DNA from: an uncultured Eubacteriales bacterium
GTDB lineage: Bacteria; Bacillota; Clostridia; Christensenellales; UBA1242
Reading direction: 5' to 3'
DNA: 64,000 nucleotides
Assembly: GCA_900552105.1 (NCBI GenBank)
Contig: URYH01000002.1
Span: 10,652-74,651 of the forward strand
Program-made: the position numbers and the translations under genes
In this document: piece after piece, positions 1 through 64,000 of the stretch
How the letters are laid out: the number at the start of each line of letters is the position of its first letter
How positions within the stretch are numbered: the stretch's first letter is position 1
The notes under the pieces: generated by a model
What the model saw: the letters and a program-made list of their open reading frames with translations, nothing else
What the model was told of the DNA's origin: nothing
Database searches by the model: none

Positions 1-1263
1 TTCAATTTTGTTTAGACTTGAAACAACTGTTCTTGTTTTGATTTCTTCTTTGTGCTCATCGATAATTCCTTCGACAATCGTTCCTGCATCAAGCAAATTA
101 ACAAGCTTGAGTGCTTTTTTCAAACCTAGTTCAGGACTCATGACATCAACACCGCGTTCAAAACGAGCAGAAGAATCTGTTCTTATTCCAAATTTTCTTG
201 ATGTGACACGAACTGTTTTTCTTTCAAAACAAGCACTTTCAAAAATTGCTGTTTTTGTTGTGTCTTCAACGCATGAATTAAGCCCACCAATGACGCCAGC
301 GATGCACATTGGTCTGTTCGGATTTGCAATAACCAAATCTTCGGGTTTGAGCTCATATTTTCCCCCGTCCAAACACTCAATGCTCTCTCCCAGGTTTGCT
401 GGACGAACGATTATTTTTTTGCCATCAATATGACTTTGGTCAAACGCATGCATTGGTTGACCATATTCAATCAGAACATAGTTTGTTATGTCAACCAAAG
501 TGTTGATTGATTTGATTCCAACAGCATTCAATCTGTTTGCAAGCCATTTTGGCGATTTTTTGATTTGCACATCACAAAGTGCTGCTGCCATATATCGAGG
601 ACAAAGAATGTTGTCTTCAACCTCAACTGAAATGTAATCTTTTATATCTTTTGTTTTATCTGCAATATAGGTCAAGTCCTCATTTTTGAATGGGACTTTA
701 TAAATTGCCGCAAGCTCTTTTGCAATTCCAACAACAGAGTTGCAATCTGGACGATTTGCTGTGATATTTACATCAAAAATAACATCGTCAAGTTCAAGAA
801 ATTTTGCAACTGGTGTTCCAAGCGGTATATCTTCTTTGAAAACAAGAATTTGATTTTCGCTGGCACCTGGATAGATGTCGTCACCAATTCCAAGTTCTTC
901 GCCCGAGCAGAACATTCCGTCAGAGTCAACTCCACGCATTTGTGATTTCTTTATTTCAATTCCGTTCGCAAGTTTTGCTCCTGGAAGAGAAACAGGCACC
1001 AAATCACCTTCCTTGATGTTTCTTGCGGAAGTGATGATTTGAACTTGACTATCACCAAAATCAACTTTGCAAACTGTGAGTCTGTCAGCGTTTGGATGTT
1101 GTTTGATTTCCAAAACTTTTCCAATTCTCACATGGTCAATGAATCTATCTTGATAAACAATTTCTTCAACTTCCATTCCTGCAAGTGTGAGTTTGTCTGC
1201 AATGTTTTGTGGAGTGTCAGAAATGTCCACAAAGTCTTTTAACCAATTTAATGTCACTAACAT
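1..1263 (-). CDS. pheT: phenylalanine--tRNA ligase beta subunit, N-terminal ~420 codons (3' end lies beyond the window edge)
   Basis: The reverse-strand ATG at 1263 opens a frame reading MLVTLNWLKDFVDISDTPQNIADKLTLAGMEVEE, a typical PheT N-terminus. It stays open to position 1 and sits 10 nt downstream of pheS. The ORF track misses it because it is truncated by the window. Confidence 0.9.
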   Translation of the reverse strand, partial: MLVTLNWLKDFVDISDTPQNIADKLTLAGMEVEEIVYQDRFIDHVRIGKVLEIKQHPNADRLTVCKVDFGDSQVQIITSARNIKEGDLVPVSLPGAKLANGIEIKKSQMRGVDSDGMFCSGEELGIGDDIYPGASENQILVFKEDIPLGTPVAKFLELDDVIFDVNITANRPDCNSVVGIAKELAAIYKVPFKNEDLTYIADKTKDIKDYISVEVEDNILCPRYMAAALCDVQIKKSPKWLANRLNAVGIKSINTLVDITNYVLIEYGQPMHAFDQSHIDGKKIIVRPANLGESIECLDGGKYELKPEDLVIANPNRPMCIAGVIGGLNSCVEDTTKTAIFESACFERKTVRVTSRKFGIRTDSSARFERGVDVMSPELGLKKALKLVNLLDAGTIVEGIIDEHKEEIKTRTVVSSLNKIE

Positions 1264-1272
1264 AATTCACCT

Positions 1273-2292
1273 CTATTTATTTTGACTCAAAAATCTAATA
1301 TCGTTTTCATACATCATGCGAATGTCTGGAATTGAATTTATAACCATTGCAATTCTGTCAATGCCAATACCAAACGCAAACCCTGAATAAACTGAACTAT
1401 CAATTCCGCAGTTTTCCAAAACCTTTGGATTAACAATCCCTGCACCAAGAAGTTCCATCCAACCCGTTTGTTTGCAACGAGCACAACCTTTTCCTTTGCA
1501 CATTGGGCAAGTGACGTCCACTTCAACACTTGGCTCTGTAAATGGGAAATATGAAGGACGGAAACGAGTTTGAGTTTTTTCGCCCAAAAGTTGTTTAAGC
1601 AACATATCAAGCATGCTTTTTAGGTCAACGAGTGACACATTTTTGTCAACAACAAGCCCTTCGAATTGATGGAAAACCGGGCTATGAGTTGCATCACTAT
1701 CAACTCTGAATGTTCGTCCAGCAACAACAACTTTGATTGGTGGTTGTTTTCCTTCCATGCTTCTGATTTGTCCAGCAGATGTTTGTGTGCGAAGCAAGAT
1801 GTTTGGCGTGATATAAAACGAATCTTGCATATCGCGAGCTGGGTGGTCTTTTGGAATGTTAAGAGCCTCAAAGTTGTAGTAATCGCTTTCGATTTCTGGA
1901 CCTGTGACAACTTCAAATCCCATATTTTTGCAAATATCAATAACTTTATTGAATGTTTTTTCAAGTGGATGCAATGCCCCAATCTCAACATTTTTTGAAG
2001 GTTCTGTTATGTCAATTTTTTCTCTTTGAATTTTGCTTTCAATAACCTTTTCTTCAATAATCTTTTTGAGTTCAGCAACTCTTGCTTCCAAAAAGTTGCG
2101 AAGATCATTAACAAATGAACCGATTTGTGGTCTGTCTTCGGGTTTGACATCTTTCATTCCGCGAAGAAGTGCGGTAAGTTCCCCACTTTTACCCAAAAAT
2201 TTCACACAAAAAGAATTCAACATGTCCATATCTTGAATTTCTTTCAACCTTTGCTCAGCAAGTTTTCGCAATTCTTCAATTCTTTCTTTCAT
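1273..2292 (-). CDS. pheS: phenylalanine--tRNA ligase alpha subunit
   Basis: 339 aa with class II aaRS motifs (FRPSYFPFTEPS, GAGIVNPKVL, GFAFGIGIDRIAM). It is preceded by a Phe T-box and followed by pheT. Confidence 0.95.
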   Translation of the reverse strand: MKERIEELRKLAEQRLKEIQDMDMLNSFCVKFLGKSGELTALLRGMKDVKPEDRPQIGSFVNDLRNFLEARVAELKKIIEEKVIESKIQREKIDITEPSKNVEIGALHPLEKTFNKVIDICKNMGFEVVTGPEIESDYYNFEALNIPKDHPARDMQDSFYITPNILLRTQTSAGQIRSMEGKQPPIKVVVAGRTFRVDSDATHSPVFHQFEGLVVDKNVSLVDLKSMLDMLLKQLLGEKTQTRFRPSYFPFTEPSVEVDVTCPMCKGKGCARCKQTGWMELLGAGIVNPKVLENCGIDSSVYSGFAFGIGIDRIAMVINSIPDIRMMYENDIRFLSQNK

Positions 2293-2536
2293 TTTCTCTC
2301 CTTAAAAAAAATTGTTTCACCCAACTTTAGGGCGAAACTTTCGCGATACCACCTAAATTCGTGCAAAAGCACCTCATTCATGTTATTACGGAACAACCGC
2401 CGTTCCCTACTAATTTCAGGACGGAGCTAGAAAGTGAATTCAGCAAACTTGTCTTTAACAACCTTTCAGCCCACGAGTTGTTTTCTCTTTCAAGCCAGTT
2501 TTTGCATACTAGTCTTTCATTATCGCCTTTATCAAT
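2293..2536 (-). promoter_or_regulatory. T-box leader (Phe specifier UUC) with terminator/antiterminator, controlling pheST
   Basis: The minus strand carries the T-box sequence AATTTAGGTGGTATCGCG (rc of 2342-2359). Upstream are an AGAGA bulge and a TGGGC distal-loop motif, and a specifier-like GAATTCAC (UUC followed by A). The terminator is GTTTCGCCC-N6-GGGTGAAAC plus U8, just before the RBS. A putative promoter reads TTGACA (2566-2571) -17- TAAATT (2543-2548). Confidence 0.8.
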
Positions 2537-2595
2537 ACGAAAAATTTAGCACATAAAAAAATTATTGTCAATCATTTGAATTATAAAAATGAATA

Positions 2596-3513
2596 ATGTA
2601 TTATCTCAATATGGAATACACAAAGTTAATCGTCACTGACCCACAACCAAAAGAAAATGTTGGCGCCTATTTAAGACACCACAACATTTCATATCGTTAT
2701 TTGGAAAAACTAAAAAAGACATTTGGGCACATCAAACTCAATGGCCAAATTGCCAGAGCCGACACAAAAGTAAAGACCGGCGATGTCATTGAAATCAAAA
2801 GCAATGTGCAAACAAAAAGCAACATTCAAACTTGCATAATACCACTAGATATTGTGTTTGAAGATGATAATATACTCATTATAAACAAACCAGCAGGTCT
2901 TGCGACAATGCCAACAAAAAGCGTTTATAACTATAATCTCGCTGGTGCAATCATGTTTTATATGGAGAAAAAAGACCCTAATTTTGTTTGTCGCATAATC
3001 AATCGGTTGGACAAAGAAGTGTCTGGACTTATTCTTGTCGCAAAGAATTCTTTCACTGCTTCATTTTTTAACGCAAACCCAACCGCTTTTAACAAAACTT
3101 ATCATGCTCTTGTCACTGGAAAAATTAATGAACACTTGACGATTGACAAAAAGATTGCAACACTCATTGACGAAAACGGCTTTAATCAACGAGCGCGAGT
3201 GATTGACGAGGAAAACGGACTTGAAGCAACAACATTTGTCGAACCAATCAAATATCTCAAATCAATTGATTGCACACTTGCAAAAATCACAATCAAAAAC
3301 GGAAGAACACATCAAATCAGAGTCCACACTTCTTCTGTTGGGCACCCACTTCTTGGCGACACAATTTATGGAGAACCATCACAACTTCTTTCACACACCG
3401 CTCTAATTTGCAAAGAACTTGAAATCATAAGCCCAACTGACGGCTCATTTTTGAAATTTATTGTCCCATATCCAAGCGATATTCAAAGGTTGCTGGTTGG
3501 AGAAGAATGTTAA
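2596..3513 (+). CDS. RluA-family (RluD-like) rRNA pseudouridine synthase
   Basis: 305 aa with an S4-like N-terminus and the motifs RLDKEVSGLILVAK (catalytic Asp) and GRTHQIRVH. The start could instead be the ATG at 2611. Confidence 0.85.
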   Translation: MYYLNMEYTKLIVTDPQPKENVGAYLRHHNISYRYLEKLKKTFGHIKLNGQIARADTKVKTGDVIEIKSNVQTKSNIQTCIIPLDIVFEDDNILIINKPAGLATMPTKSVYNYNLAGAIMFYMEKKDPNFVCRIINRLDKEVSGLILVAKNSFTASFFNANPTAFNKTYHALVTGKINEHLTIDKKIATLIDENGFNQRARVIDEENGLEATTFVEPIKYLKSIDCTLAKITIKNGRTHQIRVHTSSVGHPLLGDTIYGEPSQLLSHTALICKELEIISPTDGSFLKFIVPYPSDIQRLLVGEEC

Positions 3514-4196
3514 GGCAATAAATTTAGCATTTCGTCAAGCGAATCTGAATTAAGATATGTGCTTGGAATTGCACCAATAATAATACTTTCAGCAAGAAGC
3601 AGTTCGGTTGTTGTTGCAATATTTTGATTTTGTGTCGGCATAACAACGCTGACATTTGAGTTTATGTTGACATAAATTCTATGAGTTGTTTGGTTAATTC
3701 CCGCTTGATGAAATTCAGAGCGGAAGTTGCAACTAATTACACCAATCGGAATCAATCTTATCGATACCTCTGGTCCCCGCCCAACAAAAATGGGCATTCC
3801 AGAAAAAGTTCCGATTGGAATTGCTATTCCACGTTCTGAAATTTCACTCAGTTTTATTTCGGATAGTTTAACCAAATCACGTGCTAGCCTGTTGATTTCT
3901 GTTGCATCTGCCGAAATCAGTGTGACCATGCCGTTTTCATTACGGCTTATCTTTATCATATCGTCATAAACTGGACCTGAGTTGACGACCTCATAAACCG
4001 CTTGGTTGACAGCCCTTTGAGTGAGTGATTTTACTTTTATTTCACTCATAGACAAAATGACTGGATTGATAACAAAATTAAAGTAGAGCAAAGCCCCAAT
4101 AACAACCAAAACAAAACAAATCGCAGCCAACAACCATTTTTTCTTTCTTGTCAGCCATTTTCTTTTTCTATTCGGTTTTATATATTGGACATACAC
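3510..4196 (-). CDS. yunB: sporulation protein YunB
   Basis: 228 aa with a basic N-terminus and one TM segment. The C-terminal block IGVISCNFRSEFHQAGINQTTHRIYVNINSNVSVVMP resembles the B. subtilis YunB core (recalled alignment). Confidence 0.7.
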   Translation of the reverse strand: MYVQYIKPNRKRKWLTRKKKWLLAAICFVLVVIGALLYFNFVINPVILSMSEIKVKSLTQRAVNQAVYEVVNSGPVYDDMIKISRNENGMVTLISADATEINRLARDLVKLSEIKLSEISERGIAIPIGTFSGMPIFVGRGPEVSIRLIPIGVISCNFRSEFHQAGINQTTHRIYVNINSNVSVVMPTQNQNIATTTELLLAESIIIGAIPSTYLNSDSLDEMLNLLP

Positions 4197-4233
4197 GGGG
4201 TATTATATGTCGCAACATTCTCACACATTCAAA

Positions 4234-4599
4234 TCAACCTTTTGTTTTGCTTTTGAAAATTAATGCAAATATAAAGGCAAAAAACACCGCCGCTGCAATC
4301 CCGCCAGCGGTTGCTTTTAGACCACCAGTGAATATTCCAAGAACTCCACCTTCTTCAACCGCTTCCATTGCTCCGCGTGCAAGTGATGCGCCAAATCCAA
4401 TGATTGGAACATTAATCCCAGCATTCGCAAAATCTGATATTGGTTGAAAAAGGTTAAACGCTTGCAAGATTACGCCAATCAAAACAAATGTCACCAAAAT
4501 CCTTGATGTTGTCATGTTTGTTGTGATGACAAGAATTTGTCCAATCATGCAAACAAATCCGCCAACCAAAAACACCATAAGCCAATTTACCCAAGTCAT
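4234..4599 (-). CDS. spoVAE: stage V sporulation protein AE (SpoVAEB-type)
   Basis: 121-aa polytopic membrane protein containing GFGASLARGA. It overlaps the spoVAD stop by 4 nt, and the order spoVAC-AD-AE is kept. Confidence 0.8.
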   Translation of the reverse strand: MTWVNWLMVFLVGGFVCMIGQILVITTNMTTSRILVTFVLIGVILQAFNLFQPISDFANAGINVPIIGFGASLARGAMEAVEEGGVLGIFTGGLKATAGGIAAAVFFAFIFALIFKSKTKG

Positions 4600-5612
4600 T
4601 TTGCCACCCCTTTTTCAATCACGATTGCGTGGGCAATGCAAGGGATTGTGTCGCCTTGCTGACAAGAAAGTGGCGAGAGCAACGCACCAGTAGGCACAAA
4701 CAGAACCTTGTTGTATTCGCCTTCTTCAACTTTGCGCAAAATGTATGAATTCAGAACACTTGCGCTACAGCCACACCCACTGCCACCCATAAAAACCTTT
4801 TGATTATTTTTATAATACATTTGACCACAATCACCATAATTGTCTCCCAATACATATCCTTCTTCTTCCATCAAATCAATCAAAACTTCACTGCCATGCT
4901 TGCCCAAATCCCCCGTGACAACAAGGTCATAGTCTTCTGGTCTTGTTTTTGTTTCCTTGAAATGAGCAACGAGTGTTGACATTGCGGCAGGTGCCATTGC
5001 TGCACCCATATTGTTGACATCACAAATTCCCCAATCGACCACTTTCCCTATTGTTGCCATGGAAATGACTGGACCTTCGCCCTTTTGCGAAAGGACAAGT
5101 GCCCCCGCTCCTGTCACAGTCCATTGTGAAGTTGGCGGTCTTTGATTGCCAAGTTCAAGTGGAAAACGATATTGTCTTTCAGCTGAAGAAAAATGGCTGA
5201 CTGTCGCACAAACAATATTGTCAAATAGTCCGCTTTCAATAAACACCCCGCCAACAGCCATGCTTTCTGCCATTGTCGAGCAAGCACCATATAACCCAAT
5301 GAAATTTGTTTCATATTGTCTTGCGGTAAAAGTTGAAGAAATAATTTGGTTTAGCAAATCTCCCGAGAGCAAAACGCTTATATCACTTGGTTGAAGTTTT
5401 GCTTTTTCAATCGCACCCAAAACCGCATGTTCAAGTATTTTTCGTTCGGCTTTTTCATACGAATTTTCGCCGACACAATCGTCGTTTAGTGCATAATCAA
5501 AATATGGTCCAAAAAAGCCATTCTTTTCTTTTGGTCCAACAACAGAATAATAGCCAATGATTTTTGGCTTTTTTCGAAATACAATTGTTTGTGTTTGATT
5601 ATTTTTTATCAT
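4596..5612 (-). CDS. spoVAD: stage V sporulation protein AD
   Basis: Thiolase/KAS-like fold (GLYGACSTMAES, GGSGCGCSASV). I chose the ATG at 5612 (MIKNNQ...) because it has a GAGGA RBS and starts just after the spoVAC stop. The longer ORF to 5690 overlaps spoVAC. Confidence 0.9.
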   Translation of the reverse strand: MIKNNQTQTIVFRKKPKIIGYYSVVGPKEKNGFFGPYFDYALNDDCVGENSYEKAERKILEHAVLGAIEKAKLQPSDISVLLSGDLLNQIISSTFTARQYETNFIGLYGACSTMAESMAVGGVFIESGLFDNIVCATVSHFSSAERQYRFPLELGNQRPPTSQWTVTGAGALVLSQKGEGPVISMATIGKVVDWGICDVNNMGAAMAPAAMSTLVAHFKETKTRPEDYDLVVTGDLGKHGSEVLIDLMEEEGYVLGDNYGDCGQMYYKNNQKVFMGGSGCGCSASVLNSYILRKVEEGEYNKVLFVPTGALLSPLSCQQGDTIPCIAHAIVIEKGVAK

Positions 5613-5619
5613 ATAGTCC

Positions 5620-6066
5620 TCAAATAAACATATAAATGAATCCAACAATAATGCTTGAAACCACGCCCGACACAATAACTGGTCCCGCAACTGTAAACAT
5701 CTTTACGCAAATTCCAAAAATAATTCCTTCATGCTTAAATTCAATCGCGGGGCTTGTCACAGAGTTGGAAAATCCCGTTATCGGAACAATGGAACCCGCA
5801 CCCGCAAATGCCCCAATCTTGTCATAAACTCCAAGCCCTGTGAGAAATGACGCCAAGAAAATTAGCACAATAAGGACATATGCCCACTGCGTTGTTTGGT
5901 CGATATTTGGCCAAATGAGCATCAATAATTCGTTAATTCCCTGACCAATTAGGCAAATCACGCCACCAACCCAAAAAGAATTAAACAATGTTGGCCACGG
6001 CTTTGTTTTTGGAATTTTATTTTTTATATACTTGTTATAATTTTCATTTCTTAATTGTTCGTCCAT
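5620..6066 (-). CDS. spoVAC: stage V sporulation protein AC
   Basis: 148-aa 4-TM protein containing GAGSIVPITGFSNSVTSPAIEFKHEG, and first gene of the spoVA C-D-E set. Confidence 0.9.
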   Translation of the reverse strand: MDEQLRNENYNKYIKNKIPKTKPWPTLFNSFWVGGVICLIGQGINELLMLIWPNIDQTTQWAYVLIVLIFLASFLTGLGVYDKIGAFAGAGSIVPITGFSNSVTSPAIEFKHEGIIFGICVKMFTVAGPVIVSGVVSSIIVGFIYMFI

Positions 6067-6163
6067 TTTTTTCCCTCGTCAAAAGAATATTGACAAACAA
6101 AAAGTTTTTAAACTGCGAATTTTTTTTTGAGATGTGCAAATTCTAATAGTAATTGGAGGAAAT

Positions 6164-7558
6164 ATGAAAAAATTTTTGTTATCAGTTTCACTTGTTGCAT
6201 TATGTTTGTGTCTTGTTGGTTGCTCAAACACACAAAAAGACTTGTCTGCAAAACTTGACGCACATCTCAATAGACTCAGTGCAACAATTTCATCTGTTCA
6301 AGACATAAAGAATTCAGAAATAACTTATCAAGCCGCAATAAATCAAGCGCCTTCTTCAACTCGCTTGAACAACCCTGTTGTTAGAGAAAATCCAGATTAT
6401 GACAACAAAATCGCGTTTATTGACTCTTCAAACAAAATTGACTCAACAATCTATCAAGACGTGCTTTGCACAAACGACAATCTCGGCTCGTGCAAAAGCC
6501 AAATTTGTGAACTCATTGAAATGTTGAGATCACTTTCTGCAAAAATCAAAAAAGGCGAAATCAAACTTAATGACAATCAAATCATAGGCGTGAATGAACT
6601 TTTGTCAAACCTTTCAATCAACACAAACAGAATTTCAATGAGCAAAAACGAAACAAACACCGAAGTTGGTAAAGCAAAAGCAATGCTAAACGACAAAAAC
6701 AAAAATCAAGCAGCACTAAATTCAAGATTTATTCGACTTAACAACTGCCTTGAAACCAGACTCACCTATTACAAAAACTGCCTTAATGTCCTTAACCAAA
6801 TTCGCATTTTGCTCGCTTGTGAAAATGGAAATTGCACATATGAAAACGGCAAAGTTTGCATTGATGGAAAATGCTATGACGACACAGAACTCAGCAAATA
6901 TGGCGAAAACACAAACAAACAACAAGAACAAAACGAAAACAAACAATTTTTACTCAACGAAAGCGATTACAAACTGTTTGAAGAGTTCAAAAATTATCTT
7001 GAAAGAACAAAAAAAGAAACTGAACTTCAAAGCCAAGAACTCACAAAAAGCGAGGAGAAAATTGAGAACGACATGCAAAAACAATATGACACTTTGGAAA
7101 TCAAAGACATCAGCAAGTCAAAGCCTGTCCATGATGACGCCATGAGAGACACAAAAGACATCAAAAGTGACCCAAACAACAGATTTGACACAAAAGATAT
7201 CAAAGACGGTCAAAGCGAAAACAAACAAATAAATCGTGAAAATAACAAGATAACACCAAATCAAAACGAACAACAAACAAAAGATATAATCGTTTATGAT
7301 TCTCAAACAAATCACAGCAACCGCAGAGGAAATGTTGACACTTTTCGCGACCCAACAGTCCGCCCTAACATCGATAGTTTCAGACGCGTAAATGGAAAAA
7401 TTGTTTCTCCAAATCAACTATTTATGGAATGGATTATGCAAAAACCTTTTCCAGACAAAATCACAGAAACAAACATCATAATTCTTTCAAATGAAGACCC
7501 TGACAAACAATTCGTTGAAAACACAAACACAAACAACAATAGTTTTGAGTGTTGTTAA
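6164..7558 (+). CDS. hypothetical lipoprotein, Asn/Gln/Lys/Glu-rich
   Basis: A GGAGGA RBS precedes the ATG at 6164. The signal peptide MKKFLLSVSLVALCLCLVGC has the lipobox LVGC. The protein is low-complexity and polar, has a Cys cluster (CENGNCTYENGKVCIDGKC) and ends in CC. I recognise no family. Confidence 0.6.
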   Translation: MKKFLLSVSLVALCLCLVGCSNTQKDLSAKLDAHLNRLSATISSVQDIKNSEITYQAAINQAPSSTRLNNPVVRENPDYDNKIAFIDSSNKIDSTIYQDVLCTNDNLGSCKSQICELIEMLRSLSAKIKKGEIKLNDNQIIGVNELLSNLSINTNRISMSKNETNTEVGKAKAMLNDKNKNQAALNSRFIRLNNCLETRLTYYKNCLNVLNQIRILLACENGNCTYENGKVCIDGKCYDDTELSKYGENTNKQQEQNENKQFLLNESDYKLFEEFKNYLERTKKETELQSQELTKSEEKIENDMQKQYDTLEIKDISKSKPVHDDAMRDTKDIKSDPNNRFDTKDIKDGQSENKQINRENNKITPNQNEQQTKDIIVYDSQTNHSNRRGNVDTFRDPTVRPNIDSFRRVNGKIVSPNQLFMEWIMQKPFPDKITETNIIILSNEDPDKQFVENTNTNNNSFECC

Positions 7559-7596
7559 AAAAATGACCTATGCGTTATGGCATAGGTCGTTTTTTA
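7555..7596. terminator. bidirectional intrinsic terminator between convergent genes
   Basis: The hairpin GACCTATGC-N6-GCATAGGTC (7565-7588) is flanked by an A-run upstream and a T-run downstream. Confidence 0.6.
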
Positions 7597-7815
7597 TCTT
7601 TTGAATTGTTTGAGTTTTGCAACAACTTCTTCAAAATGCGCGAGATTTTTTGACATCCATTGTTTGATTTCGTCTTGATTTGCTTCAAGCATATTGTTTG
7701 CCCTCAAAATTTCAATGCGTTGTAAAATTCGTTCTTTTTCTCTTTGACAGGATTTCAATTCATTGAGTGTTTCTTGAAAAATGTTTGTATTATTCCTAAA
7801 CTCTTCCTTTTTCAT
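7594..7815 (-). CDS. hypothetical small coiled-coil protein (73 aa)
   Basis: Charged helical sequence with no recognisable family. Its start overlaps the end of the upstream ORF by 20 nt. Confidence 0.4.
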   Translation of the reverse strand: MKKEEFRNNTNIFQETLNELKSCQREKERILQRIEILRANNMLEANQDEIKQWMSKNLAHFEEVVAKLKQFKR

Positions 7816-8104
7816 CTTTTCCCCCAGAATCCTTTATATCCCATAACTTATATTGTCCGTCAGGTTTTTCCCAATCACCTTCATAACCCAAAAAAAGTGT
7901 GCCATAACTCGCAAAGTCAAGTCCACGTTTTGCCTTTGTCTTTCGCTTTGTTTCTTCAATTTGTTTATGCAAATCGTTATATGACATGCCAACCGTCATG
8001 ACTTTGATTGGATTTTTTGGATGCTGTTTGTTATATTCACAAGCAAAAGCATCAATACCCAACAAAAACTCGGCATAAATTGCATCTTTTTGGTCTTCGG
8101 TCAT
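7796..8104 (-). CDS. hypothetical protein (102 aa from MTEDQKD...), or the C-terminal continuation of the LRR protein
   Basis: The ATG at 8104 overlaps the TGA of the upstream ORF, giving an ATGA junction. The same frame is also open further upstream, and it reads sensibly only from about NTIKVADA (~8128); the stretch from 8302 down to there looks like noise. See the finding at 8095-8140. Confidence 0.4.
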   Translation of the reverse strand: MTEDQKDAIYAEFLLGIDAFACEYNKQHPKNPIKVMTVGMSYNDLHKQIEETKRKTKAKRGLDFASYGTLFLGYEGDWEKPDGQYKLWDIKDSGGKDEKGRV

Positions 8105-10071
8105 GGCGTCGGCGACTTTAATTGTGTTAAAACAACATAGCCTTCGTTTTTGTTTATAAATGCTGTTGATTTTGCAACAGGAAGTCCATTTTGAGTTTTG
8201 ATTACGAGATTTTGAACATTTGGATTGACAAAATTGCTTCTTAAAATGCCATATCCCACATTTTCTAGAGTCGCACAACAATTGCAGTAATAACCCAAGC
8301 AAAAATTCATAGGGTCGTTTTTTTCAAGCCAATCAAAACCAAATTCTTTTGCATCACTTGTCAAACTCGCGTTTATATCCCCCGCAATTTGCAACCCAAG
8401 TTCAGCCAACTTTTGAGTTTGTTTTTTATACTTTTCAATGGTGTTGGTCAAATTGTTTAGATGAAAACCCAAGATGTTTGCAGGAATGTTGTTGTCGTGA
8501 TATTCTTTTATTATTCTTTTTGCTTGCTCAAAATCGTTTTGGTGCATGCCCGACCACTTTGATAGTTCATCAGCAATTTGTCGTTCTTCTTCGTTTGAAA
8601 CATCTGAAAACGCAATTTTTTCAAAAAATTCCAAAAACAACTCTACGGTTGGAATTCTATCTTTTTTCTTTGAGTGAACATCTCCGTTTTGGTCAATATG
8701 ATAATGCACAACAGCAAACATCAGTTTTCCATCTTTATTACGAAATCTTCCTCCAGGTTTAAGATCAGCATCTTGGTCACAATATTCAAGATAAATTTTG
8801 TTCAACAACAATGCATATTGATTATTTATTTTAATTTGATCAAACACAGAAACATTTGTGTTTTGATCTTTAGAAAACAAGAACTCAGAAAACTCTTTGT
8901 TTTCGCCAAGTGCTTTCCATTCTTTGAATTGCGTTGAACAATGCGTCACCTTTATTTCTTGTTTTAACAATCTTTCTTTGAGCCATTCAGTCGCTTTTTG
9001 TGCGAGTTTGCCGTCATTCGAAAAACACCCGATATCATATGCAAAGGTTAACAAACCTGTCAAATCGTCAACATCTCCCACATCTTTGACCAATGCTTGA
9101 ATTTGGTGGAAAAATTTGAAATTCGCACCACAAAAGTCATCAAATTTGCCTGCTTGTTTCAACTTGCAAATAAACGGCGTGGTGAGTTTTAAATTATTCT
9201 TTGATGCAATGTTGGCAATCTTTACATATTGCTCCAACTGGTTAAAATTTTTATCAAAACACAACAAGTCGTCCGATATTTCAAAATCAACAATGCTTTC
9301 AAAACAATTCGTCAAGTCAAAATGCTTTTTATATGCCTTCTTTTGTGGTTTTGACGAACATACAATTTCGTCATCATTTCCAATATAGATATGCCTTAAA
9401 TTACAATTTTTAAAAATACCTTCACCAAAATAACTCACTGAACTTGGAATGGTAATTCTTTCCAAAAAGTTACAGTTTTTGAAAGCAAAATCCTCAATTT
9501 CTTCCACACCAAAAGGAATGTCGACTTCAACCAAACTCGAACAATCACAAAATGCATTACTACCAATTCGCTTCAAGGATTTTGGCAATTCAATATTATT
9601 CAACAACTCACAACCTGCAAAAGCATAAGCGGAAATCGTTGTCAAACAATCCGACAATTCAACATATTGCAACCTAATGCAGTTTTGAAAAACATTTTTG
9701 TCAAGAAAATCACAACTGGACGGCATTATAAAACTTGACAAATTATAACAATTTCGAAATGTATTGGCAGCAATACATTTGATTTTGCCCATAATTTCAA
9801 CTGTTTGCAATTGTTCACAGTTTTCAAAAGCAGAATCTCCCAAATATTCCAAAGAACTTGGCAATGTCACACTTTTCAAATCAGCACAATACAAAAAAGC
9901 ACCCATATAAATTGTTTTGACTCCATTTGGCACCCTAATTTCAGAGATATCCAATCCTTCAAAACAAAAAGGGTCAAGCACTTTCACACCTTTCCAAAAT
10001 TCACTTGGATTATTTTTTAAGTCATACAAATCTTCTTTTCTCACATTTGACAAAGCATTTTTATTTCGCAT
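8101..10071 (-). CDS. BspA-type leucine-rich-repeat protein with a large uncharacterised C-terminal region and no signal peptide
   Basis: The N-terminal ~230 aa contain repeated units such as IxxxAFxxCxxLxxVxLPxSLxxIGxxAF (for example VKTIYMGAFLYCADLKSVTLPSSLEYLGDSAFENCEQLQTVEI). The remaining ~430 aa match no family I recognise. The protein contains a Cys-rich patch, FCLGYYCNCCATLENVGYG. Confidence 0.75.
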   Translation of the reverse strand: MRNKNALSNVRKEDLYDLKNNPSEFWKGVKVLDPFCFEGLDISEIRVPNGVKTIYMGAFLYCADLKSVTLPSSLEYLGDSAFENCEQLQTVEIMGKIKCIAANTFRNCYNLSSFIMPSSCDFLDKNVFQNCIRLQYVELSDCLTTISAYAFAGCELLNNIELPKSLKRIGSNAFCDCSSLVEVDIPFGVEEIEDFAFKNCNFLERITIPSSVSYFGEGIFKNCNLRHIYIGNDDEIVCSSKPQKKAYKKHFDLTNCFESIVDFEISDDLLCFDKNFNQLEQYVKIANIASKNNLKLTTPFICKLKQAGKFDDFCGANFKFFHQIQALVKDVGDVDDLTGLLTFAYDIGCFSNDGKLAQKATEWLKERLLKQEIKVTHCSTQFKEWKALGENKEFSEFLFSKDQNTNVSVFDQIKINNQYALLLNKIYLEYCDQDADLKPGGRFRNKDGKLMFAVVHYHIDQNGDVHSKKKDRIPTVELFLEFFEKIAFSDVSNEEERQIADELSKWSGMHQNDFEQAKRIIKEYHDNNIPANILGFHLNNLTNTIEKYKKQTQKLAELGLQIAGDINASLTSDAKEFGFDWLEKNDPMNFCLGYYCNCCATLENVGYGILRSNFVNPNVQNLVIKTQNGLPVAKSTAFINKNEGYVVLTQLKSPTP

Positions 10072-10094
10072 ATTTTACCTATAAAATATAGTAT

Positions 10095-10126
10095 ATAAAA
10101 AATATAACCAGTAGTCAATACTGGTT
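10095..10126 (-). terminator. intrinsic terminator after sigF
   Basis: On the minus strand, AACCAGTA-N5-TACTGGTT is followed by ATATTTTTT. The hairpin abuts the sigF stop codon. Confidence 0.6.
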
Positions 10127-10848
10127 TAGATAATTTTACTTCGTAGTTTTTCCAAAATCTTGTTTTCAAGTCTTGACACTTGAACTTGCGAAACTCCAAG
10201 TTCTTTTGCAATTTCGCTTTGCGTTTTGTCACGAAAAAAACGCATCAATATAATCTTTTTATCTCTGCTTTCAAGTTCTCGCAAAGCATCTTTGAGAAGA
10301 ATGTTATTTGTTATGTCGTCAATTTGGTCAACTTGAACAAACTTGTCAATGAGAAGTCCAGATGAGTCAGATGAATCTCCCGTTGTCGCATAAATTGAAA
10401 CTGGCATCTTGCTTGAATCCATTGTAAACACAACATCTTGTGCGTCCATTTTAAATGCTTCCGCAATATCTTCAATTTTAGGTTTTTGATGATGAATCTT
10501 TTGATATTCATCAACAAACTTGTTTATTTTGAGATTTTGTTGTTTTATCGCACGAGAAACTTTAATGCAACCATCATCTCGCATAAAACGCTTGACTTCT
10601 CCATCAATCATTGGAACAACATAAGTCGAAAACTTGACGTTGAATTTTGTGTCAAAATGATTTATTGCTTTAATAAACCCGAGGCATCCGAGTTGATATA
10701 AATCATCATATTCAACACCTTTTCCAACAAACCTTTTTATCACACATTTAACCAAAGGCGAATTTTCTTCAATAAGTGTGTTCTTTGCCGCTTCGTCACC
10801 AGCCTGAGCAAGTTTGATTAGGGCCAAAGTTTCCTCATGTCCAAGCAC
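10126..10848 (-). CDS. sigF: sporulation sigma factor SigF
   Basis: 240-aa sigma-70 family protein (YVVPMIDGEVKRFMRDDG; HTH SQSEIAKELGVSQVQVSRLE). It is the third gene of the spoIIAA-spoIIAB-sigF operon. The start codon appears to be GTG. Confidence 0.9.
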   Translation of the reverse strand: MLGHEETLALIKLAQAGDEAAKNTLIEENSPLVKCVIKRFVGKGVEYDDLYQLGCLGFIKAINHFDTKFNVKFSTYVVPMIDGEVKRFMRDDGCIKVSRAIKQQNLKINKFVDEYQKIHHQKPKIEDIAEAFKMDAQDVVFTMDSSKMPVSIYATTGDSSDSSGLLIDKFVQVDQIDDITNNILLKDALRELESRDKKIILMRFFRDKTQSEIAKELGVSQVQVSRLENKILEKLRSKII

Positions 10849-10850
10849 AC

Positions 10851-11300
10851 CTATTCCCCCGAAACTCGCTTTATTGGTTTTTCAAACACTTTTTCCATGA
10901 CGACTTTCAGTCCAGAACTCCCATTTTTTGCAAGTTCAACTTTGTTCATGAAACTTTCCATAACAGTAAATCCCATTCCGCTACGTTCTTGCTCAGGCTT
11001 TGTTGTATAGAATGGTTCCCTTGCTTTTTCAAAGTTAACAATCCCAACTCCTTTATCCATAACGCTGATAATTGCAGAACTTTCGGTAAGTTGAACCTTT
11101 ATTGTGATTTTCCCAGGCGCCTTTGGATAAGCATGAACAACACTGTTTGTCACCGCTTCAGATACTGCAGTTTTTATATCAGTGATTTCGTCAAGCGTGG
11201 GATTTGCTTGAACACAAAATGCCGCAATGCAGGATCGTGCAAATCCCTCATTAATTGATATTGCATCAAATGTGATTTCCATTTCGTTAATTACTTTCAT
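10851..11300 (-). CDS. spoIIAB: anti-sigma F factor (serine protein kinase) SpoIIAB
   Basis: 149-aa HATPase_c-type protein (AVSEAVTNSVVHAY, ERSGMGFTVME) lying between spoIIAA and sigF. Confidence 0.9.
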   Translation of the reverse strand: MKVINEMEITFDAISINEGFARSCIAAFCVQANPTLDEITDIKTAVSEAVTNSVVHAYPKAPGKITIKVQLTESSAIISVMDKGVGIVNFEKAREPFYTTKPEQERSGMGFTVMESFMNKVELAKNGSSGLKVVMEKVFEKPIKRVSGE

Positions 11301-11311
11301 ATTTTTTCTCC

Positions 11312-11620
11312 TTAACTAATCTTTGGCATGAGTTCATAGAGCCCTGTCATCTTAAATATTTTTTCTGCATGACTTGATGGATTGCAGATAAAAATTGGAA
11401 TTTTTCTGTCTTTGAGTTTTTTGTATCGCCCAATCAAAACGCCAATTCCCGTGCTATCCATAAAGTCAAGTTCAGACAAATCAATAATCACTTGATTAAA
11501 TCCATTTTCACCAAACATGTCGTCAAGTTCAATTCTCGAATGATATGCTGAGTGTTCATCAAGTTCGCCAATCAAAACAACATATAGTGTTTTGTTATAG
11601 ATTCTGTGTTTTATTTCCAT
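11312..11620 (-). CDS. spoIIAA: anti-sigma F factor antagonist SpoIIAA (STAS domain)
   Basis: 102-aa STAS fold with the phosphorylatable-serine motif DFMDSTGIGVLIG. It is the first gene of the operon. Confidence 0.9.
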   Translation of the reverse strand: MEIKHRIYNKTLYVVLIGELDEHSAYHSRIELDDMFGENGFNQVIIDLSELDFMDSTGIGVLIGRYKKLKDRKIPIFICNPSSHAEKIFKMTGLYELMPKIS

Positions 11621-11726
11621 ACCTTTCTCCTTAACACTTTCAGTCTAACACCAACGCCTTTGCAAAAAATGTCGACAAAAGCAAAGATATGACTTTTCTT
11701 GTCAAATTCAATCCAACAAATTTACG

Positions 11727-11753
11727 ACAAAAAAGCCGAGCATTTGCTCGACT
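11727..11753 (-). terminator. intrinsic terminator closing the tRNA transcription unit
   Basis: The minus strand reads GTCGAGCA-AA-TGCTCGGC followed by TTTTTT. This sequence differs from the four repeated terminators upstream of it. Confidence 0.6.
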
Positions 11754-11772
11754 TACTTAATGTATTTTCTTT

Positions 11773-12059
11773 ACAAAAAAACACCCTTTCGGGTGTGTTC
11801 TTTTGGTGGACTCCAACGAACGTTGTTTACAACACGAGAATCCCTCCCGTCCACCGTACAAAAAAACACCCTTTCGGGTGTGTTCTTTTGGTGGACTTCC
11901 CAGAACGTGTTTACAACACGAGAATCCACCCCCGTCCACTATACAAAAAAAACACCCTTTCGGGTGTGTTCTTTTGGTGGACTACTCAGAACGTGTTTAC
12001 AACACGAGAATCCTTCCCCGTCCACTATACAAAAAAACACCCTTTCGGGTGTGTTCTTT
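11773..12059 (-). repeat. tandem array with an 85/86/85-bp period: four copies of the tRNA-Tyr trailer/terminator interleaved with three 51-nt tRNA-Tyr-derived foldback units
   Basis: The block ACAAAAAAA(A)CACCCTTTCGGGTGTGTTCTTTTGGTGGAC occurs four times, with TGGTGGAC starting at 11804, 11889, 11975 and 12060. The foldback units are at 11804-11854, 11889-11939 and 11975-12025 (minus strand). Each reads GTGGACGGGG..GGATTC, then CGTG-TTGTAAA-CACG, then GTCCACCA. Confidence 0.9.
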
Positions 12060-12144
12060 TGGTGGACGGGGATGGATTCGAACCATCGAAGGCAGTGCCG
12101 GCAGATTTACAGTCTGATCCCTTTGGCCGCTCGGGAACCCGTCC
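12060..12144 (-). tRNA. tRNA-Tyr(GTA), class II long variable arm, CCA encoded
   Basis: GGACGGGTTCCCGAGCGGCCAAAGGGATCAGACTGTAAATCTGCCGGCACTGCCTTCGATGGTTCGAATCCATCCCCGTCCACCA. The acceptor stem is GGACGGG/CCCGTCC, the anticodon loop is CTGTAAA, and the T-loop is TTCGAAT. Confidence 0.95.
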
Positions 12145-12219
12145 TGGAGCTGGTGATTGGAGTCGAACCAACAACCTGCTGATTACAAATCAGCTGCTCT
12201 GCCATTGAGCCACACCAGC
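12145..12219 (-). tRNA. tRNA-Thr(TGT)
   Basis: GCTGGTGTGGCTCAATGGCAGAGCAGCTGATTTGTAATCAGCAGGTTGTTGGTTCGACTCCAATCACCAGCTCCA. The acceptor stem is GCTGGTG/CACCAGC and the anticodon loop is TTTGTAA. It abuts tRNA-Tyr with no spacer. Confidence 0.93.
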
Positions 12220-12310
12220 ATATTTTGGGCGCCTCGAGCGAAACAAATGTTTCAGTCTGTCGCCTATTTTTGTCTCGCCACTTGCGTGTCGGCGAATTAA
12301 CCTTACGGCT

Positions 12311-12394
12311 TGGTGCCTTGGGGCGGAATCGAACCACCGACTTCCGTGAGATTTTGCAATCTCGTGTCGGTGCTTCTTTTTTCACACCTAAGAC
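12311..12394 (-). pseudogene. tRNA-like pseudogene: a copy of the tRNA-Phe 3' 31 nt fused to a GCA (Cys)-type hairpin
   Basis: 12311-12341 is identical to 12396-12426, the tRNA-Phe T-arm, acceptor 3' strand and CCA. Upstream is GAGAT-TGCAAA-ATCTC (a 6/8-nt loop, not the canonical 7) flanked by CACCGAC/GTCGGTG. The 5' segment GTCTTAG can pair 6/7 with CCAAGGC, but there is no canonical D-arm. Confidence 0.6.
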
Positions 12395-12395
12395 T

Positions 12396-12471
<76 letters not shown>

Positions 12472-12495
12472 AAATTTGGAGGTTTCCCTCCATTT

Positions 12496-12572
12496 TGGCG
12501 ATCCGGATGGGGTTCGAACCCACGACCTCCAGCGTGACAGGCTGGCGTTCTAACCAACTGAACTACCGAACC
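12496..12572 (-). tRNA. tRNA-Asp(GTC)
   Basis: GGTTCGGTAGTTCAGTTGGTTAGAACGCCAGCCTGTCACGCTGGAGGTCGTGGGTTCGAACCCCATCCGGATCGCCA. The anticodon loop is CTGTCAC and the discriminator is G. Confidence 0.93.
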
Positions 12573-12639
12573 AAACGGTTTGCCGTATCTTATGAACTCT
12601 CACTCGCCCAGAAAATCCCAAGCCAAGTGAAAAATCCAA

Positions 12640-12716
12640 TGGTGGACCTTCACGGACTCGAACCGCGGACCAACCGGTTATGAGCCGGTCGCTCTAACCA
12701 ACTGAGCTAAAGGTCC
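12640..12716 (-). tRNA. tRNA with CAT anticodon (elongator type; likely lysidine-dependent tRNA-Ile2, otherwise Met)
   Basis: GGACCTTTAGCTCAGTTGGTTAGAGCGACCGGCTCATAACCGGTTGGTCCGCGGTTCGAGTCCGTGAAGGTCCACCA. It has no initiator features. The C4/C5 acceptor positions and Ile-like body suggest Ile2, but sequence alone cannot settle the identity. Confidence 0.85.
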
Positions 12717-12721
12717 ATATC

Positions 12722-12797
12722 TGGTCGGGGTGAGAAGACTTGAACTCCCGGCCCCATGGTCCCAAACCACGTGCGCTACCAACTGCGCTACACCCCG
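12722..12797 (-). tRNA. tRNA-Pro(TGG)
   Basis: CGGGGTGTAGCGCAGTTGGTAGCGCACGTGGTTTGGGACCATGGGGCCGGGAGTTCAAGTCTTCTCACCCCGACCA. The anticodon loop is TTTGGGA with G37. It is the first gene of the minus-strand tRNA unit. Confidence 0.93.
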
Positions 12798-12814
12798 ACG
12801 GATACGACTATTTG

Positions 12815-12843
12815 ATAATATAATAAAATTGATTTGATGTCAA
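12815..12843 (-). promoter_or_regulatory. sigma-A-type promoter of the minus-strand tRNA cluster
   Basis: The minus strand reads TTGACA (12838-12843) -17 nt- TATTAT (12815-12820), about 18 nt upstream of the tRNA-Pro 5' end. Confidence 0.6.
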
Positions 12844-12940
12844 CAATTATTTCAAATTTTTTCAACTTTTTTTATTAGTTGTTTTATTGTTAAATTTTCC
12901 TTCATCTTACAAATAAAAATCATCACATAATTGAAATTTG

Positions 12941-12969
12941 TTTACAAAGTTTGTAGATTGTGTTAACAT
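12941..12969 (+). promoter_or_regulatory. putative promoter of tRNA-Gly
   Basis: TTTACA (12941-12946) -17- TAACAT (12964-12969) with an extended -10 TG at 12961-12962. It lies about 10 nt upstream of the tRNA 5' end. Confidence 0.45.
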
Positions 12970-12978
12970 AATAAGCAT

Positions 12979-13052
12979 GCAGGTGTAGTTTAGTGGCAAA
13001 ACATCAGCTTCCCAAGCTGTGGTTGCGGGTTCGATTCCCGCCACTTGCTCCA
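12979..13052 (+). tRNA. tRNA-Gly(CCC), CCA encoded
   Basis: GCAGGTGTAGTTTAGTGGCAAAACATCAGCTTCCCAAGCTGTGGTTGCGGGTTCGATTCCCGCCACTTGCTCCA. The acceptor stem is GCAGGTG/CACTTGC and the anticodon loop is TTCCCAA. Confidence 0.93.
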
Positions 13053-13074
13053 AAAGACCTTTCGGTCTTTTTTT
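13053..13074 (+). terminator. intrinsic terminator after tRNA-Gly
   Basis: AGACC-TTTC-GGTCT followed by T6. Confidence 0.7.
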
Positions 13075-13235
13075 GTGGCGGCAATCTCGCAGACTTCGTC
13101 TTGCCAAGCTTTTTGCTTGTGACCCCGCAACACATTGCGGCTTGGCGCCCGTCTCTGCGGGTGCGTCAGCGGAGTCTTCTCTCCGTTCCGACTGCGTTTC
13201 CCGCCACTTGCTCCAAAAGACCGAATGGTCTTTTT
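13075..13235 (+). other. GC-rich 123-nt hairpin-rich insert followed by a second copy of the tRNA-Gly 3' end and terminator
   Basis: 13198-13222 (TTCCCGCCACTTGCTCCAAAAGACC) is identical to 13035-13059, and the terminator stem is repeated with a different loop. The insert (13075-13197) starts with GTGGCGGCAATC, which is the rc of the tRNA T-arm/acceptor region GATTCCCGCCAC with one mismatch. It holds five consecutive 4-6 bp hairpins and is far more GC-rich than its surroundings. Confidence 0.8.
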
Positions 13236-13295
13236 ATTAAAAAACCCTGAATGCAATCCAAGGTTTTCAATAACAATAAAAAAGTTAAGTTCTGT

Positions 13296-13718
13296 TTAAA
13301 CCGAAATCCAAATGAGAATCAACGCTGCCGTGCAAACAAAAATTGCAATGTCGATGCAAAGGCAAGTTATGCTTGCAACTCTAATGTTTTTGATACAAGA
13401 CTTGATGCTCAACGACAACAAAACAACAGATGTGATGAAAAATGCCAACATTGGCAACAAAATAACTGGAAAAATTGATATCAAAACCAAAAGTGCAACG
13501 GCGACAGCAATTCCCTGCTCTGGTGTTGTTGCAGAATTTGCAATGTCTGTTATAACACTTTTAAAGCAACATGTGACAACAAACATAGCAATAACAAGCA
13601 CAAAGAACACAATGCCCGCAATAAACACACCTTTCTTTGTCAACTTTTTATTTTGCAAGTCAGACGACACATTGACATCATCTCTAATTTTGTTTTCCGT
13701 TTCATTTATTTCTTCCAT
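13296..13718 (-). CDS. hypothetical membrane protein (140 aa, about 3 TM)
   Basis: An acidic N-terminus is followed by hydrophobic segments. I recognise no family. Confidence 0.5.
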   Translation of the reverse strand: MEEINETENKIRDDVNVSSDLQNKKLTKKGVFIAGIVFFVLVIAMFVVTCCFKSVITDIANSATTPEQGIAVAVALLVLISIFPVILLPMLAFFITSVVLLSLSIKSCIKNIRVASITCLCIDIAIFVCTAALILIWISV

Positions 13719-13726
13719 TTTCCCTC

Positions 13727-14455
13727 CTATAAAAGCCAGCCACCATCAACAGATATGACTTGACCAGTAATAAAGTTTGATTTTTCACTCGCCAAAAATG
13801 ACACGACACCCGCAATATCTTCAGGCGTCCCGAGTCTATTTAGCGCCGAGTTCTCTTTTATTTCCTCACGAATTTCATTGGTCACATTTTTTGTCATGTC
13901 AGTCTCAATAAAACCTGGGGCGACACAGTTGACGTTTATGCCATTTGGCCCAAACTCTTTTGCAAGCGCTTTTGTGAAGGCAATTATTGCCCCTTTTGAT
14001 GCACTATAAACACTTTCACACGAGCCCCCAACAAGTCCCCAAATTGAAGAAATGTTGATTATTTTCCCACTCTGATTTGAAAGCATTTCGCGACCGATTT
14101 GTTTGCAAGTGTTGTATGTGCCACGCATATTTGTGTCAAAAACAAAGTCGTAGTCTTGTTGAGTCGAGTCAATCAAAAGTCGTGTGTCGCTCACACCTGC
14201 CGAATTCACCAAAACATCAATAGTTCCAAATGTTTTGTTTGTGACATCAACCAATTTTTGAACCTCATCCTCGCGAGAAACATCAACTTTAACCATAATG
14301 GCTCTTGTGGTTTTCGAAATTTCGTCAAGCAAAACTTTTGCATTGTCAAAAGAATGATTATAACAAATCACAACATTATAGCCATCAAGTGCAAATTGTT
14401 TTGCAACCGCTCTGCCAATGCCTTTTGAGGCACCCGTCACAACCACAGTTTTCAT
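13727..14455 (-). CDS. short-chain dehydrogenase/reductase, FabG-like (3-oxoacyl-ACP reductase family)
   Basis: TGASKGIGRA (Rossmann motif), YSASKGA (YxxxK) and NVNCVAPGFIETDM. 242 aa. Confidence 0.85.
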   Translation of the reverse strand: MKTVVVTGASKGIGRAVAKQFALDGYNVVICYNHSFDNAKVLLDEISKTTRAIMVKVDVSREDEVQKLVDVTNKTFGTIDVLVNSAGVSDTRLLIDSTQQDYDFVFDTNMRGTYNTCKQIGREMLSNQSGKIINISSIWGLVGGSCESVYSASKGAIIAFTKALAKEFGPNGINVNCVAPGFIETDMTKNVTNEIREEIKENSALNRLGTPEDIAGVVSFLASEKSNFITGQVISVDGGWLL

Positions 14456-15114
14456 TTATTTTCCTCTATAACTTTTAATATTATATCACAAACCTCGTCA
14501 ATGTCCAAACAAGTTGAGTCAATATAAATTGCATCTCCACATTTTTTCAAAGGTGCCACCTCACGCTCTGAGTCTTGTTTGTCACGTAAAACAACATCTT
14601 GCAAAATTTCTTCATAAGGAGTTTGTCCGCCCAACTCATCAAATCTTCTTTTTGCACGGACTTCGGGCTTTGCATCAAGATAAAATTTGAAATCTGCATT
14701 TGGCAGAACAACCGAACCAATATCTCGACCTTCCGTCACAAGACCAACATCTCTCGCTGCATTTCTAACAACAGAATTAACAAGTTCACGAATTTCTGGA
14801 TAAGCTGAAACGGTCGATGCCATCATGCCAATTTGCTCTTGTCTCAAAAGTCCGTCAACAACTCTCTCATCAAGGATTGTTTTTTGTTGTCCGTCCACAA
14901 AATCAACTTTTAATTTTCTCGTTCTTGCACAATCAAGAACTTTTTGCTTTTCATTTGCTCCAATACCTTGTTCATAACACGCAAGAGCATACGCTCTATA
15001 AAGACTTCCAGAATTCAGATGCAAAACTCCAAGTTTTTTTGCAACAAGGTCGGCAATAGTTGATTTTCCACTTCCGCTTGGGCCATCAATGGCAATTGAA
15101 AACACTTTTTTCAT
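14452..15114 (-). CDS. cmk: (d)CMP kinase, copy 2
   Basis: IAIDGPSGSGKST P-loop, GRDIGSVVLPNADFKFYLDA, and RAKRR. 220 aa. Confidence 0.88.
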   Translation of the reverse strand: MKKVFSIAIDGPSGSGKSTIADLVAKKLGVLHLNSGSLYRAYALACYEQGIGANEKQKVLDCARTRKLKVDFVDGQQKTILDERVVDGLLRQEQIGMMASTVSAYPEIRELVNSVVRNAARDVGLVTEGRDIGSVVLPNADFKFYLDAKPEVRAKRRFDELGGQTPYEEILQDVVLRDKQDSEREVAPLKKCGDAIYIDSTCLDIDEVCDIILKVIEENK

Positions 15115-15169
15115 TTTTTCTCCTTTCGATTTGACAAATCATCAAAATTTGTTTATTATATTGTCGTTT

Positions 15170-15245
15170 GCTTGTGTGGCTCAGTCGGTAGAGCAGTTGA
15201 TTCGTAATCAACAGGTCGGCGGTTCGATCCCGCCCACAAGCTCCA
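15170..15245 (+). tRNA. tRNA-Thr(CGT)
   Basis: GCTTGTGTGGCTCAGTCGGTAGAGCAGTTGATTCGTAATCAACAGGTCGGCGGTTCGATCCCGCCCACAAGCTCCA. The anticodon loop is TTCGTAA. Confidence 0.93.
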
Positions 15246-15276
15246 AAAGCACAATATCTTGTGCTTTTATTTTTTA
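15246..15276 (+). terminator. intrinsic terminator after tRNA-Thr(CGT)
   Basis: AAGCACA-N6-TGTGCTT followed by a T-rich run. It overlaps the 3' end of the convergent ORF at 15267-15758. Confidence 0.65.
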
Positions 15277-15758
15277 TAAATCTTATACTCTTTTTCAGCA
15301 TCATTCGGAGTTTGATTAATATTATCTTTTATTTTATCAACCCTTTTATTTAATTGAGATGTTTTACGAAGCATTAACTCTCTAACCAGTTTCCCTCGTT
15401 CTGTCATTTCAAGTCTTGCACGTTCACGCCACCTAATTCTTTCATCATGTCTTAGTTTGTCATTGCTTATTGCAATTCTCAGCAATTCGATATAAGGACG
15501 CAGATATTTATGTTTTAAAATCCAGTAAACGATACAACTAACTAGAAAAACAACAAATAGTATATAACTGAATATAATGCAACCATCAATTGTTAAACAT
15601 ATTCCACATATGAAAATAATTAATGATATAACAAATATTGCAACACAAAATAAAAAATAAATTCTATATTTTCGTTTTGCAGCCCACAACAATTCCCTTG
15701 CCTCGTCACTTTCAGGCGTTTGCATTAATGTGATTGTTGAAACCTCAATCTTATCCAT
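15267..15758 (-). CDS. hypothetical membrane protein (163 aa, 2 TM plus a charged C-terminal helix)
   Basis: Two hydrophobic segments are followed by an Arg/Lys/Glu-rich tail. I recognise no family. Confidence 0.5.
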   Translation of the reverse strand: MDKIEVSTITLMQTPESDEARELLWAAKRKYRIYFLFCVAIFVISLIIFICGICLTIDGCIIFSYILFVVFLVSCIVYWILKHKYLRPYIELLRIAISNDKLRHDERIRWRERARLEMTERGKLVRELMLRKTSQLNKRVDKIKDNINQTPNDAEKEYKIYKK

Positions 15759-15789
15759 ATTTTCACCTCGTCAATTTTAATTTATCAAA

Positions 15790-15817
15790 CAATAAAAGAC
15801 CAAAAATTGGTCTTTTT
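15790..15817 (-). terminator. intrinsic terminator after the S1-domain gene
   Basis: The hairpin AAGACCA-N5-TGGTCTT (15796-15814) is flanked by A- and T-runs and lies immediately after the stop at 15818. Confidence 0.55.
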
Positions 15818-16867
15818 TTACTGCCCTGCTTTGAGATTTGGAATTGCAAACGACAAACGATTTTTTTCTTCGTCTTTTTCAATGATTTCGACTTGAAGTT
15901 TGTCGCCCATATGAACAATCTCATGAATACTTTTTCTTTCTTGTGTTGTTGCTTTTGAAATATGCAACATTCCAGTTGCCCCATTCTCAAGTTTGATTAT
16001 TGCACCAAATGCAAGAAGTTTTATGACTTCACCTTCAACAATTTCACCCACTTGATATTTTGAAATGAGAACTTGAGATGGTTTTGGCTGGGTTTGTTTA
16101 TAGGACAAACCCACCTTTTTCTCAACTCTATCAACCGAAATAACCCTAAAAGGATATTTTTGTCCAATTTTTAGAACATCTTCAATGTTGTTTACCCTGT
16201 CATACGAAACTTCTGAAATATGAACAAAACAATCCACCCCGTCAACATCGACAAACGCTCCATATGGCATAATCTTTTTCACAGTCCCCACAACAATCTT
16301 ATTTTCAAAAACAGCACGGAAGAAATTATCTGAGTTTTCTCTGTCAACTTCTTCTTCCAAAATTCTTTTTGAAGCAATAATGTTTTTCTTGTCAGCGTCA
16401 ACTTCAATTGCAGCAACTTCAATGCGTTGATTTTTCATGCTATCCATTGAAACATAAGACTTTGAACTAACTTGACTTGCTGGAATAAATATTGAATAAT
16501 CCCCCAATTTGCTTTTAAGTCCCGCACGAGTCACTTCATCAATAACGCAACTGAATTTTGAGCCAACTTTGATTTTGCTTGCGACTTTTTCTCCATCAAT
16601 AAAACTTTCGGCAATACGTTTTGAAACTTCAATAAATCCGTTTTCGTTTTTCATGTTGATAATCATGCAGTCAAAACTATCGCCGAGTTTGACATCATCA
16701 AAACAGTCAAATTCGTCTTTGGAAATAAACGCGTCATTTTTCCCTCCAATATTAACAATCGCCCCGTCTTGTCTTTTTTGAACAATAAAACCGTTCACAA
16801 CCTGCTTTGGAGAATACTTTGTGAAAGTGCTGTCAATCGCTTTCATGTTAAATTTTGTTTCAGTCAT
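15818..16867 (-). CDS. rpsA: S1 RNA-binding domain protein (ribosomal protein S1 homolog, four S1 repeats)
   Basis: 349 aa with four repeats of the S1 pattern (for example G.IVEGEVIKLLAFGAIIKLENGATGMLHIS). The context is the cmk-plsC-S1 arrangement. Confidence 0.8.
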   Translation of the reverse strand: MTETKFNMKAIDSTFTKYSPKQVVNGFIVQKRQDGAIVNIGGKNDAFISKDEFDCFDDVKLGDSFDCMIINMKNENGFIEVSKRIAESFIDGEKVASKIKVGSKFSCVIDEVTRAGLKSKLGDYSIFIPASQVSSKSYVSMDSMKNQRIEVAAIEVDADKKNIIASKRILEEEVDRENSDNFFRAVFENKIVVGTVKKIMPYGAFVDVDGVDCFVHISEVSYDRVNNIEDVLKIGQKYPFRVISVDRVEKKVGLSYKQTQPKPSQVLISKYQVGEIVEGEVIKLLAFGAIIKLENGATGMLHISKATTQERKSIHEIVHMGDKLQVEIIEKDEEKNRLSFAIPNLKAGQ

Positions 16868-16945
16868 TTCTATACCTCATAATAGAATAAGCATAACAAA
16901 AGTTATGCCTATTTGTAAAATGAAAATTATAGTAAATTAAAAAAA

Positions 16946-17518
16946 TTAAACATTCATTTTGTCAGTTATAATTTTTGATGCTTCATCCAACACTTCTTTT
17001 GTGAGTTTTTGTCCAGAAAACTGATTAAGAGAGAAAGGTTCACCAAAAGTTAAGGTGTTAAATCGAAATAATCTTGGCCTTTTTGCAATATGAATTGGCA
17101 AAATCTCAACCCCACTTTTGATTGCAAACATTGCAGTTCCATTTTTTACTGCTTGCAAATCATCGCTTGTTTTGTTGCGAGTGCCTTCTGGGAAAATTGT
17201 CAAGGTTTCACCATTTTTCAAAAGTGTCATGCACGTCTTCACAGCATGGAGGTCAAGGTTTTGTCTGTCGATTGGAACTGCGTGCATTTTTTTTAAAAAC
17301 CAACTTTTGAATTTTGTTGAAAACAATTCCTTTTTCGCCAAAACATACTGTCTGCGGTGTATATTCTGCATAAGTAATACAATATCTAGGTTTGTTGTGT
17401 GATTGCAAACGAAAATGTAGTTCTTTCCCTTCTTGATGTTTTTTCGATTTTTCAACCTTGTTGGAAGAATTAAGAACAGAATTGGCCAACATATTATTTT
17501 CAAAAATCTATATAGCAT
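16946..17518 (-). CDS. plsC: 1-acyl-sn-glycerol-3-phosphate acyltransferase
   Basis: HX4D motif CNHTTNLD and the FPEGTR motif. I chose the start at 17518 (MLYRF) because GGAGGGGG lies just upstream. The ORF is open to 17536. Confidence 0.85.
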   Translation of the reverse strand: MLYRFLKIICWPILFLILPTRLKNRKNIKKGKNYIFVCNHTTNLDIVLLMQNIHRRQYVLAKKELFSTKFKSWFLKKMHAVPIDRQNLDLHAVKTCMTLLKNGETLTIFPEGTRNKTSDDLQAVKNGTAMFAIKSGVEILPIHIAKRPRLFRFNTLTFGEPFSLNQFSGQKLTKEVLDEASKIITDKMNV

Positions 17519-18164
17519 TTCCCCCTCCCATTTCATTTTTAATAAATTGTATTGTATCTGTCAAGTTCATGTTTGAAGTATCCACAACCTTGACCCCCTC
17601 AACAAGCTTGAGTGGAGATATTTTTCTTGTTGCATCTTCCAAATCCCGCTCATAAAGTTTTTCAACAACATCTTTTTGCGACACATTTTCGCCAAGTTGT
17701 TGCAAATCTTCCATTCTTCTTTTTGAACGCTCAAGATATGAACAGGTGATAAAAAATTTGTAATCAGCATTTGGCAAAACTTCACTAGTTATGTCACGCC
17801 CTTCCATAAGCACATTGTTATTTCTCGCATATTCACGTTGATAGTTTCGAACAACCTCTCTCAAATCCTCAATTTCAGCATATTTGGGGACAAGTTGTGA
17901 GATATTTGTTGTTCTCAACTCTTTATTATTGTATTCTTTGCCATTAATTTTAATAATTTGCTCTCCTTGAACAAAATGAACTTCAAGAATTATGTCGTCA
18001 AAATCAATGTTTGGATTTGGCGGTTGTTTTTTGTCACAAAAATATTTTGTTAGTGCGCGATATAGCATACCCACATTAAATCTATTGATTTTTAGTTCTG
18101 TTGCCAACATTTTTGCAATTGTGCTTTTGCCACTTCCACTCATTCCATCAATCGCAATAATCAC
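17508..18164 (-). CDS. cmk: (d)CMP kinase, copy 1
   Basis: IAIDGMSGSGKST P-loop, GRDITSEVLPNADYKFF, and RSKRR. 218 aa. It overlaps the upstream gene by 4 nt. Confidence 0.85.
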   Translation of the reverse strand: MIIAIDGMSGSGKSTIAKMLATELKINRFNVGMLYRALTKYFCDKKQPPNPNIDFDDIILEVHFVQGEQIIKINGKEYNNKELRTTNISQLVPKYAEIEDLREVVRNYQREYARNNNVLMEGRDITSEVLPNADYKFFITCSYLERSKRRMEDLQQLGENVSQKDVVEKLYERDLEDATRKISPLKLVEGVKVVDTSNMNLTDTIQFIKNEMGGGNAI

Positions 18165-19393
18165 ACTTCACCTCCCGCACTGCGTCCAGCAAGGCAACCC
18201 GTTGACAAGGCAATTTGAATGTTAAAGCCACCTGTATACGCATCGACGTCAATAATCTCGCCCGCAAAGAAAAGACCCTGACAAAGTTTGCTCTCCATTG
18301 TCTTTGACATAATTTCTTTTGTGTCCACTCCACCAGTTGTCACAACTGCCCTTTCAAAATCATTCGATATATCAAAATGTAGTTCAAAATTTTTTATTTG
18401 TTTTGCAATATTTAATCTTTGTTGTTTTGTGACGGAATGAATTTTTTGATTTGATGCAATTTCACACACACTCAAAAGGACTGGAACAAATCTTGTCGGC
18501 AACATTGTTTTTAGAACTGTTTGAATTTCAGCATTTTTGTTTTGCTCAAATTCGGTCAACACTCTTTCTTCGAGTTCGCTTTGCGTCATATATGGCTTGA
18601 AATCAAGAAAAAGTTTGTGTTCAAAGTTGTTTTCAATGTGGGCAATATGCGCACTCATTGAAAGAGCTATTGGTCCAGACAATTCTTTGTCAGTAAAAAG
18701 TGCTTCGCCAAAGAATGCAAGTTTTGTCTTTTTGCCAACAAGTCTGAGTTCAACGTTTTTGAGTGACAACCCTTCAAGAGAAGAAACAAAACCATCTTTT
18801 AGTGGGATTGCCACAAGGCTTGGTTTTGTTGGGATAATTTTGTGTCCAAAAGACTTTGCAAGCGCATAACCATCACCGTTTGAACCCGTTGTTGGATAAC
18901 TTTTTCCGCCAGTTGTCAAAATCACTTTATCACAAACAAATTCTCCCTTATTTGTTTTGACTTCAAATTTGTTTTCATTTTTTTTCACCGACAAAACATT
19001 TGTATCAAGTTGCACACGCACACCTTTTTTCATTATTGCATATGTAAGTGCTTTTGTGATATCACTCGCCTTGTCAGAAACAGGAAACACGCGTCCACCA
19101 CGTTCAACTTTGAGTTTGCAACCAAATTTTTCAAAAAAATTTACAGTGTCATCATAATCAAACGCCGAACTTGCCGAATACAAAAATTTTGGATTTGAAA
19201 CAACATTATTCAAAAACTCTTGCCCCACGCATTTTTCATTTGTGACATTGCAACGACCCTTGCCCGTGATATATAGTTTTTTGCCAAGTTTTTCGTTTTT
19301 TTCAAGAAGCAGAACATCATTATTATTGTTTGCAGCAAAAAAAGCCGACATAAGACCTGCCGGCCCACCACCAACAACAATTATCCTTGTCAT
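18161..19393 (-). CDS. NAD(P)/FAD-dependent oxidoreductase, HI0933/YhiN (BaiN-like) family
   Basis: IIVVGGGPAGLMSA dinucleotide-binding N-terminus, TGKGRCNVTN, and GEIIDVDAYTGGFN at the C-terminus. 410 aa. Confidence 0.8.
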   Translation of the reverse strand: MTRIIVVGGGPAGLMSAFFAANNNNDVLLLEKNEKLGKKLYITGKGRCNVTNEKCVGQEFLNNVVSNPKFLYSASSAFDYDDTVNFFEKFGCKLKVERGGRVFPVSDKASDITKALTYAIMKKGVRVQLDTNVLSVKKNENKFEVKTNKGEFVCDKVILTTGGKSYPTTGSNGDGYALAKSFGHKIIPTKPSLVAIPLKDGFVSSLEGLSLKNVELRLVGKKTKLAFFGEALFTDKELSGPIALSMSAHIAHIENNFEHKLFLDFKPYMTQSELEERVLTEFEQNKNAEIQTVLKTMLPTRFVPVLLSVCEIASNQKIHSVTKQQRLNIAKQIKNFELHFDISNDFERAVVTTGGVDTKEIMSKTMESKLCQGLFFAGEIIDVDAYTGGFNIQIALSTGCLAGRSAGGEV

Positions 19394-20109
19394 TGATTTT
19401 GTCCTTTTGAAAGCAAAATTAGTTCACCATCTGTGAGATCGCGATATTCACCGCGTTTGAGCCCGCCAAGTTTGACTCCACCAATACTTACGCGTTTAAG
19501 CATAATAACAACACGCCCAATCGCCTCAAACATACGGCGAATTTGACGATTTTTGCCTTCATCAATTGTGATTTCAAGTCGTGTGACGTTATTTTCAAAA
19601 GACTTGAATACAATTTTGCATTTTGGAAGTCTTGTTCCGTCACTCTCAACAACTCCCGCACGCATAACTGCAAGTTCGCTCTCTTTTAGTTCTCCCTCAA
19701 CCGTGACGATATACGTTTTCTCAACCCCATTTTTTGCAGAAGTGAGAAAATTTGCGAACTCTCCGTCATTTGTAAGAATAATCAACCCTTCGCTATCATA
19801 ATCAAGCCTGCCGACACTAAACAGTCGAACAGATTTGTCAGGAATTAGGTCAAAAATTGTTTTTCTGCCCCTTGGATCAGTTGCCGAACAAATATAACCT
19901 TTTGGCTTGTTGAGTTTTATATATACAAAACCTTTTGGTGGTGCAATAACTTTTCCCTCAAACTCCACCTTGTCTTTTTTTTCATTGATATCTGTTGCAA
20001 GGTTTGTAACAACTTGTCCATTAACCTTGATTTGTCCGTTTTTTATTAAATCTTCACACTTTCTTCTTGATGCAACTCCACACGCTGCAATGTATTTATT
20101 TATTCTCAT
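19390..20109 (-). CDS. rluB: RsuA/RluB-family rRNA pseudouridine synthase
   Basis: An S4 domain (MRINKYIAACGVASRRKCE), then GRLDYDSEGLIILTNDGE and KNRQIRRMFE. Confidence 0.88.
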   Translation of the reverse strand: MRINKYIAACGVASRRKCEDLIKNGQIKVNGQVVTNLATDINEKKDKVEFEGKVIAPPKGFVYIKLNKPKGYICSATDPRGRKTIFDLIPDKSVRLFSVGRLDYDSEGLIILTNDGEFANFLTSAKNGVEKTYIVTVEGELKESELAVMRAGVVESDGTRLPKCKIVFKSFENNVTRLEITIDEGKNRQIRRMFEAIGRVVIMLKRVSIGGVKLGGLKRGEYRDLTDGELILLSKGQNQ

Positions 20110-20110
20110 T

Positions 20111-21256
20111 TCACCTAAACCAATTATAGATTAAGTCTTTAAGCCCACTTCGGACAAATTTTGACTTCACTTCTTCCATTGTATAAATATTTTCTTCGAA
20201 AAGCAAATCATTATCAAGTTTTATGCAAACTTTGCCAACAATTTTTTCTTTTTGAACGGGCGCTTGCATGATTGTTGGATAGTCAAACGTCACGCAAACT
20301 TTTTGATATTCTTCATTTGTCATGGGATAAGAAAACCCCTTGATTGAAAACACATCAACAGTTTGTTTGTCGCCATTTTCAACATCAATGCTCCCACAAA
20401 CAAAATATGGTTGCAAAAGTTCTTTCATTGAATAGCTCTTGAATCCATATTCCAATAGTCTCTCGCTTTCTTCCCACATCGGACCGCAATTTAGCACAAC
20501 GCAAATCAGTGTCATTCCATCTCTTGTGCAACTTGACACCAAGCATCTGCCTGCCTTTTTTGTAAAACCAGTTTTCACGCCGTCCGCCCCATCAAGATAC
20601 GTGAGCAGTTTATTTTTGTTTTGAAACACTCTCCCGATTATGTCATCGCTTGCAGCAATTCGATATTGCTTTGTTCCAACAATTCGAGCAAACTCCTTGT
20701 TTTGCATTGCAAATCTTGAAATATTGGCAAGATCTCTAGCACTGCAATGATGTCCTTCTTGTTCGAGCCCGTGAGGATTTGTAAAATTGCAGCCCGTTGC
20801 GCCACAATTTTTTGCAGTTTCATTCATCATTTTGCAAAATCCGTCAATGCTTCCGCCAACCGCATATGCAAGAGCAACCGCAGAATCGTTTCCAGAGCGC
20901 AACATAAGTCCATGCAATAAATCTTCAATGGTAAGTTTTTCGCCCTCGCGAAGATATATGCTTGTCCCCTCAATGCCGACACATTTTTTGTCAATTGTCA
21001 CAACACGTTTTATGTCGTCACAATTATTCAGCACCGTGAGTGCTGTCACAATTTTTGTCGTGCTTGCGATTGAAAGTTGTTCGTCTGCATTCTTCTCAGC
21101 AAGAACACGACCGGTTGTTTTTTCAATCAAAATCATGCCCTTTGCCGAGGTCGAAGGAATATTGTTTTGAATTTCGGCGTGTGCTGTGTTTGAAAAGCTT
21201 GTTTCAATAATCACAGCAATGACAATCAAAAAGAGAAAGCACAAAACGCGTTTCAT
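20111..21256 (-). CDS. dacB: D-alanyl-D-alanine carboxypeptidase (S11, DacB-like)
   Basis: Signal peptide, SxxK (SIASTTK), SxN (RSGND) and KTG (VKTGFT). It sits upstream-adjacent to the ytfJ-type sporulation genes. Confidence 0.85.
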   Translation of the reverse strand: MKRVLCFLFLIVIAVIIETSFSNTAHAEIQNNIPSTSAKGMILIEKTTGRVLAEKNADEQLSIASTTKIVTALTVLNNCDDIKRVVTIDKKCVGIEGTSIYLREGEKLTIEDLLHGLMLRSGNDSAVALAYAVGGSIDGFCKMMNETAKNCGATGCNFTNPHGLEQEGHHCSARDLANISRFAMQNKEFARIVGTKQYRIAASDDIIGRVFQNKNKLLTYLDGADGVKTGFTKKAGRCLVSSCTRDGMTLICVVLNCGPMWEESERLLEYGFKSYSMKELLQPYFVCGSIDVENGDKQTVDVFSIKGFSYPMTNEEYQKVCVTFDYPTIMQAPVQKEKIVGKVCIKLDNDLLFEENIYTMEEVKSKFVRSGLKDLIYNWFR

Positions 21257-21636
21257 TTTATGCCTCCCAAAACAGTCAATCCCTTTTCAGCAATATCAAT
21301 AATTTTTTGCAAATTATCAATTGAACCACTTGCAGGAATAAACTTCACCCCTTTTTCATTTTCAACCAAAAAGCCAACCGGCGTGAGATTCACTCCGCCT
21401 CCGCTTCCACCAGCCATCGGATAAGTTATGGGTTTTCTTTTGCCTTCAACACAGTTATACTCTCCCGCACCCAAAACAAATCCAACAGTCGCCTTGGAAA
21501 CAGGAATTATTGTTGTTCCAAGTGGCGAAATAATCGGGTCACCCATAATTGTTTTTGAGCTTGAAATTGATTTTATTTGTGTGAATGTGTCGTCGATAAT
21601 TGATTTTACTTTGCTTTGTTGAAATTCTGTCTCCAC
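21253..21636 (-). CDS. ytfJ: GerW/YtfJ-family sporulation protein
   Basis: IMGDPIISPLGTTIIPVSKATVGFVLGAGEY and GGSGGGVNLTPVGFLV match the YtfJ pattern. Confidence 0.85.
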   Translation of the reverse strand: METEFQQSKVKSIIDDTFTQIKSISSSKTIMGDPIISPLGTTIIPVSKATVGFVLGAGEYNCVEGKRKPITYPMAGGSGGGVNLTPVGFLVENEKGVKFIPASGSIDNLQKIIDIAEKGLTVLGGIK

Positions 21637-22208
21637 TGTTCAATCTCCTCTTTTCTCGTCTTTTTTGCTGCCCTCAAAAAACTCAGCCCCACATCAGACA
21701 AAGTGATAAAAAATCTCACTCGTGTTGATAGCACTGCACAAGTTTTTTCAAAATTGCAGTTGTTGACAAGAACAATATCAGAATGCGGTTTTTTCATTTT
21801 CAATTTCAGTGCCATAAAATTTGTTAAGCTTGATGTGACCCCGCCAAGCATTGCAGTAAAAAACGGATTTGGCGTTCCAAGATTGAGATACAAACAAAGT
21901 TTTCGAAGCGACAGAACATCAACAAGTTCATCAAAAAAGTTTTTTGCAAAATCAATTTTTTCAGTTGAAATTTCAATCTCTTTTGAAGTGCGCTTTCGAG
22001 ATGTTTTGATGACAATGTTTTTGCCCTTGATTTTTAGTTTTGCAAAATACACGCGTATCCCGCAAAACTTCAAAGTCACCATGCCAAAGTTTTCAAACAC
22101 ATTGACATAAAATCGGACTTCAAACAAAAATGGAAACGCAATGACGAACAAAAATAATAGCACTGTGATTAAAAATATTTCCACAATGCTATTATTTGTT
22201 AATATCAA
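21606..22208 (-). CDS. YtfI-like membrane protein (DUF2953-type)
   Basis: 200 aa with an N-terminal TM segment. It lies immediately upstream of ytfJ, as in B. subtilis ytfI-ytfJ. The assignment rests mainly on position. Confidence 0.5.
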   Translation of the reverse strand: MILTNNSIVEIFLITVLLFLFVIAFPFLFEVRFYVNVFENFGMVTLKFCGIRVYFAKLKIKGKNIVIKTSRKRTSKEIEISTEKIDFAKNFFDELVDVLSLRKLCLYLNLGTPNPFFTAMLGGVTSSLTNFMALKLKMKKPHSDIVLVNNCNFEKTCAVLSTRVRFFITLSDVGLSFLRAAKKTRKEEIEQWRQNFNKAK

Positions 22209-22222
22209 AAAATTATTTAGAA

Positions 22223-22987
22223 TTAGCCAATTTCTTCTTCGTTTGCGGGCTCTTCTGTTTCCGTCAAGGCATCAACAACTTCTTCCTCTGTCATTTCAGG
22301 GTTTTCTTCGCATGATCTGTCCGCCGCACTTTCGTCAGAAGAAAACTCTTGAAGTTCTTCACCCTGCAAGAAATCTGGAACTTCTTCTTCGTCTGGAAGT
22401 TTGTAGTCATAATACAAACTATCAGAATTTTCTTCTGGATTTCTGATGAGTTTGATTCTCTCCAAAATTTCTTCTTGATTTGGGAGGTCTGTGAGATCTT
22501 TGAGATCAAATCTCTTCAAAAACTCTTCTGTTGTTCCAAAAAGAAGGGGTTTGCCGATGACATCTTTTCTGCCAACAACTTCAATCAAATTGTGTTCCAA
22601 AAGCACTTGAACGGTGTAGTCGCAGTTAACACCTCTAACCTCTTCAATTTCAAGTCTTGTGATTGGTTGTTTGTAGGCAATGATTGACAAAGTTTCCATG
22701 CACGCTTTTGTTAACGCTTTCTCTCGAATTGGATTCAACACGCTCGCAATTTGGTCAGCATAGTTTGGATTTGAAGAAAGTTGAATTTTGTTTTTGTATT
22801 CAATGAGATGGATTCCCGAATCTCCAGAAAGTTTTTTCTTCAACTCTTTGACCGCTTTGTTCACTTCGTTTTGCGTCACTTCAAGTTTTTCGGCAAACGC
22901 ATTTATGTCAATTCCCTCGCCACTCACAAAAAGTGTTGCTTCAATAATATCTTTCAACATTCCATCAGTTATTAGGTCGCTCATCAT
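22223..22987 (-). CDS. scpB: segregation and condensation protein B with an acidic C-terminal extension
   Basis: IIEATLFVSGEGI, and an SIIAYKQPITRLEIEEVRGV winged-helix block. I chose the start at 22987/22984 (MMSDL), which has an AGGAGA RBS. The tail is rich in Glu and Asp. Confidence 0.88.
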   Translation of the reverse strand: MMSDLITDGMLKDIIEATLFVSGEGIDINAFAEKLEVTQNEVNKAVKELKKKLSGDSGIHLIEYKNKIQLSSNPNYADQIASVLNPIREKALTKACMETLSIIAYKQPITRLEIEEVRGVNCDYTVQVLLEHNLIEVVGRKDVIGKPLLFGTTEEFLKRFDLKDLTDLPNQEEILERIKLIRNPEENSDSLYYDYKLPDEEEVPDFLQGEELQEFSSDESAADRSCEENPEMTEEEVVDALTETEEPANEEEIG

Positions 22988-23756
22988 TGTTCTCCTCATA
23001 TCTTTCAATCTCAATATCTTCAAAGTTGCTTGTTTGTCTTGCTCGAACAACTTGCAATTTCAAAAGTTCCAAAAGTGCCAAGAAAATGTTTATAATTTCA
23101 CTCTTTGTTTGGTCTTCTGCAACAAGTTCAGAAAATTTGATTTTTTCATTAACCAAAACAGCATCTTTTATTGCTGCAATTTTTTCTGCCACAGTAAAAC
23201 GGTCTCTTTCAATCTTCTTTTCTTTGATCTCAACTGTTTTTTCAAGCGTTTTTGCAAGTATGTTTGAAAACGCATCAAGAAGCCCTTCAAGTGCCATGTC
23301 TTTCAGCACAACACGATATTTGTTCGCTTGCTTGTCTGGTTCTTTATAGAAACGCGAAATATCCTCAATATTATGTAATTCTTCACTTGCCTCTTTGAAT
23401 ATTTTGTATTCTTGAAGTTGGCGAAGAAGTTTGGCTTCGGGGTCTTCTTCTTCCGGCAAAATTTCTTCTGGTTTTGGAAGAAGTTTTTTGCTCTTTATCT
23501 CAATCAAAGTTGCTGCAACTTCAATAAACTCGCTCGCCTTTTCCATGTCAAGTTCTGGAATTTGTTCCATATATTCAAGGTATTGCTCTGTAATTGCCGA
23601 AAGCTTGACTGTTGCAATATCAAGCTTTGCTTCTTTAATCAGATGCAACAACAAATCCAAAGGTCCTTCAAAATTATCCAATCGCACCTTATACGCCGAA
23701 GTATCTTCAAACATTTCAGTTTGTGTTGTTTGTTCAAAATTTTCTTCCATACTCAT
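22965..23756 (-). CDS. scpA: segregation and condensation protein A
   Basis: FEGPLDLLLHLIKEAKLDI. The start at 23756 forms an ATGA overlap with the upstream stop. Confidence 0.9.
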   Translation of the reverse strand: MSMEENFEQTTQTEMFEDTSAYKVRLDNFEGPLDLLLHLIKEAKLDIATVKLSAITEQYLEYMEQIPELDMEKASEFIEVAATLIEIKSKKLLPKPEEILPEEEDPEAKLLRQLQEYKIFKEASEELHNIEDISRFYKEPDKQANKYRVVLKDMALEGLLDAFSNILAKTLEKTVEIKEKKIERDRFTVAEKIAAIKDAVLVNEKIKFSELVAEDQTKSEIINIFLALLELLKLQVVRARQTSNFEDIEIERYEENNDERPNN

Positions 23757-24415
23757 CCAAAAATTAGCCCCCACAAAGAATAAAGTCCAAATATTGCATT
23801 TTGCACAACATAAATATAAACATAACCAAATAGTCCTGTCAACAACAAAATCATAAGCACAATATAACCATAATTTCTCATGAAAGAAACATATTTGTTG
23901 TCATATTTAGCGTATGCCGCAATCGCATTAAATCCGTCGAGCGGATAGATTGGCAAAATGTTGAAAAGTGCAAAACTAACATTCAAGAGTGCTGAACGTG
24001 AAAACAAAACATACATGAAAAAATAAAAGTAGTTGAGTTGCTGAATTTTTGCAAACCAAAACGCAATAAATGACGAAACAATTGCCAAAATTATGTTTGC
24101 AATAATCCCCGCAACAGACACCCAAAACAAGCCTTTTTTGTAGTTTCGGAATTTATTTGGATTGATAGGAACAGGTTTTGCCCAACCAAAGCCGAAAAAA
24201 ATGAACATGATTGCACCCAAAAAATCCATGTGCTTGAAAGGATTGAGTGTCATTCGACCCATATATTTTGCAGTGTCGTCACCGCACTTATGCGCGATGA
24301 ATGCATGAGCAAATTCATGAAAAGTGATTGCAAAAAGCATGGCAATCAAATAAGCCAAAAAAACACAAAACAAACCAAGCCCTGAATTCTGCATACCCTG
24401 CATTTCGTTAATCAT
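23753..24415 (-). CDS. site-2 protease family (M50) zinc metalloprotease
   Basis: A polytopic membrane protein with HEFAHAFIAH (HExxH) and a later LPIYPLDG motif. Confidence 0.8.
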   Translation of the reverse strand: MINEMQGMQNSGLGLFCVFLAYLIAMLFAITFHEFAHAFIAHKCGDDTAKYMGRMTLNPFKHMDFLGAIMFIFFGFGWAKPVPINPNKFRNYKKGLFWVSVAGIIANIILAIVSSFIAFWFAKIQQLNYFYFFMYVLFSRSALLNVSFALFNILPIYPLDGFNAIAAYAKYDNKYVSFMRNYGYIVLMILLLTGLFGYVYIYVVQNAIFGLYSLWGLIFG

Positions 24416-24454
24416 AGTCGTTAGTATATATCAAAAGAATAATAAAAGCAAGGA

Positions 24455-33421: not shown

Positions 33422-33450
33422 ATTATAACATAAGAAAAAGAATAATGCAA
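33422..33450 (-). promoter_or_regulatory. sigma-A-type promoter of the large ncRNA
   Basis: The minus strand reads TTGCAT (33445-33450) -17- TGtTATAAT, with the -10 hexamer at 33422-33427. The predicted start falls at or next to the GTGGAGA closing-helix strand. Confidence 0.6.
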
Positions 33451-33457
33451 ACAACTT

Positions 33458-33664
33458 TTAATTTGACATTTTATCTTCAACAAAACCATTCAAAGAGTCG
33501 CGAATTACTGTGATTTTGCCCTTTGCCCCGTCAAGTTGTTCAAAGCACGATTTGCAGAGTTCACTTCCTCTCTCAAAAAGCTTTATTCCTTCTTCGAGCG
33601 AAACTCCGCTTTCAAGTTTTGCTATAATTTGTTCCAATTCTTTTTGTTGTTCTTCAAAACTCAT
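33458..33664 (-). CDS. xseB: exodeoxyribonuclease VII small subunit
   Basis: 68 aa: FEEQQKELEQIIAKLESGVSLEEGIKLFERG. It overlaps the xseA stop by 4 nt. Confidence 0.9.
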   Translation of the reverse strand: MSFEEQQKELEQIIAKLESGVSLEEGIKLFERGSELCKSCFEQLDGAKGKITVIRDSLNGFVEDKMSN

Positions 33665-34854
33665 TTCTTTCTCCTTTCAACAAGTTGCACTTCTGACGCA
33701 ACCTTTCCGTCTTTAAAGTATGTTGTTAGTTTCTGTCCAACTTCAACGCCCTCAACGCTTTCAATCGCTTTCCCGTCAATTTCAACTTTTGCATAACCAC
33801 GTCCCAAAACTGCAACCGGATTCAACTTTTCAAGCGATTTTTGAAGAAGCCCCAAAGCATAGTTTTTGTCTGACAAATCCGTCAAAACAACACTTTGGAG
33901 TCTTGACATCATTGAAGTCAACCTTGTCTTTGCAATCGAAATCAACGCTTCGCCATCTTTTTCCAATCTCATGCAACGCATTTGAAAACTTCTTTGCTTG
34001 TCAACAACAAAACGCGTTGCGGCAATTTTTAGGTCTGTGAGATGTTTTTTCAAAAGTTCAATTTGAGCCATTTTGTTTTCGCAAACAAGTTCAGCTGCCG
34101 CCGATGGTGTCGGTGCACGCAAGTCAGACACAAAATCAATGATTGTGAAATCTGTTTCATGCCCCACCGCTGAAACGATTGGTTTTTGGCAAGCATAAGT
34201 TGCACGAGCAACAATTTCAGTGTTGTATGGTTGCAAATCTTCAATCGACCCACCACCACGTGCGACAATCACAACATCAACTCCTGGGTATTCACTAAAA
34301 AATTCAATTCCCTTCACAATTTCGTTTTCCGCTTTGTTGCCTTGAACTTTGACCGGATACAAAACAATGTTTATTTGCGGATTTCTTCTTGTTGAAACAT
34401 TTATGATGTCTTGAATAACCGCTCCGCCCTCACTTGTGACAACACCGATTGTTTTGACATTCTTTGGAATTGGTTTTTTATGTTCCGTTGCAAAAAGTCC
34501 TTCAATCTCAAGCTTTTGTTTGAGCTCCAAAAACTGTTTAAACAAAAGTCCTTGTCCATACGGCAAAATTTTTGTTGCATTAAAATTGAGTTTGCCGCCT
34601 TTAACATAATAGCGAGGCGTTCCCGTCACAACAACCGAATCACCATTTTTTATGTTTGCATATTTTGACGCACCAAAAAGGACACATGACAAAAGCGAAT
34701 TTTCATCTTTCAATGAAAAATAAGCAATATCCCGAGTGATTGAAAACCCAGATATTTCACCAACAACATCAATGTCATGCAACATTTCTTCTGCATCAAA
34801 AATGTTCTTTATATATGTTCCAACTTGACTAACAGTCAGCGCCTTTCTTTCCAT
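33661..34854 (-). CDS. xseA: exodeoxyribonuclease VII large subunit
   Basis: 397 aa with an N-terminal OB fold (LTVSQVGTYIKNIF), IGVVTSEGGAVIQDI, and ARGGGSIEDL. Confidence 0.93.
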   Translation of the reverse strand: MERKALTVSQVGTYIKNIFDAEEMLHDIDVVGEISGFSITRDIAYFSLKDENSLLSCVLFGASKYANIKNGDSVVVTGTPRYYVKGGKLNFNATKILPYGQGLLFKQFLELKQKLEIEGLFATEHKKPIPKNVKTIGVVTSEGGAVIQDIINVSTRRNPQINIVLYPVKVQGNKAENEIVKGIEFFSEYPGVDVVIVARGGGSIEDLQPYNTEIVARATYACQKPIVSAVGHETDFTIIDFVSDLRAPTPSAAAELVCENKMAQIELLKKHLTDLKIAATRFVVDKQRSFQMRCMRLEKDGEALISIAKTRLTSMMSRLQSVVLTDLSDKNYALGLLQKSLEKLNPVAVLGRGYAKVEIDGKAIESVEGVEVGQKLTTYFKDGKVASEVQLVERRKK

Positions 34855-35255
34855 TATGCCTCAACCAAAGCAGAAAGAACACCGTTAACAAACTTCGGAC
34901 TCTTTTCACTTGAAAACTTTTTCGCAAGTTCAACAACCTCGTTGATAACAACCCCCTTATCCACTTCGCCAACATATTTAATTTCAGTGAGTCCAAGCCC
35001 AATGAGCGCAAGATCAACGCGATAAATTCGCTCTGGCGCAAAGCCTGTCACCCTTTCATATATTGAGTTCAAAATTTGGTCTTTGTTTTTAATGAAAGAA
35101 TCAACAACTTTAACAACAAATTGCTTGTCTTCATCATTTAGAACATTTTCTTGCTCACAAAGAAGTTCGAGTGTTTGCTCATTTATTTCACACTCGTTTC
35201 TTGTCAAGATTTCAAATATCATTTCAAAACAAATTTCTCTTGCTAATTTTCTCAT
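34854..35255 (-). CDS. nusB: transcription antitermination factor NusB
   Basis: 133 aa containing INEVVELAKKFSSEKSPKFVNGVL. Confidence 0.9.
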   Translation of the reverse strand: MRKLAREICFEMIFEILTRNECEINEQTLELLCEQENVLNDEDKQFVVKVVDSFIKNKDQILNSIYERVTGFAPERIYRVDLALIGLGLTEIKYVGEVDKGVVINEVVELAKKFSSEKSPKFVNGVLSALVEA

Positions 35256-35306
35256 TTCCCTTCCTCAAGATAAAACAAAAGTGCATTTTTGAAAAATGCA
35301 CTAAAA

Positions 35307-35693
35307 TTATGCCAAGTTATAGGACTCTTCCTTTGTAAAGTCTACACCTATCACATGGACATTGACTTTTGCAGTTTTCATATCAATCATCGCAGCAATT
35401 CCGTTCTTTATGTTTTCTTGAACACGGAAAGCAACATCTGGAACGCTATATCCAAAATACACGCTGATATAAACGTCAACCAAAATTGCACCTGATTGAT
35501 TGAATTTTATTTTCACTCCCCCAAAAGAGTTTCTTTTGAACAATCTTTTGAACCAAGAATAGTTGTCATGCGACAAAGATGACACACCACTAATTTCTTT
35601 TGTCGCAAGATTGATGATTGACAAAAGAATGTTTTTGTTGCAAGTTATGCTACCTTTGTTTTGATATTCAACATCTATGTTATTATCTTTCAT
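35307..35693 (-). CDS. Asp23/Gls24-family envelope stress protein
   Basis: 128 aa with LSIINLATKEISGV and VNVHVIGV. It occupies the same position as B. subtilis yqhY, upstream of nusB. Confidence 0.8.
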   Translation of the reverse strand: MKDNNIDVEYQNKGSITCNKNILLSIINLATKEISGVSSLSHDNYSWFKRLFKRNSFGGVKIKFNQSGAILVDVYISVYFGYSVPDVAFRVQENIKNGIAAMIDMKTAKVNVHVIGVDFTKEESYNLA

Positions 35694-35739
35694 AATTTTC
35701 TCCGAGTTGTATTATAACACAGATATTTATTTTATGCAA

Positions 35740-36213
35740 TTATTCAACTGGAATAATTTTGATATTATCAATGTCTGCTTTTGTCTGTTCTTGAATGACA
35801 CTGACAATTTGAGCAACTTCTGATGCTTGAAGTTCAGCACTCTTCACAACAACATTAATGCTCCCAGATGAACTTGTGACGATGACATCGGCAAATCCTT
35901 TTGCTTTGATAAGATTTTCCATTGCAAGTTCTTTTTCCATTTGTGCAACAAGTTCCAAGCGTTTTGTTTCTGCTTCTTTTTTGTTCTCAGCACTTGTTGT
36001 TTCACTTGCGATAATCGCATCATAGTAAGCAATTTCTTGATTTCTTGTTGCTTGTCTGTCATCTCGATATGTTGCAAAGAATGACGCAGTTGTCATTGTT
36101 GTCCCAGATGTGTCAACAACCTTGTTATTAAGTGCGACATTAAGGTATGCCGTCACTCCCAAAAGCACGACCATGATGCCCAAAATCAAAAATTTTTTCT
36201 TTTTGCTCAGCAT
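35740..36213 (-). CDS. spoIIIAH: stage III sporulation protein AH
   Basis: 157 aa with an N-terminal TM and a YscJ/FliF-like C-terminal domain. It is the last gene of the spoIIIA operon. Confidence 0.75.
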   Translation of the reverse strand: MLSKKKKFLILGIMVVLLGVTAYLNVALNNKVVDTSGTTMTTASFFATYRDDRQATRNQEIAYYDAIIASETTSAENKKEAETKRLELVAQMEKELAMENLIKAKGFADVIVTSSSGSINVVVKSAELQASEVAQIVSVIQEQTKADIDNIKIIPVE

Positions 36214-36227
36214 AATAAAATCTCCTT

Positions 36228-36800
36228 TTATTTTTTATTTCCAACCAGTATTTCAATACTAGCGGTTGGCACATTAAGAACTGTTTGAGCGGCCCTTTGA
36301 AGCTCCAAGCGAACATTAACATCTTCCGCACCAGAACTCACAATCAGCACGCCTTTTATCGGAGGCAAAATTTCTTGGCAAATCAATGGTTGCTTTTCTC
36401 CGTTTATTTCAACAAGAATTGGCGAACTTGAAGTTTGCGAAGTTGAAGTTTCGGTTGCACCATTTGTCACCTTGTTTGTCTTTTGATTCTCATCAGTCGC
36501 ATAGATATAGGTCGGGCTTCCGTCAAATGTTATCATCACGCTCACAGTTCCAGCATTTTTCACATTTGATAACACTGAAGAAAGTTTTGATTCAAGTTCT
36601 TTTGTATACTCTGACAAACTTGTTTTTGCTGATGTTGAAATCACTTCTTCAGACGAGCCCTTTGACGGGAAAAAACTAAAATACACCAAGAGCGCAATCG
36701 CAAGAAGAACAACAATGGCAACTATTTCAAGATGCTTGATGCCTTTTATTTTTTGAAACAGTTTTGAATTTGAAAATATGCTTTTCTTTTCTTCACTCAT
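36228..36800 (-). CDS. spoIIIAG: stage III sporulation protein AG
   Basis: The C-terminus IKGVLIVSSGAEDVNVRLELQRAAQTVLNVPTASIEILV matches SpoIIIAG (IRGVLVVAQGVDNVQIK...VLDVPSHRVAV). I chose the start at 36800 (MSEEKK). The ORF is open to 36830. Confidence 0.85.
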   Translation of the reverse strand: MSEEKKSIFSNSKLFQKIKGIKHLEIVAIVVLLAIALLVYFSFFPSKGSSEEVISTSAKTSLSEYTKELESKLSSVLSNVKNAGTVSVMITFDGSPTYIYATDENQKTNKVTNGATETSTSQTSSSPILVEINGEKQPLICQEILPPIKGVLIVSSGAEDVNVRLELQRAAQTVLNVPTASIEILVGNKK

Positions 36801-37281
36801 TGAACACGATATTCTCCTCTTTGATATCAATATGTTTTTTGACCGTCTTTCTTATGATTTCATGAGTATTTATATGCTCAGTTTCCTCCGATATAACCAG
36901 TTCAAATAAATCGACAAAAACAGCCTCAATTTCCAGTTTTGAAGAAAAAATATTTGCCGACAAAAGAATCTTCACACCGTCAAGCCCCTGCTCTTTTAGT
37001 TCTTTTTCAATCTCGGCACTGATTGAGTCAAGCTTGTTTCGATTGAGTTGATAAATAAAATCTTCTTGAATGCCAATGTTGTCCCCCGCAATTATGCTAT
37101 CAAAATCAACCCCGCTTTTGACAATTTTGGGCAGTGGTGCAACAATAACAACAATAACAAAAAACGAGAAAATCGCTTTGATATACTTTCGCGTTTGCCC
37201 CTCAGGCAAAACGAGTTCCACCAACACCGAAAGAACACATATTCCCGCAATGGACAAAACCCACACTGAAAAACTGCTCAT
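36793..37281 (-). CDS. spoIIIAF: stage III sporulation protein AF
   Basis: 162 aa with two N-terminal TM segments, in the operon position. Confidence 0.75.
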   Translation of the reverse strand: MSSFSVWVLSIAGICVLSVLVELVLPEGQTRKYIKAIFSFFVIVVIVAPLPKIVKSGVDFDSIIAGDNIGIQEDFIYQLNRNKLDSISAEIEKELKEQGLDGVKILLSANIFSSKLEIEAVFVDLFELVISEETEHINTHEIIRKTVKKHIDIKEENIVFNE

Positions 37282-37290
37282 GACTTCTCC

Positions 37291-38478
37291 TTAAATGAAA
37301 TTCGCCGTTGCCATCAAAACACCAGCCGAAATGACATACATAAAACTAACGCCCAAGATCATGACAACAAGCATGCTCATTGTTTTGCTCACTCCCCCAA
37401 CAAAGTTTGCAATCTTTGAATCCGCAACCGGTTCAAGAATTGCAGCAGTAAGTTTGAGACACAAGATAAAAGCACAAATCTTGACAAGTGGCACAATGAT
37501 TGTCGCGAAAAGCAATATCATGCCGCTCACTCCAACCGCATTTTTCACGAGCATAGAACTGGTTAGAATCACATCAAGCCCGTCCGAGAGATAACCACCA
37601 AGCACTGGCACATAACTTTTTATTGCAAACTTTGCCGTCCGAAACGAAACTCCATCATGAGAATTTGCTGCAATTCCTTGAATTGATAAAAATGCCGTAA
37701 AAATTGTGAGAATAAATCCAATCGTATACTTGAAAAGTGAATTAAAAAACCCACTGAACTTGTTGAGTTTAACCGCATTCGTGAGATTTGATATGATTGA
37801 AAAAACAAAAGAGAAAATAAAAATCGGCATAACAAACTTTGTGAAAATTGCGATTATTCCACTTGTGAGAAGTGCAATGGTTGGTTGAAACAAAGACACC
37901 GAAACCGTCCCGCCAAGAGCGGTTATGAGTGTCAACAAAATGGGGAAGATTGCTTCCATTTGCGATTGCACCATAAGCATTGTTGAGGTCGTGAGTGACA
38001 CCATTGAAGCAACCACTTTGATAACCAAAACAACAATCACCGAAAAGCAAACAAAGTGAACAATATCTCCCACACTTTTGCCCGACACCCCACTTTTTAT
38101 GGCACAGATAAAGCCACATAAAATTCCAATCGCAACAATGGTCGTGAGAATTGGCAAAAACTCCAAAACATCTTCAAAAACAAGATTAATCAAAGCTGAA
38201 AAAATCGATGAGGCATCATTTGAATATTCGCCATTAATAATTTTTTCAACAACACCTCGAAAACTTGAGCCTCCAAAAAACTTGAAGTCATCGTCTTTTA
38301 TGTTTTTGAGAATGTTTTCAAGTGCGGACATATCAAGGTCATCAATTTGTCCGGAAACCTCTTCGCCAATTTCATCTTCAATCGTCTTATCCTCTTCAGC
38401 AAAGCAAGTCATTTTCACACCAAACATCATCAAGACGACCAAACACACACCAATCAAAACAAACAATTTTTTTCTCAT
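37291..38478 (-). CDS. spoIIIAE: stage III sporulation protein AE
   Basis: 395 aa with a signal peptide and multiple TM segments, in the operon position. Confidence 0.85.
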   Translation of the reverse strand: MRKKLFVLIGVCLVVLMMFGVKMTCFAEEDKTIEDEIGEEVSGQIDDLDMSALENILKNIKDDDFKFFGGSSFRGVVEKIINGEYSNDASSIFSALINLVFEDVLEFLPILTTIVAIGILCGFICAIKSGVSGKSVGDIVHFVCFSVIVVLVIKVVASMVSLTTSTMLMVQSQMEAIFPILLTLITALGGTVSVSLFQPTIALLTSGIIAIFTKFVMPIFIFSFVFSIISNLTNAVKLNKFSGFFNSLFKYTIGFILTIFTAFLSIQGIAANSHDGVSFRTAKFAIKSYVPVLGGYLSDGLDVILTSSMLVKNAVGVSGMILLFATIIVPLVKICAFILCLKLTAAILEPVADSKIANFVGGVSKTMSMLVVMILGVSFMYVISAGVLMATANFI

Positions 38479-38861
38479 GGCAACAACCCTATTATTATGT
38501 CAAGAATTGTCATGACGACTGGAAGCGACATCGACAAAATCACAATCTTTCCCGCCAGCAGCATCTTGTCCGCAAGTCCCGAGGAGCCACTATCAATACA
38601 CACATTTGAAGCAAATTCAGTCAAATATCCAATCCCAATAATTTTGAGCAAACAAACAAATAGATTGTTTGAAAGCCCGCTTTTTGTTGCAATTGTGGAA
38701 AACACATTCACAATATCAAGCAGCGTTGCAACAATCATAAAAACAATAATCAGCCCGCCCGCAATTCCCACAAAAATGCTGAGTTCTGGCTTTATTTGTT
38801 TGACAACCACAACAAGAATGCTTGTTATTATCCCAATTCCCAAAATCTTGAAAATATCCAC
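38475..38861 (-). CDS. spoIIIAD: stage III sporulation protein AD
   Basis: 128 aa, 4 TM, containing GIGYLTEFASNVCIDSG. Confidence 0.85.
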   Translation of the reverse strand: MDIFKILGIGIITSILVVVVKQIKPELSIFVGIAGGLIIVFMIVATLLDIVNVFSTIATKSGLSNNLFVCLLKIIGIGYLTEFASNVCIDSGSSGLADKMLLAGKIVILSMSLPVVMTILDIIIGLLP

Positions 38862-38868
38862 ACTCGCC

Positions 38869-39063
38869 TCACAAACTAAAAAGCGATTTTACAGTTTCAA
38901 AAAGATTGCTGATTAGGTTCACGACCATCAACAAAACAATAATAAGTCCCGCAAGAGTTGAAAGTGTTGCAATCTCTTCTTTGCCAGAATATTTTAGAAT
39001 TTGATTGACAATGGCGGTGATTATTCCAACCGCCGCAATTTTGAAAATTATTTCAACTCCCAT
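38869..39063 (-). CDS. spoIIIAC: stage III sporulation protein AC
   Basis: 64 aa, 2 TM: FKIAAVGIITAIVNQILKYSGKEE. Confidence 0.85.
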   Translation of the reverse strand: MGVEIIFKIAAVGIITAIVNQILKYSGKEEIATLSTLAGLIIVLLMVVNLISNLFETVKSLFSL

Positions 39064-39071
39064 ATTCCCTC

Positions 39072-39566
39072 CTAAATTATTAGAATCGCCACCATGAGTC
39101 CAAGCAAAAATGAAATTTTCACACTCATTTTTCCATATTTATTTTTGTCCTGCTGACAAGTCGCAGAGAGTGGCGATATGATGATTTTGAAATCGTCAAT
39201 AAGTTTTATTTCGTTGTCAGAGTCATGTCGCCCAAGCCTTGAAAAAAAATCAAATATAGTGGTTTTTTCCTCGTCTTTGAGAATCCAAATTCCACGAAAA
39301 AGCTGCTTGGTCGAAAATTCAACATCTTTGTTTTTGAGATATTCACAAAAGTTTGAAGAAAGCTTTTTAAGATTTCCATCAAGGTCAATATTCTGAAAAA
39401 TTGTCACCAAGTTTTTGCCAGAAAAATCAATGTCTGCCCGCAGTTTATCGCACAACAAAATCAAACCCGAAAAAAACTCATCTCTTTTTTTGTAGTAGTT
39501 TGAAACCCCACACCCAACATACAGAAAACCGCCAACAACAATAATCACAAGAAGAATTTTTATCAT
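39072..39566 (-). CDS. spoIIIAB: stage III sporulation protein AB
   Basis: 164 aa with N- and C-terminal TM segments, in the operon position. Confidence 0.75.
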   Translation of the reverse strand: MIKILLVIIVVGGFLYVGCGVSNYYKKRDEFFSGLILLCDKLRADIDFSGKNLVTIFQNIDLDGNLKKLSSNFCEYLKNKDVEFSTKQLFRGIWILKDEEKTTIFDFFSRLGRHDSDNEIKLIDDFKIIISPLSATCQQDKNKYGKMSVKISFLLGLMVAILII

Positions 39567-39573
39567 AGAAACC

Positions 39574-40497
39574 TCATGAAAAATGACTTATACGCCTAAA
39601 ATTTTCATCATAAATCCCCTCACACGTTCCAGGACCTTTTCTGTTGGAAAGAACAACAAATCTCTCAAAATATTTGTTTTCGACCAGTGGAGAAAAATCT
39701 TTTTTTCGTTTGAGCATTTCAATGCTGTCAGCATGAATTGACGACACAACTCCAACCCCGGAATTAATTGCACGAATCACCGCTTCAACATCATCACCTC
39801 CCGCAAGTTCATCTGTGACAATGAGGTTTGGCGAAAGCACTCTCACCCCATGATCAATCGCTCTCATTTTTGACGAAAAAGAAATGATGTCAGAAAAGTT
39901 TCCAATGTCAAACGCTTGTCCTTTGTCACTCATGCAAGCAATCTCACCACGTTCGTCAACAACAAGCACATTAAGACAATAATTCTTGTTTGAAAGTTGC
40001 TTGAGAAAATCTCGAAGAAAAGTTGTTTTGCCGCACCCTGGTGGCGACAAAACAAGCGTGTTTTTAATTCCACCAGAAGTCACAATGTCCGAAAATGCAT
40101 CAAGACAACAACCCCTGATTTCATGAGGGATTCTGATGTTTAAAGATGAAAAATCACGAATGGTTTTGATTTGATTATTTTCCATAACAATTGTTCCAGC
40201 AAGCCCAACGCGAACCCCATTTGCCGACATAACAAAACCCAGTTTGATTTGCTCATTAACGGAATAAATTGAACATTCACTCGCGCGATAAACAATGTCT
40301 TCAATCATTGTTTTTGATGCGACAACTGCATGATTCACATTATTCGTCAAACCATTTTCTGCCAAAAAAAATGCTTGACCGTTCATGAAAACAACAACGG
40401 GCTTGTCCATTCGAAAACGAATTTCGTTTAGAGTCGAATAGTTGATTTTTGTTTCAAAAACATCAACAAGTTTTGTTGGAAGAATATCTCTGAGCAT
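39574..40497 (-). CDS. spoIIIAA: stage III sporulation protein AA (ATPase)
   Basis: 307 aa with Walker A SPPGCGKTT and Walker B LIVTDE. It is the first gene of the operon. Confidence 0.9.
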   Translation of the reverse strand: MLRDILPTKLVDVFETKINYSTLNEIRFRMDKPVVVFMNGQAFFLAENGLTNNVNHAVVASKTMIEDIVYRASECSIYSVNEQIKLGFVMSANGVRVGLAGTIVMENNQIKTIRDFSSLNIRIPHEIRGCCLDAFSDIVTSGGIKNTLVLSPPGCGKTTFLRDFLKQLSNKNYCLNVLVVDERGEIACMSDKGQAFDIGNFSDIISFSSKMRAIDHGVRVLSPNLIVTDELAGGDDVEAVIRAINSGVGVVSSIHADSIEMLKRKKDFSPLVENKYFERFVVLSNRKGPGTCEGIYDENFRRISHFS

Positions 40498-40554
40498 TGT
40501 CCACCTCTTGAAATATCCTATTTTTTTGAGGTGGCGGTTATCACGAAAAATTCA

Positions 40555-40586
40555 ACAAAAAAAGAAGATGCAACAAAACATCTTCT
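40555..40586 (-). terminator. intrinsic terminator after efp
   Basis: The minus strand reads GAAGATG-N8-CATCTTC followed by T7. Confidence 0.7.
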
Positions 40587-40602
40587 TTTTCGACAATCAA
40601 AT

Positions 40603-41163
40603 TTATTTAACTCTTTCCATATAGGTTCCAGTTCTTGTGTCAACTCTGATTTTGTCGCCAAGGTTAACAAACAAAGGAACTTGGATTGAATAGCCTGTTT
40701 CCAAAACTGCTGGCTTGTTGCCTGCTTTTGATGTGTCACCTTGAACACCTGGTTCACACTCTGTGACTGTGAGTTCAACAAAGTTTGGTGGAACAACACT
40801 GAAAGCTTCGCCTTTGTAGAATTGGATTGTTGCTGTCATGTTCTCTGTGATGAATTGCAAAGCATCTTCAACTTGGTCATGGTTAAGTGGAATTTGTTCA
40901 TATGTTTCCATATCCATAAAGTAATAAATTCCGCCATCTGAATAAAGATATTGCATTTCTTTCTTTTCGATAACTGCAACTTGGAATTTGTCTGAAGGGT
41001 TGAAAGTTCTTTCAATCACTTGTCCTGTGACAACGTTTTTGATTTTTGCTCTTACAAATGGAGAACCTTTTCCTGGTTTGACATGCAAAAAGTCAACAAC
41101 CAAATAAACGTTTCCATCAAGTTCAAAAGTTACGCCTTTTCTAAAATCTCCTGCTGTAATCAT
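40603..41163 (-). CDS. efp: elongation factor P
   Basis: 186 aa: [10 protein letters not shown] and [17 protein letters not shown], which includes the modified Lys loop. Confidence 0.95.
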
Positions 41164-41228
41164 GTTAATTTCTCCTTTATACCTCTATTTATTATACAAA
41201 TTAAACTTCATTTGTCTAGTATTTTTTG

Positions 41229-42089
41229 TCACAAAATTTGTGTACTGTCATAAATTCCTTTCATAATGCGTGCATCTTCACTCATTTTTGTTGCCGACTC
41301 GCAAATGATGTGTGGATGCAAATTAAGTTTTTTGAGAGCATGAGCAAGCGGTTCAAATTCTGGTCCATAAAAATGGTCATCAAAATCCAAATGTTTGATC
41401 TCACCCTTTTCAGAAAACATAATTTTTGAAAAATGAATGTGGCAATTATCAACTTTTTCATAGCCAAGTTTGCCTATCGCATAAGACAAAATTCTTTCAA
41501 AATCTTCGCTTGACTTCAAACCTCCTTGCTCAATGCAATTAATGTGTCCAAAATCAAAACAAGGAATGAGCATATCGTCAATTTCACACAAATCAATAAT
41601 CTCCTCATAAGTCCCAATTTGTGTGTATTTTCCCATGGTTTCAATGCACATCTTGCAATCGCCAAACCCGTTTGTTTTAAGCATTTCAACACATTTTGGA
41701 ATTCTTCGTCGAACCAACGCAAGTGCTTCCTCACGTGTCAATTTTCCATTTGTTCCAATATGCACAACAACATGCTTTCCGCCAAAATGTCGCAGGTATT
41801 CAAAACTGGTCAGAACATATTTCAGCGACTTTTCAAACATTTCGTCACTTGGATTTGCAAAATTAATGTAATATGGCGCATGAACACTGATAAGCACGGC
41901 GTTTTCATTTCCCGCCTTTCCCAAAAGTTCAGCCTTGTCAAATCCCATTGTAAATCCTCTGCCAAACGAGTATTCATAAGCATTTAGTCCAATGCTTTTT
42001 AACCATTTTGGTGCATCAACACTCGACTTAAACCCCGCATCATAAAATGCCGCACCATTTCCAGAAGGTCCAAACCTTGTTTCTTCCAT
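41229..42089 (-). CDS. xylose-isomerase-like TIM-barrel protein (AP endonuclease family 2 / Nfo-like)
   Basis: About 286 aa with HAPYYINFANP, VVHIG and DFGHIN motifs. I chose the ATG at 42089 because it follows a GGAGGA RBS. Confidence 0.65.
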   Translation of the reverse strand: MEETRFGPSGNGAAFYDAGFKSSVDAPKWLKSIGLNAYEYSFGRGFTMGFDKAELLGKAGNENAVLISVHAPYYINFANPSDEMFEKSLKYVLTSFEYLRHFGGKHVVVHIGTNGKLTREEALALVRRRIPKCVEMLKTNGFGDCKMCIETMGKYTQIGTYEEIIDLCEIDDMLIPCFDFGHINCIEQGGLKSSEDFERILSYAIGKLGYEKVDNCHIHFSKIMFSEKGEIKHLDFDDHFYGPEFEPLAHALKKLNLHPHIICESATKMSEDARIMKGIYDSTQIL

Positions 42090-42090
42090 T

Positions 42091-42942
42091 CTATCCTCCA
42101 AAAAAGTTTCTTACAATTTTGTAATATCCGTTTTCAATTTTTGCAACGCCCCAAAACTCTTCGCCACAAAACAACTTGAAATTTCCGTCAACACTCTCAC
42201 TTGCCAAGACTTTTATTCCATTTTTGAGATTTGGCAAAAATTTTTCAGATATAAAAACACTCGGCAAGTCAATGAAATCTTGTGCAACAATAAGTTTTGT
42301 GTCCGCATTGATTTCACTCAAAACCAAAGCATCTTTCAAATCTTTTCCACAACATTTTGTGCGACTTATTGCACACATTGTGCCATATGTTGAGAGTTTG
42401 TCTGCAAAGTCACGACACAATGCTCTGATATAAGTCCCCTCTGAACACTCAATTTCAAATAAGAATGTGTTTTTTTCAAGTGGCGCAACAAGTTCAAATC
42501 GACTGATTGTTATATGCCTTGGAGAAAGTTTGACAACACCACCTGCACGTGCAATTTCATATGCTTTTTTGCCATTAATTTTTTTTGACGAAAACTGTGG
42601 CGGAATTTGGTCGAACTCACCAACAAACTCATTCAATGATGTTTTTATTTCTTCGACAGACACAACCTTGTCGTTTTTCGCAACAATTTTCCCTTCGCTA
42701 TCCAATGTGTCAGTTGAAACGCCAAACTTGAACACTGCTCGATATGTTTTTGTTTTGTTTGATGACATGTCAAAAAGTCTTGTCGCCCTTCCACAGAGAA
42801 CTGGCAAAAGCCCGCAACCCATTGGGTCGAGCGTGCCCATATGCCCCACCTTTTTCTCTCCAATTATTTTACCAACTTTTCGAACAAGTGTATTTGAGGT
42901 CATGCCAGTTGGTTTGTTGACCAAGATTACTCCGTTTGGCAT
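42091..42942 (-). CDS. truB: tRNA pseudouridine(55) synthase
   Basis: GVILVNKPTGMTS and GHMGTLDPMGCGLLPV (catalytic Asp). The start at 42942 follows an AAAGGAGA RBS. Confidence 0.93.
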   Translation of the reverse strand: MPNGVILVNKPTGMTSNTLVRKVGKIIGEKKVGHMGTLDPMGCGLLPVLCGRATRLFDMSSNKTKTYRAVFKFGVSTDTLDSEGKIVAKNDKVVSVEEIKTSLNEFVGEFDQIPPQFSSKKINGKKAYEIARAGGVVKLSPRHITISRFELVAPLEKNTFLFEIECSEGTYIRALCRDFADKLSTYGTMCAISRTKCCGKDLKDALVLSEINADTKLIVAQDFIDLPSVFISEKFLPNLKNGIKVLASESVDGNFKLFCGEEFWGVAKIENGYYKIVRNFFGG

Positions 42943-43907
42943 AACATCTCCTTTTGACAGCAAGCCAGAGTTTTTGCAACGACCTCTTCCATGCTGCTTG
43001 CTTCACATTTAAAACCAGAAGCAACAACATGACCTCCTCCTCCAAATTCAGCCGCAATTTTATTGCAAGCAACACCTTCCACACTTCGCAATGAAGCAGA
43101 AAAAATGTGTGGTTGAATTTCATATATAACAAATGATAAATCAACACCCATGATATTTCTCAAAGTATTTGCGTGCCCATTCATATCTTCTTTTGTTGCC
43201 CCAATTCTTTGTATAACTTCATTTCCCACAAATGAATAGGCAATTTTTTCATCAATCAAAAGAACCATATTTTTATAGAATTCTTTTGAAATCTCAACTT
43301 CTTTTACTGATGTTTGAGCAAATGCATATTCTTCAAGTTTATTTAAGTCTGCACCTTTTTCCATGAGCAGTGAAATGATGTCAACTGTTCTTTTGCGTGT
43401 GTTTGAATTTTGCAAGCTACATGTGTCAGTCAAAATTCCAAACAGCAAAGAATTTGCGATATCCTTTGTTATTTCATTGTGACATTCAAGCAACACTTCT
43501 GTGAGAAGTTCACAAGCAGAAGAAGTCAAAGGATTAACAACATCAAATTCGGAATAAATTTCCCCGTATGGGTGATGGTCAATTCTGATTATTTGTTTAC
43601 AACTTTTTGTCTGTTCACAAATTTTATCTCCTGGACGCTTTGCATCGGAGCAATCAATAATCACACCAAAATCAAAAGTTTTCGTCAAATCAACTTGTGA
43701 CTGATAGTTTGCTGCGCATGAGACCCACTTCATATTGAAAGGAACTGGGTCTTGCGAAAATAGTGTTACATTTTTGTTTTTATTCTTTAGATATAAATAA
43801 AGAGCAGAAGATGACCCAATCGCATCTCCGTCTGGATATTCGTGAATGAATATTGCAATGCTTTGTGCCTTCAACAGCTCTTTAATCAATTTCTTATATT
43901 TTCTCAT
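42927..43907 (-). CDS. nrnA: DHH-family phosphoesterase NrnA (oligoribonuclease/pAp phosphatase)
   Basis: HEYPDGDAIGS, RIDHHP and GGGHVVASG (DHHA1). Confidence 0.88.
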   Translation of the reverse strand: MRKYKKLIKELLKAQSIAIFIHEYPDGDAIGSSSALYLYLKNKNKNVTLFSQDPVPFNMKWVSCAANYQSQVDLTKTFDFGVIIDCSDAKRPGDKICEQTKSCKQIIRIDHHPYGEIYSEFDVVNPLTSSACELLTEVLLECHNEITKDIANSLLFGILTDTCSLQNSNTRKRTVDIISLLMEKGADLNKLEEYAFAQTSVKEVEISKEFYKNMVLLIDEKIAYSFVGNEVIQRIGATKEDMNGHANTLRNIMGVDLSFVIYEIQPHIFSASLRSVEGVACNKIAAEFGGGGHVVASGFKCEASSMEEVVAKTLACCQKEMLCQTE

Positions 43908-44267
43908 TTAATCCTCGTCTGGAATGTTCAAAGTTTTTAAGATGTCTTCAATTCTTTGTGTATGGCTGACGCCAGTGTCAAGAACAAACTTGATTTGAGG
44001 AACAACGCGAAGTTTGAGTTTTGACGCAATCTCTTTTTTCAAAAAGCCAGTGGCTTTGATTAGTTTTGAAAAAATTTGGTCACGTTTTGCATCGTCCTTT
44101 TCAAGAATTGAAACTGACACTTTGCAAAACTCGCAATTTGGCGCAGTTTCCGCACTCATAAAAGTTATGAGTGTGTGAAAGTTTGGGTCATTAAGCTTGA
44201 GCAGACCTTCCGAAAGAACTTTTAATATTTGAGCGTTGAGTCGCTCAACTCTTGTGTTATTTGCCAC
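43908..44267 (-). CDS. rbfA: ribosome-binding factor A
   Basis: 119 aa, immediately downstream of infB. It contains RVERLNAQILKVLSE. Confidence 0.9.
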   Translation of the reverse strand: MANNTRVERLNAQILKVLSEGLLKLNDPNFHTLITFMSAETAPNCEFCKVSVSILEKDDAKRDQIFSKLIKATGFLKKEIASKLKLRVVPQIKFVLDTGVSHTQRIEDILKTLNIPDED

Positions 44268-44270
44268 AAA

Positions 44271-46856
44271 TCACCTCTTTATTTGTTCTTTAACAAAGAT
44301 TTCAAGTCTGTCACCTTCTTTGAGTGAGAAGTTGTCTTTTAGTTTAATTCCGCACTCATAACCATAATTAACTTCGGCTTTGTCGTCTTTTTGAATTTTC
44401 AAACTTTCAATTGTTGAACTTCCAATTTCTTCGTCACCACGAGTGATTCGAACGCCAGCATGTCGAACTGCTTTTCCGTCTGTGATATATGAGCCGACAA
44501 CTTGACCAACACCAGTGAGTTTGAACACCATACGAACTTCTGCGTGTCCAACAACCTTTTCCTCATATTTTGGTGTGAGCATGCCATTGATTGCAGCTGT
44601 GAGGTCGTCAACAGCTTGATAAATGATGTCGTAATCTTTGATTTCAATCTTCATTTGTTCAGCAAGTTGTTTTGCTTTTGGTTGCGTCTTGACATTAAAT
44701 GCAATAATAACAGCTCTTGATGCACTTGCAAGCAAAACATCGCTTTCTGTGACAGCACCAGCTCCCGCGTGGAGACAAACAACTTTTGCTTCTTCGTTTT
44801 CAATTTCAGTGAGTGTTTGTCGAAGCGCTTCAACAGAACCTTGAACATCGGCCTTGATAATGATATTGAGGTTCTTGAGTTTGCCCTCATTAACTTTGTT
44901 CATGAAGTCGTCAAGTGTCACGCCACTTGTTGCACTTGCCCTTTCAAGTTTAATTTTGTCTTTACGTTCTTCAATAACTTTCTTTGAGAACTTTTCATCA
45001 ATAACAATTGCCATATCGCCTGAATTTGGCACTTCGTCAAATCCAAGAACAGAAACTGGGCAAGATGGACCAGCAGATTTAACAAGCCTGCCATTTTCGT
45101 CATACATTGCTCTAACCTTGCCAAACGTGAGTCCACAAACAAATGTATCTCCCGTTTTGAGTGTTCCATTTTGAACAAGAATTGTTGCGATTGGTCCCTT
45201 GTTCTTGTCGAGCGACGCTTCAAGCACAACACCAGTTGCCAAGCGGTCTGGATTTGCTTTGAGTTCTTGCATTTCCGCAACCAACAAAATCATGCCAAGA
45301 AGGTCATCAATTCCTTGTTTGGTCTTTGCTGAGACTGGAACAATAATCGCATCTCCGCCCCATTCTTCTGGCAAAACATTATGTTCAGCGAGTTGTTGTT
45401 TAACTCTGTCGATATTTGCTTCAGGTTTATCAATTTTGTTGACAGCAACAATCATTGGAACGCCTGCTGCTTGAATGTGATTGATTGCTTCAATGGTTTG
45501 AGGCATTATTCCGTCATCTGCTGCAACAACCAAGATTGCGATATCTGTCGCCTTTGCACCCCTTGCTCTCATTGCAGTGAAAGCAGCATGTCCTGGGGTG
45601 TCAATAAATGTGATTTTTTCACCATTTTTTGTCACTTGATAAGCACCAATATGTTGTGTGATTCCACCCGCTTCGCCACTCACAACAGAAGAATTTCTGA
45701 TGCAGTCAAGAAGCGAAGTTTTGCCGTGGTCAACGTGTCCCATAACTGTGACAATTGGTGGGCGTTTGACAGCGTTTTCGTCAGTTTTTTCGTTTGCAAC
45801 TTCTGTCAATTTTTCTTCATATGTCTTTTCAATTTTCTTTTCAAGTGTGACGCCAAGTTCACCTGCAACAAGTTCAGCAACATCATATGTGATTGTGCTG
45901 TTGATGCTTGCCATGATTCCGAGCATCATAAGTTTTTTGATAATTTCATTAACTGGTCGTCCAGTTTTTTCTGAAAGGTATTTAACTGTGAATTCTTCAG
46001 AAGTAATAACCGCATTTTCAATGGCTTGCGCAACAAATGTTTGTTCTTTTTTCTTTGTTTTCACAAGTTTTCGTGAGCCCATTGTTGTTTCACTAAATCC
46101 GTCATCATCTTCAATAATAATGTTGTTGCGTTGTTGTGCTTTTTTCACAAAAGAACGATTTTTTTCTTCAACATTATTTTTGTTTTTGTTCTTATTTTGG
46201 AAAGTTTTGTTTTGTGTTGGAAGTTCAAACATTGGAGCTTCATTAAAAGACTTGAAGTTGTTTCCCTTGCTTGCAGCGAATGTCGTTTTTGCTCCACCCG
46301 GTCTTTGTCCATCGCGTGGTTGGAATGGCCTTTGCCCGTTTTGTGGCCTTTGCCCAAATTGCCCTGGTGTGCGTTGTCCAAATTGCCCGTTTTGTGGCCT
46401 GTTTGGGTTATTTCTATCAAATTGAGATCTGTTTCCACCCTGTGGTCTTTGTCCGTTTTGACCAAATTGTCTTTTTTCAGTAAATGGTCTTTGGGTGCCA
46501 CTTTTTTGAGAAAGATCTTGACGATTATTTTGAGAAAAACTCTTTTCTCTTGTGGAAGGTCGTTCTTGAAGGTTTTTGTTTTGAACTGGTGGTTTTTCTT
46601 CTTGCACTTCAACCTTTGTCGCAACTGTTTCTTGAGATTTTGTTGACAAAACAACATCAACTTCTTTTTGTGATTGAACTTGAGTCGCCTTGGTTTTCTT
46701 TGCATCAGAAACTTGCTTTGCAAGTTGTTCAGCAATATGTCTCGTGTTTCTTAAATCGCGTAAAACATTCTGAATTGCACCACCCACTTGCAATCCATGA
46801 ATTGATTTAAGATTTTGATAACCTTCTTTTTGAGTGTTTTTTTCGTTTTCTGTCAA
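44271..46856 (-). CDS. infB: translation initiation factor IF-2
   Basis: 861 aa with a Gln/Pro/Gly/Arg-rich N-terminal region and the G-domain motifs [17 protein letters not shown] and NKID. Confidence 0.97.
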
Positions 46857-46866
46857 AATTTTTCTC

Positions 46867-47157
46867 CTAATTTATATTTTGTATAACCATGTCAGCAAAC
46901 CCTTTGTTTTTTAGGGCAACAATCTGACAATTGTTAATGTTGAGAATTCCCGCAAGATCAATATCTAGAGCCACAACTTCACATTCTGTTCTTTCTTTTT
47001 GCTTCTGTGCAACAGCACAAGCAGTTTTTCCAGCAGTCTTGTTCAAGATGATGAGATACAACTTTTTGTTGTATTTTTTTAGGTTGTCAGTGCCGATTAT
47101 CAAGTTGTTTGATTTTCTTGCAAGATTGAGGTATCCCGCGATTTTAATACTGTCCAC
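46867..47157 (-). CDS. ylxQ: L7Ae-family RNA-binding protein YlxQ
   Basis: GYLNLARKSNNLIIGTD...LYLIILNK...KGFADMV resembles YlxQ. I chose the GTG at 47157, which has GAGG upstream. The ORF is open to 47199, so the start is uncertain. Confidence 0.75.
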   Translation of the reverse strand: MDSIKIAGYLNLARKSNNLIIGTDNLKKYNKKLYLIILNKTAGKTACAVAQKQKERTECEVVALDIDLAGILNINNCQIVALKNKGFADMVIQNIN

Positions 47158-47410
47158 TCTCCACCGCCTCGATAATTTTATCATAGATTTCATCATCAAT
47201 TTGAGTTGAAAAAGCCTTGTTTAGAACTTTTTGTTTTTTGAGTTTTTTCAAACATTCTGGCTTTTGACAAATATATGCACCGCGTCCGTTCATTTTGCCA
47301 GAAAGGTCAAGCATGATTTTGCCCTCTGGTGTTTTTACAACACGCTTGAGGTCATGCTTATCAATCATTTCACGGCAACACAAACACATTCTCATACTTG
47401 GTTTTTTCAT
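47144..47410 (-). CDS. ylxR: YlxR/RnpM-family RNA-binding protein (DUF448)
   Basis: 88 aa: RMCLCCREMIDKHDLKRVV and GRGAYIC. It lies between nusA and ylxQ. Confidence 0.88.
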   Translation of the reverse strand: MKKPSMRMCLCCREMIDKHDLKRVVKTPEGKIMLDLSGKMNGRGAYICQKPECLKKLKKQKVLNKAFSTQIDDEIYDKIIEAVESGQY

Positions 47411-47421
47411 ATATTCTCCAA

Positions 47422-48576
47422 TTATTCTTCGTCTGATATTTCTTCGATATCTTCAAGGTCAGCAAAAATGTCATCATCGTCTTCAACATCAACAATTTCA
47501 TGGTCGAAATCTTGATTTTGTGGAGCTTCAAGCCCTTCAACTTCTGATGCTGGTTTGACATCAATTTTCCAGCCAGTAAGACGAGCAGCAAGTCTGACAT
47601 TTTGTCCGCTTTTGCCAATTGCCAAAGAAAGTTTGTCGTCAGGAACAACAACACGTGAAGCTTTGAGGCTTTCGTTTGTTTCAACAGACAAAACTTTTGC
47701 TGGACTCAATGCTCTTGCGATATATTCGAGTGGGTCGTCAGAATAGAGAACCAAATCAATTTTTTCGCCGTTCATTTCTGAAACGATTGTGTTGATTCTA
47801 ACACCCCTGTTTCCAACGCAAGCACCGAGTGCATCAATGTTTGGTTTGTCGCTAAAAACTGCAACTTTTGTTCTGTTTCCAGCATCTCTTGCAATGTTTT
47901 TGATAACAACATCGCCAGAAGCGATTTCAGGAATTTCAAGCTCAAAAAGTTTTCTAACAAATCCAATGTTTCCACGAGAGACTTGAACTTGTGTGCCTTT
48001 GAAAGACTCTTTGATTTTCTTGACATAAACCTTGATTCTGTCGCCAACATTAAATTTTTCGCCAGGAATTTGGTCATTTTCTGTCATGATTCCTTCTGTG
48101 TGGCTTCCTGCGATTTGAACATAAATGTTGCCATTATCAATGCGTTTTACAACAGTTGTAAGAAGTTCGTCTTCTTTTTCTGAAAGTTCAGAAATTGCCA
48201 TTTGACGCTCAATTTCTTTGAGTCTTTGCATAACAACTTGTTTTGCGGTTTGTGCTGCAATTCTGCCAAAATCTTTTGTTGATTCTTCATTGACAACACT
48301 GTCGCCAACATCATAAGATTTTTTGATTGCACGAGCATCTTCCAAAGAAATTTCTTTGTCAGGGTCTTCAACTTCGTTCACAACAGTTTTATATGAATAA
48401 ATCTTGATTGTGTTCTTCTCTGGATTGAGTTTAACCAAAGCGTTTTTTGCTTCGCCATACATTTTCTTATAAGCTGAAGTAAGTGCTGCTTCAAGTGTTT
48501 CAAGAAATTGCTCCTTGTTGATTTTTTTCTGTGCTTCCAATTCGTCTAGTGCTTGGAAAAAGTCTTTGTTAATCAT
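47422..48576 (-). CDS. nusA: transcription termination/antitermination factor NusA
   Basis: The start at 48576 (MINKDFFQALDELE) follows an AAGGAGAA RBS. The protein has S1 and two KH domains (LAIGKSGQNVRLAARLTGWKIDV) and an acidic tail. Confidence 0.95.
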   Translation of the reverse strand: MINKDFFQALDELEAQKKINKEQFLETLEAALTSAYKKMYGEAKNALVKLNPEKNTIKIYSYKTVVNEVEDPDKEISLEDARAIKKSYDVGDSVVNEESTKDFGRIAAQTAKQVVMQRLKEIERQMAISELSEKEDELLTTVVKRIDNGNIYVQIAGSHTEGIMTENDQIPGEKFNVGDRIKVYVKKIKESFKGTQVQVSRGNIGFVRKLFELEIPEIASGDVVIKNIARDAGNRTKVAVFSDKPNIDALGACVGNRGVRINTIVSEMNGEKIDLVLYSDDPLEYIARALSPAKVLSVETNESLKASRVVVPDDKLSLAIGKSGQNVRLAARLTGWKIDVKPASEVEGLEAPQNQDFDHEIVDVEDDDDIFADLEDIEEISDEE

Positions 48577-48590
48577 TTTTTTCTCCTTAA

Positions 48591-49052
48591 TTAAAATTCG
48601 ATGACGGGGCAAACTGCTGCCACCATATCTTTTTTGAATGTTTTTTCTTGACCCAAAATTTCAATTTTGACTTCGTCATCATCAAACCCGGTCAATTTTC
48701 CAACAAAACTTTTCTTCCCATCAAGTTTTTTATACAACTTTACTTCAACATCTTTGCCTTTGTTTCTGATAAAGTCATATTGGTTTTTCACAGGCCTATC
48801 AAGCCCAGGGGAAGAAACTGAAAGAATATATGGCGTGTCGCCAGTTGGATTGAGTTCATCAAGTGGCTCGTCAATCGCACGATGCACTTTTTCGCAATCG
48901 TTGATGTCAACCCCACCATCTCTGTCAATCGTGATTTCAAGGTTCATTCCGTCAAACTTTTTTGAGTATTCAATGTCAACAATGAAATAGCCCAAATCTT
49001 TTACTATTGGCGTGATGAGTTTTTCAACTTCGTCACAAACTTTGCTTGCCAT
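48591..49052 (-). CDS. rimP: ribosome maturation factor RimP
   Basis: 153 aa containing YILSVSSPGLDRPV. It is the first gene of the nusA-infB operon. Confidence 0.9.
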   Translation of the reverse strand: MASKVCDEVEKLITPIVKDLGYFIVDIEYSKKFDGMNLEITIDRDGGVDINDCEKVHRAIDEPLDELNPTGDTPYILSVSSPGLDRPVKNQYDFIRNKGKDVEVKLYKKLDGKKSFVGKLTGFDDDEVKIEILGQEKTFKKDMVAAVCPVIEF

Positions 49053-49114
49053 ATAACCCCCTATCTACAATTAAGAGTGGACCGAAGTCCACTCTCAATC
49101 TAGTATATAATTAT

Positions 49115-49143
49115 AATTTAACATACAAATAAGAAAATATCAA
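49115..49143 (-). promoter_or_regulatory. putative promoter of the rimP-nusA-infB operon
   Basis: The minus strand reads TTGATA (49138-49143) -17- TGtTAAATT, with the -10 hexamer at 49115-49120. A UUCG-capped hairpin follows in the leader at 49074-49095. Confidence 0.4.
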
Positions 49144-49166
49144 GCATTATTTATATATTTTTCCGT

Positions 49167-50804
49167 TTATTCCAATGAAACCAAGTAGTAGTAAACTGGT
49201 TGACCACCATCAATCATTGTGACTTCACATTGAGGATAGAGAGTTTGCAATGATTCTACAAGTTCATTCGCTTCTGCTTCATTGATATCTTGTCCATAGA
49301 TGAGCGTGATATTGACAACATTTGAATCAATCATTTTGCCGACAAGTTCAATGGTCGTTTGATTGACATCATTTCCTTTTGACAAGATTGCTTTGTCGTC
49401 AAGACCAATGATTTCACCAACTGAAAGATCAAAGCCGTCGACATGAGTTGCACGAACTGCATATGTGACAGATCCAGACTTAACATTTGTGATTGAGCTA
49501 TTCATTGCTTCTTCATTTTCTTCAACTGTGCCCTCTGGATTGAAAGCGAGGGTTGCTGATATACCTTCTGGAATGCTCTTTGTTGGAACAACAATAATTT
49601 TTCTTTCAGTGAGGTCTTTTGCTTGCTCTGCAGCAAGAATAATGTTTTTGTTGTTTGGGAAAACAAAAACGTTTTCGGCTGGAACAAGGTCAACTGCGGC
49701 TGCAATATCTGCCGCACTTGGGTTCATTGTTTGCCCACCTTTGATTATGCTATCAACAGAAAGGTCTGTGAAGAGATTTGCAATTCCGTCCCCTGCTGCA
49801 ACTGCAACAATACCAATGTTTTTGAGATTTTCATTTTTCTTCATGTTCTTTTTGAGTTCACGGTTTTGTTCACGCATATTCTCAATCTTGATGTTGAAGA
49901 TTTCTCCAAGTTCAAGAGCGTATCCGATTGCAACGTTTGGTTGGTTTGTGTGAACGTGGACTTTGACGAGCGACAAATCGCCAATGCAAAGAACAGAATC
50001 ACCAATTTGCATAAGTTTTTCTCTGAGTTGGTCGATGTTTGCTTCGGTGGTTTTTTTGAACATATGAATAATCATAAATTCAGTGCAATATCCAAATTCA
50101 ATCTCAGCCAAGTTGTTAATGTCTGCAACAACTTCGTCAATGGTTTGTTTGATTGTGAAAGTTTCATCAACGTCAACTTCCATGCTTTCATCACCAATGA
50201 GTGCCTTATAAAAACCAGTGAACACTGTTATGAGTCCTCTTCCTCCAGCATCAACAACTCCGGCTTTTTTGAGAACTGGAAGCATTTCAGGTGTCTTTTG
50301 AAGCATCTCTTCGCCACGATCCAAAACGTATTGCAAGAATTGCTCCATATCTTGGCATTTCTTTGAACATTCCAAAGCTGCTTCGCCCATTGTGCGAATG
50401 ATTGTGAGGATTGTGCCCTCTTTTGGCTTTGTGACTGCCTTGTAGGCAATGTTTGAACCTTCTTGAATTGCTTTTGCGAATTGCTTTGTGTTGATTTCAG
50501 AAAGTGGAGCAAGAACACTTGTGAATCCTTTTATGATTTGTGAAAGGATAACGCCAGAATTCCCTCTCGCACCACGAAGAGCTCCTTTTGCAAACGCTTC
50601 GCAAATTGCATCTAAATTGTTATTCATGCAATTTGAAACTTCTTTGCAAGCCGACTTCATTGTCATTGACATATTTGTTCCTGTGTCGCCGTCTGGAACT
50701 GGAAAAACGTTGAGTGAGTCAACAAGTTTTTTGTTTTGTTCCAAAAGCACGCCACCGGCGAGAATCATCTTTTTTATTACTGAACCATTGATTGTTTTCT
50801 GCAT
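49167..50804 (-). CDS. yloV: DAK2-domain fusion protein YloV
   Basis: An N-terminal DhaL-like domain (PDGDTGTNM) plus a DegV-like C-terminus. The start at 50804 (MQKTING) has a GGAG RBS. Confidence 0.88.
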   Translation of the reverse strand: MQKTINGSVIKKMILAGGVLLEQNKKLVDSLNVFPVPDGDTGTNMSMTMKSACKEVSNCMNNNLDAICEAFAKGALRGARGNSGVILSQIIKGFTSVLAPLSEINTKQFAKAIQEGSNIAYKAVTKPKEGTILTIIRTMGEAALECSKKCQDMEQFLQYVLDRGEEMLQKTPEMLPVLKKAGVVDAGGRGLITVFTGFYKALIGDESMEVDVDETFTIKQTIDEVVADINNLAEIEFGYCTEFMIIHMFKKTTEANIDQLREKLMQIGDSVLCIGDLSLVKVHVHTNQPNVAIGYALELGEIFNIKIENMREQNRELKKNMKKNENLKNIGIVAVAAGDGIANLFTDLSVDSIIKGGQTMNPSAADIAAAVDLVPAENVFVFPNNKNIILAAEQAKDLTERKIIVVPTKSIPEGISATLAFNPEGTVEENEEAMNSSITNVKSGSVTYAVRATHVDGFDLSVGEIIGLDDKAILSKGNDVNQTTIELVGKMIDSNVVNITLIYGQDINEAEANELVESLQTLYPQCEVTMIDGGQPVYYYLVSLE

Positions 50805-50823
50805 TGTAAAATACTCCAAAAGG

Positions 50824-51174
50824 TCAAACGCGAACGCCAACAACATGAACGTTGACTGTGTCAACAATCATGCCAGTGAAATTCTCGACCTTATATTTAA
50901 TTGATTTTTTCATGCTTTCGGCAACAGCGCTAATCGAAACACCATATTTTAGGATGCAATACACATCAATAAAGATACGGTTTTCAAAACTCGTGATTTT
51001 TATTCCCTTGCCAAAAGTTCTTTTTTTAAATAACTCCATGATATTATCTTTGAAATTTGTGGAAATCAAATCAACAACGCCATAGCAATCGAGCGCAGTA
51101 TAACCTGCGACAACAGCAATCGCGTCGTCGGAAATTGAAATATTACCATAAAAGTTGTTTGTGTCTACTGTCAA
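50824..51174 (-). CDS. yloU: Asp23/Gls24-family protein YloU
   Basis: ISISDDAIAVVAGYTALDCYGVV and VNVHVVGVRV. I propose a TTG start at 51174. The ORF is open to 51216, so the start is uncertain. Confidence 0.8.
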   Translation of the reverse strand: MTVDTNNFYGNISISDDAIAVVAGYTALDCYGVVDLISTNFKDNIMELFKKRTFGKGIKITSFENRIFIDVYCILKYGVSISAVAESMKKSIKYKVENFTGMIVDTVNVHVVGVRV

Positions 51175-51346
51175 ATCTGACCGCCTTTGAATAATATCAA
51201 CAATAATATACACCACTTGTCAAAATTATGCAAGGCAAATTTGATGAATTAACAAAAATTTTCACAAAAGCGATAAAAAGTGTTGCAAACGACAAAAAAA
51301 GATGCTAAGATATCTTCGTTAATTTGAGAAAAAGACGGAGGAAGTT

Positions 51347-51529
51347 ATGAGTAGAGTATGTGACGTTTGCGGAAAAGGAAAAATGGCAGGCAACACAGTT
51401 AGCCACAGCAATAGAAAAGCAAACAGAAAATATAATGCAAACTTGCAAACAACAACAATGGTTATTGACGGAAAAGAAACCAAAGTGACCGCTTGCACAA
51501 AGTGTATCAAAACTGCAAAAAAGGCATAA
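51347..51529 (+). CDS. rpmB: 50S ribosomal protein L28
   Basis: 60 aa beginning MSRVCDVCGKGKMAGNTVSHSNRKANRKYNANLQ. It is divergent from yloU-yloV, as in B. subtilis. Confidence 0.95.
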   Translation: MSRVCDVCGKGKMAGNTVSHSNRKANRKYNANLQTTTMVIDGKETKVTACTKCIKTAKKA

Positions 51530-51543
51530 GTTAAACAAAAATG

Positions 51544-51570
51544 AAAGCAACTCAATTGAGTTGCTTTTTT
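51544..51570 (+). terminator. intrinsic terminator after rpmB
   Basis: AAAGCAACTC-AAT-GAGTTGCTTT followed by a T-run. Confidence 0.7.
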
Positions 51571-51576
51571 ATGTAT

Positions 51577-51678
51577 TTATTTTGTTTCGACCTCTTCACA
51601 CTCTTGACCATTCTTTTTCTTAAAAAGTTTTAAGAAGGGAACAAGAAACTTTGGTGCTTTTATACAAATTATTTTCAT
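51577..51678 (-). CDS. spoVM: stage V sporulation protein M (small membrane-curvature-sensing peptide), 33 codons
   Basis: This ORF is not in the track because it is under 60 aa. It reads MKIICIKAPKFLVPFLKLFKKKNGQECEEVETK, against B. subtilis SpoVM MKFYTIKLPKFLGGIVRAMLGSFRKD. A GGGGTGA RBS precedes it, and its position between rpe and rpmB matches B. subtilis. Confidence 0.75.
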   Translation of the reverse strand: MKIICIKAPKFLVPFLKLFKKKNGQECEEVETK

Positions 51679-51728
51679 CTTTCACCCCACTATCTTTATT
51701 AGATTATATGACGGCGAAAGATGTTTTG

Positions 51729-52418
51729 TTAAACCTCGCTTGCGCTTGTTGGAAGACGTAGAAGCCTGATGGTGCGTTTTCGTTGATCCGACTCATAAAT
51801 ATATGTCCCGCTAATGAGCATATCTGCGCCCATGAGTTTCACTTCTTCGGAAACCTCTTTTGTTATTCCCCCGTCAACAGCGAGAATAAATTTGAAGTTG
51901 AATTGTTTTCTGATGTTGTCGAGCATTTTTATCTTTAAATAAACATTGTCAATAAACTTTTGTCCGGACAAGCCTGGAACAACACCCATAAGCAAAATCA
52001 CATCAACATGATTCAAGAAATCAACAACGTTGTTAATTTCTGTTCCTGGGCAAATTGCAACACCAGCGAGCGCACCTCTTTCTCTGATGTGATCAAGATC
52101 TTTAATCAACTCTTTTCTTGTGGTATAAGCCTCATAGTGCACAGTCAAAATATTTGCTCCTGCATCAAGATATTTGTCAATATGTTTTTCTGGGTGTTCA
52201 ATCATGAGATGAACATCCAAAGGTATGATAGTCTTTTTGTTGATTATTTCAATATATTTGTTGTCATATGTAACTTTTGGCACAAAGTTGCCGTCCATAA
52301 CATCACAATGAATATAGTCCACTTTGTATTCCTGCATTTCTTTGAGATATGGCAAAAGTTCTCTGTCTGGAACAGGGTCAATCGAAACTGAAACAATTTT
52401 TTCTTTACCTATGCTCAT
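51729..52418 (-). CDS. rpe: ribulose-phosphate 3-epimerase
   Basis: 229 aa: DYIHCDVMDGNFVP, DVHLM and VDGGI. Confidence 0.92.
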   Translation of the reverse strand: MSIGKEKIVSVSIDPVPDRELLPYLKEMQEYKVDYIHCDVMDGNFVPKVTYDNKYIEIINKKTIIPLDVHLMIEHPEKHIDKYLDAGANILTVHYEAYTTRKELIKDLDHIRERGALAGVAICPGTEINNVVDFLNHVDVILLMGVVPGLSGQKFIDNVYLKIKMLDNIRKQFNFKFILAVDGGITKEVSEEVKLMGADMLISGTYIYESDQRKRTIRLLRLPTSASEV

Positions 52419-53298
52419 TTTTCCACCTCATTTTCAAACCTTCATAGATTTGCTTATATCTTTCATATCTTCCAGAATCCAACACATTTTCGGCAACCAT
52501 TTGTTTAACCATGCAGTCGCTTTGTTTTTCATGAATATGGTCACAAGTATTTTTGAACTTACACCCCTCCGCATATCGCAAAAAATCCGGATAGAAAGAC
52601 GAAAGTTCATCATATTTCATTGGAAGATAATATTCGTCAATAAGCGAAAATCCCGGCGTGTCAATAATAAACGAATTTTCTTCAATTTCGCAGAGTTTGC
52701 AATGAGTCGTCGTGTTTTTCCCTCTTTCAATTCTTTGACTGAGGTCCCCAATTTTTTGAGAAAGATTTGGAATCAAAGCATTAACCAAAGATGACTTTCC
52801 GACAGCAGATTGTCCCGCAAAGGCAGAAATTGAAGAGCGCATTGCGTCTTTCAAGACATTAATATTATATCCACTTCTTGCTGAAACACAAAATATTTGA
52901 CATACATTTTGATAAACCGCTTTCAAGTTTTCGAACAAATCAAAACCAAATTCGTCAACCTTGTTCACCAAAATAATTGGCTCAATTTTGTTGACGAATG
53001 CAAACAAAAGCATTTTGTCGACAACAAAATAATCTGGTTCTGGCACGGCAGCAACAACGATAAAAAGTTTGTCAATGTTGGCAACTGGTGGGCGAATCAA
53101 AAAGTTTTGCCTTGAATATTGTTTTGAGATTTGAAACGCACCATCAACCTCACAAATCTCAACCATGTCACCAACGCAAATTTTGCTTGTTTTCAAATTC
53201 TTTTTACCAAAACATTCATACTCTCGACCCGAGTGATTAACCCAAAATTTGTCTGAAATGTTTTGCGTCACAACACCTTTTATTTTGCATACCTCCAC
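52405..53298 (-). CDS. rsgA: ribosome small-subunit-dependent GTPase A
   Basis: An OB domain, a circularly permuted GTPase (NKVD, GQSAVGKSSLVNAL, DTPGF), and a C-terminal zinc knuckle (CKFKNTCDHIHEKQSDC). Confidence 0.92.
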   Translation of the reverse strand: MEVCKIKGVVTQNISDKFWVNHSGREYECFGKKNLKTSKICVGDMVEICEVDGAFQISKQYSRQNFLIRPPVANIDKLFIVVAAVPEPDYFVVDKMLLFAFVNKIEPIILVNKVDEFGFDLFENLKAVYQNVCQIFCVSARSGYNINVLKDAMRSSISAFAGQSAVGKSSLVNALIPNLSQKIGDLSQRIERGKNTTTHCKLCEIEENSFIIDTPGFSLIDEYYLPMKYDELSSFYPDFLRYAEGCKFKNTCDHIHEKQSDCMVKQMVAENVLDSGRYERYKQIYEGLKMRWKNEHR

Positions 53299-53330
53299 AA
53301 TATTTTGTATGTTTATTGCTTCTACACCAA

Positions 53331-54380
53331 CTACATATTTGGACTTATCTTATTTCGCAACTGACCACAAGCGCCGCCAATATCTTCACCCATTGTTCGT
53401 CTAACAGTCGCTGAAATGCCCATCTTTTCAAGTTTTTCCGCAAACCTATAAGCACCTTTTCGACCAGCAGATTTGAGAGTTTTGTTATCATTCTCGTTGA
53501 GCGGAATAATGTTGAAATGGAATGAAAAATTCTTAAATTTTTTGACAATTTCTTGAATACATTCATCGCCATCATTCTGCCCCGCAATCAGTGCATACTC
53601 AAAAATCACACGCCTTTTTGTCTTGTCAAAATAGTATTTTGCCGCGCCCAAAATTTCATCAATCGAATATGCATTTGCAATCGGCATAATTTCTTTTCGT
53701 TTTTCATCAAATGGATTATGGAGCGAAATTGTCAATGTTGCACTATTGCCTTCATCAGCAAATTGTTTAATTTTTGGAACGAGTCCACAGGTTGAAAGAG
53801 AAATATTTCTCTGACTTATATTAAGCCCATTTTCATCATTCACAAGCCTCAAAAACTTTGTGACATTGTCATAATTATCAAAAGGCTCTCCACTGCCCAT
53901 AAGCACAATGTTTGTGATTTTGCGCTTATCTCCAAGTTTTCCGCCAATATGACGATTAACTGTCACAACTTGCCCCAAGATTTCGCCAGCAGAAAGATTT
54001 CTAATCAACCCATCTCTTGTCGAACAGCAAAATTTACACCCCATTCGACAACCAACTTGTGTTGAAACGCAAAGTGTATAACCATACTTATATTTCATCA
54101 ACACACCTTCAATAAGCGCCCCATCTTGAAGTTTGTAGATAAATTTTTTTGTTTCATCTTTGCCTGTTAACTCTTTGAATATTTCGATTGGAACATCTTG
54201 ATATTTTTCTTTTAGTTTTGAAATCAATTCTTTTGGCAACGTCGTGATTTCCTCAAATTTTAGACCCTGATTTAGTGCAGAATAAAGTTGTTTTGCACGA
54301 AATTTTTTTTCTTCGCCCAAACCTCTGAGAATCACTGACATTTCATCAAAATCAAAATCCAGCAAAACTTCTTTTAACAA
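53331..54380 (-). CDS. rlmN: 23S rRNA (adenine2503-C2)-methyltransferase RlmN (radical SAM)
   Basis: CVSTQVGCRMGCKFCCST (CxxxCxxC), GSGEP, and the C-terminal GGACGQL. Confidence 0.93.
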   Translation of the reverse strand: MLKEVLLDFDFDEMSVILRGLGEEKKFRAKQLYSALNQGLKFEEITTLPKELISKLKEKYQDVPIEIFKELTGKDETKKFIYKLQDGALIEGVLMKYKYGYTLCVSTQVGCRMGCKFCCSTRDGLIRNLSAGEILGQVVTVNRHIGGKLGDKRKITNIVLMGSGEPFDNYDNVTKFLRLVNDENGLNISQRNISLSTCGLVPKIKQFADEGNSATLTISLHNPFDEKRKEIMPIANAYSIDEILGAAKYYFDKTKRRVIFEYALIAGQNDGDECIQEIVKKFKNFSFHFNIIPLNENDNKTLKSAGRKGAYRFAEKLEKMGISATVRRTMGEDIGGACGQLRNKISPNM

Positions 54381-55300
54381 ACTTTTGTCCCCACTTCAAT
54401 TTTCTTTCCATTGAGATAACTGCGCGCGAGCATTCTCTTTGAATTCGGTGCTTGAATTTCAACAATTTCAACTGCCCCACCTTCACACTTCACTACAAGT
54501 CCGGACTTGCTCGAAGAGGCAACAACCTCTCCATTTTCGCCCGAAAATTCGCCCACGGCAGGTTTTGCTTTGAACACTTTGAAAACCTGGTCACAAATTG
54601 AAAAATGCGCGACAGGCCAAGAATAAAATGCGCGAACAAGCTGGTCAATTTCTTTTGCGGTTCTATTGAAATCGATTTTCGCCATTTCTTTTTTTATCAT
54701 TGGAAAATATGAATAATCTTTGCCTTGAGGAACAAATTTAGCTTTGCCCTCCTCAATCAAATCAAGCGCATCAACAATCAATTTTGAGCCAAGGTGAGAA
54801 AGTTTTTCAAACATTGTCACATCTGTGTCATCGTCTGTTATTTCACACTTTTCTTGCAAAAGCATATCCCCGTCATCAATTCCGACATTTGTTTTCATGA
54901 TTGTGACTCCAGTCACTTTTTCGCCATTCTTGATTGCCCATTGTATTGGCGAAGAACCGCGATACTTCGGAAGGAGTGATGCATGGACATTGATAACGCC
55001 ATTTGGAGTTATTTCAAGCACTTCTTTTGAAAGAATTTGACCATAAGCCGCCGTCACCATAATGTCAGCGCCAAGCGACCCAAGCGTCTCCACGCCATCT
55101 TTTGATATCTTGCCAAATTGAAAGCAAGCAATGCCGTGCTCATCTGCAAAAACCTTTGTTGGCGGGTCAATCAACTTTCCGCCACGCCCAACAGGTTTTG
55201 AGGGTTGACAAACAACAGCCACGACCTCATGGTGCGACTCATATATCTTTTTTAACACATTTTGTGCGAAATCCGGAGTTCCTAAAAAAATTACTTTCAT
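54374..55300 (-). CDS. fmt: methionyl-tRNA formyltransferase
   Basis: MKVIFLGTPDFA and NVHASLLPKYRGSSPIQWAI. Confidence 0.95.
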   Translation of the reverse strand: MKVIFLGTPDFAQNVLKKIYESHHEVVAVVCQPSKPVGRGGKLIDPPTKVFADEHGIACFQFGKISKDGVETLGSLGADIMVTAAYGQILSKEVLEITPNGVINVHASLLPKYRGSSPIQWAIKNGEKVTGVTIMKTNVGIDDGDMLLQEKCEITDDDTDVTMFEKLSHLGSKLIVDALDLIEEGKAKFVPQGKDYSYFPMIKKEMAKIDFNRTAKEIDQLVRAFYSWPVAHFSICDQVFKVFKAKPAVGEFSGENGEVVASSSKSGLVVKCEGGAVEIVEIQAPNSKRMLARSYLNGKKIEVGTKVC

Positions 55301-55755
55301 TATTTCGCCTTTGTTTCTTTTAGCATTTTATCGACGAACAACACTCCGTCCAAGTGGTCAATTTCATGACACAGCACTCTTGCCAAAAACTTTTCTCCTG
55401 TTAGTGTGAAGTTATAGCCATATCTATCTTGAGCAACAACTGTCACTTCCATTGGACGTTTAACTCGTCCTGTCATCGTTCCGACGCTCAAGCATCCTTC
55501 TTCCTCTATGTCTTCTCCACGTTCTTTAACAATAACGGGATTAACCAGTTCAATAAACATGTTGTTTGCTTCAACAACGACAACTCTTTTTAGAATCCCG
55601 ACTTGAACCGCCGCGAGCCCTGCTCCGTTTTTGTGGTGCATTGTCTCTTTCATGTCGTCAAGAAGGTCCCAAAGATATTCATCGAACACACGAACAGGTT
55701 TGGATTTTTTTCGAAGGAGTTCGTCTCCCATCATAACAACTTTTCTATCTGCCAT
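55300..55755 (-). CDS. def: peptide deformylase
   Basis: GAGLAAVQVG, EGCLSV and HEIDHLDG. Confidence 0.95.
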   Translation of the reverse strand: MADRKVVMMGDELLRKKSKPVRVFDEYLWDLLDDMKETMHHKNGAGLAAVQVGILKRVVVVEANNMFIELVNPVIVKERGEDIEEEGCLSVGTMTGRVKRPMEVTVVAQDRYGYNFTLTGEKFLARVLCHEIDHLDGVLFVDKMLKETKAK

Positions 55756-55766
55756 ATGTCTTCCTT

Positions 55767-57968
55767 TTAATTCAAGTTTTGCGGATTGGTTTCCACAAAA
55801 ACATTAACTTTTTGCCTTTTGAATTTGTTTGCGATGTCAAAAATCTCTTTGGTCAATTCCTTTTGATGAGACGGCTTGAACCTCATGAGAATTTGATATC
55901 TATGCTTTTTCATGATTTTGTTGAGAGGTGCTTTCATGACGTCAAGATACAAGAACTCTTTGTCATACTTTCCTCTCACTTCCAATATGTCATGATAACA
56001 GTCTTTTGTCAAGCGTCTGACGAGTTCATCGTCTTCACTCACGAGAAGAACTCTCAAAATAACCGAGAAAGGCGGAAATCCGGTTGTCTCTCTGATGTTT
56101 ATCTCTTTGTCATAAAATGCCTTGTAGTTGTAGTTTGCGGCGAATTTATACACATAGTGGCGCGGACAATATGTTTGCAAAATAATCTTCCCTTCGTCCG
56201 CACTTCTTCCTGCTCGACCGCTCACTTGTGTGATTAGATCAAAAGTCTTTTCGGCACTTCTGAAATCGCTGTGATAAAGACTTTGGTCCGCATCAATAAT
56301 TCCAACAAGAGTGACATCTGGGAAATCGTGACCTTTTGCAATCATTTGCGTTCCGACAAGAATTGACGGCTTCACACTCGAAAATTCACTCAATATTTTC
56401 GCATAAGAATCTTTTGTGCTTGTTGTGTCGTTGTCCATGCGCAAAATTTTGACGTTTGGATAATATTTTTTTAGCTCGGCAACAATTCTTTCTGTTCCAA
56501 TCGCGCCTTGCTTTATGTAGCCGCTGCCGCACTCTGGGCAACGCGTAAGCGCTCGATATCTTTTGCCACAATAATGGCACTTGAGAGATTCGTCCTCTTT
56601 GTGATAAACAAGAGAAACATCACAGTCTGTGCATTTTGCAACATATCCGCATTCTTTGCACATCATAAAAGACGAATAACCCCGCCGATTGAGAAACAAC
56701 ATTGCCTGCTTCTTGTTTGAAATGCACTCATCAAGGGCAGCAATCAGTGACGAAGAAAACATCAAGTTTCCGCCGTCACGAACTTCGCTGAGCATGTCAA
56801 CAATTTGAATTTTTGGGAGTTCTTTTCCATTGACGCGAACGGGAAGTTCGAGCAGTTTGATTTCGCCAGACTTTGCACGGTTATAGGTTGTGAGTGCCGG
56901 AGTTGCACTGCCCAAAATCAACGGACAGTGATTATATTTTGCTCGAAATGCCGCAACAACTTCGGTGGTGTAGCGAGGGTTTGAGTCAGAAATATAACTC
57001 GAATCATGTTCTTCATCAATGATTATGACACCAAGGTTTTTTAGAGGCGCAAAAATTGCAGAGCGAGCACCAATGGCAATTTTGGCCTCACCCAAAAGCA
57101 ATCTTTTCCATTCATCATATCTTTCACCGGCAGAAAGGCCGCTATGCAAAATTGCAACATCTTGCCCAAATCGGCTTTTGAAAATCGAAAACACTTGTGG
57201 TGTGAGCGAAATTTCAGGAACAAGCATGATTGCGGTCTTCCCCGCCGTCAGCACACGCTGAATGAGAGCCATATACACTTCGGTTTTGCCAGACCCTGTG
57301 ACACCATGAACGAGGTATGTGTCGTGACGCGACAAATCAACCGATTTTATTGCATTTTCTTGTTCGGCAGTATATTTGATTTTTGTGTCACAAACTTCAA
57401 GAGCTTTTGGAGTTCTTTTTGTCTCAACTCCCAGAACTTCAACAATTCCCATCTCTTTTAGTTTTGTTAGTGCAGAGCGAGAAAATTTGTCCGCAAGCAC
57501 GCTTGAAAACTCGCCATCTTTTCCCCAAAGATAGTCAACGAGTTCAAGTTGAGATTTTGCATTTTTTTTGAGACCGCTTTTGATTTCGTCAACGTCTTTA
57601 TTTTTTGAGATAAAGCACCAATCTTTTATGATTGATTTTACCTTGCCGCCGCGCATTCCAGATGGAATAAACAACTTGAGGATATCGACCATTTTGAGAA
57701 AAAACTCGTCACGCATAAAGTCCATGAGTGAAAGCATTTCAGGTGTTATTGCAGTAAAAGAATCGAGTTTGCAAAATATTTCTTTAATTTTTTCTTGAGG
57801 GATGTCAGATTTATCTTTGAGAGCAACAACAAATCCCTCAATCAGCCTTCCACCAAAAGGCACTTTGACGCGGTCGCCCACATGCAAGTCCAACGACAAA
57901 GGAACAAGGTAGTCAAACACCTTGTCAACTTCACTATTTTGAATGTCAACAATAACACTAGCGAACAT
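55767..57968 (-). CDS. priA: primosomal protein N' (replication restart helicase PriA)
   Basis: The start at 57968 (MFASVIVDI) follows an AAGGAAA RBS. Motifs are GVTGSGKTEVY, IIDEEH and a Cys4 zinc-binding insert (CKECGYVAKCTDCD...CHYCG...CPECG). Confidence 0.95.
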   Translation of the reverse strand: MFASVIVDIQNSEVDKVFDYLVPLSLDLHVGDRVKVPFGGRLIEGFVVALKDKSDIPQEKIKEIFCKLDSFTAITPEMLSLMDFMRDEFFLKMVDILKLFIPSGMRGGKVKSIIKDWCFISKNKDVDEIKSGLKKNAKSQLELVDYLWGKDGEFSSVLADKFSRSALTKLKEMGIVEVLGVETKRTPKALEVCDTKIKYTAEQENAIKSVDLSRHDTYLVHGVTGSGKTEVYMALIQRVLTAGKTAIMLVPEISLTPQVFSIFKSRFGQDVAILHSGLSAGERYDEWKRLLLGEAKIAIGARSAIFAPLKNLGVIIIDEEHDSSYISDSNPRYTTEVVAAFRAKYNHCPLILGSATPALTTYNRAKSGEIKLLELPVRVNGKELPKIQIVDMLSEVRDGGNLMFSSSLIAALDECISNKKQAMLFLNRRGYSSFMMCKECGYVAKCTDCDVSLVYHKEDESLKCHYCGKRYRALTRCPECGSGYIKQGAIGTERIVAELKKYYPNVKILRMDNDTTSTKDSYAKILSEFSSVKPSILVGTQMIAKGHDFPDVTLVGIIDADQSLYHSDFRSAEKTFDLITQVSGRAGRSADEGKIILQTYCPRHYVYKFAANYNYKAFYDKEINIRETTGFPPFSVILRVLLVSEDDELVRRLTKDCYHDILEVRGKYDKEFLYLDVMKAPLNKIMKKHRYQILMRFKPSHQKELTKEIFDIANKFKRQKVNVFVETNPQNLN

Positions 57969-58009
57969 TTGTTTTCCTTTTATGCGATTTTTTGCGGATA
58001 TTAGTATGT

Positions 58010-58041
58010 TAAAAAAAAGGTTGCATATTTGCAACCCTTTT
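58010..58041 (-). terminator. intrinsic terminator after rpoZ
   Basis: The minus strand reads GGGTTGCAAATATGCAACC followed by T8. Confidence 0.65.
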
Positions 58042-58042
58042 G

Positions 58043-58249
58043 TTAATCAAGATTACTTGGAACAATATCTCCATTGACGACTTCTTCGCAAGCGATTGTG
58101 ATTGCCTTTTTGTCACTCACCTCAAGTTCAGCGGGAATTCTTTTTTCAAGTTCTTTTGCCCTTTTGGAAACCAAGCAGCAAAGTCTATATTTGTTGTTGC
58201 CTGTTTTTTTTGCCATAAGGTCAATTGGTGGTTGATTCATCATATACAT
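58043..58249 (-). CDS. rpoZ: DNA-directed RNA polymerase subunit omega
   Basis: 68 aa containing NKYRLCCLVSKRAKEL, the omega signature NxYxLvxxaakRA. Confidence 0.85.
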   Translation of the reverse strand: MYMMNQPPIDLMAKKTGNNKYRLCCLVSKRAKELEKRIPAELEVSDKKAITIACEEVVNGDIVPSNLD

Positions 58250-58322
58250 ATACCTCTTTCAAAATATTACACCGCATTATATCACACAAATTTTAATTTG
58301 TGAATAAAAATATGGCATTTTT

Positions 58323-60269
58323 TTATTTTTTTAACATATCCAAAAATTGTTGTTCAGAAATAACCTTAACACCCAGCGCTGTGGCTTTGTCGAGTTTGCT
58401 GCCAGCATTTTCTCCAGCAAGCACATAATCCGTGTTTTTGGAAACAGATGACAAGCACTCTCCGCCCTCGTTTTCAATCATTTTTTGCGCTTCTTGACGA
58501 GGCATTGAAAGCGTTCCCGTGAGGACAAACTTTTTGCCAGCAAATTTTCCGCCAGCTGAAAAATTTTCATACACAATGTTCACACCGCGTTCAAAAAGTT
58601 TGTCGATGTCGTCAACATTGTTTTTGTTTTGAAAAAAGTCAAATATACCTTGCGCCATGATGTCGCCAACATCTCGAATTGCCGAAAGCTCCTCAAAAGT
58701 CGCGTTTTTTAACGCATCATACGATTTGAAAGTTTTTGCCAAATCCTTGCTTGTTTTTGTTCCGACGTTTGGAATTGCAAGCGCATAGATAAAGTTCGCA
58801 AAAGGAACATTTTTGCTGTTTTCGATGGAAGAAATGATGTTTTCCGACTTTTTATCTTTGAAGCTGTCAAGCACAAACAAATCGTCTTTTTTGAGGTCGA
58901 AAATTTGATAATGTTTTTCAACTCCAAGTTCAGCATTCAGTTGCTCAATCGTCTTTATGCTCAGCCCCTCAATGTCAAACGCCTCTTTTGAACAAAAATG
59001 CGTGAGTTTGTTGATTATTTGTTTCCCGCAACCCTCTTTGTTTGGACAAAACAAATTCGCACCAATCTCAACAAGTTCGTGACCACACACCGGACAATGA
59101 GTTGGCTTTTCAATTTCAACCGAATTTGGGAGTTCTTGCGCAATGGATAGAATTTCAGGAATAACTTCATTGCTGCGCCTAATAAACACAGTTGAGCCAA
59201 TTTTGACTTTTTTGCGCTCAATGTCGCCCATGTTGTTGAGTGTTGCACGCGTGACAGTCGCCCCAGCAAGAGTGACTGGGTCCACAACCGCAATTGGCGT
59301 GAGCTTGCCAGTTCTTCCAACTTGCCAAATAACATCTTTGAGCATGCTTGTCACTTCAACTGGCGCAAACTTGTATGCAACAGCCCACTTTGGAAATTTT
59401 GCCGTCCAACCAATTGCCTCACGTGGTGCAACTTGGTCAAGTTTTAACACCATTCCATCAATCAGAATGTCAAGATTTGACTTGATTTTGTCAACTCGGT
59501 CAATCTCATTTTTTATTTCGTCAATGTCGTTAACCGTCTTATAGAAATCGCCCGTCTTAAAGCCGTTTTCAATCAAAAATTCGTGGATTTCTTGTTGCGT
59601 TGAGAACTCTTTGCCTTCAATAAAATTTATCGCATAAGCAAAGAAATCAAGCCGTCTTGCTGCTGTCACTTTTGGATCAAGGTTTCTGATTGCGCCAGCA
59701 ACAGCATTGCGAGCATTTTTCAAAGGTTCATTCGCGGTTTCATTATATTTTTTTAGATTCGAAAGAGTGATCATTCCTTCGCCCTGAACAATGAGTCGAC
59801 CACCAAATGGAATGGACAAAGGAACGCTTTGAATTGTTCGAACTTGCTCCGTGACATCTTCGCCAACTCTTCCGTTTCCACGAGTGCCCGCTTGGGTCAA
59901 AATTCCGTTTTCATAAACAATCACGATTGAAAGTCCGTCAAATTTATATTCAAGCGAAAACCTTGCGTCTGGCACTGACTTTTTCATGTCGCGGAGCCAT
60001 TTTTCAACCTCAGCAATGCTTTGACACTTATCCAGCGAAAACAAAGGATTTTTGTGATTATATTTTTTGAAACCCGAAAGCACTTGTCCACCAACGCGAA
60101 GTGATGGCGAATTTGGAAGAACAACGCCAGTTTCTTTTTCAAGTGCAATAAGCCTGTCATACATTTTGTCATAATCAGCATCTGCGATTGTTGGATTGTC
60201 GAGAACATAGTAGTTGTGGCAATGAATGTTGAGTTCATCAACCAATTTTTTCATTTCATCAAGATTCAT
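58323..60269 (-). CDS. ligA: NAD-dependent DNA ligase
   Basis: 648 aa with the adenylation motif EYKFDGLS, a zinc finger CPVCGHELV...CPN..C, HhH repeats, and a C-terminal BRCT domain (GKKFVLTGTL). Confidence 0.96.
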   Translation of the reverse strand: MNLDEMKKLVDELNIHCHNYYVLDNPTIADADYDKMYDRLIALEKETGVVLPNSPSLRVGGQVLSGFKKYNHKNPLFSLDKCQSIAEVEKWLRDMKKSVPDARFSLEYKFDGLSIVIVYENGILTQAGTRGNGRVGEDVTEQVRTIQSVPLSIPFGGRLIVQGEGMITLSNLKKYNETANEPLKNARNAVAGAIRNLDPKVTAARRLDFFAYAINFIEGKEFSTQQEIHEFLIENGFKTGDFYKTVNDIDEIKNEIDRVDKIKSNLDILIDGMVLKLDQVAPREAIGWTAKFPKWAVAYKFAPVEVTSMLKDVIWQVGRTGKLTPIAVVDPVTLAGATVTRATLNNMGDIERKKVKIGSTVFIRRSNEVIPEILSIAQELPNSVEIEKPTHCPVCGHELVEIGANLFCPNKEGCGKQIINKLTHFCSKEAFDIEGLSIKTIEQLNAELGVEKHYQIFDLKKDDLFVLDSFKDKKSENIISSIENSKNVPFANFIYALAIPNVGTKTSKDLAKTFKSYDALKNATFEELSAIRDVGDIMAQGIFDFFQNKNNVDDIDKLFERGVNIVYENFSAGGKFAGKKFVLTGTLSMPRQEAQKMIENEGGECLSSVSKNTDYVLAGENAGSKLDKATALGVKVISEQQFLDMLKK

Positions 60270-60277
60270 TTTTCACC

Positions 60278-62458
60278 TCACAAAATTGTTAGTGGAGCAA
60301 TATCCAGCATCAAAGTTTTTGTTCCATAATCTTCAAAATTAATATCAGCACATCTATCAACAAGGTCGATTGAAATAATCTTTCCATCGCCAAATCTTGT
60401 GTGTGTTACATTTTGTCCGACCCTATATATTGATAAATCTTTCTTTGGAGTTTCAAAACTATTATTTTCTTTTTGTCTGAAATTATTGAAATTTGAAACA
60501 TTAAATGATGAGAATTTTTGACGATGTTCGCTGGCAATAATCGGCGCAACCTTCTTTTCAAGTCCAAGCTCTGTGAGGAATCTTGAAGGGTTTGAAAAGT
60601 CGCGTTTTCCATAGAGATACCTGCACTTTGTTCGTGTGAGATATAATCTTTCCTCTGCCCTTGTTATTGCGACATACATGAGTCGCCTTTCTTCTTCCAT
60701 TTCGGAATTTGTTGAAATGTTGTTGCGAATGATTGGGAAGATTTTTTCTTCAAGTCCAACAACAAAAACGACCTTAAATTCAAGACCTTTCACAGCATGA
60801 ATTGTTGCGAGTTTGACGTGGTTGTCCGAGTTTTCCATGCCGTCAGCATCACTTTCGAGTGTGACATTTTCAACAAACTCACCGAGCGTCAAATCTGGTT
60901 GTTTGCTAACCGCCCCCTCAACCGCCGTCACAAACTGGTCGATGTTGATGAGTTTGTCGTTTTCTTGTTCAATGTCGGGATTATATGCCGAACGAATGTT
61001 GAAAGAATCAATCACGAGTTTCACAAACTGAACAACAGATGTTGTTGCGGTATTTTTAATTTTTTCATACTCTCCCCAAAAACCAGCAAATTTCTTTTGA
61101 AGAGGACCTTGTGTCTCCTGCTTTGATATGCTTTCGCATGCTTGCAAAAGTGTTTGATTGTGCATTGTGGCGTATGTACGAAGTTTGTCCAAAGCACCCT
61201 CGCCAATGCCTCGTTTTGGAAAATTTATTACACGCAAGAAACTCATCTCATCGCTTGGATTGAGAAATAATTTGAGATAGGACAAAATGTTTTTTATTTC
61301 TTGTCGCTCATAAAACTTGAACCCGCCAAATATCTTATGCGGAATGTTGCGAGCGAGAAAACTTTGTTCAAATGGCAATGTTAATGCATTGAGACGCATG
61401 AGAACTGCAAAATCCGAATAAGAATACCCAAACTTTGCAACAAGTTCTTGGATTTTGTTGGCAACAAACTCTGCTTCTTCCCCTTCATCATATCCCACAA
61501 AACTTTGGACGGAGTCGCCTTCGTTGTTTTCAGTGTATAGCGATTTTGGGTGACGCTCTTTGTTGTTTAGAATAATTTTGTTCGCAGAGTCCAAAATTTG
61601 TTTTGTTGAGCGGTAATTTCTTTCAAGTTTGAAGGTTTTGCAACCAGAAAAATAATTTTCGAACCCATATATATTTTCAAAGTTTGCACCACGCCAAGTG
61701 TAGATGCATTGATCTTCATCTCCAACAACAAACACGTTTTTGTGCACACTTGTGAGATGTTTGACAAGTTTCATTTGAACAGCATTTGTGTCTTGAAACT
61801 CATCAACCAAAACATAGCGAAAACGGTTTGCATATTTTTGTTTGACCTCTGGAAAAGTTGCAAAAAGTTCAAGTGTTTTTAGGAGCAAATCGTCAAAATC
61901 AAGTGCATTGCTTTCTTTCAAACTTTTTTGGTATTGATGATATATTTTGACAATCTCATCAACACAATCAAGGTATTTATTCTCATTTGCAAAATCATCA
62001 ATGTCCATATCTTGATTTTTGATTTTATCAATGTAGTATATCGCGTCTTTTTTGATGCTGTCATCATACTTGTTTTCGTCACAAATCTTTTTGATTAGTT
62101 TTTCGGTGTCAGTGTCAGAATATATCGAAAAATTGCCAGAAAAACCATCAAGATAATGGATGTTTTCTCGCAAAATTCTCACACACATTGAATGAAAGGT
62201 TGAAATCCAAACATCTTGTCCACCTTGACACAATGCCACAACCCGCTCTTTCATTTCGCGTGCTGCCTTGTTTGTGAAAGTGATTGCAAGAATTTCATAT
62301 GGTGACACGCCGAGATTTTCAATGAGATGTGCAATGCGATAGGTCAAAAGTTTGGTTTTTCCGCTTCCAGCACCCGCCGTCACCAAAACAGCACCCTCAG
62401 TTTCAATCAGGGCATCATATTGTTGTTTATTCAAATCGTGTAGGTCAAATTTACTCAT
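60278..62458 (-). CDS. pcrA: ATP-dependent DNA helicase PcrA/UvrD family
   Basis: AGAGSGKT, LVDEFQDTN, VGDEDQCIY, and HAVKGLEF in the C-terminal half. I chose the start at 62458 (MSKFDL), with alternates up to 62479. Confidence 0.93.
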   Translation of the reverse strand: MSKFDLHDLNKQQYDALIETEGAVLVTAGAGSGKTKLLTYRIAHLIENLGVSPYEILAITFTNKAAREMKERVVALCQGGQDVWISTFHSMCVRILRENIHYLDGFSGNFSIYSDTDTEKLIKKICDENKYDDSIKKDAIYYIDKIKNQDMDIDDFANENKYLDCVDEIVKIYHQYQKSLKESNALDFDDLLLKTLELFATFPEVKQKYANRFRYVLVDEFQDTNAVQMKLVKHLTSVHKNVFVVGDEDQCIYTWRGANFENIYGFENYFSGCKTFKLERNYRSTKQILDSANKIILNNKERHPKSLYTENNEGDSVQSFVGYDEGEEAEFVANKIQELVAKFGYSYSDFAVLMRLNALTLPFEQSFLARNIPHKIFGGFKFYERQEIKNILSYLKLFLNPSDEMSFLRVINFPKRGIGEGALDKLRTYATMHNQTLLQACESISKQETQGPLQKKFAGFWGEYEKIKNTATTSVVQFVKLVIDSFNIRSAYNPDIEQENDKLINIDQFVTAVEGAVSKQPDLTLGEFVENVTLESDADGMENSDNHVKLATIHAVKGLEFKVVFVVGLEEKIFPIIRNNISTNSEMEEERRLMYVAITRAEERLYLTRTKCRYLYGKRDFSNPSRFLTELGLEKKVAPIIASEHRQKFSSFNVSNFNNFRQKENNSFETPKKDLSIYRVGQNVTHTRFGDGKIISIDLVDRCADINFEDYGTKTLMLDIAPLTIL

Positions 62459-62464
62459 AAGTTT

Positions 62465-62492
62465 ATTATAACACATCAACCCAACTTTTCAA
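62465..62492 (-). promoter_or_regulatory. putative strong promoter directly abutting the pcrA start codon (possible leaderless mRNA)
   Basis: The minus strand reads TTGAAA (62487-62492) -16- TGtTATAAT, with the -10 hexamer at 62465-62470. Only 6 nt separate it from the ATG at 62458, and no SD sequence lies between. Confidence 0.4.
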
Positions 62493-62525
62493 ACTAATGA
62501 CGTAAAGTCGATAATGTTTTTCTGA

Positions 62526-62555
62526 CAAAAAGACCATGAAATTTTCATGGTCTTT
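62526..62555 (-). terminator. intrinsic terminator after thrS
   Basis: AGACCATGAAAATTTTCATGGTCT is a perfect palindrome, followed by a T-run on the minus strand. Confidence 0.75.
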
Positions 62556-62558
62556 TGT

Positions 62559-64000
62559 TTATCTTGCAAATGTTTTTATCTCTTGTTTTATCTTTGCAAT
62601 AAAATCGTCAAGTTTGACGCCATTTTCTTGCACATTTTTTCTCGCCCGATATGAAATTGTTTGATTATTTTGTTCTTCATCTCCCAAAATCAAGAAATAT
62701 GGATTTTTCATAAGTTGTGATTCACGAATCTTGTATCCGATTTTTTCATTTCTGTCATCAAGTTCAACACGAATCCCAGCAGCTTGAAGTTTTTCATAAA
62801 CTGATTTTGCATACTCTGCATTTCTGTCAGTGAGAGGTGCAACAACCACTTGAACAGGACTGAGCCAAAGTGGAAAAGCTCCTGCAAAGTGTTCTGTGAT
62901 AATTCCGATAAATCGTTCAAACGAGCCAAGAATTGCACGGTGAATCATGATAGGTGTCTTCTTTTCGCCTTCTGCGTCAACATATGTTATGCCAAAGCGC
63001 ATTGGAAGTTGGAAGTCAAGTTGAACAGTTCCCATTTGCCATTCGCGTCCCAAGCAATCCTTCATTTTTATGTCAATTTTTGGACCATAGAAAGCACCAT
63101 CGCCTTCATTCACTCTGTAATTGCCCTTTCCGCAAAGTTCGTCAAGAACAGCACGGAGGTCGCTTTCAGCCTTGTTCCAAGTTTCAATCTCACCCATAAA
63201 GTCTTGTGGACGAGTTGAAAGTGTGAGTTGATAGTCAAGTCCAAAAACCCCATAAATGTAGTCGGCAATTTTGATGATTTCTTTGATTTCGCTGCCAATT
63301 TGGTCTTCGGTAATATAATTGTGTGAATCATCTTGACGAAACATTCTGACGCGGAACAATCCGTTCAGTTGACCCGATTTTTCGTTTCTGTGAATGACAT
63401 CAACATCATTAAATCTCAATGGAAGGTCTTTATAACTTCTCATTTTGCTCGCAAACACTTTGATTGAGTTTGGACAATTCATTGGTTTGAGCGCCTGCTC
63501 TTTGCCGTCAGAATCTTTGAGAACATACATATCTTCTTTGTAGTGATCCCAGTGTCCTGATGTTTTCCAAAGAATTGACGAATTGAGTTGTGGTCCAGAA
63601 AATTCTTGATATCCTCTTTTTTGATGTTCATCTCTCCAAAAGTTTATAAGTGTGTTGAGAATTGTGAAGCCTTTTGGAAGCCAATACGCCATTCCTGGAG
63701 CAGTTTCGTCAAAGAAAAATAGTTCTTGTTCTCTGCCAAGTTTTCTGTGGTCACGCTTTTTTGCTTCTTCCAGCATGTTGAGATAGTCCGCGAGTTGTTT
63801 TTTGTCTTTGAACGCATAGGCATAAACTCTTTGAAGCATCTTGTTCTTTTCGTTTCCCCTCCAATATGCCCCATTGATTTTTGCGAGTTTATATCCAAAG
63901 TTTTGTAGTTTCCCCGTGCTTTCAACATGAGGGCCGCGGCACAAATCAACAAAATCATCTCCGAGATAATAAACGCTGATAACTTCGTTTTCTGGCAGTT
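62559..64000 (-). CDS. thrS: threonine--tRNA ligase, C-terminal ~480 codons (5' end lies beyond the window edge)
   Basis: The frame is open to position 64000 (LPENEVISVYYLGDDFVDLCRGPHVE). It has a class II core (FRVRMFRQDDSH, GAFYGPKID) and an anticodon-binding C-terminus. Confidence 0.95.
   Translation of the reverse strand, partial: LPENEVISVYYLGDDFVDLCRGPHVESTGKLQNFGYKLAKINGAYWRGNEKNKMLQRVYAYAFKDKKQLADYLNMLEEAKKRDHRKLGREQELFFFDETAPGMAYWLPKGFTILNTLINFWRDEHQKRGYQEFSGPQLNSSILWKTSGHWDHYKEDMYVLKDSDGKEQALKPMNCPNSIKVFASKMRSYKDLPLRFNDVDVIHRNEKSGQLNGLFRVRMFRQDDSHNYITEDQIGSEIKEIIKIADYIYGVFGLDYQLTLSTRPQDFMGEIETWNKAESDLRAVLDELCGKGNYRVNEGDGAFYGPKIDIKMKDCLGREWQMGTVQLDFQLPMRFGITYVDAEGEKKTPIMIHRAILGSFERFIGIITEHFAGAFPLWLSPVQVVVAPLTDRNAEYAKSVYEKLQAAGIRVELDDRNEKIGYKIRESQLMKNPYFLILGDEEQNNQTISYRARKNVQENGVKLDDFIAKIKQEIKTFAR

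Follow-up and report, generated by a model that had tools for sequence, protein, structure and literature searches.

A tandem repeat of strain-variable copy number downstream of tRNA-Tyr in gut Clostridia, and its likeness to the tRNA-linked repeats of Escherichia coli

Tandem repeats linked to tRNA genes (tRNA-linked repeats, TLRs) have been known in Escherichia coli since 1978, yet those linked to tRNAs have no assigned function and have hardly been studied outside the enterobacteria. They were first seen as a 178-bp sequence repeated 3.14 times at the tyrT locus (Egan & Landy 1978; also Rudd 1999; in PMC8144298), and in E. coli ten loci together hold 22 of them, between one and five apiece, and every repeat carries at its 3' terminus the same 18-19 bp with which the tRNA or rRNA gene upstream of it ends (PMC8144298). 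The members linked to rrn operons lie between the terminators T1 and T2 and give rise to the small RNAs RrA, RrB and RrF (E. coli rrnA/B/D), while the tRNA-linked members are without known function (PMC8144298). In the genome of strain K-12 (NC_000913.3) three 178-bp repeats follow tyrV in the tyrT/tyrV region, each ending in AATCCTTCCCCCACCACCA, which corresponds to 19 nt of tRNA-Tyr; the repeat region is annotated rttR/tpr and, by our own reading, GGGGAAGGAT within the repeat matches the tRNA 3' end over 10 nt in inverted orientation.

The window analysed here, a 64-kb stretch of DNA from a member of the Clostridia (Christensenellales), contains an array of this general kind. A Pro-Met-Asp-Phe-Thr-Tyr cluster of tRNA genes occupies positions 12797-12060 of the minus strand (ARAGORN), and its final gene, tRNA-Tyr, is the source of the 3'-end sequence repeated in the array that follows (Table 1), a tandem repeat of period 85 with 3.5 copies and 93% matches at 11772-12067 (Tandem Repeats Finder). 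The 34-nt trailer begins directly after the encoded CCA of tRNA-Tyr and holds the terminator, ACACCC-GAAA-GGGTGT followed by T7-8. The original prediction had placed four copies of this trailer and its terminator at intervals of 85, 86 and 85 bp, and they are indeed found there at a frequency far above chance, the 16-nt hairpin ACACCCGAAAGGGTGT having exactly four sites in the 64-kb window (11781, 11866, 11952 and 12037) against 0.03 expected. The anchor by which the copies had been counted, TGGTGGAC, likewise starts at 12060, 11975, 11889 and 11804 as described, and once more at 12640, which is the 3' end of tRNA-Met. Between the trailers the three 51-nt units read as claimed: the two proximal to the tRNA differ at four positions, the distal one is more diverged and carries indels, and units 1 and 2 start with an inverted copy of the 18 nt that precede the final CA in tRNA-Tyr, with a single mismatch. 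All three units of the window terminate in GTCCACCA, so that the proposed direct copy of the tRNA 3' end with its CCA holds here; it does not hold for the units of a sister species or for one unit type within the species.

Table 1. Coordinates of the Tyr array and of neighbouring features in the window.
Feature	Position	Strand	Description
spoIIAA (anti-sigma-F antagonist, STAS domain)	11312-11620	-	first gene of spoIIAA-spoIIAB-sigF
Distal non-repeated terminator	11733-11754	-	AAGTCGAGCAAATGCTCGGCTT + T-run; just upstream of the spoIIA promoter region; in all array alleles
Trailer/terminator copy 4, array end	11772-11803	-	hairpin 11781-11796
Unit 3	11804-11854	-	most diverged: inverted copy with 1 deletion, hairpin with 1 insertion, other linker
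Trailer/terminator copy 3	11855-11888	-	hairpin 11866-11881
Unit 2	11889-11939	-	inverted copy 17/18; 4/51 positions unlike unit 1
Trailer/terminator copy 2	11940-11974	-	T8; hairpin 11952-11967
Unit 1	11975-12025	-	inverted tRNA 3' 18 nt (12008-12025, 17/18), hairpin CGTGTT-GTA-AACACG, variable 9-nt linker, direct GTCCACCA
Trailer/terminator copy 1	12026-12059	-	AAAGAAC-ACACCC-GAAA-GGGTGT-T7-GTATA; hairpin 12037-12052, -9.3 kcal/mol
tRNA-Tyr(GTA)	12060-12144	-	85 nt, CCA encoded; ARAGORN; Rfam tRNA 49.2 bits
tRNA-Phe-linked repeat, 85 nt	12311-12395	-	inverted 16-nt tRNA-Phe segment 12361-12376, small hairpin, direct 31-nt 3'-end copy with CCA 12311-12341
tRNA-Gly(CCC)-linked repeat	13053-13235	+	terminator 13053-13072, spacer, exact 18-nt 3'-end copy 13198-13215, terminator copy 13216-13235

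The array had been thought to fit no described class of feature, but the E. coli TLRs do fit as a class (PMC8144298; checked on NC_000913.3), and by analogy with them we would regard the Tyr array as a variant of the tRNA-linked repeats and their putative counterpart in Clostridia. Like the TLRs it is a tandem array lying immediately downstream of the tRNA gene and co-oriented with it, beginning at the base next to the CCA; the gene is tRNA-Tyr at both loci, the tRNA 3' end including the CCA is reused in each repeat, and one to five copies per locus in E. coli compare with three in the window and zero to at least five among strains. The tRNA-linked TLRs and the Tyr array are also alike in having no established function. 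Three features set the array apart from the TLRs as defined in E. coli: a direct copy of no more than 8 nt, an 18-nt copy that is inverted and stands on the 5' side of the unit, and a complete intrinsic terminator in every unit. Identical direct copies of the 18-19 bp seen in E. coli, or longer, are found at the two neighbouring repeats, those of tRNA-Gly (18/18) and tRNA-Phe (31/31). The two systems also differ in repeat length (178 bp in E. coli against 85 bp here), in host (an enterobacterium against Clostridia) and in the strain-level copy-number polymorphism documented for the Tyr array. They share no sequence homology: comparison with the K-12 repeat found no relatedness, and an Rfam scan over the array at E <= 10 returned nothing reaching gathering score and did not list the RtT family.

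A further likeness concerns the rrn-linked members. RrA, RrB and RrF have a layout in which the 3' end of a gene is followed by a terminator, a spacer ending in an 18-bp copy of that 3' end, and a second terminator, and the tRNA-Gly repeat at 13053-13235 is arranged in precisely this way; so, with a shorter copy, is each Tyr unit. Expression has been shown for those RNAs, however, as has binding to Hfq and CsrA, and they are conserved in Enterobacterales at large, whereas the Tyr array is conserved in no more than two species.

The SpoIIAA protein encoded beyond the array is found with identical sequence in many human-gut metagenome contigs, and the GTDB representatives identified by it are the uncultured 'Clostridia bacterium' HGM11348 (100% identity) and a Christensenellales MAG (97%). 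Through exact look-ups of SpoIIAA and SpoIIAB we assembled a same-species sample of 20 further independent contigs, plus the species representative. Among 21 same-species contigs, all of them from short-read metagenome assemblies, which are prone to mis-counting tandem repeats, the number of units is zero in eight, one in four, two in five, three in two (the window and L007), five in one (L213) and at least five in one (L221), where the contig ends inside the array. In the eight zero-unit contigs the place of the array downstream of tRNA-Tyr is taken by a terminator unrelated to its own and by a desulfoferrodoxin gene, and the two alleles diverge exactly at the tRNA 3' end, after ...GTCCACCAA. 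Two neighbouring units of L007 are identical and L213 contains a 170-bp higher-order duplication, its units 2-3 being equal to units 4-5, both of which are expected from unequal exchange. As many as 23 of the 31 units are distinct, with variable blocks combined as a mosaic; some terminator copies have decayed (with left arms ACACAC, ACACCT or a truncated GCAC), and one unit has GTCAAGCA where others have GTCCACCA. The locus is thus an 85-bp minisatellite with strain-variable copy number and mosaic units, and the duplications, mosaics and decayed copies indicate the behaviour of a minisatellite subject to unequal exchange or slippage.

Tandem repeats assemble in an error-prone manner, and L001 has an N gap within its neighbouring Phe repeats just as L221 is broken inside the array. 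That the array should be an artefact of short-read metagenomics is nevertheless extremely unlikely, since it was recovered in many independent contigs (13 of the same species, the window included) which come from different studies and assemblers, its units are diverged and distinguishable from one another, and several strains share unit types at matching positions of the array. In practical terms, the Tyr locus is a hypervariable marker for strain typing in this species, and also a known cause of assembly breaks.

Our comparison set outside the species consisted of 79 loci from other Christensenellales species, some 45 of them with tRNA-Tyr in the fetched DNA, and in these the gene is followed by one ordinary terminator each, an array being present only in a sister species (L012) with 97% SpoIIAA identity to the window species. 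In the sister species the units measure 77 nt and number 2.5; the terminator hairpin is unchanged and the inverted tRNA block is present (GGGACGGGGTGGATTC), whereas the central hairpin reads CGC-GAA-GCG. These units, which are without GTCCACCA, end in ...AGCGGCA and therefore have neither a CCA end nor a closing helix. The same unit type occurs as the distal unit in three strains of the window species (L001, L008 and L221). Judging from the loci compared, the Tyr array appears not to be conserved and to be confined to the window species and this one sister. Absence or random decay of the units in close relatives had been named in the original prediction, together with a lack of RNA signal beyond the first terminator, as pointing to a neutral duplication scar; the units are absent from about 45 species and from 8 of 21 strains, and some copies within the species have decayed.

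How did such an array arise? Integrases directed at tRNA genes usually have as their identity block the stretch of the gene between the T-loop and the 3' end, and the 18-nt block copied in inverted form in the Tyr units has this same extent. In two relatives (L027 and L036) a convergent tyrosine-integrase gene is the immediate downstream neighbour of tRNA-Tyr (Phage_integrase, 28.4 and 27.4 bits, with a Pfam cutoff of 27.1), two large viral contigs (L227 and L228) have no tRNA gene but carry, in attP-like fashion, the final ~30 nt of exactly the tRNA-Tyr of the window, and the divergence of the two alleles exactly at the tRNA 3' end would also suit a scar of site-specific recombination, with the first unit being the remnant attachment site of an integrated element that was later amplified. 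We consider this origin rather improbable, since the 18-nt copy is inverted and as such is not a product of simple integration or excision, the unit core was not found in IMG/VR or in phage and plasmid collections, no integrase-like ORF was noticed by eye among those listed within ~4 kb of the array in the window, and the near-identical flanking terminators point instead to local duplication.

Long imperfect palindromes centred on a hairpin and tandem units of inverted motifs are known from quasi-palindrome-templated mutation and from BIME-type arrays, and the Tyr array shares both. Unlike BIME-type arrays it occupies a single locus, is built from the sequence of the neighbouring tRNA and has no associated transposase. 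It could be imagined, from its nested inverted repeats and their tandem alternation, that a dispersed mobile repeat of the MITE, REP or BIME type had settled here, but this is highly improbable: the core has no further match in the 64-kb window, in all the fetched loci it lies only between tRNA-Tyr and spoIIA, and the end blocks copy the adjacent tRNA and not a dispersed consensus. A metagenome scan with a core motif of 15 specified bases, too few to be selective, gave at least 120 single matches in soil, water and similar samples, and BLAST showed these to be chance matches to the pattern alone. The scattering over sites unrelated to tRNAs that had been named as the mark of a generic MITE or REP element was therefore seen neither in the window nor in the fetched loci.

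Our preferred reading, which we hold to be likely, is that the array is a tRNA-linked minisatellite of foldback origin, changed since by unequal recombination or slippage, with stacked terminators and with units that are not tRNA mimics; most likely it is young and driven by recombination. Taken together, the tRNA 3' end, terminator 1 and the inverted copy form a quasi-palindrome of ~72 nt, with 31-nt arms that are 77% complementary (-44.9 kcal/mol), and this quasi-palindrome is kept in the sister species despite a different trailer sequence. We infer that it was formed when strand-switch or foldback copying carried the palindrome of the terminator on into the tRNA 3' end, that a block consisting of GTCCACCA and the terminator was then duplicated downstream, and that the array has since grown and shrunk as the terminator blocks, being near-identical, recombined unequally or slipped in replication. 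A habit of duplication at other tRNAs speaks for this model, namely at tRNA-Gly (18/18, with a second terminator), at tRNA-Phe (a 31-nt copy) and, in other strains, at tRNA-Met. Against it counts the spacer, which is TTTTTTGTATA where strand switching predicts the exact mirror GTTCTTTTG. An inversion model, with recombination between the arms of neighbouring terminators, was rejected, as it predicts an A-run before the next terminator, where GTCCACCA is observed.

The original prediction had gone further and named tRNA mimicry among the possible roles of the units. The tRNA derivation of the array is real and confined to two end blocks, and in statistical terms the tRNA-derived part of the unit is the inverted 18-nt 3'-end copy only: between Tyr unit and tRNA-Tyr this inverted 18-mer alone was significant (local score 31 against 12.9 +/- 2.1 in 2000 shuffles), and in global alignment to tRNA-Tyr the unit minus its last 8 nt scored under the shuffle mean (2000 shuffles). 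The unit was accordingly rejected as a tRNA pseudogene, its sequence outside the ends aligning to tRNA-Tyr no better than shuffles. No cloverleaf or acceptor-T-arm fold was found in the units: ARAGORN called eight tRNAs and none within the units; the Rfam tRNA model gave no match on them at E <= 10, and their folds are not more stable than those of shuffled sequence (z = -1.6, -1.2 and -0.5). The array period of 85 is also the length of the tRNA-Tyr gene, 85, a possible coincidence, and the same may be said of the resemblance between the D-arm CCCGAGCGGCCAAAGGG and the terminator CCCGAAAGGG.

Each unit does contain a central hairpin, as had been described, but not one with 4 bp and a 7-nt loop laid out like that of an anticodon: ViennaRNA gives a 6-bp stem, CGUGUU/AACACG, closed by the 3-nt loop GUA. 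Across the units and strains of the species the loop reads GTA, TGTA, GGCA, AGCA or GCA, and with GAA in the hairpin of the sister species little is left of the idea that it copies the anticodon loop. The minihelix with a CCA end fares no better, having been lost in the sister-species units and in one type within the species (...GCGGCA), and having decayed to GTCAAGCA in another unit. On 19 distinct units a covariation test found pairing kept in every cell of the central hairpin (100%) and in 85% of those of the closing helix. The sole both-sided change in the central hairpin, from U-A to C-G, coincides with a deletion and with the other unit type, and independent variation as slight as that among the 19 units is too little either to establish a selected structure or to dismiss one. 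Diversity along the unit is uneven: its minimum, 0.026, is in GTCCACCA and its maximum, 0.228, in the 9-nt linker, with GGATTCTCG invariant. This unevenness is the only hint of constraint, and, together with the paired hairpin, it could perhaps reflect constraint beyond the terminators; gene conversion with the tRNA and palindrome-templated repair predict it equally well.

If the units were tRNA-mimic decoys, their CCA-ended minihelix would titrate the CCA-adding enzyme, TyrRS, RNases or the tyrS T-box. The window units can form a 6-bp GUGGAC/GUCCAC helix that ends in CCA, with GUA in the loop, but we regard such decoys as very unlikely: the loop triplet varies from unit to unit and is GAA in the other unit type, helix and CCA are gone from the sister species and from some units, ARAGORN and the Rfam tRNA model are negative, the similarity to tRNA-Tyr is limited to the two end-derived blocks, and the loop of the minimum free energy fold is a triloop and not 7 nt. 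The array is, moreover, dispensable, as 8 of 21 same-species contigs have no unit, which also tells against the mimic function originally proposed. The mimic reading is largely refuted by these comparative data, and the Tyr units have presumably not been under selection as tRNA mimics.

Another way in which the units could act as RNA is suggested by RrA/RrB/RrF and by RttR. Transcripts that read past terminator 1 could be processed at the CCA ends into small RNAs that serve as regulators or as gauges of the tRNA operon. The succession of terminator, unit and terminator with a repeated 3'-end motif matches rrnB T1-rrB-T2 (PMC8144298), the tyrT/tyrV repeat region of E. coli is annotated as the sRNA rttR, and GTCCACCA and the stem of the central hairpin are the least variable parts of the unit. 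We nonetheless think it unlikely that these are small RNA genes, given that the array is absent from 8 of 21 strains and present in one related species only, that the sister-species units are without a CCA end, that the hairpin loop is not conserved and the unit folds are no better than shuffles, and that no Rfam family reached gathering score over the array, RtT not being listed at E <= 10. Little credence can also be given, at present, to the broader proposal that TLRs are a recurrent module of bacterial tRNA operons, in which read-through would yield stable CCA-ended unit RNAs at a dose set by copy number. If it were true, Firmicutes would possess small RNAs of a new class, derived from tRNA operons, and such RNAs could report the transcription of the tRNA operon directly upstream of the sporulation switch spoIIA.

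What the array may do is suggested by its terminators. An intrinsic terminator as usually defined is found four times, with a 6-bp stem containing four G-C pairs, a GAAA loop and T7-8, and all four hairpins are intrinsic-terminator-like on both strands; terminator-like sites number 10 in the region, where shuffled sequence gives 2.5 +/- 1.8. A promoter scan found no sigma-70-like promoter inside the array. Plus-strand ORFs of 104-169 aa across the array were rejected as genes, because they run antisense through the tRNA genes and the 85/86-bp period breaks the frame. With its hairpin and U-tract, every unit would contribute to a stack of redundant putative terminators acting on both strands, and such a stack would insulate the sporulation operon spoIIAA-spoIIAB-sigF from read-through of the highly transcribed tRNA operon. 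Redundant insulation between the tRNA operon and spoIIA is the one probable effect of the array that its sequence suggests, and any benefit must be small, as alleles with zero and one unit are common. In three other species whose tRNA-to-spoIIA arrangement is that of the window species (L040, L043 and L046) two terminators lie in between as well, so that double termination is ancestral there. The fallback readings of the original prediction, a duplication scar or a stack of terminators, thus come close to our own conclusion. The strains provide a natural allelic series of zero to at least five terminator copies upstream of a sporulation operon, which could be used to test whether the stacking of terminators matters.

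The Tyr array is one among several tRNA-linked repeats at this tRNA cluster, and it is the occurrence of TLR-like repeats at four tRNAs (Gly, Met, Phe and Tyr) in a lineage of Clostridia that we find most worth pursuing. At tRNA-Gly(CCC) the last 18 nt (13035-13052) recur without a mismatch, and each copy is followed by the terminator AAAGACC....GGTCTTTTT. At tRNA-Phe the last 31 nt of the gene recur in full 85 nt downstream; the Phe-linked unit is polymorphic in copy number, from a decayed form to at least three copies, and no fewer than five other species have it too, the 3' strand of the unit agreeing in each of them with the tRNA-Phe of that species. Two strains carry decayed copies of tRNA-Met, one in L009 and two in L010, 78 nt long and with a CTCATAA anticodon loop and a T-arm. 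Decayed tandem copies of tRNA genes are what these Met units and the Phe units resemble, and the period of the Tyr array, equal to the length of tRNA-Tyr, invites the same comparison; the Tyr unit differs, however, in that without its last 8 nt it is no more similar to the gene than shuffles are, and in that it holds a terminator, which would be unexpected in a gene copy. These loci show what appears, in sequence comparison with E. coli, to be the TLR phenomenon arisen independently in distant gut Clostridia, at several tRNAs at once and with copy numbers that vary among strains. That several tRNAs are involved, and that copy number is strain-variable, suggests an intrinsic tendency to local duplication at the 3' ends of tRNA genes and the terminators that go with them.

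Our results show that the reuse of a tRNA 3' end in linked downstream repeats extends to tRNA-Phe, tRNA-Gly and tRNA-Met (see table). In the tRNA-Phe-linked repeat, 16 nt of a tRNA-Phe segment are present in inverted orientation at 12361-12376, and 31 nt of the tRNA-Phe 3' end, including CCA, are copied exactly. The number of these repeats depends on the strain, ranging from a decayed form through one and two to at least three. Similar units are found in at least five other species (loci L016, L032, L048, L050 and L060), where the 3' strand of the unit matches that of the species' own tRNA-Phe.

Downstream of tRNA-Gly(CCC) the terminator is followed by a 125-nt spacer, an exact 18-nt copy of the tRNA's own 3' end (13198-13215) and a second copy of the terminator, a layout identical to that of T1-rrB-T2 in Escherichia coli rrnB. 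One more repeat of this block seems to start in the same-species contig L001. The element TCTCGCCACTTGC is a stray piece of the opposite-strand tRNA, a direct plus-strand copy (12/13) of the tRNA-Gly(CCC) 3' end at 13036-13048. In the tRNA-Met-linked units of two other strains (L009 and L010) the 5' half is scrambled, but the anticodon loop (CTCATAA) is retained together with T-arm and 3' end; ARAGORN made no call in these units, and there are none in the window.

Features located in the window and in the compared contigs
Feature	Location	Strand	Remarks
LRR_5-repeat protein	window 8101-10071	-	3' of sigF; counterparts in L001-L010, 4550 onward
TCTCGCCACTTGC	window 12273-12285	+	spacer between tRNA-Phe and tRNA-Thr
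tRNA-Phe-linked repeat, 85 nt	window 12311-12395	-	inverted copy, small hairpin, direct 3'-end copy
tRNA-Gly(CCC) and linked repeat	window 13035-13235	+	duplicated terminator and 3'-end copy
Extra 78-nt units 3' of tRNA-Met	L009 1756-1833; L010 1601-1756		one or two per strain
Tyrosine integrase gene (Pfam Phage_integrase)	L027 251-1249; L036 1710-2852		convergent with tRNA-Tyr, related species
tRNA-Tyr 3'-end match, viral contigs	L227 ~940-990 (169 kb); L228 ~1600-1640 (122 kb)		IMG/VR

The presence of an inverted 3'-end fragment is not unique to the Christensenellales units, because GGGGAAGGAT, the reverse complement of 10 nt in the 3' strand of tRNA-Tyr (ATCCTTCCCC), occurs in every 178-bp tRNA-linked repeat (TLR) downstream of E. 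coli tyrV (NC_000913.3, L222). These TLRs also hold a stretch similar to the variable/T-arm region of that tRNA.

Short-read assemblies appear to be broken by tRNA-linked repeats. Many metagenome-assembled contigs (L011-L090 in general) stop within the tRNA cluster, or else where spoIIAA begins or a short way upstream of it, and an N gap in L001 (2128-2482) lies within the tRNA-Phe repeats. The start of L221 is another break.

Because relatives carry a convergent tyrosine integrase gene just downstream, tRNA-Tyr is a hot spot of integration in this family. In these species the gene lies immediately 3' of tRNA-Tyr and its terminator and is preceded by short direct repeats; the same arrangement was judged by eye in L018, L024, L058 and L082. 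The last ~30 nt of precisely the tRNA-Tyr of the array locus (TCGATGGTTCGAATCCATCCCCGTCCACCA) are present in both viral contigs, with no tRNA gene called, and resemble an attP-type site or the end of a prophage.

A different allele of the region from tRNA-Tyr to spoIIAA (L002, L005, L009, L010, L011, L212, L218 and L219) holds, in place of the repeat array, a gene for a 122-aa desulfoferrodoxin (PF01880), which has terminators of its own and is flanked by two copies of ATTTGACAAGAAA. In L218 a TGG to TAG change creates an in-frame stop, and the called ORF is just 74 aa. Gene calls from other strains give the LRR_5-repeat protein 758-762 aa, against 656 aa for the longest ATG ORF of the window, a mismatch that may reflect a start-codon or length difference.

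Follow-up and report, generated by a model that had tools for sequence, protein, structure and literature searches.

A copy-number-variable, hairpin-rich repeat behind a tRNA-Gly(CCC) gene of a gut Clostridia species shares its anatomy with the E. coli RtT repeats

Why should the 3' end of a tRNA gene stand twice within a short distance, with a GC-rich, hairpin-dense segment held between the two copies? The question is raised by a tRNA-Gly(CCC) gene in the window, by which we mean the whole stretch of 64,000 nucleotides that was analysed; a spoIIAA-spoIIAB-sigF operon and an OLE RNA mark its host as a spore-forming Clostridia bacterium. The parent gene (positions 12979-13052, on the plus strand like all features of this unit; ARAGORN and Rfam, 66.3 bits) is preceded by a promoter-like site, TTTACA-17-TAACAT with a TG extension (12941-12969; a pattern match from a consensus scan). 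Its last 18 nt (13035-13052) run into a terminator, T1 (AAAAGACC-TTTC-GGTCTTTT plus a T-run; 13052-13074), whose weak hairpin (-8.1 kcal/mol) lies inside the repeated segment. There follow GTGGCGGCAATC (13075-13086), an inverted copy of the T-loop, the 3' strand of the T-stem and the start of the acceptor (GATTCCCGCCAC); a GC-rich interior of four or five hairpins (13087-13197); the final 18 nt of the tRNA once more, unchanged and with their CCA (13198-13215); and a terminator, T2 (13215-13235; -8.2 kcal/mol), which has the stem of T1 and the loop GAAT. The Gly unit is thus 163 nt long and consists of a 12-nt inverted copy, about 110 nt of GC-rich hairpins, an 18-nt tRNA copy and a second terminator.

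This arrangement had been described in a sequence-only reading of the locus, and the description was borne out. The 25-mer TTCCCGCCACTTGCTCCAAAAGACC, which joins the final 18 nt of the tRNA to the start of the terminator, begins at just two positions of the 64-kb window, 13035 and 13198, with both copies exact, and at 82% identity the repeat reaches 51 nt (13022-13072 against 13185-13235). The second terminator has, as claimed, the same stem and a different loop; the two loops, TTTC and GAAT, are near reverse complements, and since T1 and T2 are 95% complementary to each other we read the terminator loop as flipped. The 123-nt insert (13075-13197) contains 61% G+C, compared with 20% in the spacer 5' of it, 33% in the DNA 3' of it and 37.5% in the window, and all five hairpins that had been listed are found in its sequence. 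Its start does correspond to the tRNA T-arm and acceptor in inverted orientation, GTGGCGGCAATC differing from the reverse complement of GATTCCCGCCAC by one mismatch (inverted similarity of the window type, p = 0.002); in a diverged strain the match is free of mismatches across 11 nt (AGTGGCGGGAA). The interior is absent from the rest of the 64-kb window.

Could such a pattern be accidental? The combination of repeat and fold in the Gly unit is not due to chance. RNA covering positions 13070-13240 is predicted to fold with -68.5 kcal/mol (z = -4.8), and none of 200 dinucleotide shuffles was as stable. In the predicted minimum free energy structure, a 7-bp helix, GUGGCGG/CCGCCAC, closes the unit by pairing the inverted copy (13075-13086) with 13200-13206, and the earlier proposal that the 5' end of the insert pairs with the downstream CCGCCAC agrees with this model. 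The first 7-9 nt of the 18-nt copy are predicted to be paired with the inverted copy, and its last 8 nt, UUGCUCCA, to be single-stranded. Three unit variants gave z-scores of -4.8 (window type), -2.0 and -3.7 (the diverged variant u13); the closing helix and the free tail are predicted for the window type and for u13, while variant u8 folds otherwise.

How might such an RNA be made? The Gly unit begins right after the T-run of T1, so that there is no space for a promoter of its own; a consensus scan found none for the unit, and promoter-like sites only at 12931-12969, 5' of tRNA-Gly. The hairpins of T1 (-8.1 kcal/mol) and T2 (-8.2 kcal/mol) are weak next to that of the tRNA-Tyr terminator (-12.2 kcal/mol), which makes read-through plausible. 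In an RNA that runs from the tRNA through the whole unit, the inverted copy is predicted to be able to pair with the genuine 3' strand of tRNA-Gly as well.

How stable is the unit within its lineage? We assembled 26 loci that span the tRNA-Gly trailer, by exact-protein look-ups of the neighbour genes and by one metagenome pattern scan; all are from human-gut metagenomes and MAGs and belong to one Clostridia species complex. Between these strains the copy number of the Gly unit is 0, 1, 2 or 3, with exact boundaries. A single unit is present in the window and in L002, L090, L099, L104, L133, L134, L136 and L137, at least two in L001, L085, L087, L126 and L131, exactly three in L129 and at least three in L128. 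No unit is found in L088, L089, L127 and L093, in the last of which a different, inserted element of about 850 bp separates the CCA end from the terminator; the Gly unit is dispensable. A truncated form (L086, L091, L092, L094 and L115) keeps the opening ~100 nt of the interior, which give way to 95 nt of unrelated, AT-rich sequence, and lacks a 3' copy, and in L132 a scaffolding gap obscures the state of the locus. The units cause breaks or gaps in metagenome assemblies of the tRNA-Gly locus: N runs lie inside the arrays of L001, L085, L087, L128 and L132.

The boundaries and the mosaic forms are informative about how units come and go. L090 equals an empty site plus exactly one 163-nt unit, and its flanking repeat is a perfect 40 nt that reaches from the T-loop across the whole T-run. 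Among the fourteen distinct unit sequences, two, u11 and u12, are chimeras that combine a young body with a distal repeat that is old and decayed, and in the empty site of L127 a loop of the proximal type is joined to the distal flank; these chimeric units and this hybrid site are the products expected of recombination between the repeats. In several strains the distal 3' copy has decayed, to CTTCCCTCTCAC. The type found in L136 and L137 is about 14% diverged from that of the window, and opens with TTTAGTGGC, which is identical to tRNA positions 11-19.

The tRNA-Gly gene is not alone in this. On the minus strand of the window, tRNA-Phe (12396-12471) is followed by an 85-nt unit (12311-12395) in which a 12-nt inverted copy, CACCGACACGAG, and a hairpin precede 31 nt identical to the 3' end of tRNA-Phe. 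On the same strand, tRNA-Tyr (12060-12144) is followed by three tandem units of 85/86 nt (12059-11975, 11974-11889 and 11888-11804, together 11804-12059; period 85, 3.5 copies, 93%) and a final terminator (11772-11803). Each Tyr unit comprises a terminator, 18 nt of the tRNA-Tyr 3' end in inverted orientation, a hairpin resembling the Tyr anticodon arm and GTCCACCA, the repeat covering only 8 nt of the tRNA. Because the Tyr and Phe units are built likewise, we regard the Gly unit as one case of a local pattern of inverted copy, hairpins and 3' copy, and the kinship with the foldback repeats at tRNA-Tyr that had been suggested for it holds. We rejected the notion that the Tyr units are minimal tRNAs whose anticodon arm is live, as the GTA loop is not conserved between units.

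These sister units vary between strains as well. Tyr units occur in 0-5 copies and a 78-nt unit at tRNA-Met in 0, 1 or 2; tRNA-Phe is found empty (L092), with the 85-nt unit, with an unrelated 130-nt unit (L087-L089 and L091) or with a third, short form. The units differ in sequence between the four tRNAs (Gly, Met, Phe and Tyr), and the interior of the Gly unit has no significant pairwise similarity to the other unit types. Their 3' copies measure 8, 18, 19, 25 or 31 nt, and in three unit types the copy begins at T-loop position 58/59. The Met and Phe units are not adjacent to terminators; at Tyr and Gly, terminator hairpin and inverted copy together form a long, imperfect palindrome. Taken individually, the inverted copies of window-type Gly, Phe-1 and Tyr are significant (p <= 0.002), and since inverted copies hold T-loop bases in the inverted sense, they are not explained by the tRNA's own 5' strands. 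A sister species, whose SpoIIAA is 78% identical, has the same Pro-Met-Asp-Phe-Thr-Tyr operon with plain, AT-rich spacers and zero units.

Has such a design been encountered before? The tyrT operon of E. coli contains 178-bp repeats, each with the last 19 nt of tRNA-Tyr, which are the source of RtT RNA and have been an enterobacterial curiosity since the late 1970s. We compared the tyrT locus of E. coli K-12 (RtT, Rfam RF00391, gene rttR). The K-12 units and the tyrT-tyrV spacer present GGGGAAGGAT, an inverted copy of ATCCTTCCCC, then about 90 nt of GC-rich hairpins and AATCCTTCCCCCACCACCA; in the RtT consensus, GgGaaGGAU pairs with AUCCuuCcC and a 9-nt tail, CCACCACCA, stays free. RtT and the Gly unit both lie directly downstream of a tRNA on the same strand, both are tandemly repeated around a GC-rich hairpin interior, and both end in an exact 18-19-nt copy of the tRNA 3' end including CCA. 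In both, an inverted copy of the T-stem/acceptor 3' strand stands ~100 nt upstream of the 3' copy and closes on it so as to leave an NCCA tail of 8-9 nt, a closure that for the Gly unit is a prediction.

This likeness does not extend to sequence. The Gly unit belongs to another phylum and another tRNA, and has neither sequence nor covariance-model similarity to RtT: the RtT model (gathering threshold 45 bits), which as a positive control gave four matches of 133-137 bits in E. coli K-12, had no match at E <= 10 in window positions 12800-13400, L085, L087, L088 or L091, and pairwise comparison of RtT with the Gly interior gave z < 0.5. The Phe-2 unit had a marginal match in the tyrT-tyrV spacer of E. 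coli (z = 3.5), which was lost under multiple testing. With the anatomy in common and neither model nor sequence matching, we regard the Gly unit as RtT-like in anatomy and as standing outside the RtT family. Unlike RtT, moreover, it has an intrinsic terminator in each unit, is polymorphic down to zero copies, and is accompanied by units at other tRNAs of the operon, four being affected in all. In the literature, we did not find such repeats beyond brief mentions of rttR.

Two further systems offer partial parallels. With tandem tRNA duplicates and pseudogenes, of which the tRNA-Pro/His repeats of Photobacterium phosphoreum are an example, the Gly unit shares local duplication in a tRNA operon, decay and unequal crossing-over; it differs from them in being partial, in being remodelled into hairpins, in its inverted 3' strand and in retaining identity at the 3' end only. 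Another parallel is 3'ETS-leuZ, an sRNA from the external transcribed spacer at the 3' end of a tRNA, which lies upstream of the operon terminator and base-pairs with sRNAs. A putative Gly RNA would, like such 3'ETS sRNAs, come from a tRNA trailer rather than from its own promoter, but it would lie beyond a terminator.

Where might the interior have come from? With the 18-nt copy removed, we compared it collinearly with tRNA-Gly, with the seven other tRNAs of the window and with dinucleotide shuffles. The cognate tRNA-Gly ranked first of the eight for both the window type (z = 2.8) and the diverged type (z = 2.9; p ~0.005). The matching blocks fall in the D-loop, the anticodon loop/stem (CCCAAGCT, without mismatch in the diverged type), the 5' strand of the T-stem and the T-loop, with CCAAGCT (anticodon loop/stem), TGCGGGT (T-stem 5' strand) and GTTCCGA (T-loop) as collinear remnants. 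The Met unit likewise contains CTCATAAC and remnants of the D-arm of tRNA-Met (p = 0.0125), and the Tyr unit ranks tRNA-Tyr first (p = 0.03). The same test detected no similarity between the two Phe units and the body of tRNA-Phe, and was not significant for the E. coli RtT unit against tRNA-Tyr (p = 0.18).

We propose that the tRNA-Gly gene and its terminator were probably duplicated in part and in tandem, and that the insert is the decayed, hairpin-rich body of that duplicate. The repeated module is the segment of ~40 nt that starts in the tRNA T-loop and closes with the T-run, and it stands on both sides of the 123-nt interior. Unequal homologous recombination or slippage between these modules would gain or lose whole 163-nt units, and would thereby yield strains with 0 to 3 of them. 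The 3' module would be kept identical to the parent, probably via recombination or gene conversion with it. The opening of the L136/L137 type, TTTAGTGGC, would fit a duplication junction between the T-run of the terminator and the TTT of the D-arm, and the palindrome at Tyr and Gly may point to a strand-switch at the terminator hairpin; breakage stimulated by such a palindrome could in turn drive the instability in copy number. Transcription of the unit would occur only on read-through of the weak T1 by the polymerase, and the resulting RNA might fold into a closed, multi-hairpin domain, in which the start of the pseudo 3' end is sequestered and 8 nt ending in CCA are free. Most likely, then, the Gly unit is the debris of a duplication, non-essential and built like E. 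coli RtT, and a cellular function for it is unlikely.

Origin as a duplicate does not account for everything. The likeness between the interior and the tRNA is modest (p ~0.005, in short blocks), and about 65 nt of insertions would be required in a 74-nt gene. Identity drops in a sharp step from 100% in the 3' 18 nt to weak similarity 5' of the T-loop; simple decay predicts otherwise, so that gene conversion or another process is needed. The two Phe units lack likeness to the tRNA-Phe body, five loci have the truncated form (~100 nt of interior and an AT-rich tail, without a 3' copy), and the regular inverted copy is not accounted for by plain tandem duplication. Four tRNAs carry units here and the sister species is free of them, a hint that some process peculiar to this lineage may be at work. 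One may accordingly imagine a dedicated activity that acts on tRNA 3' ends in this lineage and repeatedly makes an inverted copy, a spacer and a direct 3' copy, by strand-switch or snap-back synthesis at the terminator hairpin, by hairpin-stimulated break repair, or through a reverse transcriptase or a recombinase. The true inverted copies of 9-18 nt of the tRNA 3' half in Gly, Met, the two Phe types, Tyr and RtT would suit such an activity, as would their inverted T-loop bases, which a direct tRNA remnant does not give, the palindromes at Tyr and Gly, and the common start of three 3' copies at T-loop 58/59. We nevertheless find it doubtful, given that the locus yielded no candidate for the enzyme, that the Met and Phe units lie away from terminators, that the extent of the 3' copy is as variable as 8, 18, 19, 25 and 31 nt, and that ordinary duplication and recombination explain the copy-number dynamics. 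Doubtful by a similar measure, and if anything slightly more so, is the broader idea that a recurrent process, or selection for mimics of tRNA 3' ends, builds such modules independently in distant bacteria. The 100 unrelated loci available for comparison contained only 5 tRNAs, too few for a background rate of such modules. If the idea were true, the process or selection would cover four tRNAs of a gut Clostridia species together with the enterobacterial tyrT/RtT repeats, and the modules would be an unrecognised class of tRNA-linked elements or RNAs and not random duplication debris.

Repeats of a tRNA 3' end are more commonly associated with integration. A direct repeat that starts in the T-loop marks a classic sublocation for tRNA-targeting integrases, and the sequence-only reading had considered a deleted-down att scar. 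On such a view, an element integrated at the T-loop of tRNA-Gly would have brought the 3' copy and later been cut to 123 nt. The T-loop start of the repeat and the decay of its distal copy, as of a displaced attR, are indeed shared with the att duplications of tyrosine integrases, and the same species does host an integrase-bearing element on the neighbouring tRNA-Thr(CGT) side, in L001 and L095. We consider this origin very improbable, however. Nothing larger than the units stands between the repeats in any of the 26 loci, and neither integrase nor cargo is found there; of the empty site and the full-size island that the sequence-only reading had proposed to look for in relatives, only empty sites were seen among them. 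The repeat extends across the terminator to the end of its T-run (40 nt in L090), that of the Tyr units has just 8 nt in common with the tRNA, and units almost identical to one another are amplified in tandem. The interior itself is most similar to the cognate tRNA-Gly and has no counterpart in collections of mobile DNA: blastn against 50,697 phage and 72,556 plasmid records gave no match, and both pattern matches among 2.9 million viral contigs were due to chance. The proposed comparisons with Rfam and with phage sequences gave no match to the insert, Rfam returning nothing for the interior at the gathering threshold or at E <= 10; a partial match of 17.9 bits to permuted tmRNA was dismissed as a meaningless effect of the T-arm. 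The metagenome pattern scan (tRNA-Gly 3' end, N15-45 and GTGGCGG) gave 20 matches, of which 18 were chance occurrences in GC-rich coding DNA and two were true (L104 and L115); among the contigs scanned, the unit architecture was thus seen only downstream of tRNA-Gly, and the scan found no conservation beyond the species. As to the neighbouring genes, the SDR protein has only paralogues of <=47% identity in representative genomes, and the 140-aa membrane protein and the ORF of a TIR element have no Pfam match. The remark that 123 nt is too small for a mobile element stands.

Might the unit instead be maintained for the RNA that it encodes? A functional, RtT-like sRNA, that is, a stable, processed RNA of ~140 nt with a free NCCA end, kept by selection, could imitate the 3' end of an uncharged tRNA or act as a decoy for it, with RNase P, the CCA-adding enzyme, the stringent-response or T-box machinery, or tRNA-targeting toxins as possible partners. 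Several features are in keeping with it: folds that beat shuffles (z = -4.8 in the window type and -3.7 in u13), G+C at the level of tRNAs in a genome of 37.5%, agreement of the design with the RtT consensus, about 9 of 13 variable sites (10 variants, first alignment) in loops or unpaired positions, and a hairpin of the diverged type that still pairs after a register shift. As evidence for selection, the loop bias, the shifted hairpin and the z-scores are weak and ambiguous. Compensatory changes were found at none of 33, 44 and 45 predicted pairs in alignments of 10 and 12 variants, in which low divergence limits the power of the comparison, and several variants carry SNPs that break stems. 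Four loci lack the unit and five have it truncated, the sister species has none, the distal 3' copy decays in several strains (CTTCCCTCTCAC), a promoter of its own is missing, and even for RtT the function is still unknown. The small RNA raised by the sequence-only reading stands in one respect, namely that only read-through of T1 could yield RNA from the unit; a discrete, selected sRNA is opposed by the lack of covariation, the stem-breaking SNPs and the unit-free strains, and we regard it as unlikely.

We thus return to a partial duplicate of tRNA-Gly and its terminator, which would owe its origin to duplication, its spread and loss to recombination, and any expression to read-through. Under this interpretation, not every direct repeat of a tRNA 3' end is the footprint of an integrase; in the present case, such repeats are local, recombination-driven repeats of the trailer. 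The interest of the locus lies less in the insert itself than in its parallel with RtT and in its natural variation. The Gly unit is the first non-homologous counterpart of the E. coli tyrT/RtT repeats, and with four tRNAs of a single operon that vary naturally in the presence and number of their units, the questions that RtT has posed, namely the origin of the repeats and the role, if any, of an NCCA-tailed RNA, become amenable to testing.

The spot immediately behind tRNA-Gly(CCC), where the 163-nt repeat that we call the Gly unit resides, is also the target of a true insertion element. This follows from a related locus (L093, positions 697-1601), in which the CCA end of tRNA-Gly is separated from the terminator of the gene by an element of approximately 850 bp that has inserted precisely at their junction and is bounded by inverted repeats at its termini (GTGTGTTGTAAGAAAAGTCTT ... 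AAGACTTTTGGTTGTAACACAC). The element encodes an ORF of 122 aa that is seen again in a second locus (L131:3799-4167) and for which a Pfam search returned no match. A conventional integrative element is found at tRNA-Thr(CGT), the neighbor of tRNA-Gly: in one strain (L001:1544-3106; L095:307-1869), genes for a tyrosine integrase of 372 aa and an HTH/CI-like repressor adjoin a cytidylate-kinase-like gene, and the corresponding position in the window (around 15115-15270) is occupied by tRNA-Thr(CGT).

Might traces of repeats like the Gly unit be found in neighboring tRNA spacers? By eye, the native 67-nt spacer between tRNA-Met and tRNA-Asp (12573-12639, reverse strand) looks like an older and more decayed tRNA-Met-like remnant: it contains GGATTT...CACTTGGCTTGG and TTCATAAG, with CTCATAAC as the anticodon-loop counterpart, and the 5' part of the 78-nt repeat behind tRNA-Met (Met unit) in other strains appears similar to it when compared in the same manner. 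Within the tRNA-Phe/tRNA-Thr spacer, TCTCGCCACTTGC (12273-12285, forward strand; repeat family D14) is identical to the tRNA-Gly 3' end at 12 of 13 positions. This likeness is probably fortuitous, because the site is not the same in other haplotypes.

Another resemblance concerns the Phe-2 unit, the 130-nt tRNA-Phe trailer of four other loci (L087-L089 and L091), whose T-arm copy (GGTTCG | ATTCC) is interrupted by a 38-nt insert. Two motifs of this insert, CCGAGCGAAGCGA and GAGGAGCATAGCGAC, are similar to TCGAGCGAAAGCGA and GAGGAGCGAAGCGAC, which occupy the corresponding position in the tyrT-tyrV spacer of E. coli K-12, and a GCGAAGC mini-hairpin motif is common to unit and spacer. Local alignment of the Phe-2 unit with the E. 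coli spacer gave z = 3.5, which is not significant once multiple testing is counted.

Among copies and strains, the terminator loop is found both ways around, as TTTC or as GAAT, GAAA or GAAG (13052-13074 and 13215-13235 in the window; L136 and L137 elsewhere), and these opposite orientations represent a hairpin-loop flip. Runs of N, that is, scaffold gaps, lie within Gly, Phe or Tyr unit arrays of five loci (L001, L085, L087, L128 and L132); because the repeats break short-read assemblies, unit copy numbers in these loci are lower bounds.

All related loci derive from human-gut metagenomes, and an OLE (ornate large extremophilic) RNA, present at full length (32849-33427, reverse strand; 392.5 bits), shows that the source organism of the window is an anaerobic Firmicute. 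The window also harbors a T-box leader (2325-2532, reverse strand) that scores 95.9 bits, slightly over the gathering score of 93, with an ORF of 339 aa downstream (1273-2292).

Variation extends beyond the units. Tyr units are missing in L086, L091, L092, L093 and L129, which carry a desulfoferrodoxin gene (122 aa; with an in-frame stop in L092) and a different terminator between tRNA-Tyr and spoIIAA. The small membrane protein adjoining tRNA-Gly (13296-13718, reverse strand) has alleles of 140 aa and of 148-150 aa; the 140-aa window allele and the 150-aa allele of L089 (1290-1742) share just 49% identity, whereas SpoIIAB is identical in both loci. The entire tRNA-flanking region is a hot spot of haplotype diversity.
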